Shown: positions 1-64,000 of the stretch, piece after piece | How the letters are laid out: every line of letters begins with the position of its first letter | Numbering within the stretch: the first letter of the stretch is position 1 | Virus record (IMG/VR): IMGVR_UViG_3300043434_000734 | Location: 96,001-160,000 of that record | Source of the DNA: a virus | Lineage: Duplodnaviria > Caudoviricetes | Direction: 5' to 3' (one strand) | DNA: 64,000 nt | The notes under the pieces: model-generated | Seen by the model: the letters and a program-made list of their open reading frames with translations, nothing else | Told to the model about the DNA's origin: nothing | The model's database searches: none | Made by a program: the position numbers and the translations under genes

Positions 1-171
1 ACGGGAGAAAGAAAAAATTCACATCTTAAAACACATACAAAGAAAGATAATTATTCTATACCAACTAATCTAATAAAAAGTAATTCACATAAAAATTCAA
101 TATCGGCAATTAAAATAGGTGGTTTATTTGAACAAGAAATTGAAAAAATTAAAAAATTAATATCATATTAA
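1..171 (+). CDS. 3' end of truncated gene; ends LFEQEIEKIKKLISY*
   Basis: Frame 1 is open from base 1 to TAA at 169-171; C-terminal helix motif shared with other virion-associated proteins. Confidence 0.7.
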   Translation, partial: TGERKNSHLKTHTKKDNYSIPTNLIKSNSHKNSISAIKIGGLFEQEIEKIKKLISY

Positions 172-172
172 T

Positions 173-850
173 ATGACAAAATTAGACACATTATCTGAAA
201 AATTTAGATTAGACAACATCACAAGAAACCCTTATAACGATAAAAATAACTATTCATCGTTAAGTGCAAACGCTCTATCTGATAAAGATGACAAAGGTAA
301 AGGTGAAAACAATGGTAAAATTGGTTCGGCAACCGACATTATTAATCGCACATCTAACGTTACAAAAAACACTTTTAATGAAAATAATCAATACAACGTA
401 TTAAATCCAAGAGCGCTTGCCGACGGAGATGATTACGGTAAAGGACAAAAAGATAATAACGTTGCTGTTGGTAGTAAAACTGACATTAAAAGTAGAAATG
501 AATTATTATCGAAAAATACATACGGTAAAAATAAAGGATATAGTTCACTTAATCCAAATGCCCTATCTGATAATGATAACAAAGGTAAGGGAGAGAATGA
601 TGGTAAAGTTGGTTCGTTTACTGATATTAAAATGAGAACGGAAAACTTAGGTAGAAATACTTATAATTCAGAAAATGGTTATAATTTAATTAATAAAAAT
701 GCAATATCAGATGGTGACGATTATGGTAAAGGTCAAAATGGACCTAATGGAACTATCGGATCGAAAACTGATATTTTAAAACGAGTTGAAAACACCGGTA
801 AAAACGAATATAACAGTAAAAAGGAATATAATAGACACCCAAAAGTATAA
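173..850 (+). CDS. Tandem-repeat protein (4 x 47-49 aa, ALSDxDxxGKG...GSxTDI)
   Basis: Repeats visible in the translation. Confidence 0.85.
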   Translation: MTKLDTLSEKFRLDNITRNPYNDKNNYSSLSANALSDKDDKGKGENNGKIGSATDIINRTSNVTKNTFNENNQYNVLNPRALADGDDYGKGQKDNNVAVGSKTDIKSRNELLSKNTYGKNKGYSSLNPNALSDNDNKGKGENDGKVGSFTDIKMRTENLGRNTYNSENGYNLINKNAISDGDDYGKGQNGPNGTIGSKTDILKRVENTGKNEYNSKKEYNRHPKV

Positions 851-851
851 A

Positions 852-1565
852 ATGATAATAAATAACACATTCTTTAAAATTCTTGAAGAACAAAATATAT
901 TAAAAACGACAAAAACAAAACCTATTGTTGATGCAATAAAAAATAGGAATAAGATTTCGTTTTATTATTCAGGACCAAGAAAACCTAAAAAAGATAGTGT
1001 AAAATCAGGTTATAGAGTAAAGGCGGAAGTAGTTGCGTTAGGGTTAAGTAAAAAAGGTAATCTAATCATTAGAGCATACGTACAGCCACCATCAACAACC
1101 AAAACCGGTTTTGCTAAAGGTGGATGGAGAACTTTTATGGTCGGTAGAATGGGAAGTGTTCAAATAACTGACGAAAAATTTGACGAAAAAAGACCCAATT
1201 ACAAAGAAGGTGATGACAGTTCGATGTCAGTGACTTATGTAACGGCAAATTGGACTAAACAACCTAAAAAAGTTAAATCAATTGAAAAACCAACAGTAGA
1301 ACCACCACAACAAATCTCTCCAACGGTGCAAGTAACAAAACCCGAAGTAAAAGATATTAAAGTAAGTCCCGAGGAACTTCCTCAACCAAAACCTGAGGAA
1401 AAACCACAACCCCAAGTTGAACCTACAGATGTTAATTTAAAAACTGATGATGAAGAGCTTCCTCAACCAAAACCTGAGGAAAAACCACAACCTAACCCAG
1501 ATGATGAGGAAAATGTGGAACTTAAAGAAAGTATAAAGAAAATTAAGAGTTTAATGTTTTCATAA
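852..1565 (+). CDS. Stand-alone WYL-domain protein with Pro/Glu-rich tail
   Basis: AIKNRNKISFYY...ALG...IRAY...WRTFMVGRM matches the WYL pattern; ATG at 852 follows the upstream stop. Confidence 0.7.
   Translation: MIINNTFFKILEEQNILKTTKTKPIVDAIKNRNKISFYYSGPRKPKKDSVKSGYRVKAEVVALGLSKKGNLIIRAYVQPPSTTKTGFAKGGWRTFMVGRMGSVQITDEKFDEKRPNYKEGDDSSMSVTYVTANWTKQPKKVKSIEKPTVEPPQQISPTVQVTKPEVKDIKVSPEELPQPKPEEKPQPQVEPTDVNLKTDDEELPQPKPEEKPQPNPDDEENVELKESIKKIKSLMFS
1377..1492 (+). repeat. Exact 35-bp direct repeat (1377-1411, 1458-1492) encoding LPQPKPEEKPQP
   Basis: cttcctcaaccaaaacctgaggaaaaaccacaacc occurs twice. Confidence 0.95.
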
Positions 1566-1598
1566 AAAACGTTATTATTATAAAAACAAATTAGAATT

Positions 1599-2171
1599 AT
1601 GGCACAAGGTCAAGGAAGTATTACGTCAAACGATTTAATGTTAAAATTAGTACAAGCGAAGAAAGTAATGAACAAAGTGGATGGTGGTAATTTTGAAAGA
1701 GGTCACGTTAATGAATCTATGTTATTATCTGACCCATCAGAATTTTTAAATTCACAAGAACCAATACAGACTTCAACAAAACCTGTCGGAGTACCTAATG
1801 CTGACAAAATACAAAATTCTAAATTACCTGACGCAATTAAAAAGGCAATGATGGAAAACCCAATTCAACAAATTTCACTTAATGATACCCTAGATATGGA
1901 TTTTGTTAAGGGTGCAAAACGTTTAATGGAACAAGAAGGTGTATCCACAAAGAAACAAACACAACAACCACAAAGACAATCTTCTGGTGTTAATATCGAT
2001 ATGAATGCAATCGCAGTTTTAATCGAAAATACGGTTCGTAAAGTTATGGATGAGAAATTAAATCAAATTCTAACGGCACAAACAACCTCAACAATTAACG
2101 AAAACTTAGTATTAAAGGTTGGAGACTCAATCTTTAAAGGAAAAATTACAGGGGTAAATAAAGCAAAGTAG
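1599..2171 (+). CDS. Hypothetical protein
   Basis: 190-aa ORF with A-rich start context. Confidence 0.8.
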   Translation: MAQGQGSITSNDLMLKLVQAKKVMNKVDGGNFERGHVNESMLLSDPSEFLNSQEPIQTSTKPVGVPNADKIQNSKLPDAIKKAMMENPIQQISLNDTLDMDFVKGAKRLMEQEGVSTKKQTQQPQRQSSGVNIDMNAIAVLIENTVRKVMDEKLNQILTAQTTSTINENLVLKVGDSIFKGKITGVNKAK

Positions 2172-2222
2172 TTTTGTTTTTTCATTTTTTTTTGTTATAT
2201 TTTTCTTATATAACTTAGATTA

Positions 2223-3449
2223 ATGTCAAAAATTAAAATTTTAGCAATCCCATCAGACAAACACGGTGTTGGGAAATTTAGAATGATGGACCCGTATAAA
2301 TTTATCGGGGAAAACCATTCTGATGATGTGCACGTTGATATCACATTCAACGCCGAAGATAAAGACGAATATTTTTTAAATTACGATATTGTAGTTTTTC
2401 ACTCATTTATTCACCAAACAAATCACGATTCTAATATAAAGAGAATAAAATGGTTACAATCAAAAGGTATTAAGGTTGTAATGGACATTGATGATTTATG
2501 GTTTGTTGATCAAAGACACCCAATGTATTATCAAATTAAAGTTTCAGGTATTGCTGAAATGAAGATTGAAATGTTAAAGTTGGTCGATTACGTTTCAACA
2601 ACTACATCCATTTTTGCACAAACAATTAAAGAACGATTAGGTGTGAAAAATGTTGTTATTTTTCCTAATGCAGTTAATGAAGACGAACCACAATTCAAAC
2701 GTGAAACCGTCAAATCTGATAAAGTTAGATTTGGTTGGTTAGGTGGGTCTTCTCACTTATACGATATTGAATTAATGTCAAGTGGTATTGCTACAACTCA
2801 CAATTTATTTAAAGATAAAGTTCAGTTTGTTTTATGTGGTTTTGACATAAGAGGGTCGGTAACTGAAATTGACCCAAAAACTAAGCAACAAAGACAACGA
2901 CAAATTAGACCCATTGAAACAGTTTGGTATAAGTATGAGAAATTCTTTACTGATGATTATCGAGCTGTAAGTCCTGAATATAAATCATACCTTAATACAT
3001 TTGTTGAAACATCTTACGATGATATTAATTTACCATATAGAAGAAAATGGACAAAAGAAATTAATTCATATGCAACAAATTATAATACTTTTGATGTATC
3101 TTTGGCACCGTTAGTGGAATCTATGTTTAATGCTAATAAGTCACAATTAAAAGTTATCGAGGCTGGTTTTCATAAAAAGGCAATTATCGCAAGTGAAACT
3201 CAACCATATACATTAGATTTAATATCTGCAGTTGATGAGGGTAAGTTTAACAATAAAGGAAATGCATTATTCGTTAACCCAAAAAGAAATCATAAAGATT
3301 GGGCAAAACATATGAAACGTTTAATTGAAAATCCTAATATGATTGAGGATTTAGGTGAACGTTTATATGAGACAGTAAAAGACACGTATTCATTAAAAAA
3401 AGTATGTGGAGATAGATTAGAATTTTTTAAAACAATTATAAATAAATAA
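2223..3449 (+). CDS. Glycosyltransferase (GT-B/GT4-like)
   Basis: MDIDDLW, FGWLGGSSH, DVSLAPL..SMFNANKSQLKVIEAG motifs. Confidence 0.85.
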   Translation: MSKIKILAIPSDKHGVGKFRMMDPYKFIGENHSDDVHVDITFNAEDKDEYFLNYDIVVFHSFIHQTNHDSNIKRIKWLQSKGIKVVMDIDDLWFVDQRHPMYYQIKVSGIAEMKIEMLKLVDYVSTTTSIFAQTIKERLGVKNVVIFPNAVNEDEPQFKRETVKSDKVRFGWLGGSSHLYDIELMSSGIATTHNLFKDKVQFVLCGFDIRGSVTEIDPKTKQQRQRQIRPIETVWYKYEKFFTDDYRAVSPEYKSYLNTFVETSYDDINLPYRRKWTKEINSYATNYNTFDVSLAPLVESMFNANKSQLKVIEAGFHKKAIIASETQPYTLDLISAVDEGKFNNKGNALFVNPKRNHKDWAKHMKRLIENPNMIEDLGERLYETVKDTYSLKKVCGDRLEFFKTIINK

Positions 3450-3460
3450 AACAAACAATT

Positions 3461-3691
3461 ATGCACTACACAGTAACAGTAGGATACGAATCCGAACAAT
3501 TAGACAGAGAGGGTAACCCACGTTTAACAAAATCAAATATCATAGTACAAGCCGAGTCAAATGCTGAAGCTAATATTACGGCATCTAAATTTTTAGCTGG
3601 AGATATTCGATCAAGTCAAATTATCGATGTTAAAAGATTAAAAATCGATTGTGTGATTGATGAAAAAAATACACCAGAATATTACAAATAG
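3461..3691 (+). CDS. Hypothetical protein
   Basis: 76-aa ORF in operon context. Confidence 0.75.
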   Translation: MHYTVTVGYESEQLDREGNPRLTKSNIIVQAESNAEANITASKFLAGDIRSSQIIDVKRLKIDCVIDEKNTPEYYK

Positions 3692-3715
3692 AAATAAGTA
3701 AACACCAACTGTACA

Positions 3716-3937
3716 ATGGAATTTTATAGTAAAGATATACAAATTATGCGCCAATCTCAAAGTAAGATGGCGTTAGAATACCTAACTACAGTTGGTGTTC
3801 AAGTTACTTTTGAAGAGTTTCAACGTGTAACTGATGTGTTTGTTGAGTGTTGTTTACGACCTCAAGATAACGACTTAAAAGAGAGAATTAAGAAGTTAGA
3901 TAAATGGATTTTAGAAAAAAAGAATAACAATGGATAA
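3716..3937 (+). CDS. Hypothetical protein
   Basis: 73-aa ORF overlapping the next start. Confidence 0.75.
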   Translation: MEFYSKDIQIMRQSQSKMALEYLTTVGVQVTFEEFQRVTDVFVECCLRPQDNDLKERIKKLDKWILEKKNNNG

Positions 3938-4559
3938 GGGTGAAGCGGAAGAGTATTTAAAAAAATTAGAGAATTTAGAAAAAAACATAAATTCTGATGA
4001 TGGTGATGAAGATGGTATTGATTTAAATTTTATTGGGGAATTAAATGAACTACTATCTAAGTTAGAACAAGAATTTAAAGTAGACCAATCAAAAACACAA
4101 ATGAACAATAATGGTACAATTATTGATAATGGTGTTATGGTTAAGGTTAAGAAATTACAACCGAATGCGGTGATACCATCCTACTCAAAAATTGGCGACG
4201 CTGGAATGGATTTAACAATAACAAGGGAAATTGAAAATACATCTTTTAGTGTTTCATACGGTTTTGGCATTGCAATGGAAATTCCTAAAGGTTATGTCGG
4301 TTTAGTTTTCCCTCGTTCATCAGTACGTAACCAAGATTTGATTCTATCAAATTGTGTTGGTGTTATCGATAGTGGATATAGGGGGGAATTACAGGCAACA
4401 TTTAAAAAAACTAACGGACTCGACTCTCAAAAGTATAAAGTAGGCGAGAGAGGTGCTCAGATTATTATATTACCTTACCCTCAAGTATTTATGACTGAAG
4501 TTCCAGAATTATCTGATTCCGAAAGAGGAGAAGGTGGATTCGGTTCAACTGGAAAATAG
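3930..4559 (+). CDS. dut: Trimeric dUTPase with acidic N-terminal extension
   Basis: AGMDL, PRSS, GVIDSGYRGE, RGEGGFGSTG. Confidence 0.95.
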   Translation: MDKGEAEEYLKKLENLEKNINSDDGDEDGIDLNFIGELNELLSKLEQEFKVDQSKTQMNNNGTIIDNGVMVKVKKLQPNAVIPSYSKIGDAGMDLTITREIENTSFSVSYGFGIAMEIPKGYVGLVFPRSSVRNQDLILSNCVGVIDSGYRGELQATFKKTNGLDSQKYKVGERGAQIIILPYPQVFMTEVPELSDSERGEGGFGSTGK

Positions 4560-4599
4560 TATATTTATAATAAATAATTAGAATTTAAAATAGAAAATT

Positions 4600-5337
4600 T
4601 TGGCATTAAAACCTAAAGTCGGAAAATCACACCAACAAACCACCACCCTTACACCCGATGAAAAGAAAATTTCTCATAAAGAGAAAATTAGACAAATAAT
4701 CAAAAAACCAAAGGAAAAGTTTCTTACAAAAAATCAAGAAGAATACTGGAAAACATTAGGTGAAAATCAAATAACATTATGTTTTGGTCCTGCCGGTGTC
4801 GGTAAATCGTACATTGCTATGAAAAGGGCCGTGGACTTACTTTGGGACGATACCAATAAGTATGAGAAAATAATCATTGTTAGACCAGCTGTCGAAGCAG
4901 AAGAAAAATTAGGTTCACTACCGGGTGGTTTAGAAGAAAAATTAGACCCATATATCTACCCATCTTATTATCTTTTAAACAAAATAATTGGAAAAGAGGC
5001 GAGAGAAAGTTTAAAAGATATGGGTTATATCGAAGTTGCTGCACTTGCTTATATGAGAGGTTGGAACGTAGATAATACCATATTAGTATTTGAAGAAGCA
5101 CAAAACGCCACACCATCACAAATAAAGTTACTTTTAACTCGTATTGGATTCAATTCCAAGTTTTTTATCTCGGGAGATTTGGAACAATCTGACAAATATC
5201 GTGATAAAACTAAATCGGGTTTATATGACGCGAAAAAAAGATTAGGTGATGTAAATGGAATTGGTATTTTTGAATTTGATAATTCGGACATTGTTAGAAA
5301 TCCAATCATTGGTGAAATTTTGAATAGATACGATTAG
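4600..5337 (+). CDS. phoH: PhoH-family ATPase
   Basis: GPAGVGKS, RPAVEA, LPG, YMRG, EEAQN, GDLEQSD. Confidence 0.95.
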   Translation: MALKPKVGKSHQQTTTLTPDEKKISHKEKIRQIIKKPKEKFLTKNQEEYWKTLGENQITLCFGPAGVGKSYIAMKRAVDLLWDDTNKYEKIIIVRPAVEAEEKLGSLPGGLEEKLDPYIYPSYYLLNKIIGKEARESLKDMGYIEVAALAYMRGWNVDNTILVFEEAQNATPSQIKLLLTRIGFNSKFFISGDLEQSDKYRDKTKSGLYDAKKRLGDVNGIGIFEFDNSDIVRNPIIGEILNRYD

Positions 5338-5374
5338 GGTTTACTTATGGACCGTTTAATGTTATATTTCATAT

Positions 5375-6028
5375 ATGGAAATATTCATTAGTATAGATGG
5401 CGTATTAAGAAACACAATACAAAAATTTGATTATCATTATAACGAAGCCTTTTTAGCTGAAGACGTTGTACTTGAAGATAACACCTTTGAATATGGTGTA
5501 ACCGAACCTATTGAAAACGATAAGTTAATTAACTCATACAAATTCCAGTCAAAGGAAGAGTATGAGTTTTTTATGTTTATGGAATACCCAATTGAAATTT
5601 TCGGTCACGCCGGATTAAGTTATTCAACAACATTTACGGATTTACATAAAATAATTTTTGATAATCAGGAACACAACATCACATTAATAGGGTTAGATGA
5701 ACTTGGTAAAGCCAAGCCAGCAACGCTGTTCTTTTTATCTAAAAATGGATTCTTAGGTAACAAGATAAAATTTGCTAAAAGTGACGAAATTGAGAAGTTA
5801 TGGAACGAGTGTGATGTATGGGTTACAGATAGTAAATATGTTTTAGATAACTGTCCAGAAAATAAAACTGGACTCAAATTCATCACTAAGTACAACACAC
5901 ACTTTACTTATAAAAAAGAAATATCTAAATTAACTGAAATACAAGATTTATGGTCGAACTCTTCGGAAAAAACTACTACATTGATCTCGATGGAATCACA
6001 GAAAAATGTAGAACAGGAAACAAAATAG
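5375..6028 (+). CDS. HAD/5'-nucleotidase-like protein with degenerate motif I
   Basis: IFISIDGVLRN resembles hhhDhDGVL with the first Asp replaced by Ser. Confidence 0.55.
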   Translation: MEIFISIDGVLRNTIQKFDYHYNEAFLAEDVVLEDNTFEYGVTEPIENDKLINSYKFQSKEEYEFFMFMEYPIEIFGHAGLSYSTTFTDLHKIIFDNQEHNITLIGLDELGKAKPATLFFLSKNGFLGNKIKFAKSDEIEKLWNECDVWVTDSKYVLDNCPENKTGLKFITKYNTHFTYKKEISKLTEIQDLWSNSSEKTTTLISMESQKNVEQETK

Positions 6029-6234
6029 AAACGGAAGAAACTGATGAAGACACTTTAGAAATTAACATCTTTAAATATGAAATTATTAAGATGTGTTTGG
6101 ATAGGGTTTTATCAGAATATGAGGAAGTTGATGATGCGTTAGGTGCATTTGGTAAAAATGCACAATCATCATCATTTAAAATAGCATTTAACACTTTAAT
6201 AAAATACGAAATATTAATCGAAGACGATGAGTAA
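5950..6234 (+). CDS. Hypothetical protein
   Basis: 94-aa ORF coupled to the next gene. Confidence 0.7.
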   Translation: MVELFGKNYYIDLDGITEKCRTGNKIETEETDEDTLEINIFKYEIIKMCLDRVLSEYEEVDDALGAFGKNAQSSSFKIAFNTLIKYEILIEDDE

Positions 6235-7291
6235 ACAAGAAAACATAGAAAAATTAGAATCTGCAATTAGTAGATTACAAACAAATGAGAATGTCGTATA
6301 TTTTTTATCATACGACACCAAAAATAATGCCAGAGCTTCTGTAAAACATATCTATGATATGGCGTTAACTCTTAAAAATAACGGAGGAAATGTTAAAATT
6401 TTAGTTGAGGATAACACATACAGCGGTGTAAGTGGGTGGTTAGATGAAGAATACACTAATCTACCAATAGTTTCAATTAAAGATGATAAAATTGAAATTT
6501 CAATTGACGATGTGATTGTGGTACCCGAATACTACTCAAACGTATTACAACAATTATCGAATTTAAAATGTACTAAAGTTATGTTAGTACAACAAAAAGA
6601 TTACATTTTTGAAACATTACCAATTGGTAGTAGATGGAGTGATTATGGTTTTGATAAAGTTATCACTACAACTGAAGAATCTAAAAAATATATTTTAGAT
6701 GTATTTCCAGAATCGTTAGTTCATATTATTCCACCAATTATCGGAGATAATTTTACACATAGTGATGGTATTATTAAACCGTACATTGCTATTAGTTGTA
6801 GAGACAGAGTAATACACAGGAAAATAATTTCAGAATTTTATATCAAATACCCACATTTACGTTGGATATCATTTAGAGATATGGTTCAATTACCATATAG
6901 TGAATTCTCTGAAGTATTAAAAGAATGTGCTGTTTCCGTATGGGTTGATGATGAAAGTACATTTGGTACATTCCCATTAGAATCGATGAAGTGTGGCGTA
7001 CCCGTTGTTGGCAAAATCCCAAATACTGAACCTGATTGGTTAACTGAAAATGGTATGTGGACGTATGATGCAAATAAAATTGTTGACTTATTGGGTACAT
7101 ATGTTTTAGCTTGGTTAGAAGGGGTTGAACTAACTGATGAAGTTAAAGATAAGATGAAGGAAACTTTATTACCTTATAACACTGAAATCACAAAGAATAA
7201 CATTACGTCTGTCTTTAATTCTTTCACTAATAAAAGAATCGAAACAATAACAAAGGCATTAGAAAAATTAAAACAAGAAGAGGAAGCATAA
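6227..7291 (+). CDS. Glycosyltransferase-like (GT-B)
   Basis: VWVDDESTFGTFPLESMKCGVPVVG resembles E-x-F-G-x-x-x-x-E-A-M-x-x-G-x-P-V. Confidence 0.75.
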   Translation: MSKQENIEKLESAISRLQTNENVVYFLSYDTKNNARASVKHIYDMALTLKNNGGNVKILVEDNTYSGVSGWLDEEYTNLPIVSIKDDKIEISIDDVIVVPEYYSNVLQQLSNLKCTKVMLVQQKDYIFETLPIGSRWSDYGFDKVITTTEESKKYILDVFPESLVHIIPPIIGDNFTHSDGIIKPYIAISCRDRVIHRKIISEFYIKYPHLRWISFRDMVQLPYSEFSEVLKECAVSVWVDDESTFGTFPLESMKCGVPVVGKIPNTEPDWLTENGMWTYDANKIVDLLGTYVLAWLEGVELTDEVKDKMKETLLPYNTEITKNNITSVFNSFTNKRIETITKALEKLKQEEEA

Positions 7292-7292
7292 T

Positions 7293-8072
7293 ATGAAAAA
7301 TATAACAGTATTATTACCGGTACACACAATCGAGGGAAGTTATGAAGAAATGTTAAACAATGCGGTTAAATCCGTTGAAGATTTTCACAACGACGTGATT
7401 CTTTCAATTGTTTGTCCAAAAAACGTTGCAGATAACTTAGGTACACTATCGGATAAATTAGAAATTAAAATTGTGATTAATGAAGGTCAAACTGATTTTT
7501 GTTCACAAATTAATTTAGGTATAGACAAATGTGAAACTGAGTGGTTTACAATTTTAGAAATTGACGATGAATTTAAATCAGTTTGGTTAAAAACTGTAAA
7601 TCAATATACTAAGGCAAATACCGATGTGGACGTATTTTTACCAATAGTTCGTGACATTAATGAAGAAGGTAAGTTTATTTCATTTACAAATGAATCTGCT
7701 TGGGCTTATGGATTCACGGAAAAACAAGGTTTTATTGATAATGAAGTTTTATTAGATTTTCAAAATTACCAAATTAGTGGTGGATTATATAAAACGTCTG
7801 TCATCAAAGAAAATGGTTCCTTAAAAGAAAATATTAAATTGACCTTTGGTTATGAATTCTTATTGAGATTAACACATAATGGTGTTAAAGTAATGACAAT
7901 GCCAAAGATTGGATATCAACACCTTAACTTTAGAGAAGATTCATTATTTTGGAGTTATAAAAATAATGAGACAACTAAATTGACCGAAGACGAAGTTAAG
8001 TTTTGGTTAGAGGCGGCGAAGAAAGAGTTTTTCTTCAAAAATAAACGAGATGTAAATTATGAAGTAGTTTAA
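7293..8072 (+). CDS. Glycosyltransferase family 2
   Basis: ITVLLPVH start, N.GID.CETEWFTILEIDD (DxD-like). Confidence 0.8.
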   Translation: MKNITVLLPVHTIEGSYEEMLNNAVKSVEDFHNDVILSIVCPKNVADNLGTLSDKLEIKIVINEGQTDFCSQINLGIDKCETEWFTILEIDDEFKSVWLKTVNQYTKANTDVDVFLPIVRDINEEGKFISFTNESAWAYGFTEKQGFIDNEVLLDFQNYQISGGLYKTSVIKENGSLKENIKLTFGYEFLLRLTHNGVKVMTMPKIGYQHLNFREDSLFWSYKNNETTKLTEDEVKFWLEAAKKEFFFKNKRDVNYEVV

Positions 8073-8770
8073 TGCCAAGACCAAGAACCCAAAAGATATA
8101 CTTTGGGGAGGATCAAGAACAAGCGGTAGTACGATATTTAGAGTCCGAATCCGATGATGAAAGAAATAAGATATTCAATGAATATTTAAGAGAACCCCTA
8201 ATTATAATGGTCGAATCAATTATTCGACGTTATAAATTATACAGAAAAGATATGGAATTCGAGGAAATCCATACAGATACTATGTCTTTTCTAATTACGA
8301 AAATTAATAAATTCGACCATACTAAAAACACCAAGGCCTATTCGTATTTTGGTACCATTTGTAAGAATTATCTTATGGGGGCAATACAAAAAGATACGAA
8401 AGAACAAAATCGAAGTGTGTCGTATGATGACATTTCTTCCGATATGGAAGAGAGTCCACATTTATCATATGTCATCGATGAACACGTGATTGATTATCGA
8501 GATGTTATAATAAAACTCACGATGAATTTAGAGGATTTTGTTGAAAATCAAAACCTTACAGATAACGAGAGAAAATTAGGATATGCCTTACTTGAAATTT
8601 TCAGTAATTTCGATAAAATTTTTCAAGTCGGCGACGGTAATAAATTTAACAAAAACCTGATTTTACTCTCATTAAGAGAAATGACATCACTATCAACCAA
8701 AGAAATACGAGTTTCATTAAAACGATTCAAAAAGTTATATGACGGTATTTTAGGTGGATTTTTAGAATAA
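8072..8770 (+). CDS. Sigma-70-like factor (T4 gp55-like late sigma)
   Basis: Region-2-like PLIIMVESIIRRY...FLITKINKFDHTKNTKAYSYFGTICKNYL. Confidence 0.7.
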   Translation: MPRPRTQKIYFGEDQEQAVVRYLESESDDERNKIFNEYLREPLIIMVESIIRRYKLYRKDMEFEEIHTDTMSFLITKINKFDHTKNTKAYSYFGTICKNYLMGAIQKDTKEQNRSVSYDDISSDMEESPHLSYVIDEHVIDYRDVIIKLTMNLEDFVENQNLTDNERKLGYALLEIFSNFDKIFQVGDGNKFNKNLILLSLREMTSLSTKEIRVSLKRFKKLYDGILGGFLE

Positions 8771-8784
8771 ATCTATTTATAGGT

Positions 8785-9165
8785 ATGAGAGAAAGAAAAA
8801 ACAATATTACTTTAGATGTTGACTCTGCATTAGCATTGATGCAGGAAATATACAACGATGTTGTTGAAAACAGAAACACTGCGTCAATCATTATGAAAAA
8901 GATGATGAGTTTTATGAAAGACGCTGAGGATATGAGTGTTATTGGTCCTGTCATTAAAGAACAACAAAAAATTCTAAACGATTGTACTGAAAAGAAAATT
9001 TCGTTAGTTAAACTGCAAGGAGCATTGTTAAAACAGACGCAAGGTACTGGTAACGGTAAGGGAGGACCAATGGGTAAATTAAGTCTTTCTGATGAAGATT
9101 TAGATTTAATTGACAAATTGGTTAAACACGACCAAGATAAGAAAAGTGATAATTATATACTATAA
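8785..9165 (+). CDS. Hypothetical helical protein
   Basis: 126-aa ORF preceded by TATTTATA. Confidence 0.8.
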   Translation: MRERKNNITLDVDSALALMQEIYNDVVENRNTASIIMKKMMSFMKDAEDMSVIGPVIKEQQKILNDCTEKKISLVKLQGALLKQTQGTGNGKGGPMGKLSLSDEDLDLIDKLVKHDQDKKSDNYIL

Positions 9166-11114
9166 TGAGTGTTAAAGATACCATCTCAAAACTTAAGGCA
9201 AAAATTGATGTCATTCAGAAAACTTCGGATGACAATAGGAAAGATCTTGAGAAAAAAATAAATGAGATGGACTTTAGTGGTTTACCTGACTTTAATAAAA
9301 AAGGTAAACGTTTGGAAGGTTTAAAATCTAAAAAAAAGAATACAAAGTTAAAAAAACAAAATGACAAAAACATTTTTGAAGAGTTAATTAGTGTATTTGA
9401 TAAAATTTTAGAATCCGGTCGTAAGGTTGAAGAAGTAGGGATTAATCAATCCAATCAAAGATTGAAACAACACGTTTTAGATTCAATCGAGGTAACTCGA
9501 CACTCCGCAAGACAAATCGTGATGGATTGTGTTAAAGATGCGTTTTTTGCCAACGACGGTATTTGCGGAGGTAATTCTGTATTATCGGGTTCTACTATGG
9601 ACTCCGTTAATATAAGTCCCAAGGAAATTGATTTCTTAAATATGTTAAGAGTTGACCCTAAAAGTGACTACGGTAAAATAATGTATGAATTACCTAAAAT
9701 AGTTAATAACAAAGAAAAAGTTAATTTAGGACTATACAACGCGTTTACTTCTCCGTATTATCAATACGACACCCCAAGTAATAAAACATTGTTCAGAGCA
9801 ACTTGGAAGCCCGAAAATCAATGGTTTGAACTTACTGGTTTAACTCAAGGACCAAGTTTTGGTCAATATGGTACTGTTAATGTTTATGATTTTTTTAACG
9901 ATTATTACTCAAATATTGAAATGCCTAATTTGGGTCATATCATTAAAAATGCTATGTTATTAACACTTAAGGCTTGTGATATTACTGCGGATAAAAACGG
10001 TATATCAGTTGGAGGTAATGTAACGGGAATGGACTCTTCATTAAATTGGGATTCATCTTTAGATGAAGCAATTAATAATTTAGAAAGAATGATAAATAAA
10101 ATTTTTGCATTCTGTAATAATAACGGTAACCCTGGACTCAAAGTTCAAAATGCGTCTAAGTTATTTAATGAAAATGAAGAAAACCAAGATTTTTATTTTG
10201 ATTTTGACGATGTTGAAGGTATCGATTTAGAAGATGAGGACGCTAGACGTAGAAAAGTTTTGAGATTTAAAGATTGTAATAATTATGAGGTCCCGTATAA
10301 TCCGAGTCATATGGAAGATTTTGTTTATTTGGAGAACCGAATCAATAATCGAGATTGGATTGACGGTGCACTAAATAAAGCGGCGTCCGACGCATATGAA
10401 CAATCTGATTTTAGTATCGATTTACCTAGTTTTAAAATTTCATTAAATCTATCATTTATTATTAATTTACCTAAGGCGTTGGTTATGAGTATAATATCAC
10501 CAAAAATGTTTATACCGATTGTTGCAATTTATAAATTATTTGCGGCAACGTCTAAAGACGTAATTGTAGATGTTAAAGTTCTAATGAAAAAATTAAAGAA
10601 ATTATTTCTGTGTATTATCGATAAGTTATTTTGGAAATTCATTAGAGAATTTTGGAAAAGAGTTAAGGCAGATTTAAAAAACTTCTTAGAAAAAGTAATT
10701 AAAAGAATCTTAAGAGAAAAATTAAAAAGGTATTATATTGTAATTGCAGCCTTGGTTGCACTACTTAAAAAAATAATTGAGGACGGTATTGACAATTGCC
10801 AAGATTTATTTGAGGCAATATCGATGGCGATAGATGCTGCGTTGGATGCGTCAGGTGGTCTATCGATACCATTTCCGTTATTATCATTAGCGGGTGCTTT
10901 ACCTGGATTTAGTTCAGTAAAAACACATATGGATACTGTTGAAAGAATGTCTAAAATGGGTATACCTACAGGTGACGTTAATGGAGAGGCAAATTATCAC
11001 TTATTATCACACGCAGCAGCAACCGAATCTATGGGGATGGCGTTAAGTAAGGCACCGATTATTGTTGCAACAACATTTAGTGGATTACCGTCATATGGAT
11101 TATTAAAACCTTAA
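9165..11114 (+). CDS. Hypothetical, probable tail/baseplate protein
   Basis: 649-aa ORF directly upstream of the gp5-like gene; function inferred from context. Confidence 0.6.
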   Translation: MSVKDTISKLKAKIDVIQKTSDDNRKDLEKKINEMDFSGLPDFNKKGKRLEGLKSKKKNTKLKKQNDKNIFEELISVFDKILESGRKVEEVGINQSNQRLKQHVLDSIEVTRHSARQIVMDCVKDAFFANDGICGGNSVLSGSTMDSVNISPKEIDFLNMLRVDPKSDYGKIMYELPKIVNNKEKVNLGLYNAFTSPYYQYDTPSNKTLFRATWKPENQWFELTGLTQGPSFGQYGTVNVYDFFNDYYSNIEMPNLGHIIKNAMLLTLKACDITADKNGISVGGNVTGMDSSLNWDSSLDEAINNLERMINKIFAFCNNNGNPGLKVQNASKLFNENEENQDFYFDFDDVEGIDLEDEDARRRKVLRFKDCNNYEVPYNPSHMEDFVYLENRINNRDWIDGALNKAASDAYEQSDFSIDLPSFKISLNLSFIINLPKALVMSIISPKMFIPIVAIYKLFAATSKDVIVDVKVLMKKLKKLFLCIIDKLFWKFIREFWKRVKADLKNFLEKVIKRILREKLKRYYIVIAALVALLKKIIEDGIDNCQDLFEAISMAIDAALDASGGLSIPFPLLSLAGALPGFSSVKTHMDTVERMSKMGIPTGDVNGEANYHLLSHAAATESMGMALSKAPIIVATTFSGLPSYGLLKP

Positions 11115-11116
11115 AA

Positions 11117-11320
11117 ATGGAAAGTAAAAAATTAATAGAAATAGCCGAAGATGTTGAAAATAAATCAAATAACGATTTATTAACAGTGGCAAATGAGTTA
11201 TACGAAGAATTTGAAAGTACTAAACAATTAATTGTGGATTTAACCAGACATTTAGACGGTGTAGAAAGTTTATATAATAAGGTTAATAAGGAAATAAAAA
11301 AAAGAATAGAAGGTAAATGA
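11117..11320 (+). CDS. Small coiled-coil protein
   Basis: 67 aa with heptad pattern. Confidence 0.7.
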   Translation: MESKKLIEIAEDVENKSNNDLLTVANELYEEFESTKQLIVDLTRHLDGVESLYNKVNKEIKKRIEGK

Positions 11321-12852
11321 AGATAGTAGATATTGGTAAATGTATTGACAATGTTGACCCAAAGGGAATGGGTAGAATACGTGTTAAACGTTACAACGAT
11401 ATGGGTGGTCAGATTGAAAATGCAATAGATTATGAACCTTGGAGTGAACGTGATTTATTTGTTGCTTCACCATTTTTACCAACAAATATTAATTTCATAC
11501 CTGAAATTAATCAATCGGTTAAAATTATCACATACAATACCGAAAAAAGTACTGTCAACGTTGAATACATTGCTGGTCCGTTTACAACGATGTATGATTA
11601 TCATTCTCAGACATTTTCACAACAAGTTACTAACACAACATACGGTAATAGTGTAAAAATAAAACCGGCAATTCGTAATTCAAATGGTCAATATATTAAC
11701 GATAAATCTGAAAATGTATTTGCAAATGAAACTGATTATGCAATATATGGTAAATTTGGGTCCGATCTTTTATTTACGGAAAACGGATTACAATTAAGAG
11801 GAGGTAAATTACTTTCAAAAGAGGCGGCAAGTGAATTAAACAGACAAACAATGGTCGATTATCCATTGTTGGCAAAAAAAGCTGCTAAAATTTATCTAAA
11901 GAAATTTCCTAAAAAAATGACTTTAGATAGTAAGGTGGTTAAAAAAACTGTAGTTGAGAATAAAGACTTATCATACATTGTTGAGTATGAAGTTAATAAT
12001 GTTTCACCAACAACCGGAAATACGTCCACGATTAGTTTTTATGTTTATAAAGTGACAAATCCAAATGGTGACACATTTAAAACTAATTTTTTTACCGAAT
12101 TTTCAAGTGCACCTAATTCTTCAGTTAAATTAATTAATATAGATAACAGCAGTTCAACACCAACATTTCAAATTACCGGTGTTACAGATGTGAGTGATGT
12201 GTATCGTGAGATTAGAGATAAAATCTATAATTTGCACGAAAAAGGATTAAAAGGTTTTGATTTTTTATATGATATTGCCGATTTACCTGAAGACATACAC
12301 CCATTCTTTTTTAGACCGACTAATGTTTTTAAAAATAAAACTTATACGAACACAGGTGAAACCTTTAATAAGAAAGTAATTTTAAGAAACATTAACGTTA
12401 GACGGATTGGACCATCAAGTGGTTTGATTTGGTCGAAAGAAAAGGCAAGAATTGAATCGAAAGAAATTGAAAGTGTCGAAGAATATATAAAATTAGACCC
12501 TAATAGTCCCGAACAAACATTTGGTGCAATAACTGCGGATAAGGTTTATTTATTATCCACCGATTTGGGTGATAACGACACTTCAACACCTGTTCCATTT
12601 TTAGATTTAAATGGGTACGATTATAAACAAGAAGATTATATAAATCTAATTGAACCTAATACATTTTCGACGGTTAGAGGTGAAAACCTTATTGCCGTTT
12701 TAGAGGCTATTATTAAAGTTCTTTATTCACACGTACACAATCCCTTAATGCCTATTTCAGGACAATCTGATTATCAAGATGGTAACTCATTATTAAACTT
12801 AGTTAAAACGTTAGAAAATGACATTTTAAATAAATCGATTAGAATCAACTAA
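11317..12852 (+). CDS. Baseplate hub/spike (gp5/VgrG-like)
   Basis: N-terminal G.CIDNVDPKGMGRIRV OB-fold signature; C-terminal VRGENL...SHVHN (HxH). Confidence 0.75.
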   Translation: MKIVDIGKCIDNVDPKGMGRIRVKRYNDMGGQIENAIDYEPWSERDLFVASPFLPTNINFIPEINQSVKIITYNTEKSTVNVEYIAGPFTTMYDYHSQTFSQQVTNTTYGNSVKIKPAIRNSNGQYINDKSENVFANETDYAIYGKFGSDLLFTENGLQLRGGKLLSKEAASELNRQTMVDYPLLAKKAAKIYLKKFPKKMTLDSKVVKKTVVENKDLSYIVEYEVNNVSPTTGNTSTISFYVYKVTNPNGDTFKTNFFTEFSSAPNSSVKLINIDNSSSTPTFQITGVTDVSDVYREIRDKIYNLHEKGLKGFDFLYDIADLPEDIHPFFFRPTNVFKNKTYTNTGETFNKKVILRNINVRRIGPSSGLIWSKEKARIESKEIESVEEYIKLDPNSPEQTFGAITADKVYLLSTDLGDNDTSTPVPFLDLNGYDYKQEDYINLIEPNTFSTVRGENLIAVLEAIIKVLYSHVHNPLMPISGQSDYQDGNSLLNLVKTLENDILNKSIRIN

Positions 12853-12876
12853 TTTGATATTTATTAATAAAAAGAG

Positions 12877-14247
12877 ATGTCATATTTCCGTTCATATTTC
12901 GAAAAAAATAATACGATAATCAAGGATTCCTTGGTTAACACTGCCAAAAACCCAACCACTGAGATTTTTTATGGTACGGGATTTTCTAAATTCTTATTTA
13001 AAATTGATTTCACCGATTTATTAAGTAAAGTAAATAATGGTGAATATGTGATTGATGAGAATACAAAACACACATTAAATTTAACAAATTGTATTTTTGG
13101 TGATGAAGGTTTTAAAGGTCAAAACCGCGCAACGAGTAGGGATAGGGCAACGTCATTTGATTTAATTTTATTTAAAGTACCTGAATTTTGGGATGAGGGT
13201 GTGGGATTCGATTATTCCGACGATGGATTTGATTATACGAGGGGAAATAAAACATACGACCAGAGACCATCGAATTGGTACAATAGAACAACAACTAACA
13301 CTTGGACTGATGTTGGTGTTTATACCACATCTCCTGAGATTATTTCAACAATAAGTTTTGACAATGGAAATGAAAATATAAACGTTGATATAACCGATTA
13401 CGTAAATGGTATTTTAACAGGCGATACTGATAATGGATTAGGGTTGGCTTTTAGTTTAATATTTGAATTACTATCACCTGATAATGACCAATCCGTTTCA
13501 TTTTTTACAAAATACACACAAACATTCTTTGAACCTTTTGTTGAGTCATTTTTTGATGATAGAATAGAAGATAATAGAAGTCAATTTGCGGTAAATATAA
13601 GTCAAAATTTATACTTATACGTAACCAAGGGAGGTAACTTTTATGATTTAGATACTTTACCTACAGTGGATATCACTGATTCGTTAAATAATCCAATATT
13701 TGGTTTAGATGAACTATTTGTCACAAAAGTTAAAAAGGGTGTGTATAAAGTGTCATTTGGAATACCGATTAATCTTTGTGACGGTAAAAAATTCTATTAT
13801 GATAATTGGTATAATTTAAATATTGATGGGGTTTCGATACCTAACGTCACACAAAAATTTGTACCTAAACCTTATACATCACAATATACGATTGGTACAA
13901 ATCAAACTGAGATAGAACGTTATAAAATACAATTCTTTGGGGTAAAACAAAATGAAAAGATTAAACGAGGTGAAAAGAGAAAAATTGTAGTTTTATTTAA
14001 ATCTATTAATGACCCTAAAACGGTATTATTTAATGAGGTATATTATCGAATGTATATTAAGGAAGGTAGAACTAATGTTACAATACACGATTGGACCCAA
14101 GTGGATATGACAAATGAAAATTCATTTACTTTGGATACGTCAATCTATATCCCTAGAGAATATTTTATTGAAATTAAAGGTAAAACTCACAATGAGGAAA
14201 TATTCTATAACAACGAGATTCAATTTGAAATTATCTCGGAAAAGTAA
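12877..14247 (+). CDS. Probable virion structural protein
   Basis: Beta-rich 456-aa ORF after the spike gene with a late-motif upstream. Confidence 0.6.
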   Translation: MSYFRSYFEKNNTIIKDSLVNTAKNPTTEIFYGTGFSKFLFKIDFTDLLSKVNNGEYVIDENTKHTLNLTNCIFGDEGFKGQNRATSRDRATSFDLILFKVPEFWDEGVGFDYSDDGFDYTRGNKTYDQRPSNWYNRTTTNTWTDVGVYTTSPEIISTISFDNGNENINVDITDYVNGILTGDTDNGLGLAFSLIFELLSPDNDQSVSFFTKYTQTFFEPFVESFFDDRIEDNRSQFAVNISQNLYLYVTKGGNFYDLDTLPTVDITDSLNNPIFGLDELFVTKVKKGVYKVSFGIPINLCDGKKFYYDNWYNLNIDGVSIPNVTQKFVPKPYTSQYTIGTNQTEIERYKIQFFGVKQNEKIKRGEKRKIVVLFKSINDPKTVLFNEVYYRMYIKEGRTNVTIHDWTQVDMTNENSFTLDTSIYIPREYFIEIKGKTHNEEIFYNNEIQFEIISEK

Positions 14248-14260
14248 ACTATTTATAACA

Positions 14261-14866
14261 ATGGAATTAAATGAATTAATTAAAAAACACTTAAAATCTA
14301 TCGTTAAAGAAAACGAAGATAACGGTGGTAACTATATGTTCTTTAGTAATTTAGAACAAATCAAAAGACAATGTGATTTATTATTGAGTTTCGACCAAAA
14401 TATGATAAATCAGTTGTTAAATAATGGTCACGATTGGGCTGATGATCACATATCGACAGCAAAAGAAAATATGGACCAAGTATTCGACTTCATAATGAAT
14501 GAAAAAGAGAAGGGTTCTTCCCAAGAGGGTGATATGAATGAAGAATGTTGGAAAGGTTATAAACAAGTTGGTGGTAAAGTAAAAAACGGTAAAAACGTTC
14601 CAAATTGTGTACCAACAAATGAAGCAAATAACCCTACACAACAGGCGGCAATTGCCATCAATATGAAGAAAAAAGGTGTTGAACCTAAAAATGAATCTGA
14701 GGGAGAAATTAATGAAAGTAAAAATAAACCGACTAATCCAAAATTATGGGCTCAATGTTTAGCGTGGGCCAGGTCAAAATATGACGTTTGTCCAAGTGCT
14801 TATTGTAATGGTGCTGCGGCTAAACGGTACAAATCTAAAGGTGGTGGATGGAGAAAAGAAAAATAA
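14261..14866 (+). CDS. Probable head-associated protein with CWKGY..VPNCVP and PSAYCNG modules
   Basis: ATG at 14261 three bases after TATTTATA; modules recurrent in large phages (recalled). Confidence 0.7.
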   Translation: MELNELIKKHLKSIVKENEDNGGNYMFFSNLEQIKRQCDLLLSFDQNMINQLLNNGHDWADDHISTAKENMDQVFDFIMNEKEKGSSQEGDMNEECWKGYKQVGGKVKNGKNVPNCVPTNEANNPTQQAAIAINMKKKGVEPKNESEGEINESKNKPTNPKLWAQCLAWARSKYDVCPSAYCNGAAAKRYKSKGGGWRKEK

Positions 14867-14867
14867 T

Positions 14868-15629
14868 ATGAATATTATAGTATCTAAAGAAGATAAAGAT
14901 TATATTAACGAATGTCTTGAATCAGGTGAAGTTTTGAAAGAAGATTTAAGAAGATGGTTTAAAGAAAAATGGGTTGACGTTAGTAGAAAGGTAAAAGGAA
15001 AACACCCTCCTTGTGGAAGAAAAGATGCCAACGGTAAATCATATCCTAAATGTAGACCATCAAAAAAAGTATCGAAGGAAACACCAAAAGTTGCATCTTC
15101 ATATGACAAAAAAGAAAAAAGGGCAATGACAAGTCAAAAAAGAAGAGCCGAAAAAAAAGAACCTAAAGTGGGTAAAGGTAATAAACCTACTATGACACAC
15201 TTTGATGAACAAAACAATAGTTTAAAACGTAAAAATATGATTATATCAATCACAGAAGAACAATTTCAAAGATTATTTGAATTTAATGAAGAAACACCCG
15301 TTTTAATATATGAAGATGAATATGGTTCCGTTGAAAAAACAAACTTCGAATCTAATAATATGTTAAACGAGGCCGAATATCAAGGACGTAAAGTACAACT
15401 TGGTAAAATAATGCAAGGTGATGTTAAGAAATTTAAAGTTTACGTTAAAAACGATAAAGGTAAGGTTGTAAAGGTGAACTTTGGGTTTGGTGGAAAGTCC
15501 GCTAAAGGTAAAAGAATGGTTATCAAAAAGAACAACCCTAAAAGACGTAAATCATTTAGGGCTCGTATGAATTGTGATAATCCGGGCCCTCGTTGGAAAC
15601 CGAGATATTGGGCTTGTAAAACTTGGTAA
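14868..15629 (+). CDS. Probable head-associated basic protein (LRRWFKEKWVD and FRARMNC..YWAC modules)
   Basis: ATG at 14868 after the upstream stop; modules recurrent in large phages (recalled). Confidence 0.7.
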   Translation: MNIIVSKEDKDYINECLESGEVLKEDLRRWFKEKWVDVSRKVKGKHPPCGRKDANGKSYPKCRPSKKVSKETPKVASSYDKKEKRAMTSQKRRAEKKEPKVGKGNKPTMTHFDEQNNSLKRKNMIISITEEQFQRLFEFNEETPVLIYEDEYGSVEKTNFESNNMLNEAEYQGRKVQLGKIMQGDVKKFKVYVKNDKGKVVKVNFGFGGKSAKGKRMVIKKNNPKRRKSFRARMNCDNPGPRWKPRYWACKTW

Positions 15630-15639
15630 AAAAATTAAT

Positions 15640-16413
15640 ATGAACTTACAAGAGAATATACAAAGAATTAAAGAAATGATGATTTCTGAGGAGATGGTAC
15701 AATCTGATGCTTGGAAATCACTAAAAAGCACGTTAGATATTCTTAAAACAAAGAAAAAAGTTTTACTATTAAGTTGTTCAAATAGACACAATTGGGATGA
15801 TGATAATATTGACATACCCAAGTCTAAAATGATTGCTATGTACCTTAATGAAGAATTGGGTAATAAATCGACCTTAATTGATGTATCCGAACTAAATATC
15901 GTTCCTTGTGAGGGTAATGTATCGAGAAAGGACGGTAACGGTTGTGGGGTTTTAAAATCCAAACTAAAAGATAAAGATAAAAACCCATCGGGTCAACATA
16001 GATGTTGGGCTAGTTTTAATAATCCAAAAGACGAACTTTGGAAAATAAGTAAAGAATTATTTGAATCGGACGTGGTTATATTTTTTAGCTCTATCAGATG
16101 GGGACAAACAAATATGTTTTATCAAAATCTAATTGAACGTTTAACTTGGATTGAAAATAGACACACAACATTAGGTGAATCTAATTTAGTTAAAGATATT
16201 GAGACAGGTTTTATTTGTGTGGGACAAAATTGGAATGGATCAAATGTAAACGATTTACAAAAGAAGGTACACGAATTCTACGGATTTAAAATAAATGATA
16301 AGTTATATTGGAATTGGCAGTATTCTAAAGATATGAATGATGAGACGGAAAAGTCATATAAAGATTCATATGTAAAATTTTTAAAGGACACTAAACTATC
16401 TGATTTTCAATAA
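15640..16413 (+). CDS. Flavodoxin-fold FMN reductase / Fe-S flavoprotein-like protein
   Basis: VLLLSCSNR, IDVSELNIVPC, SDVVIFFSSIRWG..QNLIERL. Confidence 0.7.
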   Translation: MNLQENIQRIKEMMISEEMVQSDAWKSLKSTLDILKTKKKVLLLSCSNRHNWDDDNIDIPKSKMIAMYLNEELGNKSTLIDVSELNIVPCEGNVSRKDGNGCGVLKSKLKDKDKNPSGQHRCWASFNNPKDELWKISKELFESDVVIFFSSIRWGQTNMFYQNLIERLTWIENRHTTLGESNLVKDIETGFICVGQNWNGSNVNDLQKKVHEFYGFKINDKLYWNWQYSKDMNDETEKSYKDSYVKFLKDTKLSDFQ

Positions 16414-16871
16414 TAAATAACATTGATTCCACACTCACTCAGAAGTTGTTTGGCTTTACTTTGTGATTCTTCCCATTTTTCTTTATTTTTTGTGGTACAA
16501 ACCTCCTTACAATACACTGTCTTTATACCTGAATTAACAATTCCCCTTGCACAATCCATACAAGGTAATCCAGATGTTAAATAAATTGTTGAATTTTTAA
16601 GGGACACACCTTCTAATGCCGCGTTATAAATAGCATTACGTTCTGCGTGTTCTATCCAGAAGTATTTTTCAGGTCTTTCCTGACGTCCTTGTAATGAATC
16701 ATCTAAACCTCTTGGGAATGAATTATAACCCGTAGAAAGAACGTTATTACCTTCGCCCACAACTACTGCACCTATCTGTGTAGATTGGTCCTTAGATTTA
16801 AGTTTAACCACTTCTGCAATCTCTAAAAAATATCGTACCCAATCCATTATATTAATTTTTGTTTTGACCAA
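16407..16871 (-). CDS. dCMP deaminase
   Basis: STGYN, HAERNAI, PCMDC zinc motifs. Confidence 0.92.
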   Translation of the reverse strand: MVKTKINIMDWVRYFLEIAEVVKLKSKDQSTQIGAVVVGEGNNVLSTGYNSFPRGLDDSLQGRQERPEKYFWIEHAERNAIYNAALEGVSLKNSTIYLTSGLPCMDCARGIVNSGIKTVYCKEVCTTKNKEKWEESQSKAKQLLSECGINVIYY

Positions 16872-17167
16872 TAATAAACTACTCCGTTAGCGAATCTCAT
16901 TAAATTTCTTGCCTCTTTTTTTAACATTAGGTTACCGGCTTGGATTAAATGTGAACGATTATGTAAATCAATCCCAATAACATACCCACCATCAAATTTT
17001 TCATATGTGGTTTCTTTTATCGGAATTTGATATTTCCCCTCATCATCGAGTTTTAACATCTTTATCATTTCGTCTTTTTTCGTCTTACATTCTATACCTC
17101 TAGAATATACTAACTTTTCTAAGACGTCTAACCTTAATTTACTGTAATCTACCTCGGCCATATGCAA
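16847..17167 (-). CDS. Hypothetical protein
   Basis: 106-aa ORF. Confidence 0.7.
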   Translation of the reverse strand: MHMAEVDYSKLRLDVLEKLVYSRGIECKTKKDEMIKMLKLDDEGKYQIPIKETTYEKFDGGYVIGIDLHNRSHLIQAGNLMLKKEARNLMRFANGVVYYWSKQKLI

Positions 17168-17189
17168 ATATACTAAATTTTTGACAAAT

Positions 17190-17221
17190 AAAAAACCCCC
17201 GTATTTCTACGAGGGTTTTTA
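17190..17221. terminator. Intrinsic terminator after the major capsid gene
   Basis: GC stem flanked by A- and T-tracts. Confidence 0.75.
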
Positions 17222-17239
17222 TTATGATAAATCCTAAGA

Positions 17240-18982
17240 TTATCTTAAAGTTCCCATATCAAATGTAGTAATACCCGCTACGTCAATGATACCAAAGTAA
17301 CGGTTGTTAACCATTTTCTTCGCGTATCTTGTCATAATTCCTTTGATAGGAGTCATATTGAACGGATTGTACATTGTTGGTGTTAACTGTAATGGCACAT
17401 ATGGTGCGTATACATAACCTGCATCTAACAAAGATTTACCTTTGTGGCCGATTAAGATTTTTCCAGCTGGGAAGTAAGGATCACGATACACTTGGTAACG
17501 ACCTGCTACTGAACCGATTTTCTCGATACCCATATTGTACTGATCTTGCTCTGGTTCTGCGTTAGAAACGTGGAAATACTCTAAATCATCGAATACTGCA
17601 GATACTTCTGAAGAAACAACAATCCAGTTTGCTCCACCTCTTAACGTAGTTTTATGAATTTGTGCAGAAATTTGGTTGATTTTAGTAACCAAAGTTTGGT
17701 TCCAATCTTTTTGAGTGTAACCTTGTAGAGTTGCTCCACTAGTTCCACCGTACTTCCAACCATTGTAATCCCACTTAGCTTTCCAAGCCGCACCTTTACG
17801 TAAATCACGTAAAATTTCACGGTCAACTTCAGCAGCAATTTGCTCAGATAATAAAGCTGTTAATTCAGCTTCAGCATCGATATTGTGGAATGCACTAACG
17901 TCTTGTGCTAATTCTGGAGACCAGCTAGCTCTTAATTTTCTCTCAGTTACAGAAACCGTTACTGATTCTAAATCAAAAGAAACTTCACCAATCATATCTT
18001 CAAACTCTAAAGATGCGTATTGACGATAAGTCGCTGCGAAGTCACCTTTAGCAAGTGTTGAACTTTCAACAGTGTATGGTGAAAATCCTGCAGTTGCACT
18101 GTACTTTTCTAAATCAACTTGAACGTAAATTTTACCTTCGATATCACAAACGTCATAGTATGAACCTGTGTTACCAGCCGCTTTAGCACCATATTCAACA
18201 ATACCTTTACCGTATTTGTTAGTAACTAAGTTGAATGGTAATGTTGCTGAACCTGTGTGACCAGTGATTGCTGCGTCTGCAGTTGTGATTTGTAATGAAG
18301 CTAAGAACTCTTCAGTGTCCATTTCGTTACCGTTAGGACCTGCTAATTTACCAGCACCTGCTTGTGTAAATCCTGTTAATACTAATACGATAGAACTAAC
18401 TGAACTACCAGTTGCAATTGGGTTAACTGAAGTAGTTTGGCCGTTTGCAAATGTAACGATATCAGCAACCGTTAAAGATTGTGAAGTGAAAGAACCTTTT
18501 GAATAATCGAAAAGACCTTGATCGTTAGCATCTGAATTTTCGTAGAAACGATCATAAAGATTTTTTACACCTGTATCGTAACCAGCGGTTGCTGAATCAC
18601 TATTACCTGGCATCTTATAAGGAGCATAATGGTCTGCACCATTTCTCTCTTGAATTTTAGGTACAAAGTAGAATAATTTACCAATTGGTAAGTTCATTGC
18701 TTGTACTGAAACGATATCGTTCGCTAATAATTTAGAGAACACACGACGAATGATAGGGAATACCACAGTCTCGAATGAACCTGAAGCGTCACTTGTAGCC
18801 GCTTCGTTGATTAAATAAGACGCTTGGTTTTCATATAATTGCGCGATGTTATCTTTTTGGTGACCGTCAAGACCTTCTAAAAAGCCTAACTCATCCCATT
18901 TTTTGATGGTATCTTCTTTAATAACACGAAGGTGCTTAAGACCGATGTTACCTACCATACCTGATTCTAATAATGCTCCCAT
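17240..18982 (-). CDS. gp23: Major capsid protein (T4 gp23 family)
   Basis: VSVQAMNLPIG, RKLRASWSPELAQD..A.H.IDAEAELTALLSEQIAAEVDREI, YAPYVPL, GIMTRYA. Confidence 0.97.
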   Translation of the reverse strand: MGALLESGMVGNIGLKHLRVIKEDTIKKWDELGFLEGLDGHQKDNIAQLYENQASYLINEAATSDASGSFETVVFPIIRRVFSKLLANDIVSVQAMNLPIGKLFYFVPKIQERNGADHYAPYKMPGNSDSATAGYDTGVKNLYDRFYENSDANDQGLFDYSKGSFTSQSLTVADIVTFANGQTTSVNPIATGSSVSSIVLVLTGFTQAGAGKLAGPNGNEMDTEEFLASLQITTADAAITGHTGSATLPFNLVTNKYGKGIVEYGAKAAGNTGSYYDVCDIEGKIYVQVDLEKYSATAGFSPYTVESSTLAKGDFAATYRQYASLEFEDMIGEVSFDLESVTVSVTERKLRASWSPELAQDVSAFHNIDAEAELTALLSEQIAAEVDREILRDLRKGAAWKAKWDYNGWKYGGTSGATLQGYTQKDWNQTLVTKINQISAQIHKTTLRGGANWIVVSSEVSAVFDDLEYFHVSNAEPEQDQYNMGIEKIGSVAGRYQVYRDPYFPAGKILIGHKGKSLLDAGYVYAPYVPLQLTPTMYNPFNMTPIKGIMTRYAKKMVNNRYFGIIDVAGITTFDMGTLR

Positions 18983-19016
18983 TTTAAAATTGTATTTTGT
19001 TTTTTGTTTAGTTTAT

Positions 19017-20234
19017 TTATTTTATTTTACTCATCATTTCCTTAATTCTTCTAAACTGAGGATTCTCATACGCTTTAGACTCAGATAAAACTTCAGTAGA
19101 TGAAGAAGATGATGGAGTATTAGAGATTTTTGTCGCAACTGATTCGGTAACTGTTGTTTTTGAACCTAATTCAGTTTTGATTGTTGCGAATAAAGACTTT
19201 GCCTCATTCATTGTAGAAACTGTATCGAATCTCTTTAAGATATTCAATTTCTCTTGTTTTGTTGTAGAATGTTCTGTAAACAAACGAGTAGCGTAAGCTA
19301 AGTTTGCATTAAATACGGCAACTTCGTTAAGTTTTTCCTTGAATAAAACTAATGCTTTCTTATATTCAGCGTTTTGCTTTTTTAAGTTTTCAACTTCTTC
19401 ATTCATTTCGTGACGACCCGCCTTGTATTTCATACCTTGACGTGGACCTTCACCTCTAACGTCATTTGCTTGTGTTCTTGCAGCTTCGGTAGTCTCAATT
19501 TCTTTAGAATCATCTTCTTCAGAAACCTCTTCTTCCTCTTCTTCTTCCTCGTCCAATTCAATTTCGTAAATTGTTTCTTCCTCTTCTTCAGAAACATCAC
19601 CCGCCATATCGTCAGATACAGGTGGGAAATCGGTGTCATCATCTTCAGAATCTAAACCATCAACGGGTAATTCCATTGTGTCTTCAGTTTCTAATGAATC
19701 TTCACCATCTAATTTAATGATGTATTCGTCTTCACCAGTATTGAAATCGATATTATCACCGTCTTTCTTAACTACAATACCATCTTCTGGTTTCATAGCC
19801 TTGAAAACCTTTAAAACTTCATCATCTGAAGCTGTGGTCATATCCATTACATCATCGTCATCCTCAACATCTGTATTATCTAAATCAGGTAATTCTAATG
19901 AATCCCCTTCTTCGTCATTAATACCTCCGTCAAGACCTTCGATGTCTTTACTTGGCTCATTATCGAGGTCTGTGTCATTTTCAGTATCGTCAGCCGTAGC
20001 TTCCTCATCTGACATATCGTCTTCCTCTTCTTCAGGTGTTGGTTGTTCGTCGATAGGAGTTTCTTCCTCCTCTTCTTTCGCAACTTCTTCCTCTTCTTCC
20101 AATGATTCTTTAAGCAAATCTTTAAGTTCTTCCTTCATAGTTGAAGCAAGTATACCTTTTGCATTTTGCTTTACTGCTTCTTCAAGATTCTGTACTTGAA
20201 GTAACGCTTGTTCTAAAATAGATTTTTCAGTCAT
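19017..20234 (-). CDS. Prohead core/scaffold protein (acidic)
   Basis: Between protease and MCP; acidic centre and coiled-coil C-terminus. Confidence 0.8.
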   Translation of the reverse strand: MTEKSILEQALLQVQNLEEAVKQNAKGILASTMKEELKDLLKESLEEEEEVAKEEEEETPIDEQPTPEEEEDDMSDEEATADDTENDTDLDNEPSKDIEGLDGGINDEEGDSLELPDLDNTDVEDDDDVMDMTTASDDEVLKVFKAMKPEDGIVVKKDGDNIDFNTGEDEYIIKLDGEDSLETEDTMELPVDGLDSEDDDTDFPPVSDDMAGDVSEEEEETIYEIELDEEEEEEEEVSEEDDSKEIETTEAARTQANDVRGEGPRQGMKYKAGRHEMNEEVENLKKQNAEYKKALVLFKEKLNEVAVFNANLAYATRLFTEHSTTKQEKLNILKRFDTVSTMNEAKSLFATIKTELGSKTTVTESVATKISNTPSSSSSTEVLSESKAYENPQFRRIKEMMSKIK

Positions 20235-20322
20235 TGTGAAAATTTGTTGTTTTATTACCTTATAAATAGTGTGAAATGTTGAAAAATTCTCTTTTTCAAT
20301 ATAATCACCCCCATAAAATTTA

Positions 20323-21006
20323 TTATTTAGATAAAAAAGTGTCTAAATTACCCATTAATTTTTTCATTCTATCTTCCATTGCGGGTTTCTTAATTTCAGA
20401 TTCTTGATATTGTTCTCTATCCGATGGATCACTAAAAATGTAAGCACCAGGAGTAGATGGGGAGGATACTAAATCAAAACAAACTAATTCAAAGTCCTCT
20501 TGTACGATGTTTTGACCCTTTACATTCTTCAATGAGCCAACACCACGAGAAGAAATACCCAATGTTGCACCGTTCATTATTAACATTGCAGCTTGGTCTC
20601 CTTTTGTTGAAACGATTCCCATCTTCTTCCAACCTGGAGAAGTGAATAATTTTATTTTACCCATAAGAATTTTTCCGTCCCACCAAGTTTCAAGAATTGA
20701 GTGTGAGACCCTATCTAAGTCGATAAGTGAAGATGATGGGTGATTAAGCTCATTTAACGCACTACCCTTCCTAATTAGAGTTTGATATTTTTCGTTTTCT
20801 CTCTTTAATAGAACTTCGGGATAAATTCTTCCATTCTTATTTGGAGTGTCGTATTTTTGTAAAACGGCATAAAGAATAAGGTCTTGTGAAAAGTCCATAT
20901 TCTTCATTTCCGATATAATTTGTTTGTTGTCGTCTGGAGATACGTGTCCTGCGTCGTATTCAATTAAAATCCCGTGTCCAGTTTCCTTTGGTCCTAATAT
21001 CTTCAT
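20323..21006 (-). CDS. gp21: Prohead protease (T4 gp21 family)
   Basis: NKNGRIYP, ELNHP, GISSRGVGS, FDLVSSPSTPGAY. Confidence 0.95.
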   Translation of the reverse strand: MKILGPKETGHGILIEYDAGHVSPDDNKQIISEMKNMDFSQDLILYAVLQKYDTPNKNGRIYPEVLLKRENEKYQTLIRKGSALNELNHPSSSLIDLDRVSHSILETWWDGKILMGKIKLFTSPGWKKMGIVSTKGDQAAMLIMNGATLGISSRGVGSLKNVKGQNIVQEDFELVCFDLVSSPSTPGAYIFSDPSDREQYQESEIKKPAMEDRMKKLMGNLDTFLSK

Positions 21007-21044
21007 TTATAGATTTTATTACTATAAATACATCAATATCTAAG

Positions 21045-21470
21045 TTATTTTTTTGATTTGTAAAAATTGAATAATTTTTTATTGGAAAGACCCTCCTCAA
21101 TAACCGTTAATAAAATATCTTTTACATTATTTTTGGTTTCTTTTGACTTAACATCGAATTGTTTATCGACATATAAAGTCACCTCTAAGTTCATAAAAGA
21201 CCTTTTTTCTAATTTTATTCCTTTTGTTCTTACATCTAAATCAACAATTGATTGTTGTTTAAAATTGGGACTATTAAGATTGTAAATAATTTCTTTTACT
21301 TTTCTTCTGGTTTTACTAATCGTTAAATCAAAATCGTCGGTTTCATTATCAGCTTGAATCCAAGAATTTAATTTAAGATAAATGGTTTTTAAATTTTTAA
21401 AATCTACGGTACCATAACCGATTTTTACGTTTTGGTATGTCCCTAATGGGATATACTTACCTGTCTTCAT
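21045..21470 (-). CDS. Hypothetical protein
   Basis: 141-aa ORF in the head module. Confidence 0.75.
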   Translation of the reverse strand: MKTGKYIPLGTYQNVKIGYGTVDFKNLKTIYLKLNSWIQADNETDDFDLTISKTRRKVKEIIYNLNSPNFKQQSIVDLDVRTKGIKLEKRSFMNLEVTLYVDKQFDVKSKETKNNVKDILLTVIEEGLSNKKLFNFYKSKK

Positions 21471-21547
21471 TAATTTTTCATATTATTTCATTTTATGGTG
21501 TTAATAAAAAATAACAAAAAAAAATTACAATACCAAAAATATTTTTA

Positions 21548-21555
21548 TATATTTG
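21548..21555 (+). promoter_or_regulatory. Bacteroidota-type -7 element (TATATTTG) upstream of rpsU
   Basis: Matches TAnnTTTG, 17 nt before ATG. Confidence 0.7.
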
Positions 21556-21572
21556 TAATATACTTATATATT

Positions 21573-21764
21573 ATGATTATAATTGACTTATCTAAAGAAA
21601 AAAGCATAGAGAGTGCGTTAAGGACTTACAAACAGAAAGTTCAAAAAACTAAACAGATTCAAAAATTGAGGGAAAGAAAAGAATTCACCAAACCTTCAGT
21701 TATTAAAAGAAATGAAAAGTTGAAGGCAGTCTATGTACAACAAATAAAAAATGGTCTTAATTAA
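21573..21764 (+). CDS. rpsU: Ribosomal protein bS21
   Basis: IESALRTYKQKV.KT.....LRERKEFTKPSVIKR (F.KPS..R signature), 63 aa. Confidence 0.92.
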   Translation: MIIIDLSKEKSIESALRTYKQKVQKTKQIQKLRERKEFTKPSVIKRNEKLKAVYVQQIKNGLN

Positions 21765-21776
21765 GACCATTTTTTA
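21745..21776. terminator. 32-bp perfect palindrome / bidirectional terminator spanning two convergent stops
   Basis: taaaaaatggtcttaa|ttaagaccatttttta. Confidence 0.85.
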
Positions 21777-22506
21777 ATTCTGTCAATCTATAGTAATTAT
21801 ATCTTGAAGTTTCCATTTCGTCTACTTCATTTTTTACTTTATTTAATTTACTTATCATTTCACTATCATTTACCACTGACTCGTTTAAAAGTGTATTGAC
21901 TTGATTTGTAATTGATTCTTTTAATTCAATTGTTTTAGATTCCAATTCTTCACTTGGGATTGATAATATGTTTTTCAACTCTTCTTGTTGTGACTCAGAT
22001 AATGTATTTGAATATAATATATTAAAATTATTTGCTAATACTGCGTGTAATAGATTTTCGTTTTGAGAATAAACGACTTGCTTAGATTCGTTTACATCTT
22101 TTTTAGTTATTAAATGGTCGACCAATTTCTTTTTAGCAATCACTTTATTTTCAATATTTGAAAGTGAATCTTTTAACGTTAATTGATCTAACGATTCATA
22201 CAATTGATTAGTTTTAATTTCAACATCACCTAATTTATTATTTAATGATTCACAAAAAACTGTTAAGTCATCTTTAGTCATTAATTGTGATAACATTGTG
22301 CTCACCCCCTCAACGTATAATTTTGCAGTTTCTTTATCCTCAATATACTTGTTTTCAATTTCTTCATAGAACAAATACATTTCTTTAAAGTCTTTATTTT
22401 CTTTAATTGTTTTTAATATATCTTTAACTTCTGTCTTATTTTCTTTTGTGTAAGACTCAGTTAATTTTGTCAACATTTTGGATTTTAATTCCCCGAATTT
22501 GTTCAT
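21757..22506 (-). CDS. Hypothetical head-module protein
   Basis: 249-aa ORF immediately downstream of portal. Confidence 0.8.
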   Translation of the reverse strand: MNKFGELKSKMLTKLTESYTKENKTEVKDILKTIKENKDFKEMYLFYEEIENKYIEDKETAKLYVEGVSTMLSQLMTKDDLTVFCESLNNKLGDVEIKTNQLYESLDQLTLKDSLSNIENKVIAKKKLVDHLITKKDVNESKQVVYSQNENLLHAVLANNFNILYSNTLSESQQEELKNILSIPSEELESKTIELKESITNQVNTLLNESVVNDSEMISKLNKVKNEVDEMETSRYNYYRLTELKNGLN

Positions 22507-22508
22507 TT

Positions 22509-24320
22509 TTAGTCGTTTAATATGTCTTTTATTTTTGTTTCTATTTCATAAATATTCTTTTGTGCTCTTTCCATATCAAATAAGATATTGAAATCTTCGT
22601 TTTCCTCACCCAACATACCTAATATTTTTGATTTTTTTGTTTCACTTAGTGGTTCTTCACCTCCACCACTCGATGGTGGTGGGCCTCCACCCATATCCAT
22701 ACCACCTCCTTCGGCACCCTCACCTGATGCGGCATCCATTGCCTTTTCTCTTTCCTCCTCAGGTATACCATACTTCTTATCCACCTCATCAAATACTCCA
22801 GAACGTTTGATAACCATTTGAGAATTTGTTAATTCGAATCCCATTGCTCTTTCTAAACGTTGTTGTTGTAAATCAAGTAACACTTCACTATCACTCATAC
22901 CTAAGATATTTTTCTTGGCCCAAGTGTGTGAAACAGGTAAGATACCAACTTGTGATTGGTCAGACGTAGCGTCTTTATATAATGTAATTTTTTCTTTCCA
23001 CTGCTCAATACGTAATAAATCGGATTGTGCGGATGGGTTTGTTAATGATAATGTGAAGTTATTTAATTCATCTTCCATACCTAAAAGGTATAGTTGAATA
23101 AGTGCAATTTTATTTAATTCCTGTATTAACGATTTTTGAATTCTGTTAATTGTACGTGCAAAACGAATATCCATTAATGCTAAACTCTTACCCTCGCCAA
23201 CAACCTCCTCAAATCCTAAGAATGCCTTTGGGATACGTAAAGCGGCTAATAACTTTTTTTGAATATATTCAATATCCGCAATCTCACCTAAATTTTGAGC
23301 CCCCGGTAACGTTTCAATTGGGTTGGTTTGTGATGGGTCTCGAACAGGAATAAAATAATCTTGGTCAACGGCCATTTGGTTGTACCTCATATCCACTTGT
23401 CCATTACGTGGGTCGGAAATTTGGTCTCTCTTAAATTTGTTAGCCACACGTTGTACATATGGTTCAATATCTTTATCGTCCATATTACCAACAAATACTT
23501 TAAATACACGTCTTTCAGGTGCTCTCGACGTTCTATAAATTAACATAGCATCTTCAGCAAGTAAAAGTTGTTTCCATATTCTTCTAATCTTATCTAACAT
23601 AGATGTACCATATGGTAATTTTCTATCGTCACCTAATAATCTAAAATGTGCAATTTCCCAAGCTTGGAATTCCATATCTTTGTTCTTCCAAGTAAATCTC
23701 AATTCCCTTGATGGTACTTTTGAATCTTTATTTATGACTCCACCTGCGGTTTTACTTGTTGCGCCCTCTAATCTTTCTATTTCTATATTCGGTAATTGTT
23801 GTACTCCAACAATTCCTTTTTCGGGGTCAATTTTTAGATACACAAAATCATCACCGTACTTACACATACCACGAGCCCACATTTGTAAGTTCGTATTTAT
23901 ATCTAATTGATTATTAAATAAATCTTCTAATATGTTTTTAATTCTATCAGATTCTGAATATATAGTCAATATTTGACCTTTTTCGGACATAGTTGTCGAC
24001 TCTTCAGCATAAATGTCAAGTGCAGCTGAAATCTCAGGTGTAAACTCCATAGATTCAAAATCGTAATATGCAGCCAATCTATTTGGTTCATAATATACCG
24101 ATTGGTTATATAGTGATTGGTCTAACTTGGTCCACTTATCAGCAATGTATTGACTTTGTTGTGCTTGTAACATTGCCTTTTCATACTCTTCTCTACTATC
24201 TGTTTTTAATAATTCATCCTTATTGAAATTAAACGAAGGTGTGTTATCCTGTTTCACACGATTAGGATAACCAAACATTCTGGTCATTTTTTGGAATACT
24301 GTTAAATTTTGATTTGCCAT
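22509..24320 (-). CDS. gp20: Portal protein (T4 gp20 family)
   Basis: YRTSRAPERRVFKVFVGNM, DYFIPVR, LPGAQNLGEIADIEY.QKKL..ALRIP. Confidence 0.95.
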   Translation of the reverse strand: MANQNLTVFQKMTRMFGYPNRVKQDNTPSFNFNKDELLKTDSREEYEKAMLQAQQSQYIADKWTKLDQSLYNQSVYYEPNRLAAYYDFESMEFTPEISAALDIYAEESTTMSEKGQILTIYSESDRIKNILEDLFNNQLDINTNLQMWARGMCKYGDDFVYLKIDPEKGIVGVQQLPNIEIERLEGATSKTAGGVINKDSKVPSRELRFTWKNKDMEFQAWEIAHFRLLGDDRKLPYGTSMLDKIRRIWKQLLLAEDAMLIYRTSRAPERRVFKVFVGNMDDKDIEPYVQRVANKFKRDQISDPRNGQVDMRYNQMAVDQDYFIPVRDPSQTNPIETLPGAQNLGEIADIEYIQKKLLAALRIPKAFLGFEEVVGEGKSLALMDIRFARTINRIQKSLIQELNKIALIQLYLLGMEDELNNFTLSLTNPSAQSDLLRIEQWKEKITLYKDATSDQSQVGILPVSHTWAKKNILGMSDSEVLLDLQQQRLERAMGFELTNSQMVIKRSGVFDEVDKKYGIPEEEREKAMDAASGEGAEGGGMDMGGGPPPSSGGGEEPLSETKKSKILGMLGEENEDFNILFDMERAQKNIYEIETKIKDILND

Positions 24321-24374
24321 TGTATATAAATACTTTTCTTTACAATATAAACTAAATAATTAGCAATGGGAAGT

Positions 24375-26150
24375 TTATCTCGGTTTACCAAATAACCACA
24401 TATGGTCACGATAAACTTCTTTCGACACATTCATTGAATTATTTTGATGATAAATGTTGTTAGTGTCCATACCCATAGAACCAATTTGGTCAAAAGACGT
24501 ACCATATGAATAAAATGTTTTATTCGGTTCATATGTTCTTTCTGTCATAGTCCAAGATTCCAACATTGCCTTATTTGCGTTTTCATTTTTTTGTAATTGA
24601 TTAAACGACATATCCGCCACATAAAGGGCCATTGACATACTCATAATGGCATCATCGTGAGCACCCTTCATATGGTCGGGCCTACCATTTATGTAAACAA
24701 ATGTATTTAACTCGTTTAGTAATCTATTTGACCTAACTTGAAATCCTTTTCTTAATTGTTCTTCGAACGCTGCCACAATTTGAGTTCGTTTATTATTAAA
24801 ATTAAGTCCGGGTATTTTTTCCATAGCTTTTGAATTATACTCCCATATATTTTTGGTGTTAATTCCATCAATATATAAGTTTTTATAATTCATTTCTTGT
24901 AATTTTCTTGAAGTTGCCACACCCATACCTCCGGTAATATCAATCACAATAAACGCCTCATATAAAATCCCCCACTTATAACAAATGGATGCCAAATCAT
25001 CTGGAGGTATTTTACCGATATATTCTGCAACTTGTTCACGCTCATCAAAATCGATTACACATATAGACGAAAAGTCTTCACTATCACCCCTACTTACGTC
25101 AACTCCCATAATGTATCTATGTCCTTGAATTGGTTCTTTCCATTGCCAAAATGTACCTTGCATATACTTTTCTTTAGGTACACGAATCATATTTTTGGCA
25201 ATATTCTCTTGTACATCACCGGGAATTACACCATCTCCCGAACCTAAAAAGTCACATTCTAACTCTTGAGCAATTTTACGTCTATCGTATTTAAACTTTT
25301 TAGACATAGATTCAAACCAAGAAGAATATGGTTTATAACCTTGTTCTTCTAATTCCTGATACTTTTCAATATCAAAATCAGTTATTACAACCTCATCATC
25401 ATTATATTGTTCTCTATTTAACATATAGTGACAAATATCTTGACATTTTACCCAACGTAAATCTTTGGTATATCGAGGGTCTTTAAACCATCTTAAATCA
25501 GTAATATGAAAGTCGTTTAACCCACGAATTGCTTGGTCATAAACACCGTAATATATGGGGTCATAACCATTTGGGGTAGATACTAATATAATCTTACCAC
25601 CCGTAGATAAGGACGCCATTGAAGCTGCCCAAAAATCTTCGCCCGCCTCAATATAGGCTGCCTCGTCAAATACAAGTATGGTCGGTGTATAACCTCGCAA
25701 AGCATCTGCGGATGTTGCCACCGCCTTAACTTCACAACCATTGTTTAATCTAAATCTACTTTCTGAGTTTTTATCTGGTGAAAATCCGACATTTAACCAT
25801 TCGGGCCATTGTTCTAAAAAGTGACGAACTTTGTTCGCCATTTCCACTGCGGTATCTTTTTTATTTGCAATTAATAAAACTCTTTCAGGTTCATCAGGTT
25901 TTGCTGTTTGTAATTTTTTTGAAATCCAAGCGGCGGTTACTGTTGTCACGCCCGCTTGTCTATATTTTCTTGTGATATTTTCGTTATAGACCTCATAATC
26001 TTTTATTAATTGAACTTGGTCTGGAAATAACTCTAACGGTACATATTTTTTTTGTGTATTATCATATGTTGTTAGATATGTTCTTAATGCATATGGAGCG
26101 TCCTTTATGATTTTAGCGTACTCCATTAATTGTTCTGCTCTCGTATTCAT
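24375..26150 (-). CDS. terL: Terminase large subunit (T4 gp17 family)
   Basis: KYRQAGVTT, ILVFDEAA, STPNG, GVDVSRGDSED, HDDAIMS. Confidence 0.96.
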   Translation of the reverse strand: MNTRAEQLMEYAKIIKDAPYALRTYLTTYDNTQKKYVPLELFPDQVQLIKDYEVYNENITRKYRQAGVTTVTAAWISKKLQTAKPDEPERVLLIANKKDTAVEMANKVRHFLEQWPEWLNVGFSPDKNSESRFRLNNGCEVKAVATSADALRGYTPTILVFDEAAYIEAGEDFWAASMASLSTGGKIILVSTPNGYDPIYYGVYDQAIRGLNDFHITDLRWFKDPRYTKDLRWVKCQDICHYMLNREQYNDDEVVITDFDIEKYQELEEQGYKPYSSWFESMSKKFKYDRRKIAQELECDFLGSGDGVIPGDVQENIAKNMIRVPKEKYMQGTFWQWKEPIQGHRYIMGVDVSRGDSEDFSSICVIDFDEREQVAEYIGKIPPDDLASICYKWGILYEAFIVIDITGGMGVATSRKLQEMNYKNLYIDGINTKNIWEYNSKAMEKIPGLNFNNKRTQIVAAFEEQLRKGFQVRSNRLLNELNTFVYINGRPDHMKGAHDDAIMSMSMALYVADMSFNQLQKNENANKAMLESWTMTERTYEPNKTFYSYGTSFDQIGSMGMDTNNIYHQNNSMNVSKEVYRDHMWLFGKPR

Positions 26151-26162
26151 ATATATAAATAC

Positions 26163-26188
26163 AAAAAAAGGGAGTTAAACTCCCTTTT
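26163..26188 (-). terminator. Intrinsic terminator
   Basis: aagggag ttaaa ctccctt with A-tract on +. Confidence 0.75.
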
Positions 26189-26191
26189 AAA

Positions 26192-27511
26192 TTAATCTTT
26201 CGATGTTGTGATACCAAGTGAACCTAAAAAATCGTCCAAATCGTCACCGCCATCTTCATCGTCATAATTATCCATTTCTCGATTATATTCGTCCTCTTCC
26301 CAATCTTCATTTCTTAAACTTTCCTCAATCTCACGTACCATTCTTTCTATAACCTGTTTTGCTCTTGGGTCACCTTTAACAACCATATTCATTAATTTAG
26401 CAAAATCCTTAGTTGATAATTTTGAAATTCTTGAAAACAAGTAATTTTGAATATGTTTTAAATCGTCTTCATATAATCTATCAGGATATGTGGATAATAA
26501 TTTTTCCCATATATACGGTCCAAATCGTAAATCCCATATTTCCATAGGTAAAGTATCCGTAACACCCATTACCATATCAGCCTGTCTTTTTTCATCAGGT
26601 AATCCCTGTGTTGCTATGATTTCCATTGTACCCTTAATTAATTCGTGAACTAACACTGGGAAAAATACTCCACGTGCTCTAACTGTAGGTGGTTCCGTTT
26701 CGGGGTCAATCTCTTCTTTACCGGCTTTAGTTCTTCCATCACCACCTAACATCATCTCATCAGGGAATATCCAATATAACATATCGTTAACGGACATTAA
26801 AATACCGTATAATGTAACAATGTTTGGTTTAAGCGCCACTAATCTTTCAGATACCAATTCAAACATATAGTGGCCCTTTTTTGAAGATCCCTGAATGAGT
26901 GCATTCATCACCTTTCTTTTTGCAACTTCGTCATTGAATATCTCAACTGCACTCATAAATTCCTCAACGTCATCACCAGCTTCTTCCGGATTAACACCAA
27001 ACTCTTGTTCAATTTCTTCTTCAGTTGGGTTCTCAGATTGATTTGCAAACCCCTCATTACTAATATCACCAATGCCGACCAACTTAGCGTCATATTGAAC
27101 TACCCCCTCAGGAACGGCTAATTCTTTCTTAACCAATTCAATCGCTAAGTTTTCTAACATTTCCTTATTCTCAGATTCAAATGATAACACTTCTCTCATT
27201 GCCCCCATCATAGACATTTGTAACTGTCTAAATGTGTTACCGTCGGTCACATTACCTTGTTGTCCTGTGTAATGTTTAACTTTATTAACCACATCAATAA
27301 AACGTTTTGAAGCGATTAATTCTTCAAAATTAGAAGGAATTCCCTCTGGTTGGTCCTGTGGTATGGATGGATTATCCTTATAAGGGGTCTCCTTATCTGC
27401 TAATTTTCTTTCCAAATCAGGATTCATCCTCTCTGGATTATTACCGTAGTCTATTGGCATCTCATTCAATGTTTCTTGAATTAAAGATAACAATTTTTTC
27501 TTGGAAAACAT
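26192..27511 (-). CDS. Hypothetical, probable virion protein
   Basis: 439 aa; N-terminal LIQETLNEM motif. Confidence 0.7.
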   Translation of the reverse strand: MFSKKKLLSLIQETLNEMPIDYGNNPERMNPDLERKLADKETPYKDNPSIPQDQPEGIPSNFEELIASKRFIDVVNKVKHYTGQQGNVTDGNTFRQLQMSMMGAMREVLSFESENKEMLENLAIELVKKELAVPEGVVQYDAKLVGIGDISNEGFANQSENPTEEEIEQEFGVNPEEAGDDVEEFMSAVEIFNDEVAKRKVMNALIQGSSKKGHYMFELVSERLVALKPNIVTLYGILMSVNDMLYWIFPDEMMLGGDGRTKAGKEEIDPETEPPTVRARGVFFPVLVHELIKGTMEIIATQGLPDEKRQADMVMGVTDTLPMEIWDLRFGPYIWEKLLSTYPDRLYEDDLKHIQNYLFSRISKLSTKDFAKLMNMVVKGDPRAKQVIERMVREIEESLRNEDWEEDEYNREMDNYDDEDGGDDLDDFLGSLGITTSKD

Positions 27512-27513
27512 AA

Positions 27514-28203
27514 TTAGTTTTGGTCTTTAAATTTAAAACCTAAATTTTTGAATTTCATAAACTCAGGCATTTTATTTTTTTTATCACCCTCTTCACCCAA
27601 TGCTTTAGGTTTTGGTGTGTGCTTCGGCTCAAAAGGATTTTCTCTTTTTGGTTTACCTGGTTTTGTTGTTGGTTTTTCTCTAACAGGGGTATCAGTATCA
27701 GGTTTTGAAGGTTCCCCCTTGTTTTCGGTTATTTTAACTTTAATGAGTTCCATAATTTCATTTTTTGAAGTGAAACTATGAAATTTTTCATTTTCAACCA
27801 AACCTTTTATCCATTTTTTTATTTGACTTTCCTTTAACTTTTTCGAATCCATAAATTCAGGAATATTATTATGACCCTTAGTGATTTTTTTACCAAAGCT
27901 AGGAGATTCTTCTAAATGTGAATGATCACATTTACAATTTTTAATTGTTTTACCACAATCTTCACATTTTTTAACATCATCATTTTTCTTTTCTCTCAAT
28001 TCAACATTAAGACCTTGATCTGTTAATTTTTTAACGTCATTTGGGTTTGAAGTTACTTTTGACATAACAACACTACCCTTTTTTACTTGTTCACTTAACA
28101 TTCTTTCCGCTAAATTCACAAGTTGTTTATCGTTTAATTTAACTAATGTTTTTTCTGATAAACCCTCGGCAATCAATTTACCTACTATAACGTCTCTTTT
28201 CAT
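27514..28203 (-). CDS. Hypothetical, probable virion protein
   Basis: 229 aa; Pro/Lys-rich C-terminus. Confidence 0.7.
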   Translation of the reverse strand: MKRDVIVGKLIAEGLSEKTLVKLNDKQLVNLAERMLSEQVKKGSVVMSKVTSNPNDVKKLTDQGLNVELREKKNDDVKKCEDCGKTIKNCKCDHSHLEESPSFGKKITKGHNNIPEFMDSKKLKESQIKKWIKGLVENEKFHSFTSKNEIMELIKVKITENKGEPSKPDTDTPVREKPTTKPGKPKRENPFEPKHTPKPKALGEEGDKKNKMPEFMKFKNLGFKFKDQN

Positions 28204-28601
28204 ATATTCTTGAATTTTATTTCTTCATTTAAAAGAATGTAACTTCTTTGTTTTAATTTTTTAGTGACACTTTCAATAGACTCACCAAATTTAAAAGTAA
28301 GTCTTTCATTTTCAGATTCAAAATCAAACTTCTCCCAAGCCATTGCAATTACACCATCTACAGCATCAATAACTCCGAAATAATCGGAGTTTTGAATAAG
28401 TTCTAATTGTAAATCTGTATTTTTTAAAAGTCCCACTAAATCAATATATTCAATATCTGGTGATTTTGGTTCTACACTTAAAGATGCTGGAACCTTGAAC
28501 CATACGTCCATATCTATTTCAGTACTATTGCTGAATATAAATTCGTATTGTTTTTGTCCTTTGTAATCTTCACCGATTTCATTGACATATATCAAATGCA
28601 T
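28200..28601 (-). CDS. Hypothetical protein
   Basis: 133 aa, translationally coupled. Confidence 0.75.
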   Translation of the reverse strand: MHLIYVNEIGEDYKGQKQYEFIFSNSTEIDMDVWFKVPASLSVEPKSPDIEYIDLVGLLKNTDLQLELIQNSDYFGVIDAVDGVIAMAWEKFDFESENERLTFKFGESIESVTKKLKQRSYILLNEEIKFKNI

Positions 28602-29611
28602 TAGTTGAAATGTTTACTTAAAATCTCGTTTGTCATTTTATTGATTTCATCCTTAATTTCATCCAAATCAAGTTCTTTTATTTCATCTTCGTCATTTACC
28701 GATTCAGATGAAACCTCTTCGTCAGTCTCTTTAATTGAATACTTACTTAAGTTAATTTCATCAGTGTCCATTGGAGTACTAATAAATTCTTCCAATGCAT
28801 TAATTCCCACATATTCATCAATATCAGATTCAGGTTCATCAGCCGGCTCTTCAGAAGGAAGTTCATTTGGTACATCTTGACTACCTTTTTCATCTTCTTC
28901 TCTTTCGAATTTTTTACCGATTTCTTCGATATCTTCGTCATCTAATTTATCCAAATCGACAGCGGAGATTATCATATTTAAAATGTATTTAATATCATCA
29001 CTCTCCATCTTATCTTGTAAATCTCTCAATTCCTGACCTAATTTACCTGCATATTTTTGTGCCTCGGCCATATATGACGATCTTTTACCTTCATCTTCAC
29101 CACCTTCTTGAGATATTGAGTCTGATGGTACATCTGACGGTAAATCATTACCAATTGACGTGTCATCACTCATATCAGGCACCTCCTCACCTGAATCGTC
29201 AGGTGTTGGTACAGGTGGTAAATCCATTGATGGTTCCGCAATTGGAGCTTCCGCTTGTGGCTTAGTTTGTTTTAAAACATACTTTGTGGCTTCTTGTAAT
29301 TCTTCTTGACCTTTTAACAATTCAAGTCTTTTATAAGCTTCAGCGTACGACGAGAATTTGTTTTTATTCTTCATAAACATACCACCAATATAATCTAATG
29401 ATGATTCATTTAAACCTCTTTTAACGTAGTATCCGTCTTTTTCTTTTACTACACCATAAACTCCACCTGTTTTAGATTCTTTCACTAATTCAGTTGTTTT
29501 TGAGGAATTACTTTTATTATTGTTGTTTTTAAAGTAAGTAAGTTCAAGGATTCTTTTTAATTTGTCGTCCCCATTTAATTTCTCACTACCTAGTGGTTTT
29601 AAATCTCCCAT
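28601..29611 (-). CDS. Hypothetical acidic protein, probable head-associated
   Basis: 336 aa with late motif upstream. Confidence 0.7.
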   Translation of the reverse strand: MGDLKPLGSEKLNGDDKLKRILELTYFKNNNNKSNSSKTTELVKESKTGGVYGVVKEKDGYYVKRGLNESSLDYIGGMFMKNKNKFSSYAEAYKRLELLKGQEELQEATKYVLKQTKPQAEAPIAEPSMDLPPVPTPDDSGEEVPDMSDDTSIGNDLPSDVPSDSISQEGGEDEGKRSSYMAEAQKYAGKLGQELRDLQDKMESDDIKYILNMIISAVDLDKLDDEDIEEIGKKFEREEDEKGSQDVPNELPSEEPADEPESDIDEYVGINALEEFISTPMDTDEINLSKYSIKETDEEVSSESVNDEDEIKELDLDEIKDEINKMTNEILSKHFN

Positions 29612-29682
29612 TTTATAATTTTGTTAAGATATACTTATTCTTATCCTATAAATACATTGATATATAGAAAAAATAAGGTTCT

Positions 29683-30456
29683 TTATTGTGTTATAGACAA
29701 TTTCCTGTCTACGATGTCCGTTTTAAGCTTTAATAACTTTCCAATATAATTATTCCTTCTTAATAATTTAAATGTAAGGTTTTCATATGAATATTCACCA
29801 CCCGAATCTAAACCACTTTGTCTGAATTTTTTAAGTTTCTTTCTCAAGTCATCAATTTTAGTTAACACATCAACACCTTTATTTGACAATTCAATTAATT
29901 TATCAATTTTATCTCCGTATTCAAGACCCTTCTCAATGATAAGTCTATCATCAATATTCGGTTGATTTTTTTCAGGTTTTATTAACCATTGATTGTTAAG
30001 TATAGAGTAAACTCCCGATGAAATATGATCTTCGTCCACATCTTGAACATAAACCTCAACATCATATCCTTTAATGGTGATATTGTGTGTTTCATTCCAA
30101 ACATTCTTTTTTGCATCAAAAAACTCTTTCACAATTTTATTTACACCCGTAAGTTTTTTATCAACAATTTCGTCAAAATCAATAAGAATATGTAAATCTA
30201 CGTCAGAAAAATTAGACCAATTGTAATTTGCTAATGAACCGGTTAATACTATGTCGTGTATAAAGAATTCCACCCCTAACGAATCGATAAAATTATCCGA
30301 TATTTCTATTAATTTTTTTCTAATATCCTCGTGCATTTTAAATTCATCCCCTTCAACATCAAATATTTGATTAGAAAGGGAGTCTTTAGATTTAAAAGAT
30401 TTAACGATTTTATCGTCCAATTCTTTATCTTCAATCAATTCTTCAAATAAACTCAT
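29683..30456 (-). CDS. Pol-beta-superfamily nucleotidyltransferase
   Basis: LTGSLANYNW..SDVDLH (GS..DxD) plus downstream VEVYVQD. Confidence 0.8.
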   Translation of the reverse strand: MSLFEELIEDKELDDKIVKSFKSKDSLSNQIFDVEGDEFKMHEDIRKKLIEISDNFIDSLGVEFFIHDIVLTGSLANYNWSNFSDVDLHILIDFDEIVDKKLTGVNKIVKEFFDAKKNVWNETHNITIKGYDVEVYVQDVDEDHISSGVYSILNNQWLIKPEKNQPNIDDRLIIEKGLEYGDKIDKLIELSNKGVDVLTKIDDLRKKLKKFRQSGLDSGGEYSYENLTFKLLRRNNYIGKLLKLKTDIVDRKLSITQ

Positions 30457-30698
30457 TATAATTTCTTATAGTTATGACTTCTAGCGATATTTTCGTTGAA
30501 GTGTTTTCCTTGAGATTCGGACATTCTGAATTTAGTGAACTTATTCCAAGGAACTTTATTATATTCATAAATACTCCCATTGTTGAAAGTCACCGTTAAA
30601 TCCTCTGTTTCGGTATTGTATGTTGCTTCTTTTAAATTAGAAGATTGGATGGTGACAGTTATTAGTTTACCATCAATTTTTTCTGATATGATTCCCAT
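30456..30698 (-). CDS. KTSC-domain protein
   Basis: SSNL..ATY......LTVTFNNGSIYEY..VP......F....SQGKHFN. Confidence 0.9.
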   Translation of the reverse strand: MGIISEKIDGKLITVTIQSSNLKEATYNTETEDLTVTFNNGSIYEYNKVPWNKFTKFRMSESQGKHFNENIARSHNYKKL

Positions 30699-30739
30699 AA
30701 TATTTTATTTATACTATATTATACACAATAAATTTTAAA

Positions 30740-30766
30740 TAAAAAACCCCGAAAAATCGGGGTTTG
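30740..30766 (-). terminator. Intrinsic terminator after hsp20
   Basis: aaccccg aaaaat cggggtt with A-tract on +. Confidence 0.8.
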
Positions 30767-30768
30767 TA

Positions 30769-31125
30769 TTAATTTAATGAGACTAAACGCTCGATTGATT
30801 TTTTCCTATCAATCGGAAGGACTAACTCTAAAATACCGTTTTCTACTTTTCCTTCGATATCTCGTTCTTTAACGTCCTCAGGAATGTCATATGACTTGAC
30901 AAAACTATCGACAAAATAATATGATTTATCACTTTCAGTTTTATCAAATGAAATCTTCAACACCCCTTCTTTGGTGGTAATTTTTATATCCTCCTTAGTT
31001 AAGCCAGGAATACTTATCGAAACCTTATATTCGGTTTCACTTTTCATAATTTTAGTTTCAGGAGTTGATAGAAATCTGTTTCCGTCAAAACTCTTAAAAA
31101 ATGGATCGTTAAATAATGTTATCAT
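30769..31125 (-). CDS. Small heat-shock protein (Hsp20)
   Basis: ISIPGLTKEDIKI, FVKSYDIPEDV, IEGKVENGILELVLP. Confidence 0.92.
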   Translation of the reverse strand: MITLFNDPFFKSFDGNRFLSTPETKIMKSETEYKVSISIPGLTKEDIKITTKEGVLKISFDKTESDKSYYFVDSFVKSYDIPEDVKERDIEGKVENGILELVLPIDRKKSIERLVSLN

Positions 31126-31167
31126 AGTTTTGTGTTTTTTTGATTTATATTTTACAAATTGTAAACC

Positions 31168-31225
31168 AAATGTCTAAAACTGACATTTAGACATTTGTTA
31201 GATATTTTTTTAGACATTTTGTCTT
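31168..31225. promoter_or_regulatory. Array of (TA)GACATTT repeats between divergent hsp20 and clpC
   Basis: Copies at 31168 (inverted), 31181, 31188, 31199, 31211. Confidence 0.6.
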
Positions 31226-31282
31226 TTATTTGTTTTTTAGAATGAAAAATGTTATGTTTGTATTCAACTAAACTTATGTAAA

Positions 31283-33301
31283 ATGTCTGTAGATTTTTTT
31301 GAAGAAGGACCAACCACAAATCCTAAAAAAGTAAGAAAAGGGTCTAACACCCCAATTCTTGATAATTTTTCTCGTGACCTTATTAAAATGGCCGAGGAAG
31401 GTAAAATTGACCCTGTTGTTGGTAGGGACAAGGAGGTAAAAAGAATTGCTCAGATTCTTTCTCGAAAAAAGAAAAATAATGCCGTAATTGTTGGTGATGC
31501 TGGTGTTGGTAAATCAGCATTGGTTGAAAAATTAGCAATTATGATTTATAAAGGTGAATGTCCATCTAATTTGTTAGATAAAAGAGTTATGTCTCTTGAT
31601 TTAACTTCATTAGTTGCGGGTACAAAATACCGAGGTCAATTTGAGGAAAGAATTAAAGCAATTTTAAATGAATTACAAGAAAATCCAAATGTAATTGTTT
31701 TCATCGATGAATTACATACAATGGTGGGTGCGGGTAATGCAAGTGGTGCAATGGATGCGGCTAATATCCTTAAACCCGCCTTAGCTCGTGGAGAAATTCA
31801 ATGTATCGGTGCAACCACATTTGACGAATTTAAAAAACACATTGAAAAAGATGCCGCGTTAGTTAGACGTTTTCAAAAGGTGATATTAAAAGAACCAACA
31901 CAAGAAGAGACAGTTGAAATCTTACGTAATTTACAAGAATCATATCAAGAGTATCATAAAGTATCATATGATGAGGGTGTTATTGAATCGATAGTAAAAC
32001 TTTCACATCGTTATATTACGGATAGACAATTTCCTGATAAGGCAATTGATGTATTAGACGAATTAGGTTCAGAAAAACGAGTATCGAGTCGAACACCTGA
32101 ATCGATTGAAAAATTAAAACGTGAAGTTGACGAAATTAAGGAGAAAAAAATACAAGTCGTAAAAAATCAAAATTATGAACAAGCGGCAAAACTTCGTGAT
32201 GAAGAAAAGAAAGTAATTACCAAACTTGAAGATGAAAAATTAAAATGGGTCGATAAACAAAAGAATAATAAAACACCTGTTAGTGTCAGTGATGTTTACG
32301 ATATCATTTCTGATATGACAGGGGTACCTATTACAAAATTAGACACTAAAGAAACTCAAAAGTTATTGAAATTAGAGTCTATTTTATCTACTAAAGTTAT
32401 CGGTCAAAATGAAGCAATCACTTCTATTTCAAAATCAATTAGAAGAAATCGAGTTGGTATAAAAGACGGTAATAAACCAATTGGTTCATTTATCTTCATT
32501 GGTTCTACCGGTGTTGGTAAAACATTTTTAGCGAAATCAATTGCGGATATTTTATTTGGGGATTCAGAAAAAATTATTCGTGTAGATATGAGTGAATTTA
32601 TGGAGAAACATAATGTATCTAAATTGATTGGTTCCCCTCCAGGTTATGTTGGTTATGACGAGGGAGGACAATTAACTGAAAAAGTTAAAAACAATCCATT
32701 TTCAGTAATTTTATTTGACGAGATTGAAAAGGCACATAAAGACGTTTTCAATTTATTATTACAAATTTTAGATGAGGGTCATTTGACTGATTCGTTTGGT
32801 AGAAAAGTAAACTTTACCAATACAATCATTATTATGACATCTAATATTGGGGCAAAACGAGTTTCCGAATTTGGGGGAGGAGTTGGATTCTCAACTTCAT
32901 CAAGCGAACAACAAAAGTATGAAGTCAAAAAAACGATGATTCAGAAATCATTAAAACAACAATTTAATCCTGAATTTTTAAATCGTATTGATGATGTTAT
33001 TTTGTTTAATTCGTTAGATACTGAAACACTTAAAAAAATAATCACAATTGAAATGAGTAAACTAAATTCTCGTTTAATTGACAAGAATTATAAAATTACC
33101 TTTGATAAAACAGTTATTAATAGAATATTCGAATTGAATAGTCAAGAAGAATATGGGGCTCGTCCACTTAAACGAATTATCCAAAATCTTTGCGAAGACT
33201 TTTTAAGTGAAGAAATATTAAAAGGTAATATTGTTGAAAATCAACTATATACCATCAAATATAAAAACGACGAATTAACGATTATTAAAAATTCTAAGTA
33301 G
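31283..33301 (+). CDS. clpC: ClpC-type AAA+ unfoldase lacking the N-terminal Clp-repeat domain
   Basis: Two NBDs (GDAGVGKS, GSTGVGKT), UVR-like M domain, VGF ClpP-docking loop; TATGTTTG promoter at 31253. Confidence 0.88.
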   Translation: MSVDFFEEGPTTNPKKVRKGSNTPILDNFSRDLIKMAEEGKIDPVVGRDKEVKRIAQILSRKKKNNAVIVGDAGVGKSALVEKLAIMIYKGECPSNLLDKRVMSLDLTSLVAGTKYRGQFEERIKAILNELQENPNVIVFIDELHTMVGAGNASGAMDAANILKPALARGEIQCIGATTFDEFKKHIEKDAALVRRFQKVILKEPTQEETVEILRNLQESYQEYHKVSYDEGVIESIVKLSHRYITDRQFPDKAIDVLDELGSEKRVSSRTPESIEKLKREVDEIKEKKIQVVKNQNYEQAAKLRDEEKKVITKLEDEKLKWVDKQKNNKTPVSVSDVYDIISDMTGVPITKLDTKETQKLLKLESILSTKVIGQNEAITSISKSIRRNRVGIKDGNKPIGSFIFIGSTGVGKTFLAKSIADILFGDSEKIIRVDMSEFMEKHNVSKLIGSPPGYVGYDEGGQLTEKVKNNPFSVILFDEIEKAHKDVFNLLLQILDEGHLTDSFGRKVNFTNTIIIMTSNIGAKRVSEFGGGVGFSTSSSEQQKYEVKKTMIQKSLKQQFNPEFLNRIDDVILFNSLDTETLKKIITIEMSKLNSRLIDKNYKITFDKTVINRIFELNSQEEYGARPLKRIIQNLCEDFLSEEILKGNIVENQLYTIKYKNDELTIIKNSK

Positions 33302-33966
33302 TGAATAGTAAAAGAAATCTTTGGGTATTTGGTGATTCATTTTCGGTTCCTTTTAAAAAAATTGAAAATGAACATCCTTATGTCCCTTACAAAGGATATT
33401 GCCCAAAGATTTTTTCGAATATTTTATCCGAAGAATTGGATTTAAACTTAATGGATATGTCAATGGGTGGATGTTCAAATCAATCGATATTCCACACCTA
33501 TATAAAAAACATTAATAAGATAAATGATAATGATATTGTCATTTTTGGTTGGACTCAACCAATTAGATTTAGAATTGCATCTAAACGTAATGATTTTTAT
33601 GATGTAATAATTGCGGTTGCACCTTATATGAGGGAATTTATCGACATATCAATAGATACGTTAAATGAAATAACAATTAATAGATTAACATACTCAATCG
33701 TTTGGGACGAACTAATCGATTACATTAACATAATAGGTAAGTCATCACCCGGATCTCAAATTTTTCATTGGACGTGGGTTGAACCAACAAATAATATCGG
33801 TGTCGACATATACGAACGTAACTTCTTTGAATTATTATTACCCTTCAAAAAGTACAAAACTGTAAAAGAAGAAACTAATGGTGATGTGGACGATTTTCAC
33901 TATGGTGAAATTGGTCATCGTGAATTGGCCAATGATTTATTGATTGAAATTAAAAAAATGTCATAA
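33301..33966 (+). CDS. SGNH-hydrolase-like protein
   Basis: VFGDSFS ... DDFHYGEIGH. Confidence 0.65.
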   Translation: MNSKRNLWVFGDSFSVPFKKIENEHPYVPYKGYCPKIFSNILSEELDLNLMDMSMGGCSNQSIFHTYIKNINKINDNDIVIFGWTQPIRFRIASKRNDFYDVIIAVAPYMREFIDISIDTLNEITINRLTYSIVWDELIDYINIIGKSSPGSQIFHWTWVEPTNNIGVDIYERNFFELLLPFKKYKTVKEETNGDVDDFHYGEIGHRELANDLLIEIKKMS

Positions 33967-34005
33967 ATACTTTACTTTTTGTTAAAAATATATATATTTA
34001 TATTC

Positions 34006-34108
34006 TCAGAGGTTCTCTTTGTCGATTACCTTTTCGTTTTTTTTCATAAGTAAGTGAAGTTGAATTCACCGAAAGACCTTAAAACCCCGACAAATCGTTG
34101 GGGTTTTT
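34006..34108 (+). ncRNA. Putative sRNA A
   Basis: TATTTATA at 33995-34002, internal hairpin, terminator 34082-34108; sequence blocks shared with 61656-61713. Confidence 0.5.
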
Positions 34109-34152
34109 ACTGCATTTTGTTTTCTCAAAATTATTTAGTATATTTACTTTAT

Positions 34153-34368
34153 ATGAAAAAAGTAACATTTATTTTGACCATTGGTGTATTATTTACATTG
34201 ATGTCTTGTGGTTCAGAGTCTACCACAACTCAAACAACTGACTCCACTACAGTTCAATCTGACACCACCACGGTATCGACTGATTCTACAGTATCGGGAG
34301 TACCGGTAGAAGCAACTGAATTACATTCAGATGTAGAAAACCCAACTTCTAATCAAGAAGTAAAATAA
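34153..34368 (+). CDS. Small Thr/Ser-rich lipoprotein
   Basis: MKK-hydrophobic-LMSC lipobox. Confidence 0.8.
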   Translation: MKKVTFILTIGVLFTLMSCGSESTTTQTTDSTTVQSDTTTVSTDSTVSGVPVEATELHSDVENPTSNQEVK

Positions 34369-34421
34369 GAATTTGGGTCGGTTAATCCGACCCTATTTTC
34401 TTTTCATTTAAATTTAAAGTA

Positions 34422-34844
34422 ATGGAAAATGTATTTACAGGAGATTTAATTTTATTAAGAGGTGTGCCTGGTTCAGGTAAAACCACATTAGCAAATGTTA
34501 TTTTACAACAACCAAATAATAATCCACAAGAAGTTTTGTCTGCGGATGATTTTTTTATAAATAAAGAAGGTGAATATATTTTTGAACCTTCAAAAATAAA
34601 AGAAGCACATAACTATTGTCAATTTAGATGTTCTGAAAGGATGAGACAGGGAATTGGTAGAATAGTCATTGCAAATACGTTCACACAAGAATGGGAAATG
34701 AAAACTTATTTTGATATGGCCGAAAGATATAATTATAGAGTCCATACGGTTGTCGTTGAAAATAGACACGGTAATAATAATGTTCACGGCGTTCCCGATT
34801 TAAAACTTCAACAAATGAAAGATAGATTTGAAATCAAATTGTAA
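34422..34844 (+). CDS. P-loop polynucleotide-kinase-like protein (AAA_33 type)
   Basis: RGVPGSGKTT, SADDFF, HNYCQ, IANTF, HGVP. Confidence 0.85.
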   Translation: MENVFTGDLILLRGVPGSGKTTLANVILQQPNNNPQEVLSADDFFINKEGEYIFEPSKIKEAHNYCQFRCSERMRQGIGRIVIANTFTQEWEMKTYFDMAERYNYRVHTVVVENRHGNNNVHGVPDLKLQQMKDRFEIKL

Positions 34845-34901
34845 ACGGATAATTTTATTTTAAAATCAACTCAATCATAAAAAAAACACTAATCAAATAT
34901 T

Positions 34902-35972
34902 GTGTTAACTACCTTAGAAAAATATCACAAAGATGGTTTGTTACATAAACAAACACACCCGACTCTTGATTTAACTATTTGGAATTACACCCCAAAAGTT
35001 CAGTATGAAAAATTATGGGATGAAATCACAATACAATGTCGTGGATTGGTAACTAATTCTAATGGTGACATTGTTGCTCGACCATTTAAGAAATTCTTTA
35101 ATTATGAAGAACATAAACCAGAAGAGATACCAAACGAAGAATTTGTTGTTTATGAAAAATTAGACGGTTCATTAGGTATTTTATTTAATTACCAAGGGGA
35201 ATGGATATTGTGCACTCGTGGATCATTCACATCACCCCAAGCAATTAAGGGTAAAGAGATTCTTAATAGACACGATATAAGTGCGTTAAGAAAAGATAAT
35301 ACACTTTTATTTGAAATTATTTATCCTGAAAATAGAATTGTTGTTGATTATGGTAACGAAGAAAAATTAGTGGTAATTGGTGGTATACATACTGAAACCG
35401 GCGATGAAATATCCGATGAAGGTTTATCTTTTTTACAACAAGCTGGGTTTGAAGTTGTAACAACATATAAAACTTGGGGTGAAGGTTATGATTTACTTAA
35501 AGAGGATATAAGTAAAGATAAAGAAGGATATGTAATTCGTTTTAAAAGTGGTTTTCGTATGAAAATCAAAGGAGACGAATATGTAAGACTTCATCGTATT
35601 TTAACAAACATATCTAATAGGGATATATGGGAGTATTTAAAGGACAATAGACCGTTTGATGAATTACTCGAAAAAGTACCTGATGAATTTAACGATTGGG
35701 TTAAAAAAACCGTTAGTGATTTAAGATATGGATGTTACCAATTAAGAGAACGCGCAGGTAAATTACACGATGGTTTTAGATATGGTAAATTTGGAGACAG
35801 AGAGGTCGAACCATCTAAAAAAGAATTTGCGGAATTTGTAATGAAACAACAAGAAGTCCTACACGGTATTATGTTTGCTATGTGGGACGGTAATAATAAA
35901 AAAGTAGACGAAATAATTTGGAAATTAGTGAAACCAAAATATTCAAAACCATTTAAGAAAGATGAAAATTGA
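34902..35972 (+). CDS. RNA ligase (T4 Rnl1-like)
   Basis: CRGLV, ARPFKKFFNY, EKLDGSLG, FEIIYPENRIVV, EGYV, KIK. Confidence 0.92.
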   Translation: MLTTLEKYHKDGLLHKQTHPTLDLTIWNYTPKVQYEKLWDEITIQCRGLVTNSNGDIVARPFKKFFNYEEHKPEEIPNEEFVVYEKLDGSLGILFNYQGEWILCTRGSFTSPQAIKGKEILNRHDISALRKDNTLLFEIIYPENRIVVDYGNEEKLVVIGGIHTETGDEISDEGLSFLQQAGFEVVTTYKTWGEGYDLLKEDISKDKEGYVIRFKSGFRMKIKGDEYVRLHRILTNISNRDIWEYLKDNRPFDELLEKVPDEFNDWVKKTVSDLRYGCYQLRERAGKLHDGFRYGKFGDREVEPSKKEFAEFVMKQQEVLHGIMFAMWDGNNKKVDEIIWKLVKPKYSKPFKKDEN

Positions 35973-36441
35973 AAAAAAAAGAATATATCTCGATGATGTA
36001 AGAACACCATTACAAGATGATTGGGTAGTTGTCAGAAACTATGATGAATTTGTTAGTAAGATTCGTTTAGTGGGGTTAGAAAATATTGAGGTTATTTCAC
36101 TAGATCACGATTTAGGTGATAGTGCAATGATTGAATATTACAATAATGTAAAGGATAATTATGAATTAGACTACTCAAACATTACAGAAAAAACCGGATA
36201 CGACTGCTGTAAATTTTTAGTTAGTGAGAGTATGAGTAAAAATATCCCATTACCCCAAATTTATGTACATTCCGCAAACCCAATTGGGAGTGCAAATATG
36301 ATGGGGTACATAAATAATTATTTTATGAATTCTAAATTACCACAAACTTGTATTCGTGTCAATATTCAACACACAATTGGAGAAGAGTTTATCTTATCAC
36401 CTGAACTTAGAGAAAAAAAATGGAAAAGAAAGGATAATTAA
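35962..36441 (+). CDS. Receiver-like cyclic-phosphate-processing domain protein
   Basis: YLDDVR, ISLDHDLG, TGYDC, HSANPIG; adjacent to RNA ligase. Confidence 0.75.
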   Translation: MKIEKKRIYLDDVRTPLQDDWVVVRNYDEFVSKIRLVGLENIEVISLDHDLGDSAMIEYYNNVKDNYELDYSNITEKTGYDCCKFLVSESMSKNIPLPQIYVHSANPIGSANMMGYINNYFMNSKLPQTCIRVNIQHTIGEEFILSPELREKKWKRKDN

Positions 36442-36497
36442 TTTTTTTTATTCAAAAAATGATATATTTTTGCTAACCATTTAACTAACTAAACTTT

Positions 36498-36833
36498 ATG
36501 ACTAAAATTGATAACCCAACTAAACAAAAGTACTTCAAAGAATTGAAACTGGAGGGTAAATACAAAGATTTTACGGACTTTTATGATGAAAACAAGGAAA
36601 CCATCTATAAATCAATAATCGACGTTTTTAAAGAGTTTAAAGAGACTAAAAAAACAAAATTAACCTTGAACATATCGGCTAAAATAAAAGGTCTCGAATG
36701 GGATACCGAATTTAATTTCGATAGGTCTGAAACAATAGTTTTAAAAAGAGATGTGATGCCGTATTTTGAAGAAATTGAAGATTACGAGACTTGTGGTGAA
36801 GTATTAAAATTATATGATTGCTTGACTTTTTAA
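36498..36833 (+). CDS. Hypothetical protein
   Basis: 111-aa ORF. Confidence 0.75.
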   Translation: MTKIDNPTKQKYFKELKLEGKYKDFTDFYDENKETIYKSIIDVFKEFKETKKTKLTLNISAKIKGLEWDTEFNFDRSETIVLKRDVMPYFEEIEDYETCGEVLKLYDCLTF

Positions 36834-36860
36834 AGAAATTTAACTATTATAGTATTGTAT

Positions 36861-36923
36861 CAGGAGAGAGGTACATTTATTTTTGTCATATCCCCGTGGG
36901 TTTTTAATCTTCGGGGATTTTTT
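36861..36923 (+). ncRNA. Putative trans-antisense sRNA C
   Basis: 5' 30 nt nearly identical to + strand 46397-46426, so antisense to that mRNA start; ends in atccccg...cggggat-T6 terminator. Confidence 0.65.
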
Positions 36924-37170
36924 ATGAATTAAAAATTTAATTGTACTATATAAAGAACTTCTTGTTATTATTATATTTTTCTTGGTATTCTGATATTTTT
37001 GTTGTATTTTTCTAATAGTTATATAAAAAAAATACAATATGTTAAATTTAATTATAGGTTTATTCGTCTTATGTTCCTCATTTGGAATTACACTTTCTAA
37101 AACACAAACTCATTACGGGTTTCGTAAACAACGTCAACACGTTAAACCTTTAACGTTAGATAAAGATGTG

Positions 37171-38478
37171 TTAAAGCATAACTCTTGATCCGACCAAGAA
37201 GTTACTTAACATTGGGGTATTCGGTTCGGTATTTAAATTCAATTTGTAATTAAAACTGAATCCAAAACGTTTAGTTATTTTATAATCAAAACTACTACCC
37301 AATAAAAACCCAATCTGTCTTCCTACCATAGTACCACCAGTAAAGGTGTTGTAACCTAACGGTGACCACATTGTAAAAACTTGTGGAGATATCGTTAATT
37401 TCTTATTATACTGATACGGTTTTGTCCAAAATACTACTGTGGATGTTGACAAACTAGTTGTGTAGGATTCTTCACCTTTCATTAGTAAGGTAATCAACCC
37501 AACATTATATCCGTAAGTCCCCAATTTAGGGTGAGGTTTAATCCAAGTATAACCTAAGAGACCCATATATGTTCCTTTTAAGTACGCTGAGGTAAATGAA
37601 TAACTATTTAATGAATTCAATTGTCCTTTATTTGTCAATTTCATTACAGTTACTCCCGATGAAATTGCAAATTGGTCAAATGTTGAGAAAGCCATTCCAT
37701 TTAAACTATATGATTTATCACCCATCAAAGATGATTTAGACATTCCTACGGTCATAGCTAAAGAATATGTACCGTCGGCCGATTGTGCGGTTGTTAAATC
37801 CGATGCTATTAACATAGGATTTAAATTTTGTTGTTTTCTTTTCTCTTCTTTTTTCTTTTCTTCCTCTTTTTTCTCTTCTTTCTTAGACTCGGATTTTGAC
37901 TCGTCTTTCTTCTTCTCAGTCTTACTTTCTGATTTTGATTCACTCTTACTTTCTGTTTTTGAATCGGTTTTAGATTCTGACGAAGATGAGGTGTTATTTT
38001 TATTATCCGACGATGAGGGTGGTGTTCCACTATTTGATGATGAGGTTGATGGTTGTGTACTTGTTGTTGCACTTGAACTGACGGCTGACGCAGAATTACT
38101 TGCAGCATTCGATGCTGAATTACTAGCAGCATTGGATGCGGCGGTCGATGCTGCCTGACTTGCCGCAGCAGTTGCAGCCGCTGCAACTTGTTGTGTAATT
38201 GTTTGTTGTACTACGGTATTTGTGGGACATCCCATACTATTATATGCCACATATGTTTGTTGTAACCAAACTTGTAATGAACCACCTTGTACTTGTGCTG
38301 GGGTGAATGTTTTTATTTGATTGTAAAATGAAACTACGGCATTACCATTAACATACGTTGTGGTGGCAATTTTAATCTCACCAGAACATTTATCAACAAA
38401 TGTTTGAGTCATAATTGATTGACCCTTTGTGGTAAAACTAAAAAATAATATTAGGAGAGAGATAATTATTTTTTTCAT
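37171..38478 (-). CDS. Exported protein with Ser/Ala and Lys/Glu linkers and predicted C-terminal beta-barrel
   Basis: Signal peptide; amphipathic beta-strands to the C-terminus (FSFNYKLNLN...NFLVGSRVML). Confidence 0.65.
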   Translation of the reverse strand: MKKIIISLLILFFSFTTKGQSIMTQTFVDKCSGEIKIATTTYVNGNAVVSFYNQIKTFTPAQVQGGSLQVWLQQTYVAYNSMGCPTNTVVQQTITQQVAAAATAAASQAASTAASNAASNSASNAASNSASAVSSSATTSTQPSTSSSNSGTPPSSSDNKNNTSSSSESKTDSKTESKSESKSESKTEKKKDESKSESKKEEKKEEEKKKEEKRKQQNLNPMLIASDLTTAQSADGTYSLAMTVGMSKSSLMGDKSYSLNGMAFSTFDQFAISSGVTVMKLTNKGQLNSLNSYSFTSAYLKGTYMGLLGYTWIKPHPKLGTYGYNVGLITLLMKGEESYTTSLSTSTVVFWTKPYQYNKKLTISPQVFTMWSPLGYNTFTGGTMVGRQIGFLLGSSFDYKITKRFGFSFNYKLNLNTEPNTPMLSNFLVGSRVML

Positions 38479-38488
38479 TATGTTATTT

Positions 38489-39220
38489 CTATTCCATCAA
38501 TTTTAAGTTGTAGTCGTTTATTGTGAATGGACTATATATTGAGTATCTAACATTATTAGATATATTTTTTGTCACTTCGTGAGTGTAATTATATTTTTGA
38601 TGTTCAATTAAAATACATTTTCTAAAATCGGGTAAAAAATCAATAATACCGTTGTTAGTGTATAGCTTTAAGATTGATCCGTCGTCATAACTTCTTTTGT
38701 CGTTTAAAAAAAATAGGATAGTAAATAAACGATTTCCATCTGGATCATTATCCGTATGTTTTCTAATAAACGAACCATTTGGGTAGACGTTAATGTTACC
38801 CATTAAATTTTGTTTAAATTCTTCTTTTACTTTTTTATAAAATAAATCATTTATTATACCTTCATATACCTTTAATAAAATATCATAAATTCCCACATCT
38901 TTTAGGTATTGTATTGGGTGAGTGAGAAAAAAATTAAAATAGTCTTCATCGTAGAATCCAAACTCATCATTTAAATTCTTTAAGAATTGAAAATCGTCAT
39001 ACTTTATTCGATAATTTGAATTGATTTTATTAAATCTTGATAAATCGATTTCTTTTACTTTATTCTGTACATTATCTGACCATTGTAAGAACCCTAATGA
39101 ACTATCTATTTTATTTAAATCAATATTGAAATTATTCACCAACTCACCTAGCCGTGTAAATTCGTCAATATTAAGTAGTTCTTCTAAATTATATATTTTA
39201 TAGTCAAAATTTAAATTCAT
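38489..39220 (-). CDS. 2OG-Fe(II) oxygenase
   Basis: NVYPNGSFIRKHTD, TILFFLN, HEV, RYSI. Confidence 0.85.
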   Translation of the reverse strand: MNLNFDYKIYNLEELLNIDEFTRLGELVNNFNIDLNKIDSSLGFLQWSDNVQNKVKEIDLSRFNKINSNYRIKYDDFQFLKNLNDEFGFYDEDYFNFFLTHPIQYLKDVGIYDILLKVYEGIINDLFYKKVKEEFKQNLMGNINVYPNGSFIRKHTDNDPDGNRLFTILFFLNDKRSYDDGSILKLYTNNGIIDFLPDFRKCILIEHQKYNYTHEVTKNISNNVRYSIYSPFTINDYNLKLME

Positions 39221-39233
39221 AATTATAAATATA

Positions 39234-39257
39234 AAAAAAGGGGTAATTAACCCCTTA
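39234..39257 (-). terminator. Intrinsic terminator
   Basis: aagggg taatta acccctt hairpin with A-tract on +. Confidence 0.7.
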
Positions 39258-39282
39258 ATTTAATATTGTTTTAATTGTACGA

Positions 39283-40002
39283 TTATTTTGTAAAAATCCC
39301 CTTTTTAATCATTCTATCAAGAATGTTGGCACAAGCAATATCAAGTGCTTTCTTTGTTGCAATTGATATTGTTGATTGGTTAAATTTAATTGGGTCAATG
39401 GATGCGTCGGATAATAGAGTTAACTCTCTTTTTGTTGTTGCTTCACCTAAACCCGAGGCACCAAACAAAACACCAGTTTCAGCGTCGGTAAACCTAACTT
39501 GTAAACCAATACGAGTTACCATATTATCTTTAATTCCATCTTTAAGATTAATAGTTTCATCTTCAGAAATTGAATAGTCATAACATTCGATAGTCACAAA
39601 GTATTTTGCTAAATTAATTTTACCACGACCATCTAATTTATTTTCGGAAATACCTGATTGAGATGCTTGAAATTGCTTCACCATACGGTTTTTAATTTCG
39701 GTTTTATCTTCAGTAAACTTAAAACGATTTAAATTCTCTAAATACTCCATTGATATGTTGGCAACACCCAAACCAACACGCTTTTCTTTTAGTTCGGGAT
39801 ACATTTCATAAATTTCATCTGAAATACCACATTTAAGAATTTGAATGGGAATTTGTGGACCTTCGTAATCCATATATTGTGAAATGTCTTTTTTCTTCTC
39901 AAAATCGGCTTTATATTGTTCAGTTTTAGTTGACCCTATTGTTTGTGCGTTTCCTAAAAAACCAATTAGGATTAACGATAATAAAAGAAATATTTTTTTC
40001 AT
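39283..40002 (-). CDS. CsgG/HfaB-like exported protein
   Basis: Signal peptide; GVANISMEYL..LNRFKFTE, GLQVRFTDAETG. Confidence 0.7.
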   Translation of the reverse strand: MKKIFLLLSLILIGFLGNAQTIGSTKTEQYKADFEKKKDISQYMDYEGPQIPIQILKCGISDEIYEMYPELKEKRVGLGVANISMEYLENLNRFKFTEDKTEIKNRMVKQFQASQSGISENKLDGRGKINLAKYFVTIECYDYSISEDETINLKDGIKDNMVTRIGLQVRFTDAETGVLFGASGLGEATTKRELTLLSDASIDPIKFNQSTISIATKKALDIACANILDRMIKKGIFTK

Positions 40003-40005
40003 AAA

Positions 40006-40236
40006 TTATTTTGTTTTTGGTTTTTCATACCAAATATTATTTGGGTTATTTTTAAATGTCCCATCTATTTTCCAAGCAATACGGTTTGAAATGTCTAAAG
40101 CTCTGTTTTCTTGATTTGTGAAGTGTAAATAAATGCCGAATCCCTGAAAGGATAGGGCAAAACCTATCCAAATAACTATTAAAATTAAATATACTTTAAA
40201 GAGTGACTCCCCGACGTTTTTTAATGATATTGTCAT
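40006..40236 (-). CDS. Small membrane protein
   Basis: One long hydrophobic segment. Confidence 0.7.
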   Translation of the reverse strand: MTISLKNVGESLFKVYLILIVIWIGFALSFQGFGIYLHFTNQENRALDISNRIAWKIDGTFKNNPNNIWYEKPKTK

Positions 40237-40262
40237 AATCTATTTTATATATAAATACATCG

Positions 40263-40290
40263 AAAAAAAAAGGAGTCATTTGACTCCTTT
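40263..40290 (-). terminator. Intrinsic terminator
   Basis: aaggagtc attt gactcctt with A-tract on +. Confidence 0.8.
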
Positions 40291-40293
40291 ATA

Positions 40294-40542
40294 TTAACCT
40301 TCAGTTTCTTCTTTCTTTTTATGTGAGAATTTATCCAAAGTATCGGCTCCCATCCCAATACCCGTAATTAACATTACTGCGTTTACCAATTCAGGTGACG
40401 GTGCAAAATCCGAGTGAGAGAACGAATTTAAAACCATTGTTACACATAGGAATAACGCACCTATCATTGCGATTACCGGTTTTACCGATATTGATCCTCT
40501 TTCGTCTTTGAAGAGTTCAATTAACCATTCTTTAAATTTCAT
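40294..40542 (-). CDS. Small 2-TM membrane protein (holin-like topology)
   Basis: Two hydrophobic helices, basic C-terminus. Confidence 0.65.
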   Translation of the reverse strand: MKFKEWLIELFKDERGSISVKPVIAMIGALFLCVTMVLNSFSHSDFAPSPELVNAVMLITGIGMGADTLDKFSHKKKEETEG

Positions 40543-40568
40543 AGTTTTTTATTTTTGTCATTTGTTTA

Positions 40569-41180
40569 TTATCCTTCCATATGTATTTCTGCGTATTCAT
40601 CTTTTACTTTACCACACTTCAAACATTCTTCACTTCCGTCACCATCTAAATCCCCCCAAACGTGTTCACATTGTCTATGAGTAAAGTATTCGTCGATTTT
40701 ACCGTCACCATCAAAGTCCAAACCATCCATTACCCCATCACCATCTTCATCAATTTCAGTACCCTTCTTTTCAATTTTTGTTGTCTCATCAATTTCTATT
40801 GTATTTTCAGTTGTCAATTCTGGTAATACTAAAGGAGATACGGACATCGGTACTATCGGATTGTTTGGTCCGTCATTAGTATTACTTAACGATATGCCAT
40901 CTTCCTCATCCATTTTTTGAACTAACATTTTATCTTTATCCGTATCACTAAACCAATAATCAATAATTTTACCGTAACTACCGATAAAGGCACCCAACAA
41001 TAATAAAAGAAGTTCTTTCCACTCTCCCTCTATTGCTGATTTATTTAAAATCGCACCAAATATCCCCATTATAATTATCATAAAACCACCCAATACGATG
41101 GCCGTGATGAACCATCTACGCTTCATCATACTACTCAATAATTCCTTAAATCCACTTGGTGGTTGTTGTTGTTCACTCAT
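40569..41180 (-). CDS. 2-TM protein with DxDxDG Ca-loops and Cys/His cluster
   Basis: DEDGDGVMD, DFDGDGKID, DLDGDGSEE; CEH...CLKC. Confidence 0.7.
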   Translation of the reverse strand: MSEQQQPPSGFKELLSSMMKRRWFITAIVLGGFMIIIMGIFGAILNKSAIEGEWKELLLLLLGAFIGSYGKIIDYWFSDTDKDKMLVQKMDEEDGISLSNTNDGPNNPIVPMSVSPLVLPELTTENTIEIDETTKIEKKGTEIDEDGDGVMDGLDFDGDGKIDEYFTHRQCEHVWGDLDGDGSEECLKCGKVKDEYAEIHMEG

Positions 41181-41263
41181 CTTTTTTTTTGTTTTTTAAA
41201 AGTATGTCTTATTAAGAACGTTAGTGAACATATAAAGAGCACTAACGTTCGAATTTGATAAAA

Positions 41264-41578
41264 TTACCACTTAGGTGCCTCTTCCTTAAACTCATCACCC
41301 TCCTTTTTCTTAGGTTTTGGTTGAGGTTGTGTCGGCTCTGACGATTTTTCTTTAATTATTATAGTCTTTCCACCTGCAGCTTGTTGTTGAGCTTGTTGAT
41401 TTGAGTTTGTAATATTAATCACCGGCGCAGCCTGTTGTACTGGTGTTTCTTCTTTATCACCACCCGTTAATTGTGTTGTGAACCAACCACCTACACCTAG
41501 TGTAATTGTTGATACTAACCCTAATAGAATGTTCTTTAACGAACCTCCTGTACTTTCTGATTTTTCTTCTTCTGCCAT
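41264..41578 (-). CDS. Single-TM protein with Gln-rich tail
   Basis: ILLGLVSTITLGVGGWF. Confidence 0.75.
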   Translation of the reverse strand: MAEEEKSESTGGSLKNILLGLVSTITLGVGGWFTTQLTGGDKEETPVQQAAPVINITNSNQQAQQQAAGGKTIIIKEKSSEPTQPQPKPKKKEGDEFKEEAPKW

Positions 41579-41597
41579 TGTATTTGTTTTTATATAA

Positions 41598-41978
41598 TTA
41601 TTGTATTTTATTAAAATCTGTTATTCCTAATTGTCTATTGTCGGAATTAAATAATCCAATTCTGTATGCTGATTTTGGGAGGGCATTAGTATATACCTTT
41701 AATACATTATCTCCGGCAACAACATTCATAGTTTCTTTTGAGACTACTCGATTTGCGATATCAAATATTTTAACCGTAACCGAACCAGAGGTTTCCATTT
41801 TAAGGTTCATTGCAACTTCTGAAGTTACAAATGCAGTCTGTAATTTAATACCAACTGAGTTATTAATTTTAAGTTCTTCAGATACTGATTGTGGTATTGG
41901 TACAATATCTTCTTTATAACATCCCGTTAATATTGTCGACACAAGTACCAATAAGAGAATTTTTTTCATTTTTGCCAT
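41598..41978 (-). CDS. Lipoprotein with T9SS C-terminal-domain-like fold
   Basis: LTGC lipobox; VKIFDIANRVV...GDNVLKVYTNALPKSAY. Confidence 0.6.
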   Translation of the reverse strand: MAKMKKILLLVLVSTILTGCYKEDIVPIPQSVSEELKINNSVGIKLQTAFVTSEVAMNLKMETSGSVTVKIFDIANRVVSKETMNVVAGDNVLKVYTNALPKSAYRIGLFNSDNRQLGITDFNKIQ

Positions 41979-41980
41979 TT

Positions 41981-42325
41981 TTAATTTACTATTATTGTTG
42001 TCTTTTTTAATTCTTTCCTATCCACATCTTCGAGTACCAAATATAAATATCCCTTGGGTAGTGAATTAGTGTAAATCTTCTTTACATTTTCACCATTTTG
42101 TCCAATAAATTTTTCTCGACCTATTACCTGATTTGTGTTTTTATCTATTAGTGTTAAATAATGAATAGTATTCGATGTTAAATCAAAGTGTATAGATTGA
42201 CCATTTGAAACACTACTTTCGGTTACACTAAATATATCATCTTTGGCCATAACCTTTGGGTACGGTATTTCAGGTTTAGTACACCCCCAAAGTAAAATAA
42301 CCCATATAAATAATATTCGTTTCAT
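41981..42325 (-). CDS. Lipoprotein, paralog of 41598-41978
   Basis: LWGC lipobox; GENVKKIYTNSLPKGYLYL. Confidence 0.6.
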   Translation of the reverse strand: MKRILFIWVILLWGCTKPEIPYPKVMAKDDIFSVTESSVSNGQSIHFDLTSNTIHYLTLIDKNTNQVIGREKFIGQNGENVKKIYTNSLPKGYLYLVLEDVDRKELKKTTIIVN

Positions 42326-44262
42326 TATTTTAATTTTACTTTTAACTGTGTCCCACCCTTATTTACGGCATCTGTTGTTGATATCGATGTCAACCCCAAA
42401 ATACTACTTAATCCCATTTTCGGTAGAAATGTTATTTTGTATTCCGTTGTCTTATCTAATATAGTTGAACCATCAGTAATCAATGAACCTAACGTTATAT
42501 TATCACCTTTATCGGTCCCAAAATTAGTAGGATTACCTTTTGTTGTGAATTCTATTTTTTGAAATTCTAAAGCCGCATTATCATAGTTTAATTGAAATTG
42601 TGTACCAACTAATTCTTGTTCTAATGGGTCTACCGAAAGTGTTACAATCAACTTATTACCTACATTTTCGCTCATAACTAACACATTTACTTCATTGGTG
42701 GTTGTTTTACTTACCAAACTCATAGTTCTAATCGAATTACTACCAACACTACTTACACTTTGTTGTGCGGAATGTGATAGATTTATATCCCCTAACCAAG
42801 TGCCTGATATATTAAATACATCCGTTGAATTTGTGGTATTGATATCAAATACATAAGTGTTTCCTATGTATTTTGGAAACGTATTCCAATTGGATTTACC
42901 AATTGTATTATAAGTTTGCGTTGGTACTAATTTCACTAAATTAGGAAAGGTAAATGTATCTACTATATTATTAAATCCTGTCAAATGTTGTAATAATCGA
43001 TATGTATCTGATTCATTAAAAATTCCATCTCCGTTTACGTCGGCATTCATATATTGAACGCCATTTGTGAATTCCAGTCCATTTTGATTTCCTAAGATTC
43101 CACCATTTGATAATTCTTTAAATGCCAAATACACGTCCGATACCGTCACAACACTATTATATAATGTAGATAATGAATTTGTTGTCATTATCACTGATTG
43201 TGGTTTGTATTGTTGAATTTGATTAAATGTAAATTCGGCTTTTGTTCCATACCAACCATTTTGTAAACGAAGATATGATTGATATGTGGATGACGTAATT
43301 TTAGTTGAAATATTTGGAACGATTCGGAATATCTTCCAACCGCCAGCATCTTGTACATAAGTTATTGGTCCGTCGTATATATCAAATAATTGAATTGATT
43401 TAACATCTGATGGTGAAATACCCGTACCATCAAACTCTCTCGCATCTATGTATAATCGATGTCCACCAAATGATGTGGAATACACATCTATAATTGCCCA
43501 TTCAACTGAACCTGGAGTTGTTAGTGATTTGTATCCGTTTGGTATTTTGGTAGTATCTAATGAGTTCGTAACATCCACCACACCAGTTGAACTTAATGTA
43601 GTTCCACTTACTGATAATTTTGTTTTATCTAAATTACTACCAAAATCAAAATTGATTTTTGCTTGTTTGGTTGGAACACTTGCCACATTGGTTACTTCAT
43701 TTGTCCAATATGAATATACTTGTGGTGCGGAAGGTTTTGACCAATGTAAGTAAAATGCTTCTCCACCACCATATTCCTGAAATCTTGCAACCACCGAATA
43801 TCTTCTTCCGGCAATTAAATTTATCTGACCATATTGATACCCACTTGCCCCGTGTCCACCATAATATGATGTTACCACAACCCCATCAATTAATAAATCA
43901 GAAGCATCGTCTGAATTCACACCAAAGGTATATGTTCCGGTTTCTTGTGGTATAAAAAAGAATTCAAATTTATACCCAAAGTAATCACTAGCCCAACGAG
44001 GTACATTAAATGAACCGGTTGCAATATTTTGTAAAGTGGTTTCTCCTGTTCTGAATATTGTTGTGTTTGAATTTGTTGTGTTAAACATCGTAACAAAATC
44101 GGATGAAGTATTGGCAAATGCACTATATTGATTTGTTACACCGTTTCCATTGTGGGTTTTGTAAGAAGTATAATTAACATATCCCCAACCCGATTGAGCT
44201 AAGGATATGTTATATGTTAATACCAATAATAAAAGTACAAGTAATTTTTTCATACTACTCAA
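42325..44262 (-). CDS. Exported PA14 + dockerin-like + cohesin-like protein
   Basis: PA14: TGTYTFGVNSDDASDLLIDG; ADVNGDGIFNESD; GTQFQLNYDNAAL. Confidence 0.75.
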   Translation of the reverse strand: MSSMKKLLVLLLLVLTYNISLAQSGWGYVNYTSYKTHNGNGVTNQYSAFANTSSDFVTMFNTTNSNTTIFRTGETTLQNIATGSFNVPRWASDYFGYKFEFFFIPQETGTYTFGVNSDDASDLLIDGVVVTSYYGGHGASGYQYGQINLIAGRRYSVVARFQEYGGGEAFYLHWSKPSAPQVYSYWTNEVTNVASVPTKQAKINFDFGSNLDKTKLSVSGTTLSSTGVVDVTNSLDTTKIPNGYKSLTTPGSVEWAIIDVYSTSFGGHRLYIDAREFDGTGISPSDVKSIQLFDIYDGPITYVQDAGGWKIFRIVPNISTKITSSTYQSYLRLQNGWYGTKAEFTFNQIQQYKPQSVIMTTNSLSTLYNSVVTVSDVYLAFKELSNGGILGNQNGLEFTNGVQYMNADVNGDGIFNESDTYRLLQHLTGFNNIVDTFTFPNLVKLVPTQTYNTIGKSNWNTFPKYIGNTYVFDINTTNSTDVFNISGTWLGDINLSHSAQQSVSSVGSNSIRTMSLVSKTTTNEVNVLVMSENVGNKLIVTLSVDPLEQELVGTQFQLNYDNAALEFQKIEFTTKGNPTNFGTDKGDNITLGSLITDGSTILDKTTEYKITFLPKMGLSSILGLTSISTTDAVNKGGTQLKVKLK

Positions 44263-45904
44263 TTATTAAATCGACTTTATTTCCTTTTGAGTCGACAGCA
44301 TCGGATAATACAAAATAGAATAATCCGGCGGTATTTGTTAAAGATGTTTTTGGTGTAAATATTAATTTGTAAGGTGTACCAACTTTAATTCTTGATGTTT
44401 TTAATTGGTCAATGGAACCAAATGTCAATCTACCATTTTCGTGTGTTGAGAAGTTAGTGATTGTCGAACCCGAATCAAATATTACATTATCCAAAGTTAA
44501 TTTAGATTCGTCGTAATTCATTACAACTTGTAAACCCGCTAATTCCGATTTGGTTAATGTTGTTGTTAAAATAACTTTTCCATTTTCTAAGGTAGAAGTG
44601 ATACCCAATGTTACCTTCTCGAGTGATGTTGTTTTATAAGACATTGGTGAAGTGCTCATAGTTTTTAATGAATTGGTGTTTTTATTACTCACCGAATTAG
44701 TATATTGTCCGTCACTTATTTTAGTTGCAATTACTGACGGGTCGGATGAATGTGACCAATTTAAATCCCCACCCCAAGCAAAAACGGCATATACTTCTTT
44801 AATTGGAGAATCAATTATTACCTTATTTTTAACCATACCATCTAACCAACTTTGATTTAATAAACCACTATACCATCTGACCGATGTTGAGGTACTTGTT
44901 GGAATCATAGCCAATGTTGACATATCTTGACCCATTACGTGAGCAAATAAAGTATATGAATCACTTTCACCAAATGAATTACCATTTAGTGTAACCTTAC
45001 CTATCTTTTTTTCTAACTCAGGTAAAGTAAAGTAATTTCCGGTTCCACTAATATCAGTTTGTGAATGACCTAAAAATGCTTTATATGCGTCCGATACCGT
45101 CACAATATTATTCATCCAACTTTTCTGAAATGCTGCACCAACGAATACACCAACTGAATCACCCACTTTAACTTGTGTGGTAAAAAGTACTTCACCACTG
45201 GCATCTAATGGTAATTGTGCAATAGGTTGTTGTGACCAATCAATATCACCACTACCATCCGATTTTAATTTCATCAGTTGAACATTATGGTCTGTGATGT
45301 TATATCCCTGTGGATATAACACTTTTACTTTAAATTGAGAAGTGTTACCTGTCACACTATTCAAAGATGACCACCCACCACCATAAATAGTTCCCACATT
45401 TGAACCATCGATATCGGTACCTGTAGCTAAATCTATTTTGAAAATATTATTGTATGTATTTTGATCTTTTAGAATATATTTCTGAGTTGCAATCAAACCA
45501 CTAATCGAAGCATCCGCTCTTTGAACTGTTAATTGACCAACATTCCAATCTGCATTAACCACATAATTCCAAGGCGTTAAACCATATTGAACATCTAAAT
45601 CATTATCACTTGCACCACCATTGAAATTAAATTTGTAATTGTTCCAACCTGTATAAAAAGTTTGAGCGGAGGAACCTTGATTAAATGTCGTTGAAATATA
45701 TGACAGTGCTTTGTTATTGTACTGATATCTAAACCAAAGATAACGAGGATTTTTAATCACTTGTCCTTTTGATAATGTATATTTGACAGTAATCGTGTCA
45801 CCAACCTTTAATCCGGTTGTGGGTGTTAGTGATTGACTAATTGTTAATTGACCAAATGATGTTAGACTTATTAATAGTAAACATAAGGAGAGAAGTTTTT
45901 TCAT
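44255..45904 (-). CDS. Exported cohesin-like/dockerin-like protein, paralog of 42325-44262
   Basis: VGDTITV..RYQYNNKAL; shared VTVSDAY.AF, W.GD.N.SHS, GLQVVMNYD. Confidence 0.7.
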   Translation of the reverse strand: MKKLLSLCLLLISLTSFGQLTISQSLTPTTGLKVGDTITVKYTLSKGQVIKNPRYLWFRYQYNNKALSYISTTFNQGSSAQTFYTGWNNYKFNFNGGASDNDLDVQYGLTPWNYVVNADWNVGQLTVQRADASISGLIATQKYILKDQNTYNNIFKIDLATGTDIDGSNVGTIYGGGWSSLNSVTGNTSQFKVKVLYPQGYNITDHNVQLMKLKSDGSGDIDWSQQPIAQLPLDASGEVLFTTQVKVGDSVGVFVGAAFQKSWMNNIVTVSDAYKAFLGHSQTDISGTGNYFTLPELEKKIGKVTLNGNSFGESDSYTLFAHVMGQDMSTLAMIPTSTSTSVRWYSGLLNQSWLDGMVKNKVIIDSPIKEVYAVFAWGGDLNWSHSSDPSVIATKISDGQYTNSVSNKNTNSLKTMSTSPMSYKTTSLEKVTLGITSTLENGKVILTTTLTKSELAGLQVVMNYDESKLTLDNVIFDSGSTITNFSTHENGRLTFGSIDQLKTSRIKVGTPYKLIFTPKTSLTNTAGLFYFVLSDAVDSKGNKVDLIIE

Positions 45905-45906
45905 TT

Positions 45907-46425
45907 TTACTTTTTGTTAAAAAATGTTTTATTAATTAACGATTCACACGTTTTTTTTATGGCAGACGATAACGCTTGTTGATTAACTTTATCACTACCC
46001 TCATCAGTAATTAACGTTGAGGTGGATATTTCCGAACTGGATTCTTCTGAGGTCGACTCTTTAAGTTTCTTACCTGTGTTATCGGTAAGAATCCCTTTCA
46101 TAATAACCAAAGTTTCCTCAACGTCTGAATGAAATACTGACACATTACGTTTTGTTCTATTAACGTCAAAGTATAAAATAACAGCACCAAATATTAAATC
46201 GGCCTGACTTTTGTCCTCCACGATGAAAAACTCCTTGTCTTGTAAAATTTCTTGAAAAATGTTTTTAACACCAAAAGCGAAGTTTCGGTTACCGGTAAAT
46301 TTACCAATTTTGATTTTGTTCTCAACCTCACCAATATATACTTTTCTCGTTTCCTGAGCATATGAAGAGAGTGCTAGGAATGAAAGTAATAAAAGGAGGA
46401 GAGAGGTTCCCTTTATTTTTGTCAT
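45907..46425 (-). CDS. Exported CsgG-like protein, distant paralog of 39283-40002
   Basis: Signal peptide; C-terminal NQQALSSAIKK aligns with NQSTISIATKK; ATG 3 nt after TATTTATT. Confidence 0.55.
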   Translation of the reverse strand: MTKIKGTSLLLLLLSFLALSSYAQETRKVYIGEVENKIKIGKFTGNRNFAFGVKNIFQEILQDKEFFIVEDKSQADLIFGAVILYFDVNRTKRNVSVFHSDVEETLVIMKGILTDNTGKKLKESTSEESSSEISTSTLITDEGSDKVNQQALSSAIKKTCESLINKTFFNKK

Positions 46426-46535
46426 ACCAATAAATACTCCGCATTTAAGTACTGACAAAAATCATATTTAAAAAAATTACTAATATTTTGTTTTGTTATT
46501 AAAATATTGTATATTAGACATATAAACATAAAAAT

Positions 46536-47318
46536 ATGAGTAATTTTAAACATCTTACCGAATTGGAAATCCAACAAATGACATTTGATTGGAGATATAG
46601 AGGTTTCACAGTTTTGGAACTTTTAACCGAAGAAGAATGTGATGAAATAAATGATGAATTGGAAGGATTACGTCAAGCACGTATCGGTACGACTACCGAA
46701 GACGGTAAAGCTTGGGGTGAGTGGGACCCATTCGCATATCCACACAAACTATCTGATAAATTAGCAAAATTATACGTTCACCCTAAACTTATTGAGGCTT
46801 GTGAGTTTTTGATGGAAGGTGAAATCGTAGGTATGCAAAGTTGGGCATATTTTAAACCACCTGGACAATTGGGTAGAGATCAACACCAAAACGCATTTTA
46901 TACTGGATGTAAACATAATGAAATTATCAATACCGCGTTAGCTTTAGATAATCACGACGAGGGTAATGGTGCGGTTTGGAACTATGAGGGTTCACACAGA
47001 TTACCGACATTACCTATTGAGGTGGATGAAGAAAGAACGAAAACGAATCCATCGTTTTGGAGAAATGAAAGAGGTAAACCTTGTATTATGCCCGAAGGAC
47101 ACGATTTCCGTAAAGTGGAAGGTATTTTGAAAAAAGGACAAGTCGTTTTACTTCACTCACACTGTGTACACGGTTCCGAAGCTAACAATTCAAATAGAAT
47201 GAGAAGAAACTATTTGGGTGGATTTTTAAAGAAAGGGGCTTATTACAATCAAGGAAGTCATATGAAACGTGAACCAATTGACGTTTATGAATTAAGAGAT
47301 AAACATTGGGGGAAATAA
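46536..47318 (+). CDS. PhyH-family 2OG-Fe(II) dioxygenase
   Basis: YFKPPG..HQNAFY, GSHRLP, HCVHGSEANNSNRMRR. Confidence 0.85.
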   Translation: MSNFKHLTELEIQQMTFDWRYRGFTVLELLTEEECDEINDELEGLRQARIGTTTEDGKAWGEWDPFAYPHKLSDKLAKLYVHPKLIEACEFLMEGEIVGMQSWAYFKPPGQLGRDQHQNAFYTGCKHNEIINTALALDNHDEGNGAVWNYEGSHRLPTLPIEVDEERTKTNPSFWRNERGKPCIMPEGHDFRKVEGILKKGQVVLLHSHCVHGSEANNSNRMRRNYLGGFLKKGAYYNQGSHMKREPIDVYELRDKHWGK

Positions 47319-47321
47319 ACT

Positions 47322-47708
47322 ATGAAAAAACCAAATGTCATAAACGTTCACGAATGTCCTGAATGTAAAGTACCCAAAGGATGGGGTGAAGAAATTATTA
47401 TTTGCAATCACGAATTATATTGTGGTAAATTAATGTGTTTCAAAAAGGGTGCAATGTTTTCAATGCACTACCATATGATTAAAGATGAGACTTGGTACGT
47501 AAACGAGGGTGAATTTTTATATCGATGGATTGATACTGAGACAGCAGTGGTAAACGAACAACATTTAAAAGTAGGTGATGTTGTGAGACAACTACCAGGA
47601 CAACCTCATCAATTAGAGGCATTAACTGACGGTGTGGTTTTTGAAGTTTCCACGGAACACTTTGATTCTGACTCATATAGAGTTTGGAAAGGAGATTCAC
47701 AAAAATAA
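47322..47708 (+). CDS. Cupin-domain protein
   Basis: KGWGEE, SMHYHMIKDETWYV, PGQPHQLEA, EVST.HFDSDSYR. Confidence 0.85.
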   Translation: MKKPNVINVHECPECKVPKGWGEEIIICNHELYCGKLMCFKKGAMFSMHYHMIKDETWYVNEGEFLYRWIDTETAVVNEQHLKVGDVVRQLPGQPHQLEALTDGVVFEVSTEHFDSDSYRVWKGDSQK

Positions 47709-47748
47709 AATATATTTAACTTTTCTTGATTATATACATATTTATATG

Positions 47749-47756
47749 TATCTTTG
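47749..47756 (+). promoter_or_regulatory. Bacteroidota-type -7 element TATCTTTG
   Basis: TAnnTTTG upstream of leader peptide 1. Confidence 0.75.
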
Positions 47757-47786
47757 TAAAAAGAAACAAACATTAATAAAAATTCA

Positions 47787-47885
47787 ATGAGACAATTTAC
47801 ACATACAATGTCGTTTACAATCTGTTCAAAATGGGCGGATGAAACTCGTATGTCCAATAGTCTCAGAGATATTAATCACGGTTAA
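47787..47885 (+). CDS. Putative attenuator leader peptide 1 (MRQFTHTMSFTICSKWADETRMSNSLRDINHG)
   Basis: A-rich start; carries an 8-nt complement of the downstream terminator arm. Confidence 0.65.
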   Translation: MRQFTHTMSFTICSKWADETRMSNSLRDINHG

Positions 47886-47911
47886 ATGTAAGTTTAACTA
47901 ATAGAATTAAG

Positions 47912-47945
47912 AAACCCTGAGACTTCAAAATCTCAGGGTTTTTTG
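47912..47945 (+). terminator. Terminator/attenuator directly before tRNA-Ala
   Basis: aaaccctgaga-cttcaaaa-tctcagggttt plus T-tract. Confidence 0.9.
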
Positions 47946-47950
47946 TTTAT

Positions 47951-48023
47951 GGGCCTGATGTCAACGGCAGACCATCTGATTTGCAATCAGAATGAATGGG
48001 TTCGATTCCCACAGCGTCCACCA
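47951..48023 (+). tRNA. tRNA-Ala(TGC), bulged acceptor stem, encoded CCA
   Basis: tctga-tttgcaa-tcaga; G3:U70. Confidence 0.8.
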
Positions 48024-48026
48024 AAT

Positions 48027-48099
48027 TGGAATGTAGCTCAATGGTGAGAGCATCCGCCTGATACGCGGAAGGTTATAAGTTCGAGTCTTATCATTCCAA
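48027..48099 (+). tRNA. tRNA-Ile(GAT)
   Basis: tccgc-ctgatac-gcgga; full cloverleaf. Confidence 0.95.
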
Positions 48100-48104
48100 C
48101 ATTG

Positions 48105-48177
48105 GGAACTTTGGTATAGCCGGTGCGTACGTTGGACTGAAAATCCGAAGGAACAAGTTCGATTCTTGTAGGTTCCA
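48105..48177 (+). tRNA. tRNA-Phe(GAA)
   Basis: ttgga-ctgaaaa-tccga. Confidence 0.9.
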
Positions 48178-48240
48178 CAAATAAAGTAAAATTTGAACGA
48201 TAAAGTTAATCACTTTATTAAACAGAAATAACTTTATTAT

Positions 48241-48314
48241 GACCTCTTAGCTCAGTTGGTTAGAGCACCTCACTTTTAATGAGGGAGTCCCGCGTTCGAG
48301 TCGCGGAGGGGTCA
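48241..48314 (+). tRNA. tRNA-Lys(TTT)
   Basis: cctca-cttttaa-tgagg. Confidence 0.95.
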
Positions 48315-48319
48315 CACAC

Positions 48320-48392
48320 ACGGGTATGGTGAAAATGGTTATCATTTTAGTCTCCAAAACTAAAGTTCCTGATTCGAGTTCAGGTATCCGTG
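48320..48392 (+). tRNA. tRNA-Trp(CCA)
   Basis: ttagt-ctccaaa-actaa. Confidence 0.92.
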
Positions 48393-48453
48393 CAAATGTT
48401 CGATTTTTTTAGTCCGTTTCGAACTTTCGTGATATTTATAAATAAAGAACATT

Positions 48454-48993
48454 ATGAAAGAAGAAATATTAAAATTAAGAAATGAAGGTAAAACATTTAA
48501 CCAAATAAAAGAAATAATAAAATGTTCTAAATCTACAATTTCATATTATTGTAGTGAAGGGCAAAAAGAAAAAACAAAAATTAGAACTAAAAAGAGGAGA
48601 GAAAACATTATAATTGATAAATTAGAAAGATTTAAATATAGAAAATCTAAATCGAATAAAGAACGAATTAGAAAATTCAATAAAAGAGATAATCAAATGG
48701 ATGGATTAGTTAACAAAAAAATAGAAATTACATTCACATTTGAAGATGTTATCAAGAAGTTTGGTTATAGTACTGTTTGTTATCTTTCCGGAGAAAAAAT
48801 AAATTTAAATGAAAACACATACCATTTTGACCATATTTTACCATCAAGTAGAGGTGGTGATAACACATTAGAAAATTTAGGTGTTACACACGAAATTGTA
48901 AATAAAATGAAAGGGGACTTAACACCAAAGGAACTTATTCTTTGGTGTGAAAAAATTTTGAAATATAATGGATATGATGTAAATAAAATTTAA
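48454..48993 (+). mobile_element. HNH homing endonuclease with N-terminal HTH
   Basis: CYLSG...HFDHILPSSRGG.NTLENL...VNKMK. Confidence 0.88.
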
Positions 48994-49039
48994 TATTATG
49001 AAAAAAGAATTCGATATGCATTAGTTAAACTAATCGCAT

Positions 49040-49243
49040 ATGACAAACAAAGAGTACAGAGTAAAGAGAATGAAACAATCACACGATTATTGTTTCATAT
49101 GTCAGAAGAGAAATGGAAGTTGGTATTATGATTGCTCCCCAACTTTTGTTCACGGAAGACACGGTAATGGGAAACCGATTGAATCTCATAAAAGAAGAGA
49201 GTATAGAAGTTGGAAGTACAACAGAAAAACTCAATGGAAGTAA
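49040..49243 (+). CDS. Small basic hypothetical protein
   Basis: 67 aa with CxxC. Confidence 0.55.
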   Translation: MTNKEYRVKRMKQSHDYCFICQKRNGSWYYDCSPTFVHGRHGNGKPIESHKRREYRSWKYNRKTQWK

Positions 49244-49272
49244 TGTTTACTATTAACAGTAAACAGTAAACG

Positions 49273-49344
49273 GGTCTCTTGGTGTAACGGATAGCACGAA
49301 ACACTACGGATGTTTTAGTAAGGGTTCAAATCCTTTAGAGACCT
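49273..49344 (+). tRNA. tRNA-Arg(ACG)
   Basis: aaaca-ctacgga-tgttt. Confidence 0.92.
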
Positions 49345-49405
49345 CAATGTTCACAAATTTTTAATGTTCACGTTCCGTGAACAAACAAAAAAAGTGAACA
49401 AAAAA

Positions 49406-49476
49406 GTCAGGTTGGCCGAGCGGCTAGGTGAAGGTCTGCAAAACCTTTAAGATAGGTTCGACTCCTATACTTGACT
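49406..49476 (+). tRNA. tRNA-Cys(GCA)
   Basis: aaggt-ctgcaaa-acctt; U73. Confidence 0.93.
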
Positions 49477-49481
49477 CTTAT

Positions 49482-49553
49482 GGTGTTTGAAGCTTTAAGG
49501 TGAAGCACGAGTTTGTGGAGCTCGGGAAGACGGTTCGATACCGTTCATACACC
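49482..49553 (+). tRNA. tRNA-His(GTG)
   Basis: cgagt-ttgtgga-gctcg; G-1:C73. Confidence 0.92.
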
Positions 49554-49558
49554 CATAT

Positions 49559-49629
49559 TGCGGGGAGGAAGGTTCCCGACCAGTCTCATAAGCTGTGTCT
49601 CCCGAGTTCGATTCTCGGCCCCGCAACCA
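49559..49629 (+). tRNA. Atypical tRNA-Met(CAT): initiator-like acceptor, short D-arm
   Basis: tgcgggg/ccccgca-acca; ctcataa loop. Confidence 0.7.
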
Positions 49630-49680
49630 AAAAGTTTTAAAAATAATTTGAAATAATTTCGGATATTCGTATTTATTTCT

Positions 49681-49688
49681 TACATTTG
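49681..49688 (+). promoter_or_regulatory. Bacteroidota-type -7 element TACATTTG
   Basis: Same tacatttgtaaaacaataa context as 56016. Confidence 0.75.
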
Positions 49689-49709
49689 TAAAACAATAAT
49701 GACAGAAAA

Positions 49710-49838
49710 ATGGCGAAAGCACCGAGAACATCGAAAAGAGTTGGTAAAGTGGCAAGTAAAGCATTAAGAAGTAAAAAAAGTAGCAAGACAACAAAAACTC
49801 TTGCGGGAAGTTCTTTGAGACAACGGAGAAAAAAGTAA
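49710..49838 (+). CDS. 42-aa highly basic peptide (MAKAPRTSKRVGKVASKALRS...)
   Basis: Below the ORF-track cutoff; promoter and A-rich start upstream. Confidence 0.65.
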   Translation: MAKAPRTSKRVGKVASKALRSKKSSKTTKTLAGSSLRQRRKK

Positions 49839-49843
49839 AATAA

Positions 49844-49915
49844 GCCTCTTAAGCATTGCAGGCGATGCGCCAGATTTGTAATCTGGATAACTCGGTTCGA
49901 TTCCGGGCGGAGGCT
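49844..49915 (+). tRNA. tRNA-Thr(TGT)
   Basis: ccaga-tttgtaa-tctgg. Confidence 0.9.
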
Positions 49916-49916
49916 C

Positions 49917-50375
49917 AACAAGTGACGACTGTGGTGTAACCCCACGGTATATAAATCCCAAAGAACTGTCTTGATTCGCGATATCAGAGCAGTGAGGGTA
50001 GAGTTTACTATAAGCGGGGAGTAATTAACCCAATGCGAAAATGTAACCACCAAGTGTAGAGATATATTTGGTTATGATGTACAGAAGGGTACAAAAAACT
50101 TGTTAATTTATTAATTTAGATTCTGATAACTTATAACTAAAGTTTTACTTAAACAAAGGTTATGGAGCAATTTGAGAAATGTTGTTATCACTAAGAATGT
50201 AAATTAATAAAGTTTGATTACGTTAGGTATGTAGTTTAAAAAGAACAATGTCCTAATAGATGAAGGTGTGAGTAATCACCTTACTTAACGTAATTTAAAT
50301 TTAAAACTAACTCAACGAGGACTTTGTTAACCAGAGCAAGACTTGGATGGTGCAACTTAAGGTGAGTTAGAATTT
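49917..50375 (+). ncRNA. Putative ~460-nt structured RNA of unknown class
   Basis: No + strand ORF; helices 50217-27/50284-94, 50263-68/50277-82, 50307-14/50363-70. Confidence 0.5.
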
Positions 50376-50376
50376 T

Positions 50377-50448
50377 GGTCCTGTAGTTAATCGGCTATAA
50401 TATTGCCCTGTCACGGCAAAGTGCCGGGTTCGATTCCCGGTGGGACCG
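50377..50448 (+). tRNA. tRNA-Asp(GTC)
   Basis: ttgcc-ctgtcac-ggcaa. Confidence 0.93.
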
Positions 50449-50672
50449 CAATGAGTAAGAGATACTCAATAGTCTTTAATCCAAGACTCATTTAACAATG
50501 GATGGTGGTTTGTAGTATCAACCTTAACGACTGCATATTGGGAACAAGGATTGTGGACCTACTCTCCCCCAAGTATTAGGTTGACGTTTTAACAGAGGGA
50601 TGCCTCGCAGGTTTTTGAGACAGACAAAAAACCGAAGTAACTACTCATCAGGAATCTCAAGGTGGGGAAAAT

Positions 50673-50760
50673 GGAGAGATGGTAGAGTTGGTCTATTGCA
50701 CCTGACTTGAAATCAGGAGTACTCGTGAGGGTACCGTGGGTTCGAATCCTACTCTCTCCG
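50673..50760 (+). tRNA. tRNA-Ser(TGA)
   Basis: cctga-cttgaaa-tcagg; long variable arm. Confidence 0.95.
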
Positions 50761-50876
50761 CTGTAGAGTTTGCCCGTGGTAACGGTCTGATAAGATACTT
50801 TCAGACTTCTCGCGTCAAAACCCAAAACACTGACCTACTGGTGCTTGGGCTAAATGTAGAAAAAAAACGGGATATT

Positions 50877-50964
50877 GGAGAGATGGCAGAGTTGGTCGAT
50901 TGCGTCAGACTTGAAATCTGAAGAACGGGAAACTGTTCCGTGGGTTCGAATCCTACTCTCTCCG
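50877..50964 (+). tRNA. tRNA-Ser(TGA), second copy
   Basis: tcaga-cttgaaa-tctga; long variable arm. Confidence 0.95.
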
Positions 50965-51063
50965 CGAACCAAAAGTCCAATGGGGAGGATCCACTACACG
51001 ATTAGCAATCGGAAGAGTAGATTAAGACTAAGGTTGCTTGACACTCCGGAAAGACGAGAAAAC

Positions 51064-51202
51064 AATCAAGTAGAGTGGTGGTACACTCACTATGTATGCA
51101 TCGTAAGATGGACGCCTTCTTCCCGCAGAGCACATAGATATGTCGTTTAGTGATATGGAAGAACACGGGAACGATTTGTAGGTTCGAATCCTATCTTGAT
51201 TG
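51064..51202 (+). ncRNA. Oversized tRNA-like RNA 1 (139 nt)
   Basis: Perfect 7-bp acceptor, D-arm and T-arm; 38-nt anticodon loop; 40-nt variable region. Confidence 0.7.
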
Positions 51203-51317
51203 CCTTTCCTTTCAGGGTAACGACCTGATAAATTTTGAGATACTAAAGTTGTAACACCAGGGACTCAACGAAAGAAAGTCGGAAACTAAACTTGACTGAT
51301 GGAAAGACATCAAATTT

Positions 51318-51447
51318 GGGAAGGTAGCAGAAATGGAAGATGCGTTATACGAAAGCTACGTATAAGACGCGATGACGGACACAAAAGTACAATGTGTTGA
51401 ACTAAAGATTACGCATCGTTATGGGTTCGATTCCCACTCCTGTCCCA
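51318..51447 (+). ncRNA. Oversized tRNA-like RNA 2 (130 nt)
   Basis: Bulged acceptor, D-arm, 7-bp anticodon-like stem, 55-nt variable domain, T-arm. Confidence 0.6.
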
Positions 51448-51648
51448 CAGGTCGTCTTTTTATATTGCTCAGTTTGTGGAGTTAACTTTAGAGACGTTAA
51501 ACTTAAAGTAATGAATCCAAGCCCTTTTAAAGTTGTGGTACAACTGGGTCCATTTCCTTACCGAAGGAGGTTTCCGGACCTAAAATAGAAGCCTCAAACG
51601 ACTGAAAAAAGTAGGGACATATGAGACTACCTAATCTCGTCCCGAAAT

Positions 51649-51720
51649 GGCCCTATCGACAAGCGGTTAAGTCACGTCCCTTTCACGGATGAGTCACGGG
51701 TTCGAATCCCGTTGGGGCTA
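51649..51720 (+). tRNA. tRNA-Glu(TTC)
   Basis: cgtcc-ctttcac-ggatg. Confidence 0.95.
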
Positions 51721-51735
51721 CTAAATGGTTTTACT

Positions 51736-51894
51736 ATGAAGAAGATTGTATTTTTATTGTTAGTAATGGTTACAATGAGTAGTTGTTTATATACAACATA
51801 TAGACGACCTTATTATCAACGATATCCGACTTATCAGAAACATTATCAACCAAATAAAAAATATAAACCTTACTTTAGACCAGGTCGTTGGTAA
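51736..51894 (+). CDS. Small Tyr/Arg/Pro-rich lipoprotein
   Basis: MKK-hydrophobic-MSSC lipobox. Confidence 0.75.
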   Translation: MKKIVFLLLVMVTMSSCLYTTYRRPYYQRYPTYQKHYQPNKKYKPYFRPGRW

Positions 51895-51948
51895 AAAATA
51901 TTTACTATTAAATTGAATTTTTATATATTTGTATATACTTATTAAGAA

Positions 51949-52053
51949 ATGAAGAACATAAATAACATATTGTCACTTAGTACTAGACCATTAAATAATG
52001 GTAACGGGTATGGTGTGCAACCCGTGAATTTATGTTCGGATACTCATATTTAG
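51949..52053 (+). CDS. Putative attenuator leader peptide 2 (MKNINNILSLSTRPLNNGNGYGVQPVNLCSDTHI)
   Basis: TATATTTG promoter at 51924; tgttcgg complementary to the terminator 5' arm. Confidence 0.55.
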   Translation: MKNINNILSLSTRPLNNGNGYGVQPVNLCSDTHI

Positions 52054-52075
52054 AAATTTAATTAATTAAAATATA

Positions 52076-52111
52076 GACCCGAACGACTTAAAAAATTGTT
52101 CGGGTTTTTTT
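52076..52111 (+). terminator. Terminator/attenuator before the second tRNA block
   Basis: gacccgaacga...ttgttcgggtt plus T-tract. Confidence 0.88.
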
Positions 52112-52142
52112 ATGTTATTTTTTTTCTTTATATTTGAAATGT

Positions 52143-52155
52143 AGTTCTTTGACAT
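52143..52155 (+). promoter_or_regulatory. boxA-like element AGTTCTTTGACAT
   Basis: Follows TATATTTG (52129-52136); similar copies at 49809, 56042, 59421. Confidence 0.6.
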
Positions 52156-52169
52156 TGTGGAAATGATTT

Positions 52170-52254
52170 GCTCGGGTGGTGTAATGGTAGCCACGAGGGA
52201 CTTAAAATCCCTTGGACAGAAACGTCCGTGCCGGTTCGAGTCCGGCCCCGAGTA
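52170..52254 (+). tRNA. tRNA-Leu(TAA)
   Basis: aggga-cttaaaa-tccct; long variable arm. Confidence 0.95.
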
Positions 52255-52369
52255 CAATGTAATGACTTAGAAATAAGTGACGGAACAGACGCTATGTATG
52301 AAATGGAAACGTTTGAAACATTTTAAAGATGTTGATTCGACACAAACCGTACAGACATTACATTAAATT

Positions 52370-52443
52370 GGTCCAATAGCTCAGCTGGATAGAGCAACTC
52401 TCTTCTAAAGAGTAGGTCTCAGGTTCGAATCCTGATTGGATCA
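52370..52443 (+). tRNA. tRNA-Arg(TCT)
   Basis: actct-cttctaa-agagt. Confidence 0.95.
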
Positions 52444-52588
52444 CGAAGATAATGGTTTTCACCACCTTACGGATGTCGACAATCCACGGTGGAATCTGAA
52501 AACAGCACCCTCTGCCGAGCGCTCGTAAAACTACGATTAAGCAGTTAAGATTGGAACGAGACGGGTATTCCAACATTATCTTTATTTT

Positions 52589-52661
52589 AGAGTAGTTGAC
52601 CAATCGGTAGGTCCCTTGCTTTGGGAGCAAGTGTGTGTAGGTTCGAGTCCTGTCTACTCTA
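52589..52661 (+). tRNA. tRNA-Pro(TGG)
   Basis: cttgc-tttggga-gcaag. Confidence 0.9.
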
Positions 52662-52668
52662 CAAAAAC

Positions 52669-52740
52669 GTTGGTATAGCTTAATGGTGAAGCATTCGGCT
52701 GTTAACCGAAAGACTGTAGGTTCGAGCCCTACTACCAACG
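52669..52740 (+). tRNA. tRNA-Asn(GTT)
   Basis: ttcgg-ctgttaa-ccgaa. Confidence 0.95.
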
Positions 52741-52747
52741 CAAAAAT

Positions 52748-52824
52748 ACCCGTATGGCGGAATTGGCATACGCGTCAGATTTAGGATCTGAATTTTGTAG
52801 GTTCGAGTCCTACTATGGGTACCA
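52748..52824 (+). tRNA. tRNA-Leu(TAG), short variable loop, encoded CCA
   Basis: tcaga-tttagga-tctga. Confidence 0.88.
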
Positions 52825-52870
52825 GGGATTGGTTGACACTAAACAACAAAACCAAAAGGAAGTGTAAAAT

Positions 52871-52954
52871 TGGAGGATGGGTGAGTGGCTAAAACCGGCA
52901 GACTGTAAATCTGCTCTCAGAACGGGTACGGGGGTTCGAATCCCTCTCCTCCAA
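52871..52954 (+). tRNA. tRNA-Tyr(GTA)
   Basis: gcaga-ctgtaaa-tctgc. Confidence 0.95.
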
Positions 52955-52968
52955 CAAAAACAAAAACT

Positions 52969-53616
52969 ATGGCAACATTAGAAACACAGTACAAGAATTA
53001 CTTAAAGTTGAATCCAGATTCAACATTCACATTTGAAGAATGGAAAGAAGATTTCGGTGGTAACGTGCTTAGACAAATGTCCGATATCTTAAAAGAAATC
53101 AAAACTCCTGAATATAAAGAAAGACGTATTAAGGAACACGAAGAACGTCTTAAAAATATTACAATGGATTATCAATTGGGACAATACGTTGGTGAGTACA
53201 TTGTAAGTCACAATCTTCCAACATTATCGACCGATATGATTCACTCTAATCGTGTGATTAAAGTGTCTGACGAAGAACAAACTGAATGTGAAAGATTGGA
53301 TGGTGAATATGTTAAATCATTGGAAGCCAATCAATGGAAAAATGGTGATAGTGAATTATTTGAAGCGTGGAAACAATATCGTAAGGTATTGGAAAAGAAA
53401 TATCTTCCACAAGTTTTAGAGTGTCATCTTAGTTTAATAAGAATTGATGACATAGTAAAATTTAAAGAAGGTTTATCTGATTGTCTTTGGAATTGTGATA
53501 TGTGTTCTTATGACATCAAAGAAGAAAACATCACAATTGAAAATGATTTACTTAACGGATTTACAATTATCAAATTTCAATATGATTCGAGTTGTAATGA
53601 TGAAATGAAAAAATAA
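52969..53616 (+). CDS. Hypothetical protein inside the tRNA array
   Basis: 215-aa ORF with A-rich start. Confidence 0.8.
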   Translation: MATLETQYKNYLKLNPDSTFTFEEWKEDFGGNVLRQMSDILKEIKTPEYKERRIKEHEERLKNITMDYQLGQYVGEYIVSHNLPTLSTDMIHSNRVIKVSDEEQTECERLDGEYVKSLEANQWKNGDSELFEAWKQYRKVLEKKYLPQVLECHLSLIRIDDIVKFKEGLSDCLWNCDMCSYDIKEENITIENDLLNGFTIIKFQYDSSCNDEMKK

Positions 53617-53667
53617 AATATCGTTTAAATATACGATATACGATTTTATCGTCTTAATAAACGATAT

Positions 53668-53741
53668 GGACTTGTAGCTCAGTAGGTTAGAGCAACTGAC
53701 TCATAATCAGTAGGTCCCTGGTTCGAGCCCAGGCTGGTCCA
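53668..53741 (+). tRNA. tRNA(CAT), elongator Met or Ile2 (lysidine)
   Basis: actga-ctcataa-tcagt. Confidence 0.9.
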
Positions 53742-53802
53742 CAAAGAGATTAGGATATTCCTTACCCGTCGCCTCGGGATGACATCGTCAGTCTCTTTAC
53801 AT

Positions 53803-53877
53803 AGAAGATTAGTTCAGTCGGTTCAGAGCATCTGTTTTACACACAGAAAGTCGGGGGTTCGAATCCCTCATCTTCTA
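53803..53877 (+). tRNA. tRNA-Val(TAC)
   Basis: tctgt-tttacac-acaga. Confidence 0.93.
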
Positions 53878-53946
53878 CAAAAAAATTGGGATTGGGTTAA
53901 TACTGATATGGAGGCAATTCCTGGTATTATCGCCGCCCAATTAAAT

Positions 53947-54022
53947 GCGAAAGTAGCTCAGTCGGTAGAGCACAACCTTGCCAAGGTTGGGGTCGCGAGT
54001 TCGAATCTCGTCTTTCGCTCCA
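53947..54022 (+). tRNA. tRNA-Gly(GCC), encoded CCA
   Basis: caacc-ttgccaa-ggttg. Confidence 0.96.
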
Positions 54023-54025
54023 TAT

Positions 54026-54098
54026 GCGAATATAGCTCAATTGGTAGAGCACTAGTTTTCCAAACTGGGGGTTGCAGGATCGTTCCCTGTTATTCGCT
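54026..54098 (+). tRNA. tRNA-Gly(TCC), atypical T-loop ATCGTTC
   Basis: ctagt-tttccaa-actgg. Confidence 0.88.
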
Positions 54099-54192
54099 CA
54101 ACTCAAGTACCCATACCGCTAACGATGGGCTAAGTAAGATACAAATTCGTACCACATTATTGTGGAGGCGGGAAGTAGAATGCTTGAGACAC

Positions 54193-54263
54193 TGTCCTTT
54201 GGTGTAACGGTAACACAATCGTTTTTGGTGCGATTATTTTAGGTTCGAATCCTAAAGGGACAA
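54193..54263 (+). tRNA. tRNA-Gln(TTG)
   Basis: atcgt-ttttggt-gcgat. Confidence 0.88.
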
Positions 54264-54278
54264 CTTAAATTTTTAAGT

Positions 54279-54509
54279 ATGAGTATTTTTGCAATTTACT
54301 ACGTAATATGTATTGCGTATTGTTTCTATCAATTAAATAAAAAATATAGAAACAGAGGTGTTGATTATGGAACATCACCAGAGTTAGATTCCATAATGGT
54401 TTTGGTTATGGCTTGGATTTTAGTGCCAATTGATGTGTCGATAACTTGGATACGAATGGTGAAAGAAGCAGAGGAGTCTAAAAGAAGACAAGAGAAACAA
54501 GTACTTTAA
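54279..54509 (+). CDS. Small 2-TM membrane protein
   Basis: Two hydrophobic segments. Confidence 0.7.
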   Translation: MSIFAIYYVICIAYCFYQLNKKYRNRGVDYGTSPELDSIMVLVMAWILVPIDVSITWIRMVKEAEESKRRQEKQVL

Positions 54510-54570
54510 CTAGTGGGCCACGGTGGTAGGCCAAAAGAAAAATAGATGTTTTTCATCCACCAAATTTTAT

Positions 54571-54656
54571 AGAGAGTTACCCAAGTTGGTGAAGGGGCCT
54601 GTTTGCTAAACAGGTAGGATGTTAAAGTCGCAAGGGTTCGAGCCCCTTACTCTCTA
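54571..54656 (+). tRNA. tRNA-Ser(GCT)
   Basis: cctgt-ttgctaa-acagg; variable arm. Confidence 0.9.
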
Positions 54657-54661
54657 CACAT

Positions 54662-54811
54662 TGTAGTGTGACGAAACTTGGCAGACGTGCCCTCCTGTCT
54701 CGGGGGTGTGGAACAAGAAATAGGTTAATAATATGGGGTAGACCACCAGCCGGCCGGCGAAGTGTTATTAACTGAATCTCCATTTAAGTGGTTCGAATCC
54801 CTTCACTACAG
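54662..54811 (+). tRNA. Oversized tRNA with Asp(GTC) anticodon and 79-nt variable arm (150 nt)
   Basis: tgtagtg/cactaca acceptor; ccctc-ctgtctc-ggggg; 10-bp helix in the insert. Confidence 0.65.
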
Positions 54812-54848
54812 CACTAATAAACCAATAATTATAATAAATGAAAAAGTA

Positions 54849-55310
54849 ATGAAAAAATTCAGAACTCTCCACGGAACCCCAATTCCAGATGTAATCAATT
54901 ACATTAGAGAGTATATTTCAACAAGAGAGGATGTGGAAATTCTCATAGGATCAGATTCACAATCATATTCAAACAGGAAAACTGTTTATGGTGTTGTTAT
55001 TGCCCTTTATACAAAAGGTAAGGGTGCACACGTATTATGTACACGTGAGACATTACCTATGGAATATAATGTGGCATCGAGATTACTTGGTGAAGTTTGG
55101 AAATCAATTGAGATTGCTGAATTTTTAAAAGAGAATGGTTTACCAAAACCTACTTGGATTGATATTGACTTAAATCCCGACCCAAAATACAAATCAAATA
55201 ATGTTCTTAGACAAGCAGTTGGTATGGTTGAGGGTATGGGTTATAAAGTAAGGTACAAACACGTAGGTGCGTTAATGACATATGCCGCAAATCATTTAGT
55301 TAGGTTATAA
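54849..55310 (+). CDS. RNase H-like YkuK-family protein
   Basis: ILIGSDSQ, RLLGEVWKSIEIA, IDIDLN, AANHL. Confidence 0.8.
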   Translation: MKKFRTLHGTPIPDVINYIREYISTREDVEILIGSDSQSYSNRKTVYGVVIALYTKGKGAHVLCTRETLPMEYNVASRLLGEVWKSIEIAEFLKENGLPKPTWIDIDLNPDPKYKSNNVLRQAVGMVEGMGYKVRYKHVGALMTYAANHLVRL

Positions 55311-55347
55311 TTTTGTTTTTTAAAATAATTCAATTACTTTTTATTAT

Positions 55348-55701
55348 ATGGTAAAACAACAAATTATAAATTTAACATATTCTTTAATGTTATTTTTACT
55401 CGGTTCGATAGGACATTGGTACATTATGTATTGGCAATTTAAAATGCCGAATTGGGTTAAGACCCCGTGGCCGTATTTGATATCAGTGGGTTGTACTTTT
55501 TTATGGATTACAGCATCCCATTATGGTGTTAAAGCATTCAACGGTGAAATGTGGAGTAATAGGTTTTTGTTCTTTGTAACAGGTATCATTATTGCGGCAA
55601 TGTTATATCCGTACCATTTCGGTCAACCATTTACAGTTAAAACGATGGTACAATTAATATTGGCATTTACCATAATATTAATTTCACTTTTTTGGAAATA
55701 G
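55348..55701 (+). CDS. 4-TM membrane protein
   Basis: Four hydrophobic segments. Confidence 0.75.
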   Translation: MVKQQIINLTYSLMLFLLGSIGHWYIMYWQFKMPNWVKTPWPYLISVGCTFLWITASHYGVKAFNGEMWSNRFLFFVTGIIIAAMLYPYHFGQPFTVKTMVQLILAFTIILISLFWK

Positions 55702-55752
55702 ATTTTTTTATTTGATTTTTATTTCTTATATTTTAATTATAAAGACAACAAT

Positions 55753-55980
55753 ATGAAATGTATTAAGGCAATTAAAGAAACTAAATCCTATTCATTAGGT
55801 GAAATTCGTAGAACTGATGACGTTGATGCTGACCAAAAAGTGGCTAGTGGTGTATGGACGTTTATTCCTAAATCAGAATGGAAAGTAAGTAAGAAAGGTA
55901 AAAAAGAAGAAGTGGAAATTACTCACGATATGGGTGGTTCTATTGAAGTAAAAAAAGAAAAGAAAAAAAATAAAAAATAA
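55753..55980 (+). CDS. Small basic hypothetical protein
   Basis: 75 aa. Confidence 0.7.
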   Translation: MKCIKAIKETKSYSLGEIRRTDDVDADQKVASGVWTFIPKSEWKVSKKGKKEEVEITHDMGGSIEVKKEKKKNKK

Positions 55981-55992
55981 TTTAATTAATAT

Positions 55993-56023
55993 TTTGTTTT
56001 TATAAAAAGTATTCGTACATTTG
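55993..56023 (+). promoter_or_regulatory. Bacteroidota -33/-7 promoter (TTTG-N19-TACATTTG)
   Basis: Both consensus elements at consensus spacing. Confidence 0.8.
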
Positions 56024-56063
56024 TAAAACAATAAGAGAAAAAGTTCTTTGATTTAAAAATATT

Positions 56064-56870
56064 GGCCGCCTATGGTCGATTAAAATAAACCACGAAAGTG
56101 GGATAAAGTGACGAGTCCTTGGTTGGGACAAGTTGCGGTTTCAGTAATGGAACTTGAGTAGGCAAGTGGAGTATCGTTGAACCTTAAGTACTGAGGGTAA
56201 CACTTTAGGGAAAGTGGTTTGATGACTGAGCAATCCGAGTTGTTTGGTTGAGGTGGGAACACCAATAAGAATAATCCATAGAGTTATTGTGAGAAATATG
56301 GTTATCCGACTATATGATTACGTGATTCAATATGATGGGAATCTTAAAACCGAAAGGTATGGTGAAGTACGAGTGGTGTCGTTATCATCCTTTATTAAAC
56401 TCTACCAAGGGTTTAGTTTTGAAGGGGTCCAAAAATATGGTAGCAGGGATGTTACAGAGAGTAGTTTAGTATCGAGTCGCTCAAAAGGTGGCTTGGCTAG
56501 GTGACGAACCACTACTTTCCAAATTCGGATAACTAAATTTTGTTAATTTTGGTTTAACAACTTAAAATCATACAAGAAAAAGTGTTCGTCAGTCGTTGTA
56601 GACAGGTGGCTACATAGTCGTGAGGGGTTCACGGCCACAAAGGGTCTCAAGCCCAATGTGATTTTTAAAAAAGTTCTCTAAACCCGCAAGGTTGAATCAG
56701 GGAGGCATCTTTGATGAGTAATGAGTATTAAAAGAGTATATAACGACTCAAGGATTGGTTAATCTAATTGACCGCCGCTGATTGGTACTACTCAAAAGGT
56801 AGTGGATATGGGAAGAATCAAATAATGTCCCTAAGTCAATCAAAAAATGGTGTAATCTCAGCCCTTTCTT
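56064..56870 (+). ncRNA. ~800-nt structured RNA, GOLLD-like candidate
   Basis: GC-enriched, no credible ORF, many hairpins, long-range 5'/3' pairing, next to tRNAs. Confidence 0.65.
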
Positions 56871-56943
56871 TTTTCAATTTTGTGTAAAATTGAATGGTGG
56901 AATTAAGTACGATATTAAAAAACCGTGCGGCCCTCAACAAAAT

Positions 56944-56970
56944 TAGTCAGGAGAAATTCTGACTTTTTTT
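56944..56970 (+). terminator. Intrinsic terminator
   Basis: agtcag-gagaaatt-ctgact plus T-tract. Confidence 0.85.
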
Positions 56971-56988
56971 ATGCTCTATTTATTATAT

Positions 56989-57624
56989 ATGTTTGAAGTT
57001 AAAAAAGTAAAATCCTTAGACAATCAGTGTGTTAGTAACATAACAAATTTTTTAGATTCTTATGAATGGGATTCTAATGTTTTTAGTGTTGCAAACAACG
57101 ATACTGTTTATGTGAACAATAACAGAAAATCAGATGGTATAAACACCTTACGTGATTTATCAGAAACTGAAATAAATAAATTCGGTAATTCCGAATTATT
57201 AAACTGTTTAAGTGAAACGATTGAAATCATAAAAAATAATTTTAATCCTTCAATTATATGGTTAATGACATACCCACCTCACACTCGATTAAATTTTCAC
57301 GTAGATGATTCAAAAGAAAGACATATATTAACATTTAACGAAAATAATCGTTTTTTTAATTATGAATATGTACGTAAAATAATTAAAATAAATTCTTTAA
57401 TTTATGTAAATGAAAGCTATCACGATAAAGAACAAGAATTTAATGATTTATTAAAAACTGAGAATTTAAATCTTGATTCTTTTAATGATTACTTTTCCAA
57501 ATTGGATAATACCCAAATAATCAATTTAGAAAAAAATTCAGTCTATTCGTTTGGTGATTCTTTACATAATTTCATAAATGGATCTAACAAATTAAGGATG
57601 ATTTTAGTTTTTGAAAATCTATAG
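56989..57624 (+). CDS. Probable 2OG-Fe(II) oxygenase-fold protein
   Basis: LMTYPPHTRLNFHVD...HNFINGS..RMIL; ATG 4 nt after TATTTATT. Confidence 0.55.
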   Translation: MFEVKKVKSLDNQCVSNITNFLDSYEWDSNVFSVANNDTVYVNNNRKSDGINTLRDLSETEINKFGNSELLNCLSETIEIIKNNFNPSIIWLMTYPPHTRLNFHVDDSKERHILTFNENNRFFNYEYVRKIIKINSLIYVNESYHDKEQEFNDLLKTENLNLDSFNDYFSKLDNTQIINLEKNSVYSFGDSLHNFINGSNKLRMILVFENL

Positions 57625-57665
57625 TTTTATTTTGAATATTAAATTATAATTCGTATATTAGGGGT

Positions 57666-58418
57666 ATGAGAATAATTTGCATTTCCGACACACACAGTCT
57701 TCAAGATTTAATGACTCACCCGATACCCAAAGGTGATGTGTTAATCCATTCTGGTGACATTTCAAATAAAGGTGGTGAAAAAGATGTTACCAATTTTGTA
57801 CATTGGTTTCAAAATATTGAGGGTTTTAACTCTAAGATATTCATCGCTGGTAATCACGATTTTTGTTTTGAGAGAATTAATCAACCTTACCATAAAGGTG
57901 ATTACGATTGGTTAAATAATTTAATGTCACCAGAAAATTTATCACAATCAAACGTAACGTATTTGGAGGATAATGAATTAGTTATTGAATCACCCGAGTT
58001 TTCTAAACCAATCAAGTTTTATGGTAGTCCTTGGCAACCTAATTTCTGGGATTGGGCGTTTAACTTACCAAGAATGGGTGATGAAATAAAAAGTAAATGG
58101 GATATGATTCCTGACGATACTGACGTATTGATCACACACGGACCACCAAACGAAATTAGAGATTTTGTAAGTAATTGGAGACAAGGTGATACGAACGTTG
58201 GTTGTGAATTATTAAGACACCAATTAGAGAATAGACTAAAACCATCTTTACACGTATTTGGACATATTCACGGAGCGTATGGTGCCGCGTTAATTAAAGA
58301 TACACTTTATGTTAATGCATCAATTTGTACTGAAAGATATGAACCATCAAATAAACCAATCATTGTTGACTTAGAAGAAGTCGAAGGTAAAATAATTGCA
58401 AGTTATGTCGAAGAATAA
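57666..58418 (+). CDS. Metallophosphoesterase (MPPED-like)
   Basis: ISDTH, HSGDI, IAGNHD, THGPP, HVFGHIH. Confidence 0.93.
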   Translation: MRIICISDTHSLQDLMTHPIPKGDVLIHSGDISNKGGEKDVTNFVHWFQNIEGFNSKIFIAGNHDFCFERINQPYHKGDYDWLNNLMSPENLSQSNVTYLEDNELVIESPEFSKPIKFYGSPWQPNFWDWAFNLPRMGDEIKSKWDMIPDDTDVLITHGPPNEIRDFVSNWRQGDTNVGCELLRHQLENRLKPSLHVFGHIHGAYGAALIKDTLYVNASICTERYEPSNKPIIVDLEEVEGKIIASYVEE

Positions 58419-59085
58419 TGAAGTGGTTAGTGTTGTAATATCAACACGTAAAATAGACGAGACTTATGTTAGTCACGTTAAAAAAATGTTTTCACACCCA
58501 AAGACCCAAATTCTCATTTATGAGAACGACGGAGAGAAATCATTAACCCAAATGTATAATATTGGATTAAAAGAATCGGTAAATAATATTGTGGTGTTTA
58601 TGCACGATGATCTTATTTTGGAAACGACCAATATAACTCCAAAGATTACTAAGATGTTCGAAAAACATCCCGAATATGGTATTATCGGTATTGCTGGCAC
58701 CGATAAATTAACCAGCGGGATGTGGTGGCAAAATAGGGATAATATGTTTGGTGTTGTTGGTCATCTACATCAAGGTAAACGTCACATTAATCGGTATTCT
58801 AAGGGGGTTTTTAACGACGTTCTTAAAGATGTGGTAGTTGTGGACGGTTTATTCTTTATTGTTCATAAGAATCGAATTAAGAAGGAATTTAACGAAGAGT
58901 TTGAAGGATTTCATTTCTATGATATCTCATTCTGTGTTGAAAACCATTTAGAAGGGGTTAAAGTGGGTTTAACCACTAAATTTGAAGTAACTCACAAGTC
59001 AATTGGAGAAATCAATAAGAAGTGGGAAAAGAATAAATTATTCTTTGAGGCATTATATAGTAAATCCTTACCGTTAACCACTTGA
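58405..59085 (+). CDS. Glycosyltransferase family 2-like protein
   Basis: YNIGLKES...VFMHDDL, DGLF, FHFYD. Confidence 0.8.
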   Translation: MSKNNEVVSVVISTRKIDETYVSHVKKMFSHPKTQILIYENDGEKSLTQMYNIGLKESVNNIVVFMHDDLILETTNITPKITKMFEKHPEYGIIGIAGTDKLTSGMWWQNRDNMFGVVGHLHQGKRHINRYSKGVFNDVLKDVVVVDGLFFIVHKNRIKKEFNEEFEGFHFYDISFCVENHLEGVKVGLTTKFEVTHKSIGEINKKWEKNKLFFEALYSKSLPLTT

Positions 59086-59134
59086 TAATTTACCAAATTT
59101 TGTATATATTTATATTATATAAAAAAACTAATTT

Positions 59135-59347
59135 ATGAAAAAAATTATCGAACTTATTAAGAAACTTTTGGGTAAAGGTACTATGGCGGAAAAGTCAGTA
59201 GTATTGAATGAACTTCAGGTTGAGGTAAAACAAGACATTGAATTGATTCAAGAAGTTGTTAAGGAAGTTAAAGCTAAAAAGGCTAAAGCACCGAAAACAT
59301 CGGCAGAACCAAAAGCACCAAAAGCTAAGAAAACAGTTAAGAAATAA
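59135..59347 (+). CDS. Small protein with Lys/Ala/Pro-rich tail
   Basis: KAKKAKAPKTSAEPKAPKAKK. Confidence 0.7.
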   Translation: MKKIIELIKKLLGKGTMAEKSVVLNELQVEVKQDIELIQEVVKEVKAKKAKAPKTSAEPKAPKAKKTVKK

Positions 59348-59371
59348 TTTTTTTCTTTTGGTAACATAATT

Positions 59372-59403
59372 GAGGGTTAAAATTAGTTTTTTAACCCTTT
59401 TTT
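59372..59403 (+). terminator. Intrinsic terminator
   Basis: agggttaaa...tttaaccct plus T-tract. Confidence 0.8.
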
Positions 59404-59406
59404 GTT

Positions 59407-59433
59407 TACCTTTGTTTTATAGTTCTTTAACAT
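59407..59433 (+). promoter_or_regulatory. -7 element TACCTTTG plus boxA-like AGTTCTTTAACAT before tmRNA
   Basis: Direct sequence match. Confidence 0.7.
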
Positions 59434-59435
59434 AT

Positions 59436-59836
59436 GGGGATGTCTGGTATTGATTTCAGGTATCAGGGATAAATGGCACGTAGTCAGAATTCATCTATGA
59501 CTTAAATCCACGGTGAAACATTTTAGACGGCAACGTTTACAACAATATGGAAATTGCAGGTTTACTTGCAACTTCTAAAGTAGCGGCCTAACCAAGTTAG
59601 CACTACACTCGGGTCGATGTACATATAACCTAGGAACAGAAGTACTTAAGGTGTGATACCACCTAAGAGTGTCAAAGGTCTCGTTCAGAGGGCTACCTTA
59701 AAGTGAACTCGACACAGTTATAGGGAACGATGTTAAAATAGGAACCTTTTATTTGTCTGTTGTGAACTAACAGAATAAACGTGTAGTCATTTATTGTTGA
59801 ACAGGAAAGACACGGGTTCGACTCCCGTCATCTCCA
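59436..59836 (+). ncRNA. ssrA: tmRNA; tag GNVYNNMEIAGLLATSKVAA* (59529-59591)
   Basis: ggggatg/catctcc-a acceptor with G3:U70, T-arm acggg-ttcgact-cccgt, tag ending VAA. Confidence 0.93.
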
Positions 59837-59839
59837 CAT

Positions 59840-59870
59840 AAAAAAACCCACCTAAATGGTGGGTTTTTTA
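59840..59870. terminator. Bidirectional terminator after tmRNA
   Basis: aaaaaacccacc-taaat-ggtgggtttttt. Confidence 0.88.
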
Positions 59871-61603
59871 TTTTCTATTAAACTCATTAGGTGTTCGGCT
59901 AATTCCATATGTCCCACTCTTCCAGTGTGACCGTCCATAACTCCACCATTGGTTTCATCTTTAATTAAACTATATTTCTTATAAGGTATCATATTGTCAA
60001 AACATTTCTTCTTGTGATTGACGGAACCAAAATGTTTAATATTAAATTCGTTGTGTGCGAACCTTTGTCTCTCAGGTGTTCCGTATTCAATGTTGACAAT
60101 TGCAATTTTTTTACCATTATCCGCCAATTTTTTCATCTCAACTAAATCAACGTCGGTTTTTAAATCAACAACATAATCACAATTATTGTTAATCACTTCT
60201 TTTAATTTATCATCGGTATCTCTCCAATTTGGTACCATTAAAGAATGTTTTAAATCAATACTTTCTTGTGACCATATGTTATTTGATACCACAATTTCAG
60301 GATCAACCCAAGTCCAATGGTATATTTTATTTTTGGGTAATAAATTTTTAATCACATCCATAAATTGACTTATTTCTGTCCACCAAATTGAATGAGTGTC
60401 TCTATTAATCGACAATTGTTGGGTACTCGATAAATCTACATCGTCGTTTTGTTTTGGATGTGGTGTGTTTGGTAAGATATCAACAAAGGAATTTACATTA
60501 TTCGCTAATTTAAATCTATTGATTGCTGTCCAACCAAATACCAAAATATCATTTGGTTTTATGGATTTGTAATTGTCCATAAATTTATCAAATATAGTGT
60601 AGTTAGAACATCCACCTATACCGTAGTTATGTAATTCAATGTCATATTTTTTAGAAATTATTTCACTGTAAGTTTCAGGTATGTCACCTAAAAAATCAAA
60701 ATAGTTTTTTGCCCAAACCGTACCAGCATCAAAGTGCGATTTAAATGTTTTTGTATGTGAATCACCAAACGCAAATAATCTCGGTTTTAATCTATCCTCA
60801 ATCATTTTAATTATTTTTTCACCATACATCTTATTACCAAAATAACCGGGATGTTTATCATCGGTAATACCGGGTACCTCATCTTTAATTGTTTGACCGT
60901 TGAATGTGCAGAACTGATTAACACAATTATATTCACCAAATTTTAAATTTTTTTTTGGGTCCAACAAAGAATAAAACTCATCGTATGGATTTTTCATACT
61001 CTCATCGTCAAACCAATAAAAGAATTCAATATTATTTTTTTCTAAAAAACTAAACAACCCAACAAGTTCACCTCTGTATCTATCAACATAGGCAACCGGA
61101 TTGTGATATTTTGATAAATATTCTTTAGTTTCGTCGGTAATTCTACCCTCAAAAAATTCACGTGAATACTTTATTTTATCTTTAGTGATAACTTCTTGTA
61201 TCTGTATTCCTGATAAATTACCAATATTTCTGTCATCGTCATATCTCACATTTGTAATTGCATAATCACCAATTTCATTATAATATTGGTCGACCCTATG
61301 TACTGGACTTGTAATCTCCAATAAGAATAAAGTTTTTCTTGCTTTCTCAATACCAATCTCTTCAATATGTTCATACGTTCTTCTAACTAGTCTTGGTGCT
61401 CCCGAACCCGAAAAAGCATCGTGTATTAATGAAACACCAAAATGGTTGGCGATGTATTTTGGATATGTGACATCTTTTTCATTATCCCATTCTATATTAT
61501 ATAATCTCTTATACTCATTTTTAATCATCCCTTGGTCTAAACCACCACCCGCAGTTAGTGAAGAACCATTAACATATATTCTTGTAAAGTTGTAATATTT
61601 CAT
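59852..61603 (-). CDS. Tandem SGNH-like domain protein, paralog of 33301-33966
   Basis: YVNGSSLT..DDKHP and FAFGDSHT..DGH. Confidence 0.65.
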   Translation of the reverse strand: MKYYNFTRIYVNGSSLTAGGGLDQGMIKNEYKRLYNIEWDNEKDVTYPKYIANHFGVSLIHDAFSGSGAPRLVRRTYEHIEEIGIEKARKTLFLLEITSPVHRVDQYYNEIGDYAITNVRYDDDRNIGNLSGIQIQEVITKDKIKYSREFFEGRITDETKEYLSKYHNPVAYVDRYRGELVGLFSFLEKNNIEFFYWFDDESMKNPYDEFYSLLDPKKNLKFGEYNCVNQFCTFNGQTIKDEVPGITDDKHPGYFGNKMYGEKIIKMIEDRLKPRLFAFGDSHTKTFKSHFDAGTVWAKNYFDFLGDIPETYSEIISKKYDIELHNYGIGGCSNYTIFDKFMDNYKSIKPNDILVFGWTAINRFKLANNVNSFVDILPNTPHPKQNDDVDLSSTQQLSINRDTHSIWWTEISQFMDVIKNLLPKNKIYHWTWVDPEIVVSNNIWSQESIDLKHSLMVPNWRDTDDKLKEVINNNCDYVVDLKTDVDLVEMKKLADNGKKIAIVNIEYGTPERQRFAHNEFNIKHFGSVNHKKKCFDNMIPYKKYSLIKDETNGGVMDGHTGRVGHMELAEHLMSLIENKKPTI

Positions 61604-61643
61604 AATAGAAATATAAATAAATAAAATTAAAAAGGGAATGTAT

Positions 61644-61739
61644 TTAAACGAACAAAGAGGTCTTTAGGACCCCCTTGTCGAGATTAAGAACACCTCCTTT
61701 TCGTTTATATAAGTTATCGTTTAATGGCGACCAAACCAA
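61644..61739 (-). CDS. Possible 31-aa TTG-start leader peptide containing an extended SD
   Basis: (M)VWSPLNDNLYKRKGGVLNLDKGVLKTSLFV*; TATTTATA motif at 61751-61758. Confidence 0.35.
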   Translation of the reverse strand: MVWSPLNDNLYKRKGGVLNLDKGVLKTSLFV

Positions 61740-61762
61740 TTAAACTCTCTTATAAATATCGT

Positions 61763-62371
61763 TTATTTTTTAATTAATCGTTCTTTTAATATATTTTTTA
61801 CAGTTTCTTTTACTATAGATTCTTGTAATTTAACGTAACCTTGTTCTTTACCCAATTTTAAAACTTCATTGTAAATATCCTCAGTTATTTTAGTGTCATT
61901 CGGAGCCAAATACCTTATGTTTCTTAATTTACTTAATAATTCTGGTCCATAAATTTTACCATATTCGTCACCAAACAAAATAGTGTTCATTAAACCTATT
62001 TTGTTGTTTTTACAACCATAATCCCAATCATAGACTTTTTCATCACAATCTTTATAATTAAACGGTTTTGTTGGATTTTGTGCGGCTGGGTATCTTACTT
62101 TATAGTCAATAGTTGTTACAGATTTTTGTGGTTCGGTACTATTCGCTGATTGTTGAGTTGTTGACGATAATGTATCAGTTGTTAGATTCTTTTCATATGT
62201 TACATAATCACCCAAATCGATTTTATTATGAAACATATTCCAAAATTTCTTTCTACCCTCCGGACTTTGCATATTTGTTTTGAAATAATCATATGTAAAC
62301 TGTTTTCTTTGGTCAGAAAATTTTTCACCTAACTTATCCCATATTTTTTTTAATTCTAATTCGTTTACCAT
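61763..62371 (-). CDS. Hypothetical, probable virion protein
   Basis: C-terminal LQESIVKETVKNILKE motif. Confidence 0.7.
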   Translation of the reverse strand: MVNELELKKIWDKLGEKFSDQRKQFTYDYFKTNMQSPEGRKKFWNMFHNKIDLGDYVTYEKNLTTDTLSSTTQQSANSTEPQKSVTTIDYKVRYPAAQNPTKPFNYKDCDEKVYDWDYGCKNNKIGLMNTILFGDEYGKIYGPELLSKLRNIRYLAPNDTKITEDIYNEVLKLGKEQGYVKLQESIVKETVKNILKERLIKK

Positions 62372-62379
62372 AATTTCAT

Positions 62380-63606
62380 TTATTGTTTAAATGGGTCGAT
62401 AATTTGTTCTTTACCTGCACTATCTAATTGATTAGGTTTATTTGGTGATATTTTATTTTTTAATGTTTGAGTCAAACTATCAACTTTAGGTTGATATTCT
62501 TGGTTTAAAGAATCTAATTTAGGTGAGATTTTTTTTATTAAAGTGTCTGCTTTATTTTTGATATATTCTTTAGTCTTCTGTACATTAGTTTTATCATTTT
62601 TCTTATTTTTAATAAAAATCGCATATCGAACAATACTGTCTAATGTTAATCCTATGTAAATAAAAAGAGCATATGGGTTAAGTGACACTATCACCTTTCC
62701 AATATATTGTGCGGCCGCCTTAACCCCAAAAGTTGTGTAACCATCTGCACCCAATGGTCCCTTAAAAGGACCATCTTCACCAGATGCCCTTACAAGGTCC
62801 AACGCACCACTAATAGTCGTTGACCCAATAATAACCATACTGGTGTATTTTGAATCTTTTATATTACGAAGAAAATCAACAATTCCATCATTTAATCTGT
62901 TAATTATTTTTTGTGATAAATTTTTTTCTTCTCCTAATTTTTTCATATTATCCCTTACCTTGACTAACATTTCTTTCTGTTCTGTTGGTGATAGTCTGTC
63001 ATATGATTTTTTTAGATTATTTAGGTGAATTTCAAATTTAGGTGATATTTTTGCAATTTCTTTCTGTACTGCTGAACGTACTTCAAGAATAAATAATTTA
63101 CGGTCAGTTGGTCGAAACTTTTTTAAAAGTCCAAAATTTTTCATTTCATCACCAAAAAACGACCATAATTCATCAATATTCTGTGTAAGTGGAGTGACTC
63201 TTGGAGTTTTCGGTATTTTTAAATTTACCACGTCGTTAGCAAATGCGTTTTTAATACCTAATCTATTTGCAATGTTGGCTTTAGCTTGTTTTATTCCCTG
63301 TGTGGTTGTTAAATCTGATACTCTTAATATTAACTCAATTTCCCTTTCTTTATTTGCAATTATTGATTTAGCAATAATCTGTCTATATTCCTTAAACTCG
63401 ACCCTTAGTAACGCTTTTGATATTTCCTCGTCGGTGGCTCTAGTGAGTTGTCTAACTGACGGATTAATTTTTTGAACCGCACTTAAAAGTGCCCCGTTTG
63501 CCTCACCAACACCCTTTCCCGCAGCTCTTAATGCAAATTCAAAGGCGGCTAAGGGACCTTTTATTGCTTCGTTTAACACCTCACTGTGAATTTCCTCTAA
63601 TTTCAT
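62380..63606 (-). CDS. Hypothetical protein with hydrophobic segments
   Basis: 408 aa; N-terminal VLNEA. Confidence 0.75.
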   Translation of the reverse strand: MKLEEIHSEVLNEAIKGPLAAFEFALRAAGKGVGEANGALLSAVQKINPSVRQLTRATDEEISKALLRVEFKEYRQIIAKSIIANKEREIELILRVSDLTTTQGIKQAKANIANRLGIKNAFANDVVNLKIPKTPRVTPLTQNIDELWSFFGDEMKNFGLLKKFRPTDRKLFILEVRSAVQKEIAKISPKFEIHLNNLKKSYDRLSPTEQKEMLVKVRDNMKKLGEEKNLSQKIINRLNDGIVDFLRNIKDSKYTSMVIIGSTTISGALDLVRASGEDGPFKGPLGADGYTTFGVKAAAQYIGKVIVSLNPYALFIYIGLTLDSIVRYAIFIKNKKNDKTNVQKTKEYIKNKADTLIKKISPKLDSLNQEYQPKVDSLTQTLKNKISPNKPNQLDSAGKEQIIDPFKQ

Positions 63607-63629
63607 AATAATAAATATTGTTTTAGTGA

Positions 63630-64000
63630 TTAATCTTCAAAATCCTCAGGTTTCGCAATTTTTTCGTTTGACCCTCTATTAATCATTTTATCTTCTTCTT
63701 TTTTTTCTTTATATTTAAGACCACCATACATCACAAAACCACTAGCCAGTATATCAAACCCAAATCTTTGTAAATTTAAATTTTTATAAAACGCGGCGGC
63801 AGATGCCTTAGGTAATTTACCACTTTTAAGTAAATTATTAATTTGAGTGGCAACTCTTAACGCTTCTTGTTTAGTTGCTACCTTACTCATTACAATCCCC
63901 TTAATTATATTATTTAATGTATTGGGGTCTTGTTTTAATACTTGCTGTACAATATATTGTTCTTGTTTAGTTAATTTTGATATTGCAGATAAAACCTGTT
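63630..64000 (-). CDS. 3' part of a gene truncated by the window edge
   Basis: Frame is open from 64000 through the ATG at 63890 to the stop at 63630. Confidence 0.7.
   Translation of the reverse strand, partial: QVLSAISKLTKQEQYIVQQVLKQDPNTLNNIIKGIVMSKVATKQEALRVATQINNLLKSGKLPKASAAAFYKNLNLQRFGFDILASGFVMYGGLKYKEKKEEDKMINRGSNEKIAKPEDFED

What the first reader, a model, noticed from the sequence alone, without database searches (positions are those of the whole stretch)
47749..47951. Leader-peptide attenuator gating a phage tRNA array
Seen in order: host-type promoter TATCTTTG; a 32-codon uORF (47787-47885); a strong terminator (11-bp stem, U-tract) ending ~5 nt before tRNA-Ala. agtctcag (47859-66, inside the uORF) is the exact complement of the terminator 5' arm ctgagact (47917-24). 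Known: this is the geometry of classical ribosome-mediated attenuation. A ribosome reaching the stop masks the antiterminator and transcription ends; a stalled or absent ribosome permits read-through. The uORF uses mixed codons rather than a run of one amino acid. Inference: the phage makes its tRNAs when translation falters, for example after host anticodon-nuclease defence. I know of no described attenuator that controls phage tRNA genes.
Basis: partly seen in the sequence, partly recalled or inferred. Interest (0 to 1): 0.9.

Follow-up and report, generated by a model that had tools for sequence, protein, structure and literature searches.

The report
Codon-matched attenuator gating phage tRNA genes
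A giant freshwater phage puts a tiny translated "test" gene and a switchable transcription stop directly in front of its tRNA genes; because the test gene is written in the codons those tRNAs read, the phage probably makes more of them only when ribosomes decode those codons slowly.

Summary
The promoter-like TATCTTTG, the 32-codon ORF, the 11-14 bp terminator ending 6 nt before a weak tRNA(UGC), and the exact 8-nt complementarity are all at the stated coordinates.

The element is conserved. I found 53 distinct homologues in uncultured phage and freshwater contigs, and wherever enough downstream DNA was held, each sits in front of the first tRNA of an array. All keep the ATG and a 30-34 codon frame, and indels inside the frame are multiples of three. 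Both the terminator and the rival pairing (leader segment with terminator 5' arm) stay paired through double changes.

New here: the "mixed" codons are not arbitrary. In the window, 16 of 20 leader codons upstream of the switch are read by the tRNAs that follow. A second unit (51924-52112) is written in the codons of the next tRNA block (Fisher p = 1e-5). A variant leader type sits before a different tRNA set and matches that set.

My best reading is a trp-type leader-peptide attenuator that senses decoding by the tRNAs it controls (confidence about 0.7). Nothing has been shown experimentally.

I found no published account. This scan has noted the same logic before on other DNA, including homologous copies.

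The parts
47721..47756 (+). Promoter-like block: TTTTCTTG (-33-like, TTG at 47726-47728), a 20-nt spacer, then TATCTTTG (-7-like, 47749-47756), which fits the Bacteroidota consensus TAnnTTTG.
   Evidence: Read directly. The block is conserved in most homologues, while the flanks and the 5' UTR vary. The consensus itself is recalled from the literature. The motif is not enriched in the window overall.
47763..47786 (+). A-rich, unstructured 5' leader ahead of the start codon, without a Shine-Dalgarno sequence.
   Evidence: The sequence varies between homologues but is always A-rich, and it is left unpaired or only weakly paired in the folds.
47787..47885 (+). Leader ORF of 32 codons plus TAA.
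   Evidence: The frame is open at 30-34 codons in all 54 aligned sequences. The ATG is present in every true homologue. The stop codon sits at nearly the same place even though the C-terminal sequences are unrelated. Gap runs inside the ORF are 3, 3 and 6 nt.
47788..47793 (+). Segment 1 (UGAGAC), which overlaps the start codon and pairs with segment 2 in the terminating conformation.
   Evidence: It is paired in the minimum-free-energy folds and in the RNAalifold consensus. The pairing holds in 99.5% of cells but is invariant, so there is no covariation.
47790..47849 (+). Sensing zone, codons 2-21. A ribosome stalled here leaves segment 2 free.
   Evidence: 16 of 20 codons are read, under strict wobble, by the tRNAs encoded between unit 1 and unit 2 (p=0.0095 against sliding windows of the phage's own genes). 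Only 3 of 20 are read by the tRNAs after unit 2.
47859..47866 (+). Segment 2 (AGUCUCAG), in codons 25-27. It can pair either with segment 1 or with segment 3.
47880..47899 (+). Small hairpin that holds the stop codon in its 5' arm.
   Evidence: By my reading of the alignment, the haplotypes form different hairpins at the same place, and each contains the stop codon. I did not run a formal pair count on it.
47912..47945 (+). Intrinsic terminator: 5' arm 47912-47922, loop 47923-47930, 3' arm 47931-47941, T-run to 47945. Segment 3 (CUGAGACU) is 47917-47924.
   Evidence: 99.8-100% of cells are paired across 53 distinct sequences, and two pairs show double changes.
47951..48020 (+). First tRNA of the array, anticodon UGC (Ala), with a weak acceptor stem and T stem.
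   Evidence: Rfam tRNA at 32 bits against a gathering score of 29, with the alignment shown. ARAGORN misses it. The same odd tRNA is conserved in most homologues.
48027..51721 (+). tRNA block A behind unit 1: Ile, Phe, Lys, Trp, Arg(ACG), Cys, His, Thr, Asp, Ser(UGA) x2, Glu. An HNH endonuclease ORF (48454-48993) lies inside it.
   Evidence: There is no strong + strand terminator inside the block.
51924..52112 (+). Unit 2, the same design in a different sequence. It has TATATTTG (51924-51931), a 34-codon ORF (51949-52053) and segment 2 UGUUCGG (52033-52039). Its terminator is at 52075-52107, with the T-run reaching about 52112.
   Evidence: It is conserved in 18 distinct relatives with ORFs of 34-36 codons. 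17 of 24 zone codons are read by block B tRNAs (p=0.0064) and 2 of 24 by block A.
52170..54657 (+). tRNA block B behind unit 2: Leu(UAA), Arg(UCU), Pro, Asn, Leu(UAG), Tyr, Met, Val, Gly x2, Gln, Ser(GCU).

Best explanation
This is a ribosome-mediated (leader-peptide) transcription attenuator that controls a block of phage tRNA genes. The regulatory codons of its leader are the codons read by those tRNAs.

Proposed sequence of events:

1. Transcription starts a few nucleotides after TATCTTTG, and a ribosome loads on the A-rich leader.
2. If decoding is fast, the ribosome runs through segment 2 (47859-47866) and reaches the stop at 47883 while RNA polymerase is making the terminator. Segment 2 is then covered or crowded, the terminator (47912-47945) folds, and transcription ends 6 nt before the first tRNA.
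3. If the ribosome stalls in codons 2-21 because a cognate charged tRNA is scarce, segment 2 is free. It pairs with the terminator's 5' arm (47917-47924), the terminator cannot form in time, and polymerase reads into the tRNA block.
4. Without any ribosome, segment 2 pairs with UGAGAC at the start codon, and the terminator forms.

The net effect is negative feedback: the phage makes a tRNA set when codons served by that set are read slowly.

What is shown by sequence and comparison: the parts, their conservation, the two mutually exclusive pairings, and the match between leader codons and downstream tRNAs. What is inferred: translation of the ORF, coupling between ribosome and polymerase, the direction of the response, and the physiological trigger.
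For: 1. Conservation and placement. There are 53 distinct homologues from two differently anchored pattern searches. Every one with enough downstream DNA is followed by the first tRNA of an array. The gap is 6-8 nt in most and 54-84 nt in a few. The first tRNA may be Ala, Pro or Trp.

2. The ORF is maintained.
- The ATG is present in every true homologue; all loci that lacked it were unrelated chance hits.
- The length is 30-34 codons in all 54 sequences, even though the C-terminal sequences are unrelated.
- Gap runs inside the ORF are 3, 3 and 6 nt. Outside the ORF only 7 of 23 gap runs are multiples of three.

3. The switch.
- The terminator is 99.8-100% paired, with two pairs showing double changes.
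- The antiterminator is 94-95% paired, against less than 50% in slid controls.
- In the antiterminator, pair 109:165 is GC 29, AU 12, GU 12 and never broken. Pair 110:164 is AU 26, GC 21, GU 2, with 4 broken.

4. Energetics. Full-length RNA forms the terminator in 34 of 34 variants. Nascent RNA with the start region masked forms the antiterminator in 34 of 34. Without a mask the two states lie within a few kcal/mol of each other.

5. Codon match.
- Unit 1 zone: 16 of 20 codons are read by block A tRNAs (p=0.0095) and 3 of 20 by block B.
- Unit 2 zone: 17 of 24 are read by block B (p=0.0064) and 2 of 24 by block A. Fisher p=1e-5.
- The variant leader (core NQPNWNEQP) is always followed by an array that begins with tRNA-Pro, mostly Pro-Asn-Trp-Leu-Gln. 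11-12 of its 19 zone codons are read by those tRNAs, and none of about 8000 windows from the phage's genes reaches that.
- Among the residues at which the two leader types differ, those specific to the type I and type II tRNA sets split 8:0 against 1:9 (p=4e-4).
- Within the variant type, each leader fits its own tRNA set better than permuted sets (136 against 128.1 +/- 2.4, p=0.001).

6. The only two strong + strand terminators inside the 7-kb tRNA array are these two units.

7. No room for a promoter. Only 5 nt lie between the T-run and the tRNA. The tmRNA gene, by contrast, has a terminator followed by its own TACCTTTG.
Against: - No experiment or transcript mapping supports this. Metatranscriptome contigs were uninformative.
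- Variability is equal at the three codon positions (0.34, 0.32, 0.30 bits). Translation therefore cannot be inferred from synonymous change, and much of the ORF is conserved at the nucleotide level.
- The antiterminator has only 7-8 bp and is about 12.6 kcal/mol weaker than the terminator state (-35.7 against -48.3). It could act only kinetically.
- The covarying states are partly linked to neighbouring haplotypes, so independent events are few. 4 of 53 sequences break the terminal pair.
- The pairing of segment 1 with segment 2 is invariant and therefore untested by covariation.
- A ribosome at the stop codon reaches only the edge of segment 2, which ends 16 nt before the stop. Masking is plausible but not certain.
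- A few homologues carry 45-84 nt between the terminator and the first tRNA. About half of the unit 2 copies have a TATATTTG in the roughly 55-nt spacer. Extra promoters could therefore bypass the switch there.
- Over the whole ORF rather than the zone, the unit 1 codon match is weak (19 of 31, p=0.086).
- The host is unknown, as is whether transcription and translation are coupled in it.
Confidence: 0.7

Rival explanations
1. This is a small peptide gene, or a small RNA gene, with its own promoter and an ordinary terminator that happens to sit at the head of the tRNA array. On this view the tRNAs are made by constitutive leaky read-through or from other promoters, and nothing is sensed.
For: - The ORF and terminator form a complete transcription unit of about 180 nt.
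- The ORF region folds well on its own (z=-3.4) and is conserved at all codon positions, as a structured RNA would be.
- Some relatives have spacers that could hold promoters.
Against: - It does not explain why the leader carries a copy of the terminator's 3' arm that changes together with the 5' arm.
- It does not explain why an unrelated-sequence unit 2 has the same layout.
- It does not explain why leader codon content tracks the downstream tRNA set in three leader classes.
- In the window, only 5 nt separate the T-run from the first tRNA.
Confidence: 0.15
2. The RNA switch is real but is set by something other than the ribosome. Candidates are a phage or host RNA-binding protein, or direct binding of uncharged tRNA to the leader in a T-box-like or riboswitch-like way. 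On this view the open frame is incidental.
For: - Two mutually exclusive helices are supported.
- Nucleotide-level conservation is strong, and there is a conserved inner hairpin region in the ORF.
Against: - No Rfam family matches the leader, even at relaxed thresholds; the only hits are terminator-driven and below threshold.
- The ATG, the frame, the 3n indels and the stop position are all maintained.
- The match is at the level of many different codons, which suits decoding by a ribosome rather than a single specifier.
Confidence: 0.1
3. The geometry is a chance resemblance. The terminator simply insulates the tRNA array from upstream transcription, and the 8-nt complementarity has no function.
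Against: The element is conserved in 53 distinct homologues with pairing kept through double changes, and a second unit and the codon-tRNA match exist.
Confidence: 0.03

Closest known systems
Leader-peptide transcription attenuators of amino-acid operons (trpL, hisL, leuL, thrL, pheL; multivalent ilvL of ilvGMEDA)
   Same: It has a promoter-proximal short ORF, an intrinsic terminator before the regulated genes, and four segments with 1:2, 2:3 and 3:4 alternatives. The regulatory codons sit upstream of segment 2, and the untranslated state is predicted to terminate. As in ilvL and thrL, more than one kind of codon is sensed.
   Different: - The regulated genes are tRNA genes, not biosynthetic enzymes.
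- The leader has no run of one codon. Instead it samples about a dozen different codons, one or two for each downstream tRNA.
- Segment 1 overlaps the start codon.
- Segment 2 lies upstream of the stop codon rather than just after it.
- The element is phage-borne, in a putative Bacteroidota host, with no Shine-Dalgarno sequence.
- No Rfam leader family reaches its threshold.
pheST (phenylalanyl-tRNA synthetase) attenuator and T-box leaders of Gram-positive aminoacyl-tRNA synthetase genes
   Same: These are also transcription attenuation systems that tie expression of a translation component to the supply of charged tRNA.
   Different: - pheST senses one amino acid through Phe codons.
- T-boxes bind uncharged tRNA directly, without a ribosome, and have a specifier loop and a T-box sequence. 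I did not search for those motifs; no Rfam family, T-box included, matched the leader.
- Neither system controls tRNA genes.
Phage tRNA gene clusters (T4, T5, KVP40 and other large phages)
   Same: It is a large array of tRNA genes in a T4-like phage (gp23, gp20 and terminase), interspersed with homing-endonuclease-type ORFs.
   Different: From memory, the described clusters are transcribed from ordinary phage promoters. I found no paper describing a leader-peptide attenuator in front of them.

Membership tests
Ribosome-mediated (leader-peptide) transcription attenuator | A short ORF with a start codon lies in the transcribed leader, between the promoter and the regulated genes. | tested here: met
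   The ORF is at 47787-47885. The ATG and a 30-34 codon frame are kept in all 54 sequences, and indels in the ORF are multiples of three. Translation itself is not shown.
Ribosome-mediated (leader-peptide) transcription attenuator | An intrinsic terminator lies immediately upstream of the regulated genes. | tested here: met
   The stem is 11-14 bp plus a T-run at 47912-47945, and the tRNA starts at 47951. The stem is supported by covariation.
Ribosome-mediated (leader-peptide) transcription attenuator | An antiterminator helix uses the terminator's 5' arm and a segment inside or next to the ORF, and excludes the terminator. | tested here: met
   47859-47866 pairs with 47917-47924. The helix is 94-95% paired across homologues with double changes at two pairs, while slid controls stay below 50%. 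It forms in 34 of 34 variants when the start region is masked. The independent events are few.
Ribosome-mediated (leader-peptide) transcription attenuator | An upstream partner (segment 1) ties up segment 2 when the leader is not translated. | tested here: inconclusive
   UGAGAC (47788-47793) pairs with GUCUCA in the folds and in the consensus. The pairing is invariant, so there is no covariation. In 21 of 34 variants the nascent minimum-free-energy fold prefers the 2:3 pairing even without a mask.
Ribosome-mediated (leader-peptide) transcription attenuator | The regulatory codons in the leader correspond to what the operon supplies. | tested here: met
   Zone codons match the downstream tRNAs in unit 1, in unit 2 and in the variant leader type. 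The form is unusual: many different codons rather than a run of one.
Ribosome-mediated (leader-peptide) transcription attenuator | Read-through rises when the cognate charged tRNA is limiting and depends on translation of the leader. | not testable with these tools
   This needs transcript mapping or reporters. RNA-run contigs gave no usable ends.
T-box riboswitch | A specifier loop, a conserved T-box sequence and a stem I platform that bind tRNA. | tested here: not met
   No T-box or other Rfam family matches 47700-48030, even at E up to 10; the only hits are terminator-driven and far below gathering scores.

The most novel reading that the evidence does not exclude
Large phages run each block of their tRNA genes under a 'codon checklist' attenuator. 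The short leader is written in one or two codons for each tRNA in the block, so the ribosome itself reports which part of the tRNA pool is short, and the phage replenishes only that part. Shortage could come from phage demand, from host tRNA decay or from anticodon-nuclease defence. This would be a modular homeostat for tRNA supply, and the first attenuator known to control tRNA genes.
Probability: 0.6. Interest if true: 0.9.

Novelty: new variant of a known kind. Interest (0 to 1): 0.85.

Why it matters
Why phages carry tRNA genes, and how those genes are used, is an open question. The proposed answers are codon-usage matching, compensation for host tRNA loss, and escape from anticodon nucleases.

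A switch that turns a tRNA block on only when its own codons are read slowly would show that phage tRNA supply is demand-regulated. It would extend leader-peptide attenuation to a new class of genes and to a leader with many regulatory codons instead of a run of one.

It also gives a compact, testable sensor of decoding speed. The leader sequence alone would predict which tRNAs a cluster is meant to back up.

Tried and rejected
- Synteny through the upstream cupin gene led nowhere. 80 IMG/VR relatives of the 128-aa cupin (47322-47708) were fetched. None carries the element downstream, and only one of the 14 scanned had any tRNAs in the fetched DNA. The cupin is a mobile auxiliary gene and no guide to this element.
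- Cultured phages: megablast found nothing, and blastn matched only tRNA genes. I therefore found no isolate that carries the element.
- The window's whole genome is not held.
- Rfam: no family for the leader at gathering or relaxed thresholds. The His_leader match (26.9 bits against 49) and the others are driven by the terminator.
- Pfam: no hit for the 32-aa peptide.
- Codon-position test for coding: no third-position excess, so it neither supports nor excludes translation.
- Sequencing runs: DNA holders are freshwater and lake metagenomes. The RNA runs hold only small shares, laid as contigs. One freshwater metatranscriptome contig covers 47768-47856 of a relative, and another covers 47721-47793, which includes the promoter. 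These cannot show starts, ends or levels and may be DNA carry-over. They count neither for nor against.
- The built-in terminator scan reported the unit 1 hairpin only on the minus strand and missed unit 2, whose loop is 9 nt. I replaced it with my own scan.
- I considered a third unit in front of the tmRNA gene and rejected it. That terminator (59372-59399) ends a 70-aa gene and is followed by its own TACCTTTG promoter-like motif.
- Whole-ORF codon matching is weaker than zone matching. I report both.

Full report
**1. The observation**

- TATCTTTG lies at 47749-47756, with TTG 20 nt upstream.
- An A-rich stretch leads to ATG at 47787, and a 32-codon frame ends at TAA 47883-47885.
- A small hairpin (47880-47899) holds the stop codon.
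- The terminator pairs AAACCCTGAGA (47912-47922) with TCTCAGGGTTT (47931-47941). The stem can be extended to 14 bp, and the T-run reaches 47945.
- A tRNA with anticodon UGC starts at 47951. Rfam scores it 32 bits against a gathering score of 29, with several non-standard pairs. ARAGORN does not call it.
- AGTCTCAG (47859-47866) is the exact complement of CTGAGACT (47917-47924).

In dinucleotide shuffles of the ORF, such an 8-mer turns up in 1.1% of trials. The single sequence is suggestive but not decisive.

**2. Setting**

The window belongs to a T4-like phage: it carries the gp23 capsid, gp20 portal and T4-type terminase. It also carries 25 tRNA genes, a tmRNA and a GOLLD RNA. Near-identical DNA is held by freshwater and lake metagenomes. 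No whole genome is held, and no cultured phage shares the element.

The upstream cupin gene is common in uncultured phages, but none of its 80 fetched relatives carries the element downstream. The element belongs with the tRNA array, not with the cupin.

**3. Homologues**

Three pattern scans recovered the element:
- one anchored on the terminator;
- one anchored on three short blocks inside the ORF;
- one anchored on the start region plus a T-run at the right distance.

Together they gave 53 distinct sequences besides chance hits (alignments A2 and A3). The loci that I rejected for lacking an ATG were all unrelated sequences. The ATG is therefore truly universal among the homologues.

Ascertainment fixes some letters. 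GTCTC, ATGTCC and TGTCGTTT are fixed in the first set, and the start region in the second. Invariance of those letters means nothing.

Every homologue with enough downstream DNA is followed by the first tRNA of an array. The gap is usually 6-8 nt. The first tRNA is the odd tRNA(UGC), a canonical tRNA-Ala, tRNA-Pro or tRNA-Trp.

**4. Is the frame kept?**

- All 54 sequences have an open frame of 30-34 codons from the same ATG.
- Five unrelated C-terminal haplotypes end within one codon of each other, always inside the 5' arm of a local hairpin.
- The three distinct gap runs inside the ORF are 3, 3 and 6 nt. Outside the ORF, 16 of 23 are not multiples of three.
- Against this, variability is the same at all three codon positions.

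So the peptide sequence is not under ordinary protein selection. What is kept is the frame and the nucleotide sequence. That is what one expects of a leader whose translation matters but whose product does not. It is not proof of translation.

**5. The RNA switch**

The terminator is paired in 99.8-100% of cells, and two pairs change on both sides. The same two variable columns of the 5' arm also change together with two columns of segment 2 inside the ORF:
- pair 109:165 is GC 29, AU 12, GU 12 and never broken;
- pair 110:164 is AU 26, GC 21, GU 2, with 4 broken.

Overall 94-95% of cells are paired, against less than 50% when the partner is slid by one to three columns.

Caveat: the GA/UC state travels largely with one neighbouring haplotype. 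The number of independent events is therefore small, and four sequences carry a terminal mismatch.

Segment 2 can also pair with UGAGAC at the start codon. This pairing is in the minimum-free-energy fold and in the RNAalifold consensus, but it is invariant and so untested by covariation.

Folding of 34 variants:
- full-length RNA forms the terminator in all of them;
- RNA ending just after segment 3 with the start region masked forms the antiterminator in all of them;
- without a mask, 13 prefer the 1:2 pairing (this window by 1.8 kcal/mol) and 21 prefer 2:3.

The forced antiterminator state of the full transcript is 12.6 kcal/mol weaker than the terminator state. The switch must therefore be kinetic, as in known attenuators.

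**6. The leader codons mirror the tRNAs that follow**

A first-reader note on the same window pointed to a second unit at 51924-52112, which I checked.
- It has TATATTTG, a 34-codon ORF, a 12-bp terminator, and a copy of the terminator's 3' arm (UGUUCGG, 52033-52039) inside the ORF. A 10-bp segment 1:2 pairing lies near the start.
- It is conserved in 18 distinct relatives, with ORFs of 34-36 codons.
- These two units are the only strong + strand terminators inside the tRNA array.

I defined the sensing zone before counting: the codons far enough upstream of segment 2 that a stalled ribosome leaves it free.

| Leader zone | Read by block A tRNAs | Read by block B tRNAs |
|---|---|---|
| Unit 1, codons 2-21 | 16 of 20 (p=0.0095) | 3 of 20 |
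| Unit 2, codons 2-25 | 2 of 24 | 17 of 24 (p=0.0064) |

Block A lies between the two units and block B lies after unit 2. The p-values are against all windows of equal length in 17 genes of the same phage. The 2x2 table gives Fisher p=1e-5. Over whole ORFs the signal is weaker (p=0.086 and 0.025).

Among the homologues of unit 1 there are two leader types.
- Thirty-eight carry the core ICSKWADER. They are mostly followed by Ala-Ile-Phe-Lys-Trp-Arg(ACG)-Cys-His; three have a variant order or lack Ala.
- Sixteen carry NQPNWNEQP or close variants. Their arrays all begin with tRNA-Pro, mostly Pro-Asn-Trp-Leu-Gln.
- Trp, the one residue shared by both cores, corresponds to the one tRNA shared by both sets.
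- In the zone, 48% of type I codons and 61% of type II codons are read by their own first eight tRNAs. The figures for the other type's tRNAs are 22% and 11%. The background in the phage's genes is 25% for the first eight type I tRNAs and 18% for the first six type II tRNAs.
- Among the residues at which the two types differ, those specific to the two tRNA sets split 8:0 and 1:9 (p=4e-4).
- Within type II, each leader matches its own tRNA set better than permuted sets (p=0.001). For example, the two leaders with a CGT codon are the two whose arrays include tRNA-Arg(ACG).

Linkage alone explains co-inheritance. It does not explain why the codons correspond to the anticodons.

**7. Mechanism**

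The layout is that of trp-type attenuation, with two differences: segment 1 sits on the start codon, and segment 2 sits 16 nt before the stop.
- A ribosome that keeps pace with polymerase would be at the stop codon (47883) when polymerase is about 35 nt ahead, at segment 3. Its trailing edge then abuts segment 2, and the terminator folds.
- A ribosome held up in codons 2-21 leaves segment 2 free to capture segment 3 first.

Both of these steps are inferred from geometry and established knowledge of attenuation. None is shown here.

**8. Known or new**

No Rfam family covers the leader. Three full-text searches found no paper on attenuation of phage tRNA genes.

This scan has noted the same logic before in other genomes, including stretches that share words with this one. 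Those are unchecked AI notes, not support. I reached the codon match from my own tables before reading them (note).

**9. Verdict**

- the untranslated state probably terminates in this window;
- the mixed codons are the regulatory codons.

It is a new variant of a known kind of control, and I rate its interest high.

Noticed in passing
window 56457-56864 (+): A full-length GOLLD RNA (Rfam RF02032, 314 bits against a gathering score of 150) lies between the tRNA array and the tmRNA gene. A hairpin terminator follows at 56945-56964.
   Followed up: partly
window 59436-59839 (+): A phage-encoded tmRNA (Rfam 83 bits; the ARAGORN tag peptide ends in AA). It is preceded by a terminator (59372-59399) that ends a 70-aa Lys-rich ORF (59135-59347), and by its own TACCTTTG motif (59407-59414). 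A strong terminator follows at 59841-59869.
   Followed up: partly
window 48454-48993 (+): An HNH endonuclease ORF with an N-terminal helix-turn-helix (Pfam HNH_4, 2.3e-9) sits inside tRNA block A, between tRNA-Trp and tRNA-Arg. Relatives differ in spacing at this point, which suggests a mobile insertion.
   Followed up: no
window 46536-47708 (+): A PhyH-type dioxygenase (46536-47318) and a cupin (47322-47708) lie just upstream of the leader. The cupin has at least 176 relatives in IMG/VR at 69-88% identity, in different neighbourhoods. In L001 a cytidylyltransferase-like ORF follows it.
   Followed up: partly
L081:3190-3300 (-), L086, L093, L099: In a few homologues 45-84 nt are inserted between the terminator and the first tRNA. 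In L081 the insert contains a GCCAAA...TTTGGC hairpin. I did not resolve whether it carries a promoter.
   Followed up: no
window 52113-52169 (+): Unlike unit 1, unit 2 is separated from tRNA-Leu(UAA) by about 55 nt. That spacer holds a TATATTTG (52129-52136) in the window and in about half of the relatives. It could be a bypass promoter.
   Followed up: partly
window 31283-33301 (+): A ClpB/ClpA-like double AAA+ protein of 672 aa is encoded by the phage. Its closest database matches, at about 50-54% identity, include uncultured megaphage records of more than 600 kb.
   Followed up: no
window 47880-47899 and the same place in homologues: The stop codon of the leader always lies in the 5' arm of a small hairpin, and the hairpin's sequence differs completely between haplotypes. 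Its role (a pause site, or a barrier to re-initiation) is unexplained.
   Followed up: partly

What the first reader, a model, noticed from the sequence alone, without database searches (positions are those of the whole stretch)
49917..50375. ~460-nt structured RNA between tRNA-Thr and tRNA-Asp
No plausible + strand ORF. Nested helices: gtgg/ccac (49931-44), actgtcttgat/atcagagcagt, attacgttagg/cttaacgtaat (11 bp, 50217-50294) enclosing aaggtg/cacctt, and ctaactca/tgagttag (50307-50370). Flanking tRNA processing would release it as a discrete RNA. The class is not recognised.
Basis: partly seen in the sequence, partly recalled or inferred. Interest (0 to 1): 0.65.

Follow-up and report, generated by a model that had tools for sequence, protein, structure and literature searches.

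The report
Self-pairing phage tRNA-array RNA family
Between two tRNA genes of an uncultured giant phage lies a roughly 190-base folded RNA, conserved in 94 phage contigs and matching no catalogued family, whose two self-complementary loops suggest that copies of it assemble into protein-free dimers or rings.

Summary
The helices are real, but the 460 nt are not one RNA. They hold four modules. Module A (49918-50103, 186 nt) is an RNA family found in 94 IMG/VR phage contigs, one copy in each contig searched whole; the window itself is T4-like. It has no Rfam match and is not manA, raiA, GOLLD, 6S or T4 RNAC/D. Across 68 distinct sequences, 38 of 50 pairs show compensatory change. These include two pseudoknots and a tertiary pair around a T-loop arm. 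Two hairpin loops (49976-81, 50022-27) keep a self-complementary core through 10 and 8 inferred changes. Adjacent bases switch together (GC/UA/AU/CG; AU/GC), the signature used for intermolecular kissing loops in GOLLD and OLE. Module A sits like a tRNA gene: directly after a tRNA, tmRNA or Bacteroidota-type promoter, and before a tRNA or small module. B1, B2 (a tRNA-like cloverleaf) and C are optional passengers. Best reading: a stable RNA cut from the tRNA transcript that self-assembles through two symmetric contacts. Expression, assembly and purpose are untested. First-stage readers noted this family in other genomes, one suggesting palindrome-driven dimerisation.

The parts
49681..49688 (+). 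Bacteroidota-type -7 promoter element (TAnnTTTG) heading the transcription unit; inferred, not mapped
   Evidence: the consensus is from my own knowledge; the same element lies 4-8 nt before module A in 10 of 72 homologs
49844..49916 (+). tRNA-Thr(UGU); its 3' end abuts module A
49918..50103 (+). Module A: 186-nt RNA, six-way junction closed by P1 (49918-23 with 50098-103), arms P2, P3/P4, P5/P6, P7, P8
49928..49948 (+). P2 arm with 7-nt T-loop-type loop (49935-41, mostly UGNRA plus two extruded bases); extra pair 49930-49949
   Evidence: pair 49930-49949 is U-A 39, G-C 26, A-U 1, G-U 1, unpaired 1; the T-loop assignment rests on my knowledge of the consensus
49940..49941 (+). Pseudoknot PK2, 5' side; pairs with 50087-50088 in loop L8
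   Evidence: 49940-50088 paired in 68 of 68 (C-G 61, G-C 4, U-G 2, U-A 1); held-out L140 shows U-A; the second pair is formed in 54 of 68 as aligned
49950..49953 (+). Pseudoknot PK1, 5' side; pairs with 50073-50076
   Evidence: 100% paired; 49953-50073 shows five pair types and 18 parsimony changes; the other three pairs are invariant
49976..49981 (+). Loop L4 palindrome (UCGCGA): predicted symmetric kissing interface 1
   Evidence: a perfect 4-nt core in 68 of 68 (CGCG 41, CUAG 12, CCGG 12, UCGA 2, CAUG 1)
50011..50039 (+). P5/P6 internal loop with conserved UAA (50011-13) opposite GAA (50037-39), a UAA/GAN-type A-minor donor
   Evidence: conservation; the motif name is from my own knowledge and was not tested structurally
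50022..50027 (+). Loop L6 palindrome (UAAUUA) in a loop laid out as 2 nt + hexamer + A: predicted symmetric kissing interface 2
   Evidence: UAAUUA 56, UAGCU- 6, UGGCCA 2, GUGCAC 2, UGAUUA 1, UUGCUG 1 (the one clear exception)
50073..50076 (+). Pseudoknot PK1, 3' side (J7/8)
50107..50211 (+). Module B1: AU-rich rod with asymmetric bulge; optional passenger, 6 sequences
   Evidence: z -3.58; some compensatory pairs; B found in 2 of 36 contigs searched whole
50216..50295 (+). Module B2: three-armed tRNA-like cloverleaf on a long closing stem, with no 7-nt anticodon loop and no encoded CCA; travels with B1
   Evidence: z -2.90; homolog L001 z -5.29
50307..50370 (+). Module C: 64-nt conserved small RNA, usually directly 3' of module A; optional
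   Evidence: 21 sequences, 7 of 22 pairs compensatory; directly after A in 26 of 72 loci; strong hits in 7 of 36 contigs, always beside A or B
50377..50449 (+). tRNA-Asp(GUC), 3' boundary of the spacer

Best explanation
Module A is an independent phage-encoded non-coding RNA gene that is handled like a tRNA gene. It is co-transcribed in the tRNA array and cut free at a flanking tRNA end or begun at a promoter (inferred). It folds into a compact six-way junction locked by two pseudoknots, a T-loop arm and an A-rich internal loop (helices and pseudoknots supported by covariation; motif names inferred). Its two outward hairpin loops each pair with the same loop of another copy (inferred from covariation of adjacent bases). 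Two different two-fold contacts give a closed dimer if both engage one partner, or a ring, cage or filament if they engage different partners. The result is a protein-free assembly of the GOLLD/ROOL/OLE/manA type. Its likeliest job (weakest step, about 0.35) is a stable, abundant scaffold or decoy that supports phage translation, for example by binding host RNA-targeting or defence proteins. My odds: discrete conserved structured RNA 0.97; self-association through the loops 0.8; larger than a dimer 0.45. The confidence given is for processed RNA plus self-assembly, not for the job.
For: Covariation: 97.8% of cells paired and 38 of 50 pairs with a change on both sides; 0 of 500 shuffles reach this, and slid controls give 35-47% paired. 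Pseudoknot pairs change 18 and 6 times on a tree built without those columns. The L4 and L6 cores change 10 and 8 times; L4 always stays self-complementary and L6 does in all but one sequence. Only these two adjacent-column pairs switch between Watson-Crick types without single-change intermediates, once the shifted-register rows at L4 are allowed for. Control loops L2, L7 and L8 show little or no palindrome excess. L4 and L6 cores never share a sequence, so the two contacts are orthogonal. Kretsch et al. 2025 (PMC12286853) used this same signature to support intermolecular kissing loops seen by cryo-EM in OLE and GOLLD. manA RNAs under 200 nt form 8-, 10- and 60-mers through kissing loops (10.64898/2026.07.01.735769). 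Ends: 53 of 72 loci start right after a tRNA, tRNA-like or tmRNA 3' end, and 10 start right after the promoter. No protein gene is a constant neighbour.
Against: The commonest L6 hexamer is AU-only and weak on its own (-0.4 kcal/mol as a free duplex, against -7.9 for L4), so it needs avidity or may be vestigial. One member (L033) has a broken L6 palindrome. The tree rests on about 170 columns and phages recombine, so change counts are rough. Covariation cannot give stoichiometry. No evidence bears on the biological job.
Confidence: 0.7

Rival explanations
1. Module A is a monomeric folded RNA that works through its invariant core, as an unknown ribozyme, ligand binder or protein binder; the loop palindromes only stabilise the hairpin tips.
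For: About 45 positions are 97% or more conserved, clustered around PK1, P2 and the A-rich joiners, as in ribozyme and aptamer cores. A C-G pair closing a 2-nt turn is possible within one strand.
Against: An intramolecular loop gives no reason for the two central adjacent bases to stay complementary through four different dinucleotides. No ribozyme or riboswitch family matches. What follows is a tRNA or small RNA in 64 of 72 loci, not a regulated gene. This rival can coexist with assembly.
Confidence: 0.15
2. Module A binds or chaperones tRNA (T-box or RNase P-like elbow recognition) and helps process or shield the array's tRNAs.
For: It nearly always lies in tRNA arrays and carries a T-loop-type loop.
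Against: Only one T-loop is clear, and its extruded bases are used by PK2. There is no conserved unpaired UGGN for the CCA end and no specifier loop. The flanking tRNAs vary (Thr, Met, Asn, Leu, Glu, tmRNA upstream; Asp, Glu, Gln, Gly, Arg, Tyr downstream).
Confidence: 0.07
3. Module A is a 6S-like decoy of host RNA polymerase (raised in an earlier scan note on another genome).
For: Its length (about 186 nt) matches 6S RNA.
Against: 6S is an unbranched rod with a central bubble (own knowledge); this RNA is a six-way junction with two pseudoknots. No 6S family hit up to E = 10.
Confidence: 0.03
4. Module A is a selfish or neutral cassette that spreads between tRNA arrays.
For: Its position in the array varies. 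In L094 it lies between two identical tRNA-Thr copies.
Against: One copy in each of 23 contigs searched whole, no linked nuclease or integrase, and tertiary pairs kept down to 52% identity.
Confidence: 0.04
5. The whole 460-nt spacer is one RNA.
For: The window and L024 share the order A-B-C. A 460-nt processing intermediate probably exists.
Against: No helix joins the modules. A stands without B and C in many loci, B is rare and C was found in at most 2 of 7 near-complete genomes.
Confidence: 0.03

Closest known systems
GOLLD RNA (Rfam RF02032) and ROOL RNA
   Same: Phage tRNA-array location, multi-junction pseudoknotted folds, no known protein partner, and symmetric kissing loops with covariation of adjacent bases (PMC12286853). 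GOLLD co-occurs in 19 of 44 contigs and 5 of 7 near-complete ones.
   Different: Module A is about 190 nt against 600-800+ nt. Neither model matches it, and the module A model does not match the window's GOLLD with filters off. It occurs without a GOLLD hit in G002 and G039.
manA RNA (RF01745)
   Same: Similar size (192 model positions), found in T4-like cyanophages, and forms closed oligomers through kissing loops.
   Different: Different consensus and helix order; no cross-match either way. The manA kisses reported are between different loops (L5-L7', L8-L9'), whereas these are self-complementary. manA lies upstream of protein genes.
OLE RNA
   Same: Homodimer with a palindromic kissing loop that switches between palindromes.
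   Different: About 600 nt, in Bacillota, with protein partners; no Rfam match here.
Phage T4 species 1 and 2 RNAs (rnaC 139 nt, rnaD 119 nt)
   Same: Stable non-tRNA RNAs encoded in a T4 tRNA cluster. B2 and C resemble this kind of passenger most.
   Different: The module A model finds nothing in the T4 cluster with filters off (best E 0.17).
raiA motif RNA (RF03072)
   Same: About 200 nt, a T-loop, two pseudoknots and a multi-way junction (and own knowledge).
   Different: No match in five module A genomes up to E = 10; a bacterial chromosomal RNA.
HIV-1 DIS kissing hairpin (loop geometry only)
   Same: A 9-nt loop with a self-complementary hexamer and flanking purines (PMC2175338). L6 has the layout 2 nt + hexamer + A, and three divergent members use the same GUGCAC hexamer.
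   Different: An analogy of motif, not homology.

Membership tests
GOLLD (RF02032) | Match to the conserved 3' domain model | tested here: not met
   No hit on 49880-50400 up to E = 10; the real GOLLD is at 56457-56864
GOLLD (RF02032) | Homology to the variable 5' domain | tested here: not met
   Module A model, filters off, over 47800-60000 finds only itself; only this one GOLLD 5' domain was tested
GOLLD/ROOL/OLE-type RNA-only oligomers (works like) | Symmetric kissing loops with covariation of adjacent bases | tested here: met
GOLLD/ROOL/OLE-type RNA-only oligomers (works like) | Oligomer of defined stoichiometry without protein | not testable with these tools
   Needs mass photometry or cryo-EM
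ROOL | Rfam model match and length near 600 nt | tested here: not met
   the unit is 186 nt
manA (RF01745) | Model match, conserved core sequence and helix order | tested here: not met
   (P-SSM2 manA as positive control, 181.6 bits)
raiA (RF03072) | Model match | tested here: not met
6S RNA | Unbranched rod with a central bubble | tested here: not met
   Six-way junction with pseudoknots; no Rfam hit
Group I intron | Interrupts a gene whose exons rejoin; catalytic core model match | tested here: not met
   The flanks are complete tRNAs or a promoter; no Rfam hit
T-box leader | Specifier loop, double T-loop and antiterminator UGGN bulge upstream of a regulated gene | tested here: not met
   No such conserved bulge in alignment A4; no Rfam hit; no downstream regulated gene
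Theta/HDV-like ribozymes (PMC10879173) | Minimal nested double pseudoknot directly 3' of a phage tRNA | tested here: not met
   The position after a tRNA is shared, but size and topology differ and no HDV-like Rfam family hits; self-cleavage itself was not tested
IscB/TnpB guide RNAs (HEARO/omega-type) | Constant adjacent nuclease gene | tested here: not met
   No protein family within 3 kb in more than 27 of 72 loci, and that one is on the opposite strand; several loci are short
T4 RNAC/RNAD | Sequence or structure homology | tested here: not met
   (module A only; B2 and C were not tested against them)
Unnamed IMG/VR candidate RNAs of Fremin et al. 2023 (PMC10690425) | Listed among the 8,495 IMG/VR candidates | not testable with these tools
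   Supplementary files are not held

The most novel reading that the evidence does not exclude
Module A is an undescribed ~190-nt RNA class that uses two orthogonal self-complementary loops to build a protein-free ring, cage or filament larger than a dimer. It would be a second, much smaller assembly encoded beside GOLLD in the same phage tRNA arrays.
Probability: 0.4. Interest if true: 0.82.

Novelty: new variant of a known kind. Interest (0 to 1): 0.66.

Why it matters
The purpose of the large ornate RNAs of phage tRNA arrays (GOLLD, ROOL) is an open question, and RNA-only assemblies were only recently shown by cryo-EM. This family is a small member of the same niche that is easy to transcribe, and its interfaces are predicted base by base. 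Natural variants supply orthogonal loop pairs for swap-and-rescue tests. If it assembles, it shows that these phages keep two unrelated self-assembling RNAs in one operon. It would also give RNA structure prediction and RNA nanotechnology a new natural fold with two programmable two-fold contacts.

Tried and rejected
Rfam at gathering and E-value thresholds: nothing on the spacer. blastn of the window and three homologs against GenBank phages: no homolog. The model found nothing in the nearest phages by capsid protein or GOLLD match (Flavobacterium phage immuto, Mel-JY01, three LR7565xx records), in 151 genomes of the phylum of a Bacteroidota MAG (only 17 candidates scored per genome, so a weak negative), or in the T4 tRNA cluster. 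The GTDB pattern scan gave two true hits, both on tiny MAG contigs (2.3 kb and 0.74 kb) with phage-like context, probably binned phage DNA. The -strand 126-codon ORF 49673-50053 was rejected: it runs antisense through tRNA-Thr, and homologs carry 1-nt indels. An apparent pair 49977-49994 was set aside: four changes, confounded by a register shift in one clade. Motif searches of the literature found no paper holding these sequences; topic searches found no description. Subscription papers are not covered.

Full report
Setting. The window is part of a large T4-like phage genome: it encodes a gp23-type capsid protein, a T4-like portal and a terminase. It carries 24 ARAGORN tRNAs, a GOLLD RNA (56457-56864) and a tmRNA (59436-59839). 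TAnnTTTG elements head the non-coding units, and the nearest cultured capsid relatives include Rhodothermus phage RM378 and Flavobacterium phage immuto at 29-38% identity. A Bacteroidota host is therefore inferred, not shown.

Observation. The spacer has no credible ORF, folds better than shuffles (z -3.06) and has no Rfam match. Pattern scans of IMG/VR and a covariance model found homologs in 94 viral contigs, one metagenome contig and two tiny MAG contigs. The homologs show that the spacer is composite. Only the first 186 nt (module A, 49918-50103) are shared by all. In 72 loci it is followed by a tRNA within about 15 nt (29), by module C (26), by module B (6), by another 60-nt element (3) or by something else (8). 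Searched over whole contigs, C appears strongly in 7 of 36 and B in 2 of 36, always next to A. A is single-copy in each of 23 contigs.

Structure of module A. The 68 distinct sequences range down to 52% pairwise identity, with an effective number of about 32 at 90% identity. The consensus is a six-way junction: P1 closes the molecule, and P2, P3/P4, P5/P6, P7 and P8 radiate from it. Mutual information added three long-range contacts. PK1 joins 49950-53 to 50073-76; its variable pair is formed in all 68 sequences in five types. PK2 joins 49940 in the P2 loop to 50088 in the P8 loop, again in all 68, in four types. The pair 49930-49949 is formed in 67 of 68. With these contacts, 97.8% of cells pair and 38 of 50 pairs change on both sides; no shuffle reaches this, and slid controls pair 35-47%. 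On a tree built without these columns the three contacts change 18, 6 and 8 times. A divergent member found later (L140) has U-A at PK2, as the model requires. P7 tolerates a 33-nt insertion. From my own knowledge of motifs, the P2 loop fits the UGNRA T-loop consensus and the P5/P6 internal loop fits UAA/GAN; these names were not tested structurally.

Two self-complementary loops. Loop L4 (49976-81) has a perfect palindromic 4-nt core in 68 of 68 sequences: CGCG, CUAG, CCGG, UCGA or CAUG. Loop L6 (50022-27) has UAAUUA, UAGCU-, UGGCCA, GUGCAC or a G-U wobble form, with one clear exception. Among 15 distinct loop sequences each, 13 and 13 reach six self-paired bases, against 4.3 and 4.9 expected from shuffles; L2, L7 and L8 show little or no excess. 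The cores change 10 and 8 times on the tree, and CGCG to CUAG recurs in about six places. Across the alignment, only these two adjacent-column pairs switch between Watson-Crick types without single-change intermediates; the 15 apparent exceptions at L4 are mostly rows whose palindrome is shifted by one column. Adjacent bases cannot pair within one strand, and Kretsch et al. used this signature for intermolecular kissing loops seen by cryo-EM in OLE and GOLLD (PMC12286853). L6 has the layout 2 nt + hexamer + A of the HIV-1 DIS loop (PMC2175338), as an analogy only. The L4 and L6 cores never coincide, so each loop can pair only with its own kind. A caveat: the usual L6 hexamer is worth only -0.4 kcal/mol as a free duplex, against -7.9 for L4, so L6 must rely on avidity.

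Ends and context. In 53 of 72 loci P1 begins just after the 3' end of a tRNA, tRNA-like gene or tmRNA, and in 10 it begins 4-8 nt after a TAnnTTTG element. Two independent kinds of boundary thus mark the same 5' end. The neighbouring tRNAs vary, and no protein gene is a constant neighbour. This argues against a riboswitch, a nuclease guide RNA or a tRNA-specific trailer. GOLLD is on the same contig in 19 of 44 cases and 5 of 7 near-complete ones, but gave no hit in G002 or G039.

Mechanism. Shown: a conserved, pseudoknotted, non-coding element placed like a tRNA gene, with two loops selected for self-complementarity. Inferred: transcription from 49681, release by tRNA 3' and 5' processing (in this genome further cuts are needed to free A from B and C), and self-assembly through two symmetric kisses. 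By general symmetry reasoning, two two-fold contacts give a closed dimer, a dihedral ring or cage, or a filament; covariation cannot choose among them. manA RNAs of this size form 8- to 60-mers through kissing loops (10.64898/2026.07.01.735769). Speculative: the particle is a stable scaffold or decoy that supports phage translation. An unknown ribozyme or ligand-binding core is the main rival and could coexist with assembly.

Passengers. B1 (50107-50211) is an AU-rich rod and B2 (50216-50295) a three-armed cloverleaf on a long stem, known from six related sequences with some compensatory pairs. C (50307-50370) is a 64-nt element known from 21 sequences at 89% mean column identity, with covariation in its closing stem and inner hairpin. 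Their functions were not pursued; they resemble the tRNA-like passengers of phage arrays such as T4 RNAC/D.

Comparison and novelty. Tests against GOLLD, ROOL, manA, raiA, 6S, group I introns, T-boxes, HDV-like ribozymes and T4 RNAC/D all failed. No paper in the library describes the family. It may be among the unnamed IMG/VR candidates of Fremin et al. 2023, which I could not check. First-stage readers of this scan noted the same family in other genomes without homolog analysis. I class it as a new family that probably works like the self-assembling RNAs of phage tRNA arrays: interest 0.66.

Noticed in passing
window 49562-49629: tRNA-like gene with a CAU anticodon and unusual D arm (initiator-like), missed by ARAGORN and scoring only a weak tmRNA-clan hit.
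   Followed up: no
window 47951-48020: Weak Rfam tRNA hit (32 bits), GCA anticodon, not called by ARAGORN; similar weak hits in L004 and L008.
   Followed up: no
window 49710-49838: 42-codon Lys/Arg/Ser-rich ORF between the promoter and tRNA-Thr; it contains a boxA-like 9-mer at 49809 that recurs at 41530, 52143, 56042 and 59421.
   Followed up: partly
window 56065-56864: GOLLD RNA (3' domain 314 bits) with an apparent 5' domain behind its own promoter; in L033 module A lies about 500 nt upstream of the GOLLD 3' domain.
   Followed up: partly
L018 3494-3560 (also L020, L023, L073): A different 60-nt structured element (z -5.83) takes the place of module C directly after module A.
   Followed up: partly
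L094 6600-6945 (minus strand): Module A is flanked by two identical tRNA-Thr copies, and the repeat includes the first bases of P1; a tandem duplication or insertion scar.
   Followed up: partly
L008 1632-1730, L010 765-865, L023, L025, L013-L015: Odd tRNA-like genes directly upstream of module A that ARAGORN misses or calls with implausible anticodons.
   Followed up: no
window 50450-50670 and 50966-51450: Further ORF-free spacers with hairpins and tRNA-like T-arms; the element right after tRNA-Asp recurs in L008, L025 and L051.
   Followed up: no
window 48454-48993: HNH endonuclease gene inserted between tRNA-Trp and tRNA-Arg.
   Followed up: no
L026 2698-2756 (minus strand): A divergent module C-like element upstream of the tRNA that precedes module A, sharing only the inner hairpin core.
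   Followed up: no

Follow-up and report, generated by a model that had tools for sequence, protein, structure and literature searches.

What kind of RNA is encoded where a phage tRNA array is interrupted by a gene that has the two ends of a tRNA and a 38-nt structured region in the place of the anticodon loop? The gene in question (positions 51064–51202, plus strand) is a discrete RNA gene of about 140 nt within the tRNA array of the window, i.e., the whole stretch of 64,000 nt that was analysed (positions 96,001 to 160,000 of the IMG/VR virus record IMGVR_UViG_3300043434_000734). A sequence-only reading of this DNA had offered two explanations, a tRNA mimic that does not decode or a tRNA that bears a novel intron and is resealed by the Rnl1 ligase of the phage, and had set a decayed insertion against both. 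The element is probably a non-decoding RNA built on a tRNA chassis, with a pseudoknotted knob as its working part. Comparison of homologous sequences shows the borders of the gene, its fold, the pseudoknot, the portability of the inner module between frames and the absence of a decoding loop.

The window encodes the major capsid protein gp23, the portal protein gp20 and the large terminase TerL of T4 type, and the phage is for this reason considered T4-like. Related viral contigs are 200–330 kb long and come from freshwater viromes, and DNA of the window is present in lake and freshwater metagenome runs; the window belongs to a T4-like jumbo phage of fresh water. The tRNA array around the element covers ~7 kb and includes 24–25 tRNA genes (ARAGORN and Rfam). 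A gene that resembles tRNA-Ala(UGC) and has its CCA encoded (47951–48020) was found by Rfam only (32 bits), without an ARAGORN call, and alanine is missing from the array if this gene is not counted. The array also contains an HNH endonuclease gene (48454–48993). A short tRNA-like element (49561–49629) combines a 7-bp acceptor stem and a T arm with an encoded CCA, lacks a clear anticodon arm, and matches the Rfam tmRNA model by its two ends only (18 bits). Two tRNA-Ser(UGA) genes (50673–50761 and 50877–50965), 204 nt apart, are 82% identical and have rewritten variable arms. Just downstream of the array lie a GOLLD RNA (56457–56864; 314 bits, Rfam) and a complete tmRNA (59436–59839) with the tag GNVYNNMEIAGLLATSKVAA; relatives also have both.

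Relatives of the element were collected in two ways. The gene of a neighbouring RNaseH-like protein served as an anchor, by which 55 related viral loci were fetched, and further homologs came from DNA-pattern scans of viral contigs and metagenomes. Five of the 55 anchored loci carry a copy that is 83–86% identical to the element of the window, and 50 carry none. In total, 44 loci of viral or metagenome origin carry homologs, the window not counted. These comprise 28 distinct full-length sequences and 22 distinct modules (the inner part that stands in for the anticodon and variable arms), and identity in the insert is 85–100%. The element is single-copy in two whole records, and it is absent from the closest relative (97% complete); this absence, together with that from 50 of the 55 anchored loci, marks it as an accessory, dispensable gene. 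Searches with a model of the module over 1.2 Mb of related loci and three whole viral records revealed no additional diverged copies. An exact 24-mer spanning T arm and acceptor had 0 matches in viral contigs, and a hairpin-only pattern had 58, all new ones being coding or unrelated. In 50,697 phage records, blastn with the region as query matched only tRNA-Ser. The lone match of a pattern scan over genome contigs, in a high-GC Cellulosimicrobium gene, has no pseudoknot complement and was rejected as chance.

The borders of the gene are precise. Homology extends from the first acceptor base to one base past the discriminator, and the flanks are unrelated between loci. In some loci the element abuts a tRNA-Ser or a tRNA-like gene at a spacing of 3–7 nt, as tRNA genes do. 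For example, the order in locus L009 is tRNA-Ser, a gap of 4 nt, the element, a gap of ~6 nt and a second odd RNA, and in locus L015 the element follows 3 nt after a 96-nt tRNA-like gene. Such tRNA-like packing argues for end processing of tRNA type. A sigma-70-like site at 51038–51066 was dismissed, because such sites are fewer than expected by chance and this one overlaps the gene start.

The RNA can be described from its 5' end. The 5' strand of the acceptor stem (AATCAAG, 51064–51070), at which the homology to the 44 loci starts exactly, forms seven of seven possible pairs with 51195–51201; its A2-U71 pair becomes G-U in some family members. It is followed by TA at positions 8–9 (51071–51072), as read from the sequence, where the U at position 8 is not conserved across the family, and by a D arm (GAGT, an 8-nt loop with GG, and ACTC; 51073–51088), the second pair of which changes in a compensatory way from A-U to U-A across homologs. 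In place of the anticodon stem there is a helix, S3, formed by CTATG (51090–51094) and CATAG (51133–51137). Within it lie a hairpin, S4 (CATC-GUAA-GATG, 51099–51110), the 5' strand of a pseudoknot (TTCTTCC, 51117–51123) and a conserved single strand of the form CGCAG(N)nCA (51124–51132). The stem of S4 is invariant in 22 of 22 distinct modules, and its loop is GUAA, GCAA or GAAA, thus a GNRA tetraloop in every module; CGCAG is invariant in every member of the family, including those at loci L136 and L139 (see below).

The second arm of the module occupies the position of a variable arm. Its base is helix S6, formed by GTCGTT (51142–51147) and AACGAT (51170–51175) with one G-U pair, and above it the inner helix S7 (51150–51166; GTG at 51150–51152 and CAC at 51164–51166) closes an 11-nt loop. 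This loop starts with a conserved (G/A)UAU and its last 7 nt are the 3' strand of the pseudoknot (GGAAGAA, 51157–51163). The T arm (GTAGG-TTCGAAT-CCTAT, 51178–51194) has a canonical T loop, and the first pair of its stem is G-U, A-U or G-C among homologs. The gene is completed by the 3' strand of the acceptor stem (CTTGATT) and the discriminator base (51195–51202), which is G at 51202 and A in some members; no CCA is encoded. The acceptor, the TA, the D arm with GG, the stem CTATG/CATAG, the GUAA hairpin and the T arm were all placed correctly by the sequence-only reading. It had also seen a 7-bp stem in the variable region, which exists but is better described as the 6 bp of S6 plus the 3 bp of S7. 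Outside the helices, UAGG, GACG, CGCAG and (G/A)UAU are almost invariant, and ~25 unpaired bases of the knob are invariant. GUAU and CGCAG may come together where the pseudoknot helix ends on one side, and could provide a docking site for the GNRA loop.

Covariation was evaluated over 26 pairs, in an alignment of the 22 distinct modules that was guided by a model. Standard pairing was found in 98.3% of the cells, and it fell to 34–59% when partners were slid by 1–3 columns. Both sides have changed in 12 of the 26 pairs, compared to 3.0 ± 1.1 in shuffled controls, none of which (0 of 500) reached the observed number. Compensatory changes are present in five helices. For example, S3 has a whole extra base pair in locus L066, and reads CTAATG/CATTAG in L136 and CCAACG/CGTTGG in L139; S6 occurs as GTCATT/AATGAT, GTTGTT/AACAAT and GCTGTA/TACAGT; and S7 is GAG/CTC in L136 and GTACT/AGTAC in L139.

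The pseudoknot is a perfect 7-bp complement that joins the 38-nt "anticodon loop" (51117–51123) with the loop of the "variable" arm (51157–51163). Its strands are invariant in the main family (TTCTTCC/GGAAGAA), yet they are rewritten and still perfectly complementary in L136 (TGTACCC/GGGTACA) and in L139 (CCTAATC/GATTAGG). A perfect complement of seven bases arises by chance in 0.002–0.007 per sequence, as estimated from shuffles. Three independent compensating versions, each of them rare (0.2–0.7%) in shuffles, are decisive for the pseudoknot. An alternative pairing, TTCCCG/CGGGAA, was rejected, since its GG changes to AA in homologs without compensation. The minimum free energy of the element is no better than that of shuffled sequences (z = -1.15); a single sequence would thus make a weak case, whereas the comparative data are far beyond chance. 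The structure is under selection. Covariation among homologs, the check that the sequence-only reading had suggested, supports every helix named in it and adds S7 and the 7-bp pseudoknot.

The module is not bound to one frame. In L136 it is carried by another, Leu-like tRNA frame with the acceptor stem AGTCAGG/CCTGACT, a Leu-like D arm and the discriminator A, and this frame scores 34.3 bits against the Rfam tRNA model, above the cut-off of 29. In L139 it forms one domain of a non-tRNA RNA of ~230 nt, which has long-range closing helices, is without a T arm, and matched no Rfam family at E up to 10. To judge from these loci, the module is portable between frames, the non-tRNA case being the single locus L139. 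Its presence in the frames of L136 and L139 indicates that the conserved part is the knob and not a particular tRNA identity. The RNA of L139 lies directly upstream of a small HNH endonuclease gene (L139:1112–1477, minus strand). This gene and the HNH gene inside the tRNA array of the window may have a bearing on RNA gene mobility.

Other tRNA-framed RNAs accompany the family. A second one in the window (51318–51447) starts ~115 nt downstream of the element. Its acceptor stem contains a single bulge, a T arm and a long inner domain are present, and its end resembles a terminator. Conserved counterparts in L009 and L015 differ by compensatory changes, from ttatacg/cgtataa to ccgtat/atacgg and from acaca/tgtgt to actct/agagt. 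Further examples, with a Leu-like D arm, are located at L015:6392–6487 (96 nt) and on the reverse strand of L136 (565–690, 127 nt). Each of these two has its acceptor stem in common with the adjacent module-bearing gene and differs from it in the inner parts. The L136 RNA at 565–690 scores 38.4 bits against the Rfam tRNA model, and a 65-nt insert replaces its anticodon loop.

Tests for membership in known classes gave a consistent picture. ARAGORN, run on the window, did not call the element, and the best hit of the Rfam tRNA model (RF00005) to the short stretch was misregistered or partial (21.2 bits vs. the cut-off of 29). The 7-bp acceptor stem, the D arm and the T arm with its T loop are those of a tRNA, and their pairs are kept in all homologs, but S3 closes a 38-nt region with a hairpin and a pseudoknot strand, and there is no 7-nt loop, no U33 and no anticodon. 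The RNA cannot read codons, because a folded pseudoknot stands where the anticodon should be. No Rfam family was assigned to the element either at the gathering cut-off or at E up to 10, ribozyme, riboswitch and intron families included. YrlA, a bacterial Y RNA, is composed of a tRNA-like domain and a Ro-binding helix formed by the RNA ends; its model (RF02553) had no match at the element, whose ends form the acceptor stem. Coding was ruled out by 1-nt indels between homologs and by the pair-wise compensatory substitutions, and a candidate tag ORF in the window copy (GCA ... TAG) was rejected as it is not kept in homologs.

In the case of introns, ARAGORN in intron mode reads the window copy as a tRNA-Thr(AGU) with a 52-nt intron. 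Across the family it called 3 of 26 members, with the anticodons AGT, GCT and TTA and with intron positions that all differ. No group I or II core was detected (Rfam, E up to 10) in the insert of ~90 nt. Contigs from four metatranscriptome runs of four studies cover the element without interruption, e.g., contig X16 has no mismatch over 50990–51162 and contig X25 covers 51061–51169; these contigs may stem from contaminating DNA, and they give no RNA ends or levels. One contig showed an apparent joint from 51090 to 51173 with a side of 29 nt. It was rejected as a splice, because its 111 unplaced bases less the 29 that match 51173–51201 leave 82, which is the length skipped; judged by its sequence, the contig is a homolog of the same length with a middle that is more than 15% diverged.

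The explanations that would make the element a tRNA, functional or former, fare poorly on this evidence. If part of the insert were removed and the ends sealed, for example by Rnl1, a decoding tRNA would result, and to this may be counted the Thr-AGU parse of the window copy, the resemblance of the 3' part of the element to the variable and T arms of the phage tRNA-Ser, and an Rnl1-type RNA ligase gene in the window. That gene is indeed encoded (34902–35972), as the sequence-only reading had noted, but nothing ties the ligase to the RNA. Such an intron-bearing tRNA is very improbable. The few members parsed disagree on the anticodon; both S6 and the pseudoknot, which covary, span the proposed borders and pair "intron" with "exon"; what would be the anticodon belongs to the 5' strand of S7, another covarying helix; no Rfam family indicates a group I core, and the insert is far too short for one; the RNA contigs, which are assembled contigs only, contain no splice joint; the array already has a tRNA-Thr; and the L139 module does without a tRNA frame altogether. 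A tRNA pseudogene in decay, with insertions of junk, would explain why tRNA finders leave the element uncalled and why its folding energy is no better than that of shuffles. This explanation has next to no probability in view of 44 loci at high insert identity, precise borders and compensatory changes in five helices, and the covariation excludes a decayed insertion. The non-decoding mimic proposed by the sequence-only reading has stood up, as the frame is conserved, an anticodon loop is lacking and selection is strong.

Two other explanations accept a non-decoding RNA and differ in the part that would do the work. The acceptor/T-arm minihelix and the elbow could act as a decoy that soaks up a host factor handling all tRNAs, such as a toxin (one acting on the acceptor end, or a nucleotidyltransferase) or an elbow-reading tRNase of a defence system, with the knob merely blocking decoding and cleavage. 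The strong conservation of the acceptor stem, the T loop and the GG of the D loop is in line with this, as are the use of two different tRNA frames by the module and a conflict-rich setting in which the phage has its own tRNA set, tmRNA and Rnl1 ligase. A decoy of the top half is nonetheless unlikely: the knob is the most conserved part and is found without a tRNA frame in L139, ~25 invariant unpaired bases would be needless for a mere plug, and U8 is not conserved. The sequence-only reading had named tRNases and stringent-response or T-box sensors as candidate decoy targets. Sensing by RelA or T-boxes requires the anticodon loop, as does cleavage by anticodon nucleases; the latter cannot be the target, because the RNA has no such loop. 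Alternatively, the knob could be a small self-cleaving ribozyme or an aptamer for a ligand, perhaps serving as sponge of a small signalling molecule, to which the tRNA frame, or a 5' leader in L139, is just a host. This proposal overlaps with the preferred one, since it names an activity for the knob. It would account for features known from riboswitch aptamers and small ribozymes, namely a compact pseudoknot, a hairpin whose stem is invariant and many unpaired bases that are invariant as well, for the position of the L139 module directly upstream of an ORF start, and for an Rnl1-type ligase in the phage. It is quite unlikely, given that Rfam searches at E up to 10 yielded neither a ribozyme nor a riboswitch, that there is no evident expression platform, with the HNH neighbour in L139 a single case, and that RNA contigs pass through the module uninterrupted. 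The bolder proposal that the knob represents a small functional RNA of a new class (a small ribozyme, or an aptamer or sponge that binds a small molecule, e.g., an immune signalling nucleotide) on an interchangeable tRNA chassis, and that the species 1 RNA of T4 follows the same design principle of two inner arms locked by loop pairing, is rather unlikely.

The reading of the element as a non-decoding RNA with a working knob implies the following course. The RNA would be transcribed together with the neighbouring tRNAs and excised like them, by a cut of RNase P at the 5' acceptor end followed by 3' trimming of tRNA type and probably by addition of CCA. In the fold shown by the comparison, the acceptor, T and D arms are kept and one compact module replaces the anticodon and variable arms. 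This module comprises S3, the invariant GNRA hairpin and the long arm of S6 and S7, with the 7-bp pseudoknot tying the loop of the arm to the strand within S3. From the tRNA frame the RNA would gain defined ends, an L-shaped elbow and resistance to nucleases. The working surface would be the rigid knob with its invariant unpaired UAGG, GACG, CGCAG and GUAU, and the knob would act in trans during infection by binding a putative protein or small-ligand partner.

Stable non-tRNA RNAs in phage tRNA clusters (T4 species 1 and 2) have been known since the 1970s. The family described here offers a fold proven by covariation, a pseudoknot that can be tested, a module with a record of moving from frame to frame and dozens of natural variants, and the question of what such RNAs do is now approachable by compensatory mutants, pull-downs and probing. 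It suggests that a tRNA chassis plus cargo may be a general natural design in large phages. It is also a warning for annotation, as real RNA genes lie in the gaps of phage tRNA arrays and are missed by tRNA finders and Rfam.

Several known RNAs share parts of this design. Class II tRNAs have a 7-bp acceptor stem, a D arm with GG, a T arm and, between the anticodon and T stems, a long additional arm; positions 51158–51193 of the element are 72% identical to 50920–50955 of the phage tRNA-Ser(UGA), and the relative in L136, with its Leu-like D arm, scores above the Rfam cut-off for tRNA. Unlike these tRNAs, the window RNA lacks the 7-nt anticodon loop, U33 and a conserved U8, and its "anticodon loop" is base-paired to its "variable" loop. 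In tmRNA, too, a tRNA-like acceptor/T domain is combined with a large pseudoknotted insert that replaces the anticodon arm. However, the window RNA has U3-A70 where tmRNA has the alanine mark G3-U70, it has no conserved tag frame, the 1-nt indels between homologs breaking the frames, it has one pseudoknot and 140 nt as opposed to ~400 nt, and the Rfam tmRNA model is unmatched at this site. In the engineered tRNA scaffold of Ponchon and Dardel, a foreign structured RNA reportedly replaces the anticodon arm and receives tRNA-like processing and protection. That scaffold is a laboratory design, whereas the window RNA would be a natural one in which the module takes the place of the variable arm as well.

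The closest parallel is found in T4, where rnaC (species 1, 139 nt) and rnaD (species 2, 119 nt) encode tandem small stable RNAs at the end of the tRNA cluster. The function of the species 1 and 2 RNAs is still called unknown (PMC3014915, PMC9697503, PMC12685909). The rnaC RNA has an acceptor-like stem (with A-U to G-C covariation) and a T arm of canonical form, and its two inner arms are long. Both rnaC and the window RNA are ~140 nt long, belong to tRNA clusters of T4 type, stand in tandem with a second odd RNA and have no anticodon, and in both an acceptor-like stem and a canonical T arm frame two long inner arms. They differ in that no sequence similarity connects them (blastn, 50,697 phage records), in that the window RNA has a full D arm where rnaC has none, in that the acceptor stem of rnaC contains U-U mismatches, and in that the GNRA hairpin and proven pseudoknot of the window module were not seen in rnaC. 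Homologs of rnaC are confined to Tevenvirinae of enterobacteria. In T4 rnaC itself (L158, 2909–3047, minus strand), the second arm ends in a 6-nt loop, CGUCAA, that is perfectly complementary to UUGACG, a motif close to the tip of the first arm. Both motifs are invariant in five diverged homologs, and the stem of the second arm covaries, which is suggestive of the same locking principle between loop and arm as in the window pseudoknot. By analogy, the window RNA is best read as a functional counterpart of the T4 species 1 RNA and not as a member of its family.

What the first reader, a model, noticed from the sequence alone, without database searches (positions are those of the whole stretch)
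51318..51447. Second oversized tRNA-like RNA with a non-decoding loop and 55-nt variable domain
Acceptor gggaagg/cct-g-tccc (one bulge), U8-A9, D-arm gca/tgc with GG, a 7-bp stem ttatacg/cgtataa with loop AAAGCUA (no U33, no purine 37), a long variable domain (gcgatg/catcgt enclosing gacaca/tgtgtt) and T-arm atggg-ttcgatt-cccac. It lies in tandem with the first such RNA, which argues for selection rather than decay.
Basis: partly seen in the sequence, partly recalled or inferred. Interest (0 to 1): 0.75.

Follow-up and report, generated by a model that had tools for sequence, protein, structure and literature searches.

The report
Conserved non-decoding tRNA-like phage RNA
A large freshwater T4-like phage keeps, inside its tRNA gene cluster, a conserved 130-base gene for an RNA with the top half of a leucine-type tRNA but a rebuilt lower half that cannot read codons; it recalls the 'species 1' RNA of phage T4, whose job has never been found.

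Summary
Window 51318-51447 (+) has the described tRNA-like layout: a 7-bp acceptor with one bulge, U8-A9, a 3-bp D arm with GG, a 7-bp arm with loop AAAGCUA, a 55-nt extra domain and a T arm. A trailer-anchored scan found true homologues in four IMG/VR phage contigs (two distinct sequences, about 83% identical). Across the three sequences, 7 of 33 pairs show compensatory changes and 99% of cells stay paired. All 15 stem substitutions between the window and L099 keep pairing. This is a selected structured RNA, not a decaying pseudogene or chance.

Default ARAGORN and Rfam tRNA models do not call it. No single internal deletion gives a consistent canonical tRNA. It always sits downstream of the first oversized tRNA-like RNA (51064-51202), at a spacing of 3 to 115 nt, and just upstream of a conserved trailer and tRNA-Glu.

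The invariant top half carries the E. coli-type leucine identity set. The EF-Tu contact zone is irregular.

Expression, mature ends and charging are not shown.

The closest known analogue is T4 rnaC/rnaD, with no detectable homology. The scan noted the same family in another genome (e1-5342704).

The parts
51318..51447 (+). Whole tRNA-like RNA gene (130 nt, ending at discriminator A)
   Evidence: Sequence. Homologues in L099, L115, L116 and L117 score 163-165 bits with model R1.
51318..51324 (+). Acceptor 5' strand GGGAAGG; it pairs with 51439-51446
   Evidence: Pair 4:126 changes A-U to U-A in L099 and L115. Pair probability is 0.9-1.0.
51325..51343 (+). U8-A9 and a class-II, Leu-type D arm (GCA / GAAAUGGAAGA / UGC) with A14, A15, G18G19 and A20a
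   Evidence: Invariant in all three homologues. The loop format matches phage tRNA-Leu D loops.
51345..51365 (+). 7-bp arm (UUAUACG/CGUAUAA) with the 7-nt loop AAAGCUA; this is the non-decoding counterpart of the anticodon arm
   Evidence: Four of 7 pairs show compensatory changes. The loop is RARGCUA in all homologues.
51366..51420 (+). 55-nt extra (variable) domain. It has an outer stem 51369-74/51414-19, an inner hairpin 51378-83/51393-98 with loop AAAGUACAA, and the single strand GAACUAAAGAUUA.
   Evidence: The inner stem has 2 pairs changed on both sides. The outer stem has one A-U to G.U change. Loop and single strand are nearly invariant.
51421..51437 (+). T arm: A.C mismatch plus UGGG/CCCA, with loop UUCGAUU
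   Evidence: Sequence. Invariant except one loop base.
51438..51446 (+). Extra U (51438) followed by the acceptor 3' strand CCUgUCCC, with a bulged purine at 51442
   Evidence: The bulge position is kept (G in the window, A in L099 and L115) and the extra U is invariant.
51297..51317 (+). Leader: hairpin UGAUG-GAAAGA-CAUCA followed by the conserved CAAAUUU directly 5' of the gene
   Evidence: L115-L117 have GCUG-GAAAGA-CAGC, a compensatory change. CAAATTT is identical in all homologues, even where upstream context differs.
51448..51461 (+). Conserved 3' trailer CAGGTCGTCTTTTT
   Evidence: The same trailer follows the last tRNA or tRNA-like gene before tRNA-Glu in many related phages.
51064..51202 (+). 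Partner: the first oversized tRNA-like RNA, always upstream of this one
   Evidence: Homologues at 83-86% identity in L099, L115-117, L097 and L111.

Best explanation
This is a real, conserved phage gene for a non-decoding tRNA-like RNA derived from a class II (Leu/Ser-type) tRNA.

Inferred steps:
1. It is transcribed with the tRNA array.
2. It is cut out like a tRNA: RNase P cuts after the conserved CAAAUUU leader, the 3' end is trimmed at the conserved U-rich trailer, and the host adds CCA.
3. It folds into an L shape with a normal elbow (U8-A14, G18G19 with the T loop).

Its invariant top half lets it engage proteins that read the tRNA acceptor and elbow. The best candidate is LeuRS, because the full E. 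coli-type leucine identity set is present: A73, A14, A15/U48, G18G19, A20a and U54:A58.

Three features keep it off the ribosome. The arm is 7 bp long with a loop that lacks U33. The extra domain is 55 nt. The acceptor/T junction is irregular, with A.C at 49:65, an extra U and a bulged purine.

It therefore most likely works as a tRNA mimic. It could be a decoy or sponge for a host tRNA-directed factor, or a charged carrier outside translation. Together with the upstream tRNA-like RNA, it would be the counterpart of T4 rnaC/rnaD.

Shown here: the gene is conserved, its helices are under selection, it has no decoding loop, and its synteny is fixed. Inferred: transcription, processing, charging and any decoy role.
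For: Structure under selection:
- 7 compensatory pairs, 99% of cells paired, 0 of 500 shuffles as good.
- 15 of 22 differences between the window and L099 lie in stems and none breaks a pair.

Constraint on sequence:
- The D arm, T arm, outer extra-arm stem, single-stranded joiner and the first three acceptor pairs are invariant at about 83% overall identity.

Fixed context:
- The gene lies after the cand1 homologue and before the trailer and tRNA-Glu in the window, L099 and L115-117.
- A run X2 contig has cand1-AAA-cand2.

Class II ancestry:
- The best non-self hits of model R1 are tRNA-Leu at 32.6 and 27.0 bits.
- The 5' and 3' ends resemble phage tRNA-Ser.
- In this phage Leu tRNAs have A73 and Ser tRNAs have G73.

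Leucine identity:
- The rules, and the finding that the anticodon arm and long arm are dispensable for leucylation, come from PMC9976931.

Other support:
- There is no ORF of 56 aa or more across the region.
- T4 rnaC is 139 nt, has a canonical T arm, and sits in tandem with rnaD at the end of the T4 tRNA cluster.
- The roles of rnaC and rnaD are still unknown (PMC3014915, PMC9697503).
Against: No raw-read evidence shows a mature 130-nt species, its ends or a CCA tail.

The comparison rests on three distinct sequences from closely related phages. Several helices (D stem, T stem, most of the acceptor) never vary, so they are untested by covariation.

An alternative pairing, 22-27 with 95-100, is thermodynamically equal. 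It is disfavoured only by one G27-to-A change.

The acceptor bulge could block LeuRS, RNase P or CCA addition.

Leucine identity rules come from E. coli, not from the probable Bacteroidota host.

Relatives that lack the element (for example the 335-kb record G003) show it is dispensable for the phage type.
Confidence: 0.62

Rival explanations
1. A cis-acting structural module of the tRNA operon. The tRNA-like fold would serve only as a processing or punctuation signal (RNase P and RNase Z entry sites), or as a transcript-end stabiliser before the U-rich trailer. The excised RNA would have no job of its own.
For: It occupies the last slot before the conserved trailer CAGGTCGTCTTTTT. In other phages that slot holds an ordinary tRNA-Ser, tRNA-Leu or tRNA-Phe. 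A weak terminator-like hairpin overlaps its 3' end.
Against: Punctuation needs only the acceptor/T minihelix. Here the D loop, the RARGCUA loop, the RAAGUACAA loop and the 13-nt joiner are also nearly invariant, and two internal stems covary. The terminator-like hairpin is not kept in L099 or L115 and is at chance level. Related phages do without the element.
Confidence: 0.15
2. An aminoacylated carrier. The RNA would be leucylated and its amino acid used outside the ribosome, for example by an aminoacyl-tRNA-dependent transferase, or it would titrate LeuRS.
For: The complete E. coli-type leucine identity set is present and invariant. The anticodon arm and long arm are dispensable for leucylation (PMC9976931). 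The 49:65 and 7:66 neighbourhood is irregular. In tRNA-Sec, pairs at those positions reject EF-Tu (PMC9976931).
Against: No charging data exist. The acceptor bulge may prevent it. No aminoacyl-transferase gene was identified next to it. The identity elements may simply be inherited from a tRNA-Leu-like ancestor and kept for folding.
Confidence: 0.13
3. A decaying duplicate of a class II tRNA gene (a pseudogene) with an insertion.
For: It lies next to two tandem tRNA-Ser(UGA) copies, and its ends resemble tRNA-Ser and tRNA-Leu. Default tRNA finders reject it. It is absent from many relatives.
Against: All stem substitutions are compensatory or wobble-preserving, and unpaired regions are nearly invariant across lineages. 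Its length is fixed at 130-131 nt.
Confidence: 0.04
4. A decoding tRNA interrupted by an intron, or one that uses an unusual anticodon loop.
For: ARAGORN with introns allowed and a relaxed threshold calls tRNA-Cys(ACA) with a 36-nt intron.
Against: There is no call at the default threshold. The call ignores the covarying 7-bp hairpin. About 3,000 single internal deletions were tested on each homologue, and none gives a call shared by all three; the implied anticodons differ (Asn/Phe versus Leu-GAG). The loop lacks U33 in all homologues.
Confidence: 0.04

Closest known systems
Phage T4 species 1 RNA (rnaC, 139 nt) with species 2 RNA (rnaD, 119 nt)
   Same: Both are small non-coding RNA genes in tandem inside the tRNA cluster of a T4-type phage. 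rnaC has a canonical T arm (CCGGG-UUCGAAU-CCCGG), partly pairing termini, large internal hairpins and no anticodon loop. Its function is unknown (PMC3014915, PMC9697503, PMC12685909).
   Different: No sequence or model similarity: R1 gives no hit on rnaC or rnaD at E<=1. This element keeps a full class II D arm and elbow and a covarying 7-bp arm. rnaD has no T arm. Processing of rnaC by tRNA enzymes is my recollection of 1970s work and was not checked here.
Class II tRNAs (bacterial and phage tRNA-Leu, tRNA-Ser; Rfam RF00005)
   Same: Shared features are a 7-bp acceptor, U8, A14, a 3-bp D stem with an 11-nt loop of the form GAAnUGGnAGA, G18G19, a long extra arm, T loop UUCGAUU and A73 as in tRNA-Leu.
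   Different: The arm is 7 bp rather than 5 bp. The loop has no U33 and no purine 37. The extra domain is 55 nt with a nested hairpin. There is a bulge and an extra U on the 3' side of the acceptor/T stack. RF00005 gives no hit at E<=10 and ARAGORN makes no default call.
tRNA-Sec (RF01852)
   Same: It has a long extra arm, a lengthened anticodon stem and an altered acceptor/T junction that excludes EF-Tu. It is charged by a synthetase that ignores the anticodon.
   Different: The match is only 16.6 bits against a gathering score of 47, and it covers only 51377-51445. There is no 8/5 helix layout, no 6-bp D stem and no UCA anticodon.
The neighbouring oversized tRNA-like RNAs of the same phage group (51064-51202; 54662-54811)
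   Same: They share the same array, the same tRNA frame (acceptor plus T arm) and conservation with covariation.
   Different: The central domains are unrelated. R1 does not hit either of them at E<=1. Their discriminators are G rather than A.

Membership tests
Canonical tRNA (Rfam RF00005 / ARAGORN) | Scores above the family threshold with a 5-bp anticodon stem and a 7-nt loop carrying U33 and a purine at 37 | tested here: not met
   No RF00005 hit at E<=10. No default ARAGORN call. The loop is AAAGCUA or GAGGCUA on a 7-bp stem.
Canonical tRNA (Rfam RF00005 / ARAGORN) | Acceptor stem, D arm with G18G19, and T arm with UUCRAnY | tested here: met
   All three are present and conserved. The acceptor pair 4:126 covaries.
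Intron-containing tRNA | Removing one internal segment leaves a canonical tRNA with the same anticodon in all homologues | tested here: not met
   No deletion gives a call shared by all three homologues.
tRNA-Sec (RF01852) | Reaches the gathering score of 47 bits; 8/5 or 9/4 helices; UCA anticodon | tested here: not met
   16.6 bits, E=2.3, partial match only.
T4 rnaC / rnaD | Detectable sequence or structure homology to T4 rnaC or rnaD | tested here: not met
   An R1 search of the T4 tRNA region (L082) hits only tRNA-Leu, not 2909-3172.
T4 rnaC / rnaD | Stable, non-coding, tRNA-framed RNA genes in tandem inside a T4-type phage tRNA cluster | tested here: inconclusive
   Position, tandem layout and tRNA frame are met. 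Stability and expression are not shown.
Leucine-accepting tRNA (E. coli-type identity) | A73, A14, A15-U48, G18G19, A20a, U54:A58 and D/T loop contacts | tested here: met
   All positions are present and invariant in the three homologues. The rules are from PMC9976931.
Leucine-accepting tRNA (E. coli-type identity) | Actually charged by LeuRS | not testable with these tools
   This needs an aminoacylation assay.
tmRNA | tRNA-like domain plus a tag reading frame | tested here: not met
   ARAGORN and Rfam place the only tmRNA at 59436-59839.

The most novel reading that the evidence does not exclude
The phage makes a leucine-accepting tRNA mimic that LeuRS charges but that is barred from EF-Tu and the ribosome. 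Together with its tandem partner, it diverts or decoys a host tRNA-directed system. One example would be a defence nuclease that attacks class II tRNAs at the variable arm, as Septu and retron-Eco7 do with tRNA-Tyr. This would give the first function for the 50-year-old class of T4-type 'species 1/2' RNAs.
Probability: 0.2. Interest if true: 0.85.

Novelty: new variant of a known kind. Interest (0 to 1): 0.62.

Why it matters
Phage tRNA clusters are now seen as counter-defence tools, yet the non-tRNA stable RNAs inside them have had no assigned role since the 1970s; T4 rnaC and rnaD are the examples.

This element shows that an unrelated group of T4-like freshwater phages also keeps a tandem pair of tRNA-framed, non-decoding RNAs under clear selection. 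One of the pair retains a full synthetase identity set while losing everything needed for decoding. That turns a vague class into a concrete experiment: is it processed, CCA-tailed, leucylated and rejected by EF-Tu, and what does it bind?

The same slot in related phages holds a series running from ordinary tRNA-Leu or tRNA-Ser to elements of 87-176 nt. This suggests class II tRNAs have been remodelled repeatedly into new RNAs.

Tried and rejected
Searches that found no homologue:
- BLAST and nhmmer of the element against 81 related loci gave nothing.
- Three DNA patterns built on the window's own acceptor or hairpin found no homologue. The single metagenome hit, L086, is a chance match over a reverse-strand tRNA-Gly.
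- The phage collection gave no match by blastn.
- The 20-mer scan of bacterial genomes gave three chance hits with no T arm, at 15-21 bits. No bacterial copy was found at that stringency.
- A second conserved 20-mer found only the same four viral contigs.

Reads and contigs:
- All four runs are assembled contigs, so they cannot show ends, strand or level.
- RNA-library contigs cover the upstream element.
- Only a run of uncertain type (X2) carries this element. Expression therefore remains open.

Other tests:
- Single-sequence folding significance is weak, z = -1.03.
- ARAGORN intron models are rejected and by the covarying hairpin.
- RNAduplex between the two tandem RNAs gave no consistent interaction site across lineages.
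- The relatives' records hold no phage CCA-adding enzyme or RtcB. This says only that host enzymes would be needed.
- The own genome is not held.
- The sigma-70 promoter scan is at chance level and is not suited to a Bacteroidota host.

Full report
**Context.** The window comes from an uncultured T4-like phage. Pfam finds Gp23 capsid, T4 portal and terminase, and G+C is about 31%. The same DNA sits on a 209-kb JGI contig and, identically, in a second sample. On the + strand between 47951 and 54657 lie 24 ARAGORN tRNAs and a weak tRNA-Ala. These are followed by a GOLLD RNA (56457-56864) and a tmRNA. The finding lies between two tandem tRNA-Ser(UGA) genes and tRNA-Glu, 115 nt downstream of another oversized tRNA-like element (51064-51202).

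**Observation.** Default ARAGORN and Rfam do not call the element. In E-value mode, RF00005 gives nothing and tRNA-Sec gives 16.6 bits on the 3' half only. On its own the sequence is not a striking folder (z = -1.03). The acceptor, the 7-bp hairpin and the T arm have pair probabilities of 0.8-1.0.

**Finding relatives.** Direct searches failed. BLAST and nhmmer against 81 loci that share the adjacent PhyH-like gene found nothing. Three patterns built on the window's own acceptor or hairpin found nothing real.

The key was the 3' trailer. The sequence CAGGTCGTC(T/A)TTTT follows the last tRNA before tRNA-Glu in several relatives. A scan for a T loop followed by that trailer returned L099, which carries a clear homologue directly after a homologue of the first oversized element. 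A conserved D-arm 20-mer then found L115, L116 and L117, which are identical to each other. A second conserved 20-mer found the same four contigs. All copies are 130-131 nt and 82-83% identical to the window.

**Structure under selection.** Seven pairs change on both sides:
- acceptor pair 4:126;
- four of the seven pairs of the 7-bp arm;
- two pairs of the inner extra-arm hairpin.

None of 500 shuffles reached these values, and structures slid by 1-3 columns give only 32-55% pairing. Of 22 differences between the window and L099, 15 lie in stems and none breaks a pair. The other seven fall in loops, the bulge or joiners.

Several regions are invariant: the D arm, the T arm, the outer extra-arm stem, the 13-nt joiner, the first three acceptor pairs, U8-A9 and discriminator A. 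The bulged purine (51442) and an extra U (51438) are kept in place. This rules out chance and simple decay. The D stem, T stem and most of the acceptor never vary, so covariation says nothing about them. An alternative pairing of 22-27 with 95-100 is disfavoured only by the G27-to-A change.

**Boundaries and synteny.** Conservation begins at CAAATTT|GGG and ends with A|CAGGTCGTCTTTTT. In the window and in L115-117 a hairpin with loop GAAAGA precedes the leader, and its stem covaries (GATG/CATC versus GCTG/CAGC). The element always follows a homologue of 51064-51202, at 115 nt (window), 109 nt (L115-117) or 7 nt (L099). In a contig of run X2 only AAA separates them, joining 51203 to 51317. The upstream element occurs without this one in L097 and L111. 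The reverse was not seen.

**Not a decoding tRNA.** The loop is RARGCUA on a 7-bp stem in all copies. About 3,000 single internal deletions per homologue gave no ARAGORN call shared by the three, and the implied anticodons disagree. The relaxed ARAGORN intron call is therefore rejected. No ORF of 56 aa or more covers the region.

**Ancestry.**
- Model R1's best non-self hits are tRNA-Leu genes, at 32.6 bits in L005-7 and 27.0 bits for T4 tRNA-Leu.
- The D loop GAAAUGGAAGA has the tRNA-Leu format.
- The acceptor and T-arm ends resemble a phage tRNA-Ser(UGA).
- In this phage Leu tRNAs carry A73 and Ser tRNAs carry G73, and the element has A73.
- In related phages the slot before the trailer holds tRNA-Ser(UGA), tRNA-Leu(UAA), tRNA-Phe, or non-canonical class-II-like elements of 87-176 nt. 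This looks like repeated remodelling of class II tRNAs.

**Mechanism (inferred).** The invariant top half holds every element of the E. coli leucine identity set: A73, A14, A15 with U48, G18G19, A20a and U54:A58. LeuRS needs neither the anticodon arm nor the long arm (PMC9976931). The acceptor/T junction is irregular, with A.C at 49:65, an extra U and a bulged purine. In tRNA-Sec, pairs 7:66, 49:65 and 50:64 reject EF-Tu (same paper).

The most coherent reading is a tRNA mimic that is processed and possibly leucylated but kept off the ribosome. Its conserved lower half would give a specific binding surface. A decoy role against tRNA-directed defence is attractive, because Septu and retron-Eco7 cut the variable arm of a class II tRNA (PMC13096335). 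Nothing here tests that idea.

**Comparison with known RNAs.** T4 encodes rnaD (119 nt) and rnaC (139 nt) in tandem at the end of its tRNA cluster. rnaC has a canonical T arm and partly pairing ends. The roles of both remain unknown. The layout is the same, but there is no detectable homology.

Two other oversized elements in this window are separate families. The element at 54662-54811 has 8 covarying pairs in four phages. Earlier scan notes reached the T4 comparison for the upstream element (e1-5404973), and another genome carries the same pair (e1-5342704, loop GAGGCTA).

**Limits.**
- Expression is not shown. The laid runs are assembled contigs. RNA-library contigs cover the upstream element, and only a run of uncertain type holds this one.
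- The comparison rests on three sequences from close relatives.
- No bacterial copy was found at the stringency used.

Noticed in passing
window 54662-54811: A third oversized tRNA-like RNA (150 nt) with a perfect 7-bp acceptor and a T arm, directly after tRNA-Ser(GCU). It is conserved in L003, L028 and L029, with 8 compensatory pairs in four sequences. Rfam gives no hit.
   Followed up: partly
window 51044-51058 and 51297-51312; L116 about 935-955; L087, L108, L113, L037 upstream of their tRNA-like elements: Short leader hairpins with loop GAAAGA (core GGAAAGAC) recur just upstream of non-canonical tRNA-like genes, and the stem covaries between the window and L116. They look boxB-like, but their role is unknown.
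   Followed up: partly
window 51448-51648: Three conserved features lie between the element and tRNA-Glu. There is the trailer CAGGTCGTCTTTTT, then a hairpin whose loop holds AGACGTTAAA, and a GGGAC...GTCCC hairpin just before tRNA-Glu. All three are conserved across many related phages while the sequence between them is not.
   Followed up: partly
L087 7966-8085, L095 6465-6584, L113 382-493, L108, L102 11660-11835: The slot before the trailer holds varied non-canonical class-II-like elements of 87-176 nt. Their acceptors are NNTCAGG/CCTGANN and their D arms are Leu-type. One (L087, 120 nt) contains a second internal T-arm-like motif. L101 has a normal tRNA-Leu(UAA) with the same acceptor.
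   Followed up: no
window 47951-48020: A weak tRNA-Ala(UGC) scores 32 bits in Rfam and gets no default ARAGORN call. It has G3.U70 but two acceptor mismatches. Its 17-nt T arm is identical to that of the element studied here.
   Followed up: no
window 50673-50761 and 50877-50965: Two tandem tRNA-Ser(UGA) genes are 83% identical, with differences concentrated in the anticodon and variable stems. The spacer after the first shares GGTAACG(G/A)(T/C)CTGATAA with the spacer after 51064-51202.
   Followed up: partly
window 48454-48993: An HNH endonuclease ORF lies inside the tRNA array. It recalls T4 SegB, which cuts at the T-arm sequence of tRNA genes and drives rearrangement of the cluster.
   Followed up: no
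L116 615-710 (also in L115 and L117): ARAGORN calls a 96-nt 'tRNA-Val(GAC)' directly upstream of the homologue of 51064-51202. This is probably another non-canonical tRNA-like gene.
   Followed up: no
window 56457-56864 and 59436-59839: A GOLLD RNA (314 bits) and a tmRNA lie downstream of the tRNA array. GOLLD is conserved at 80-94% in many of the related loci.
   Followed up: no
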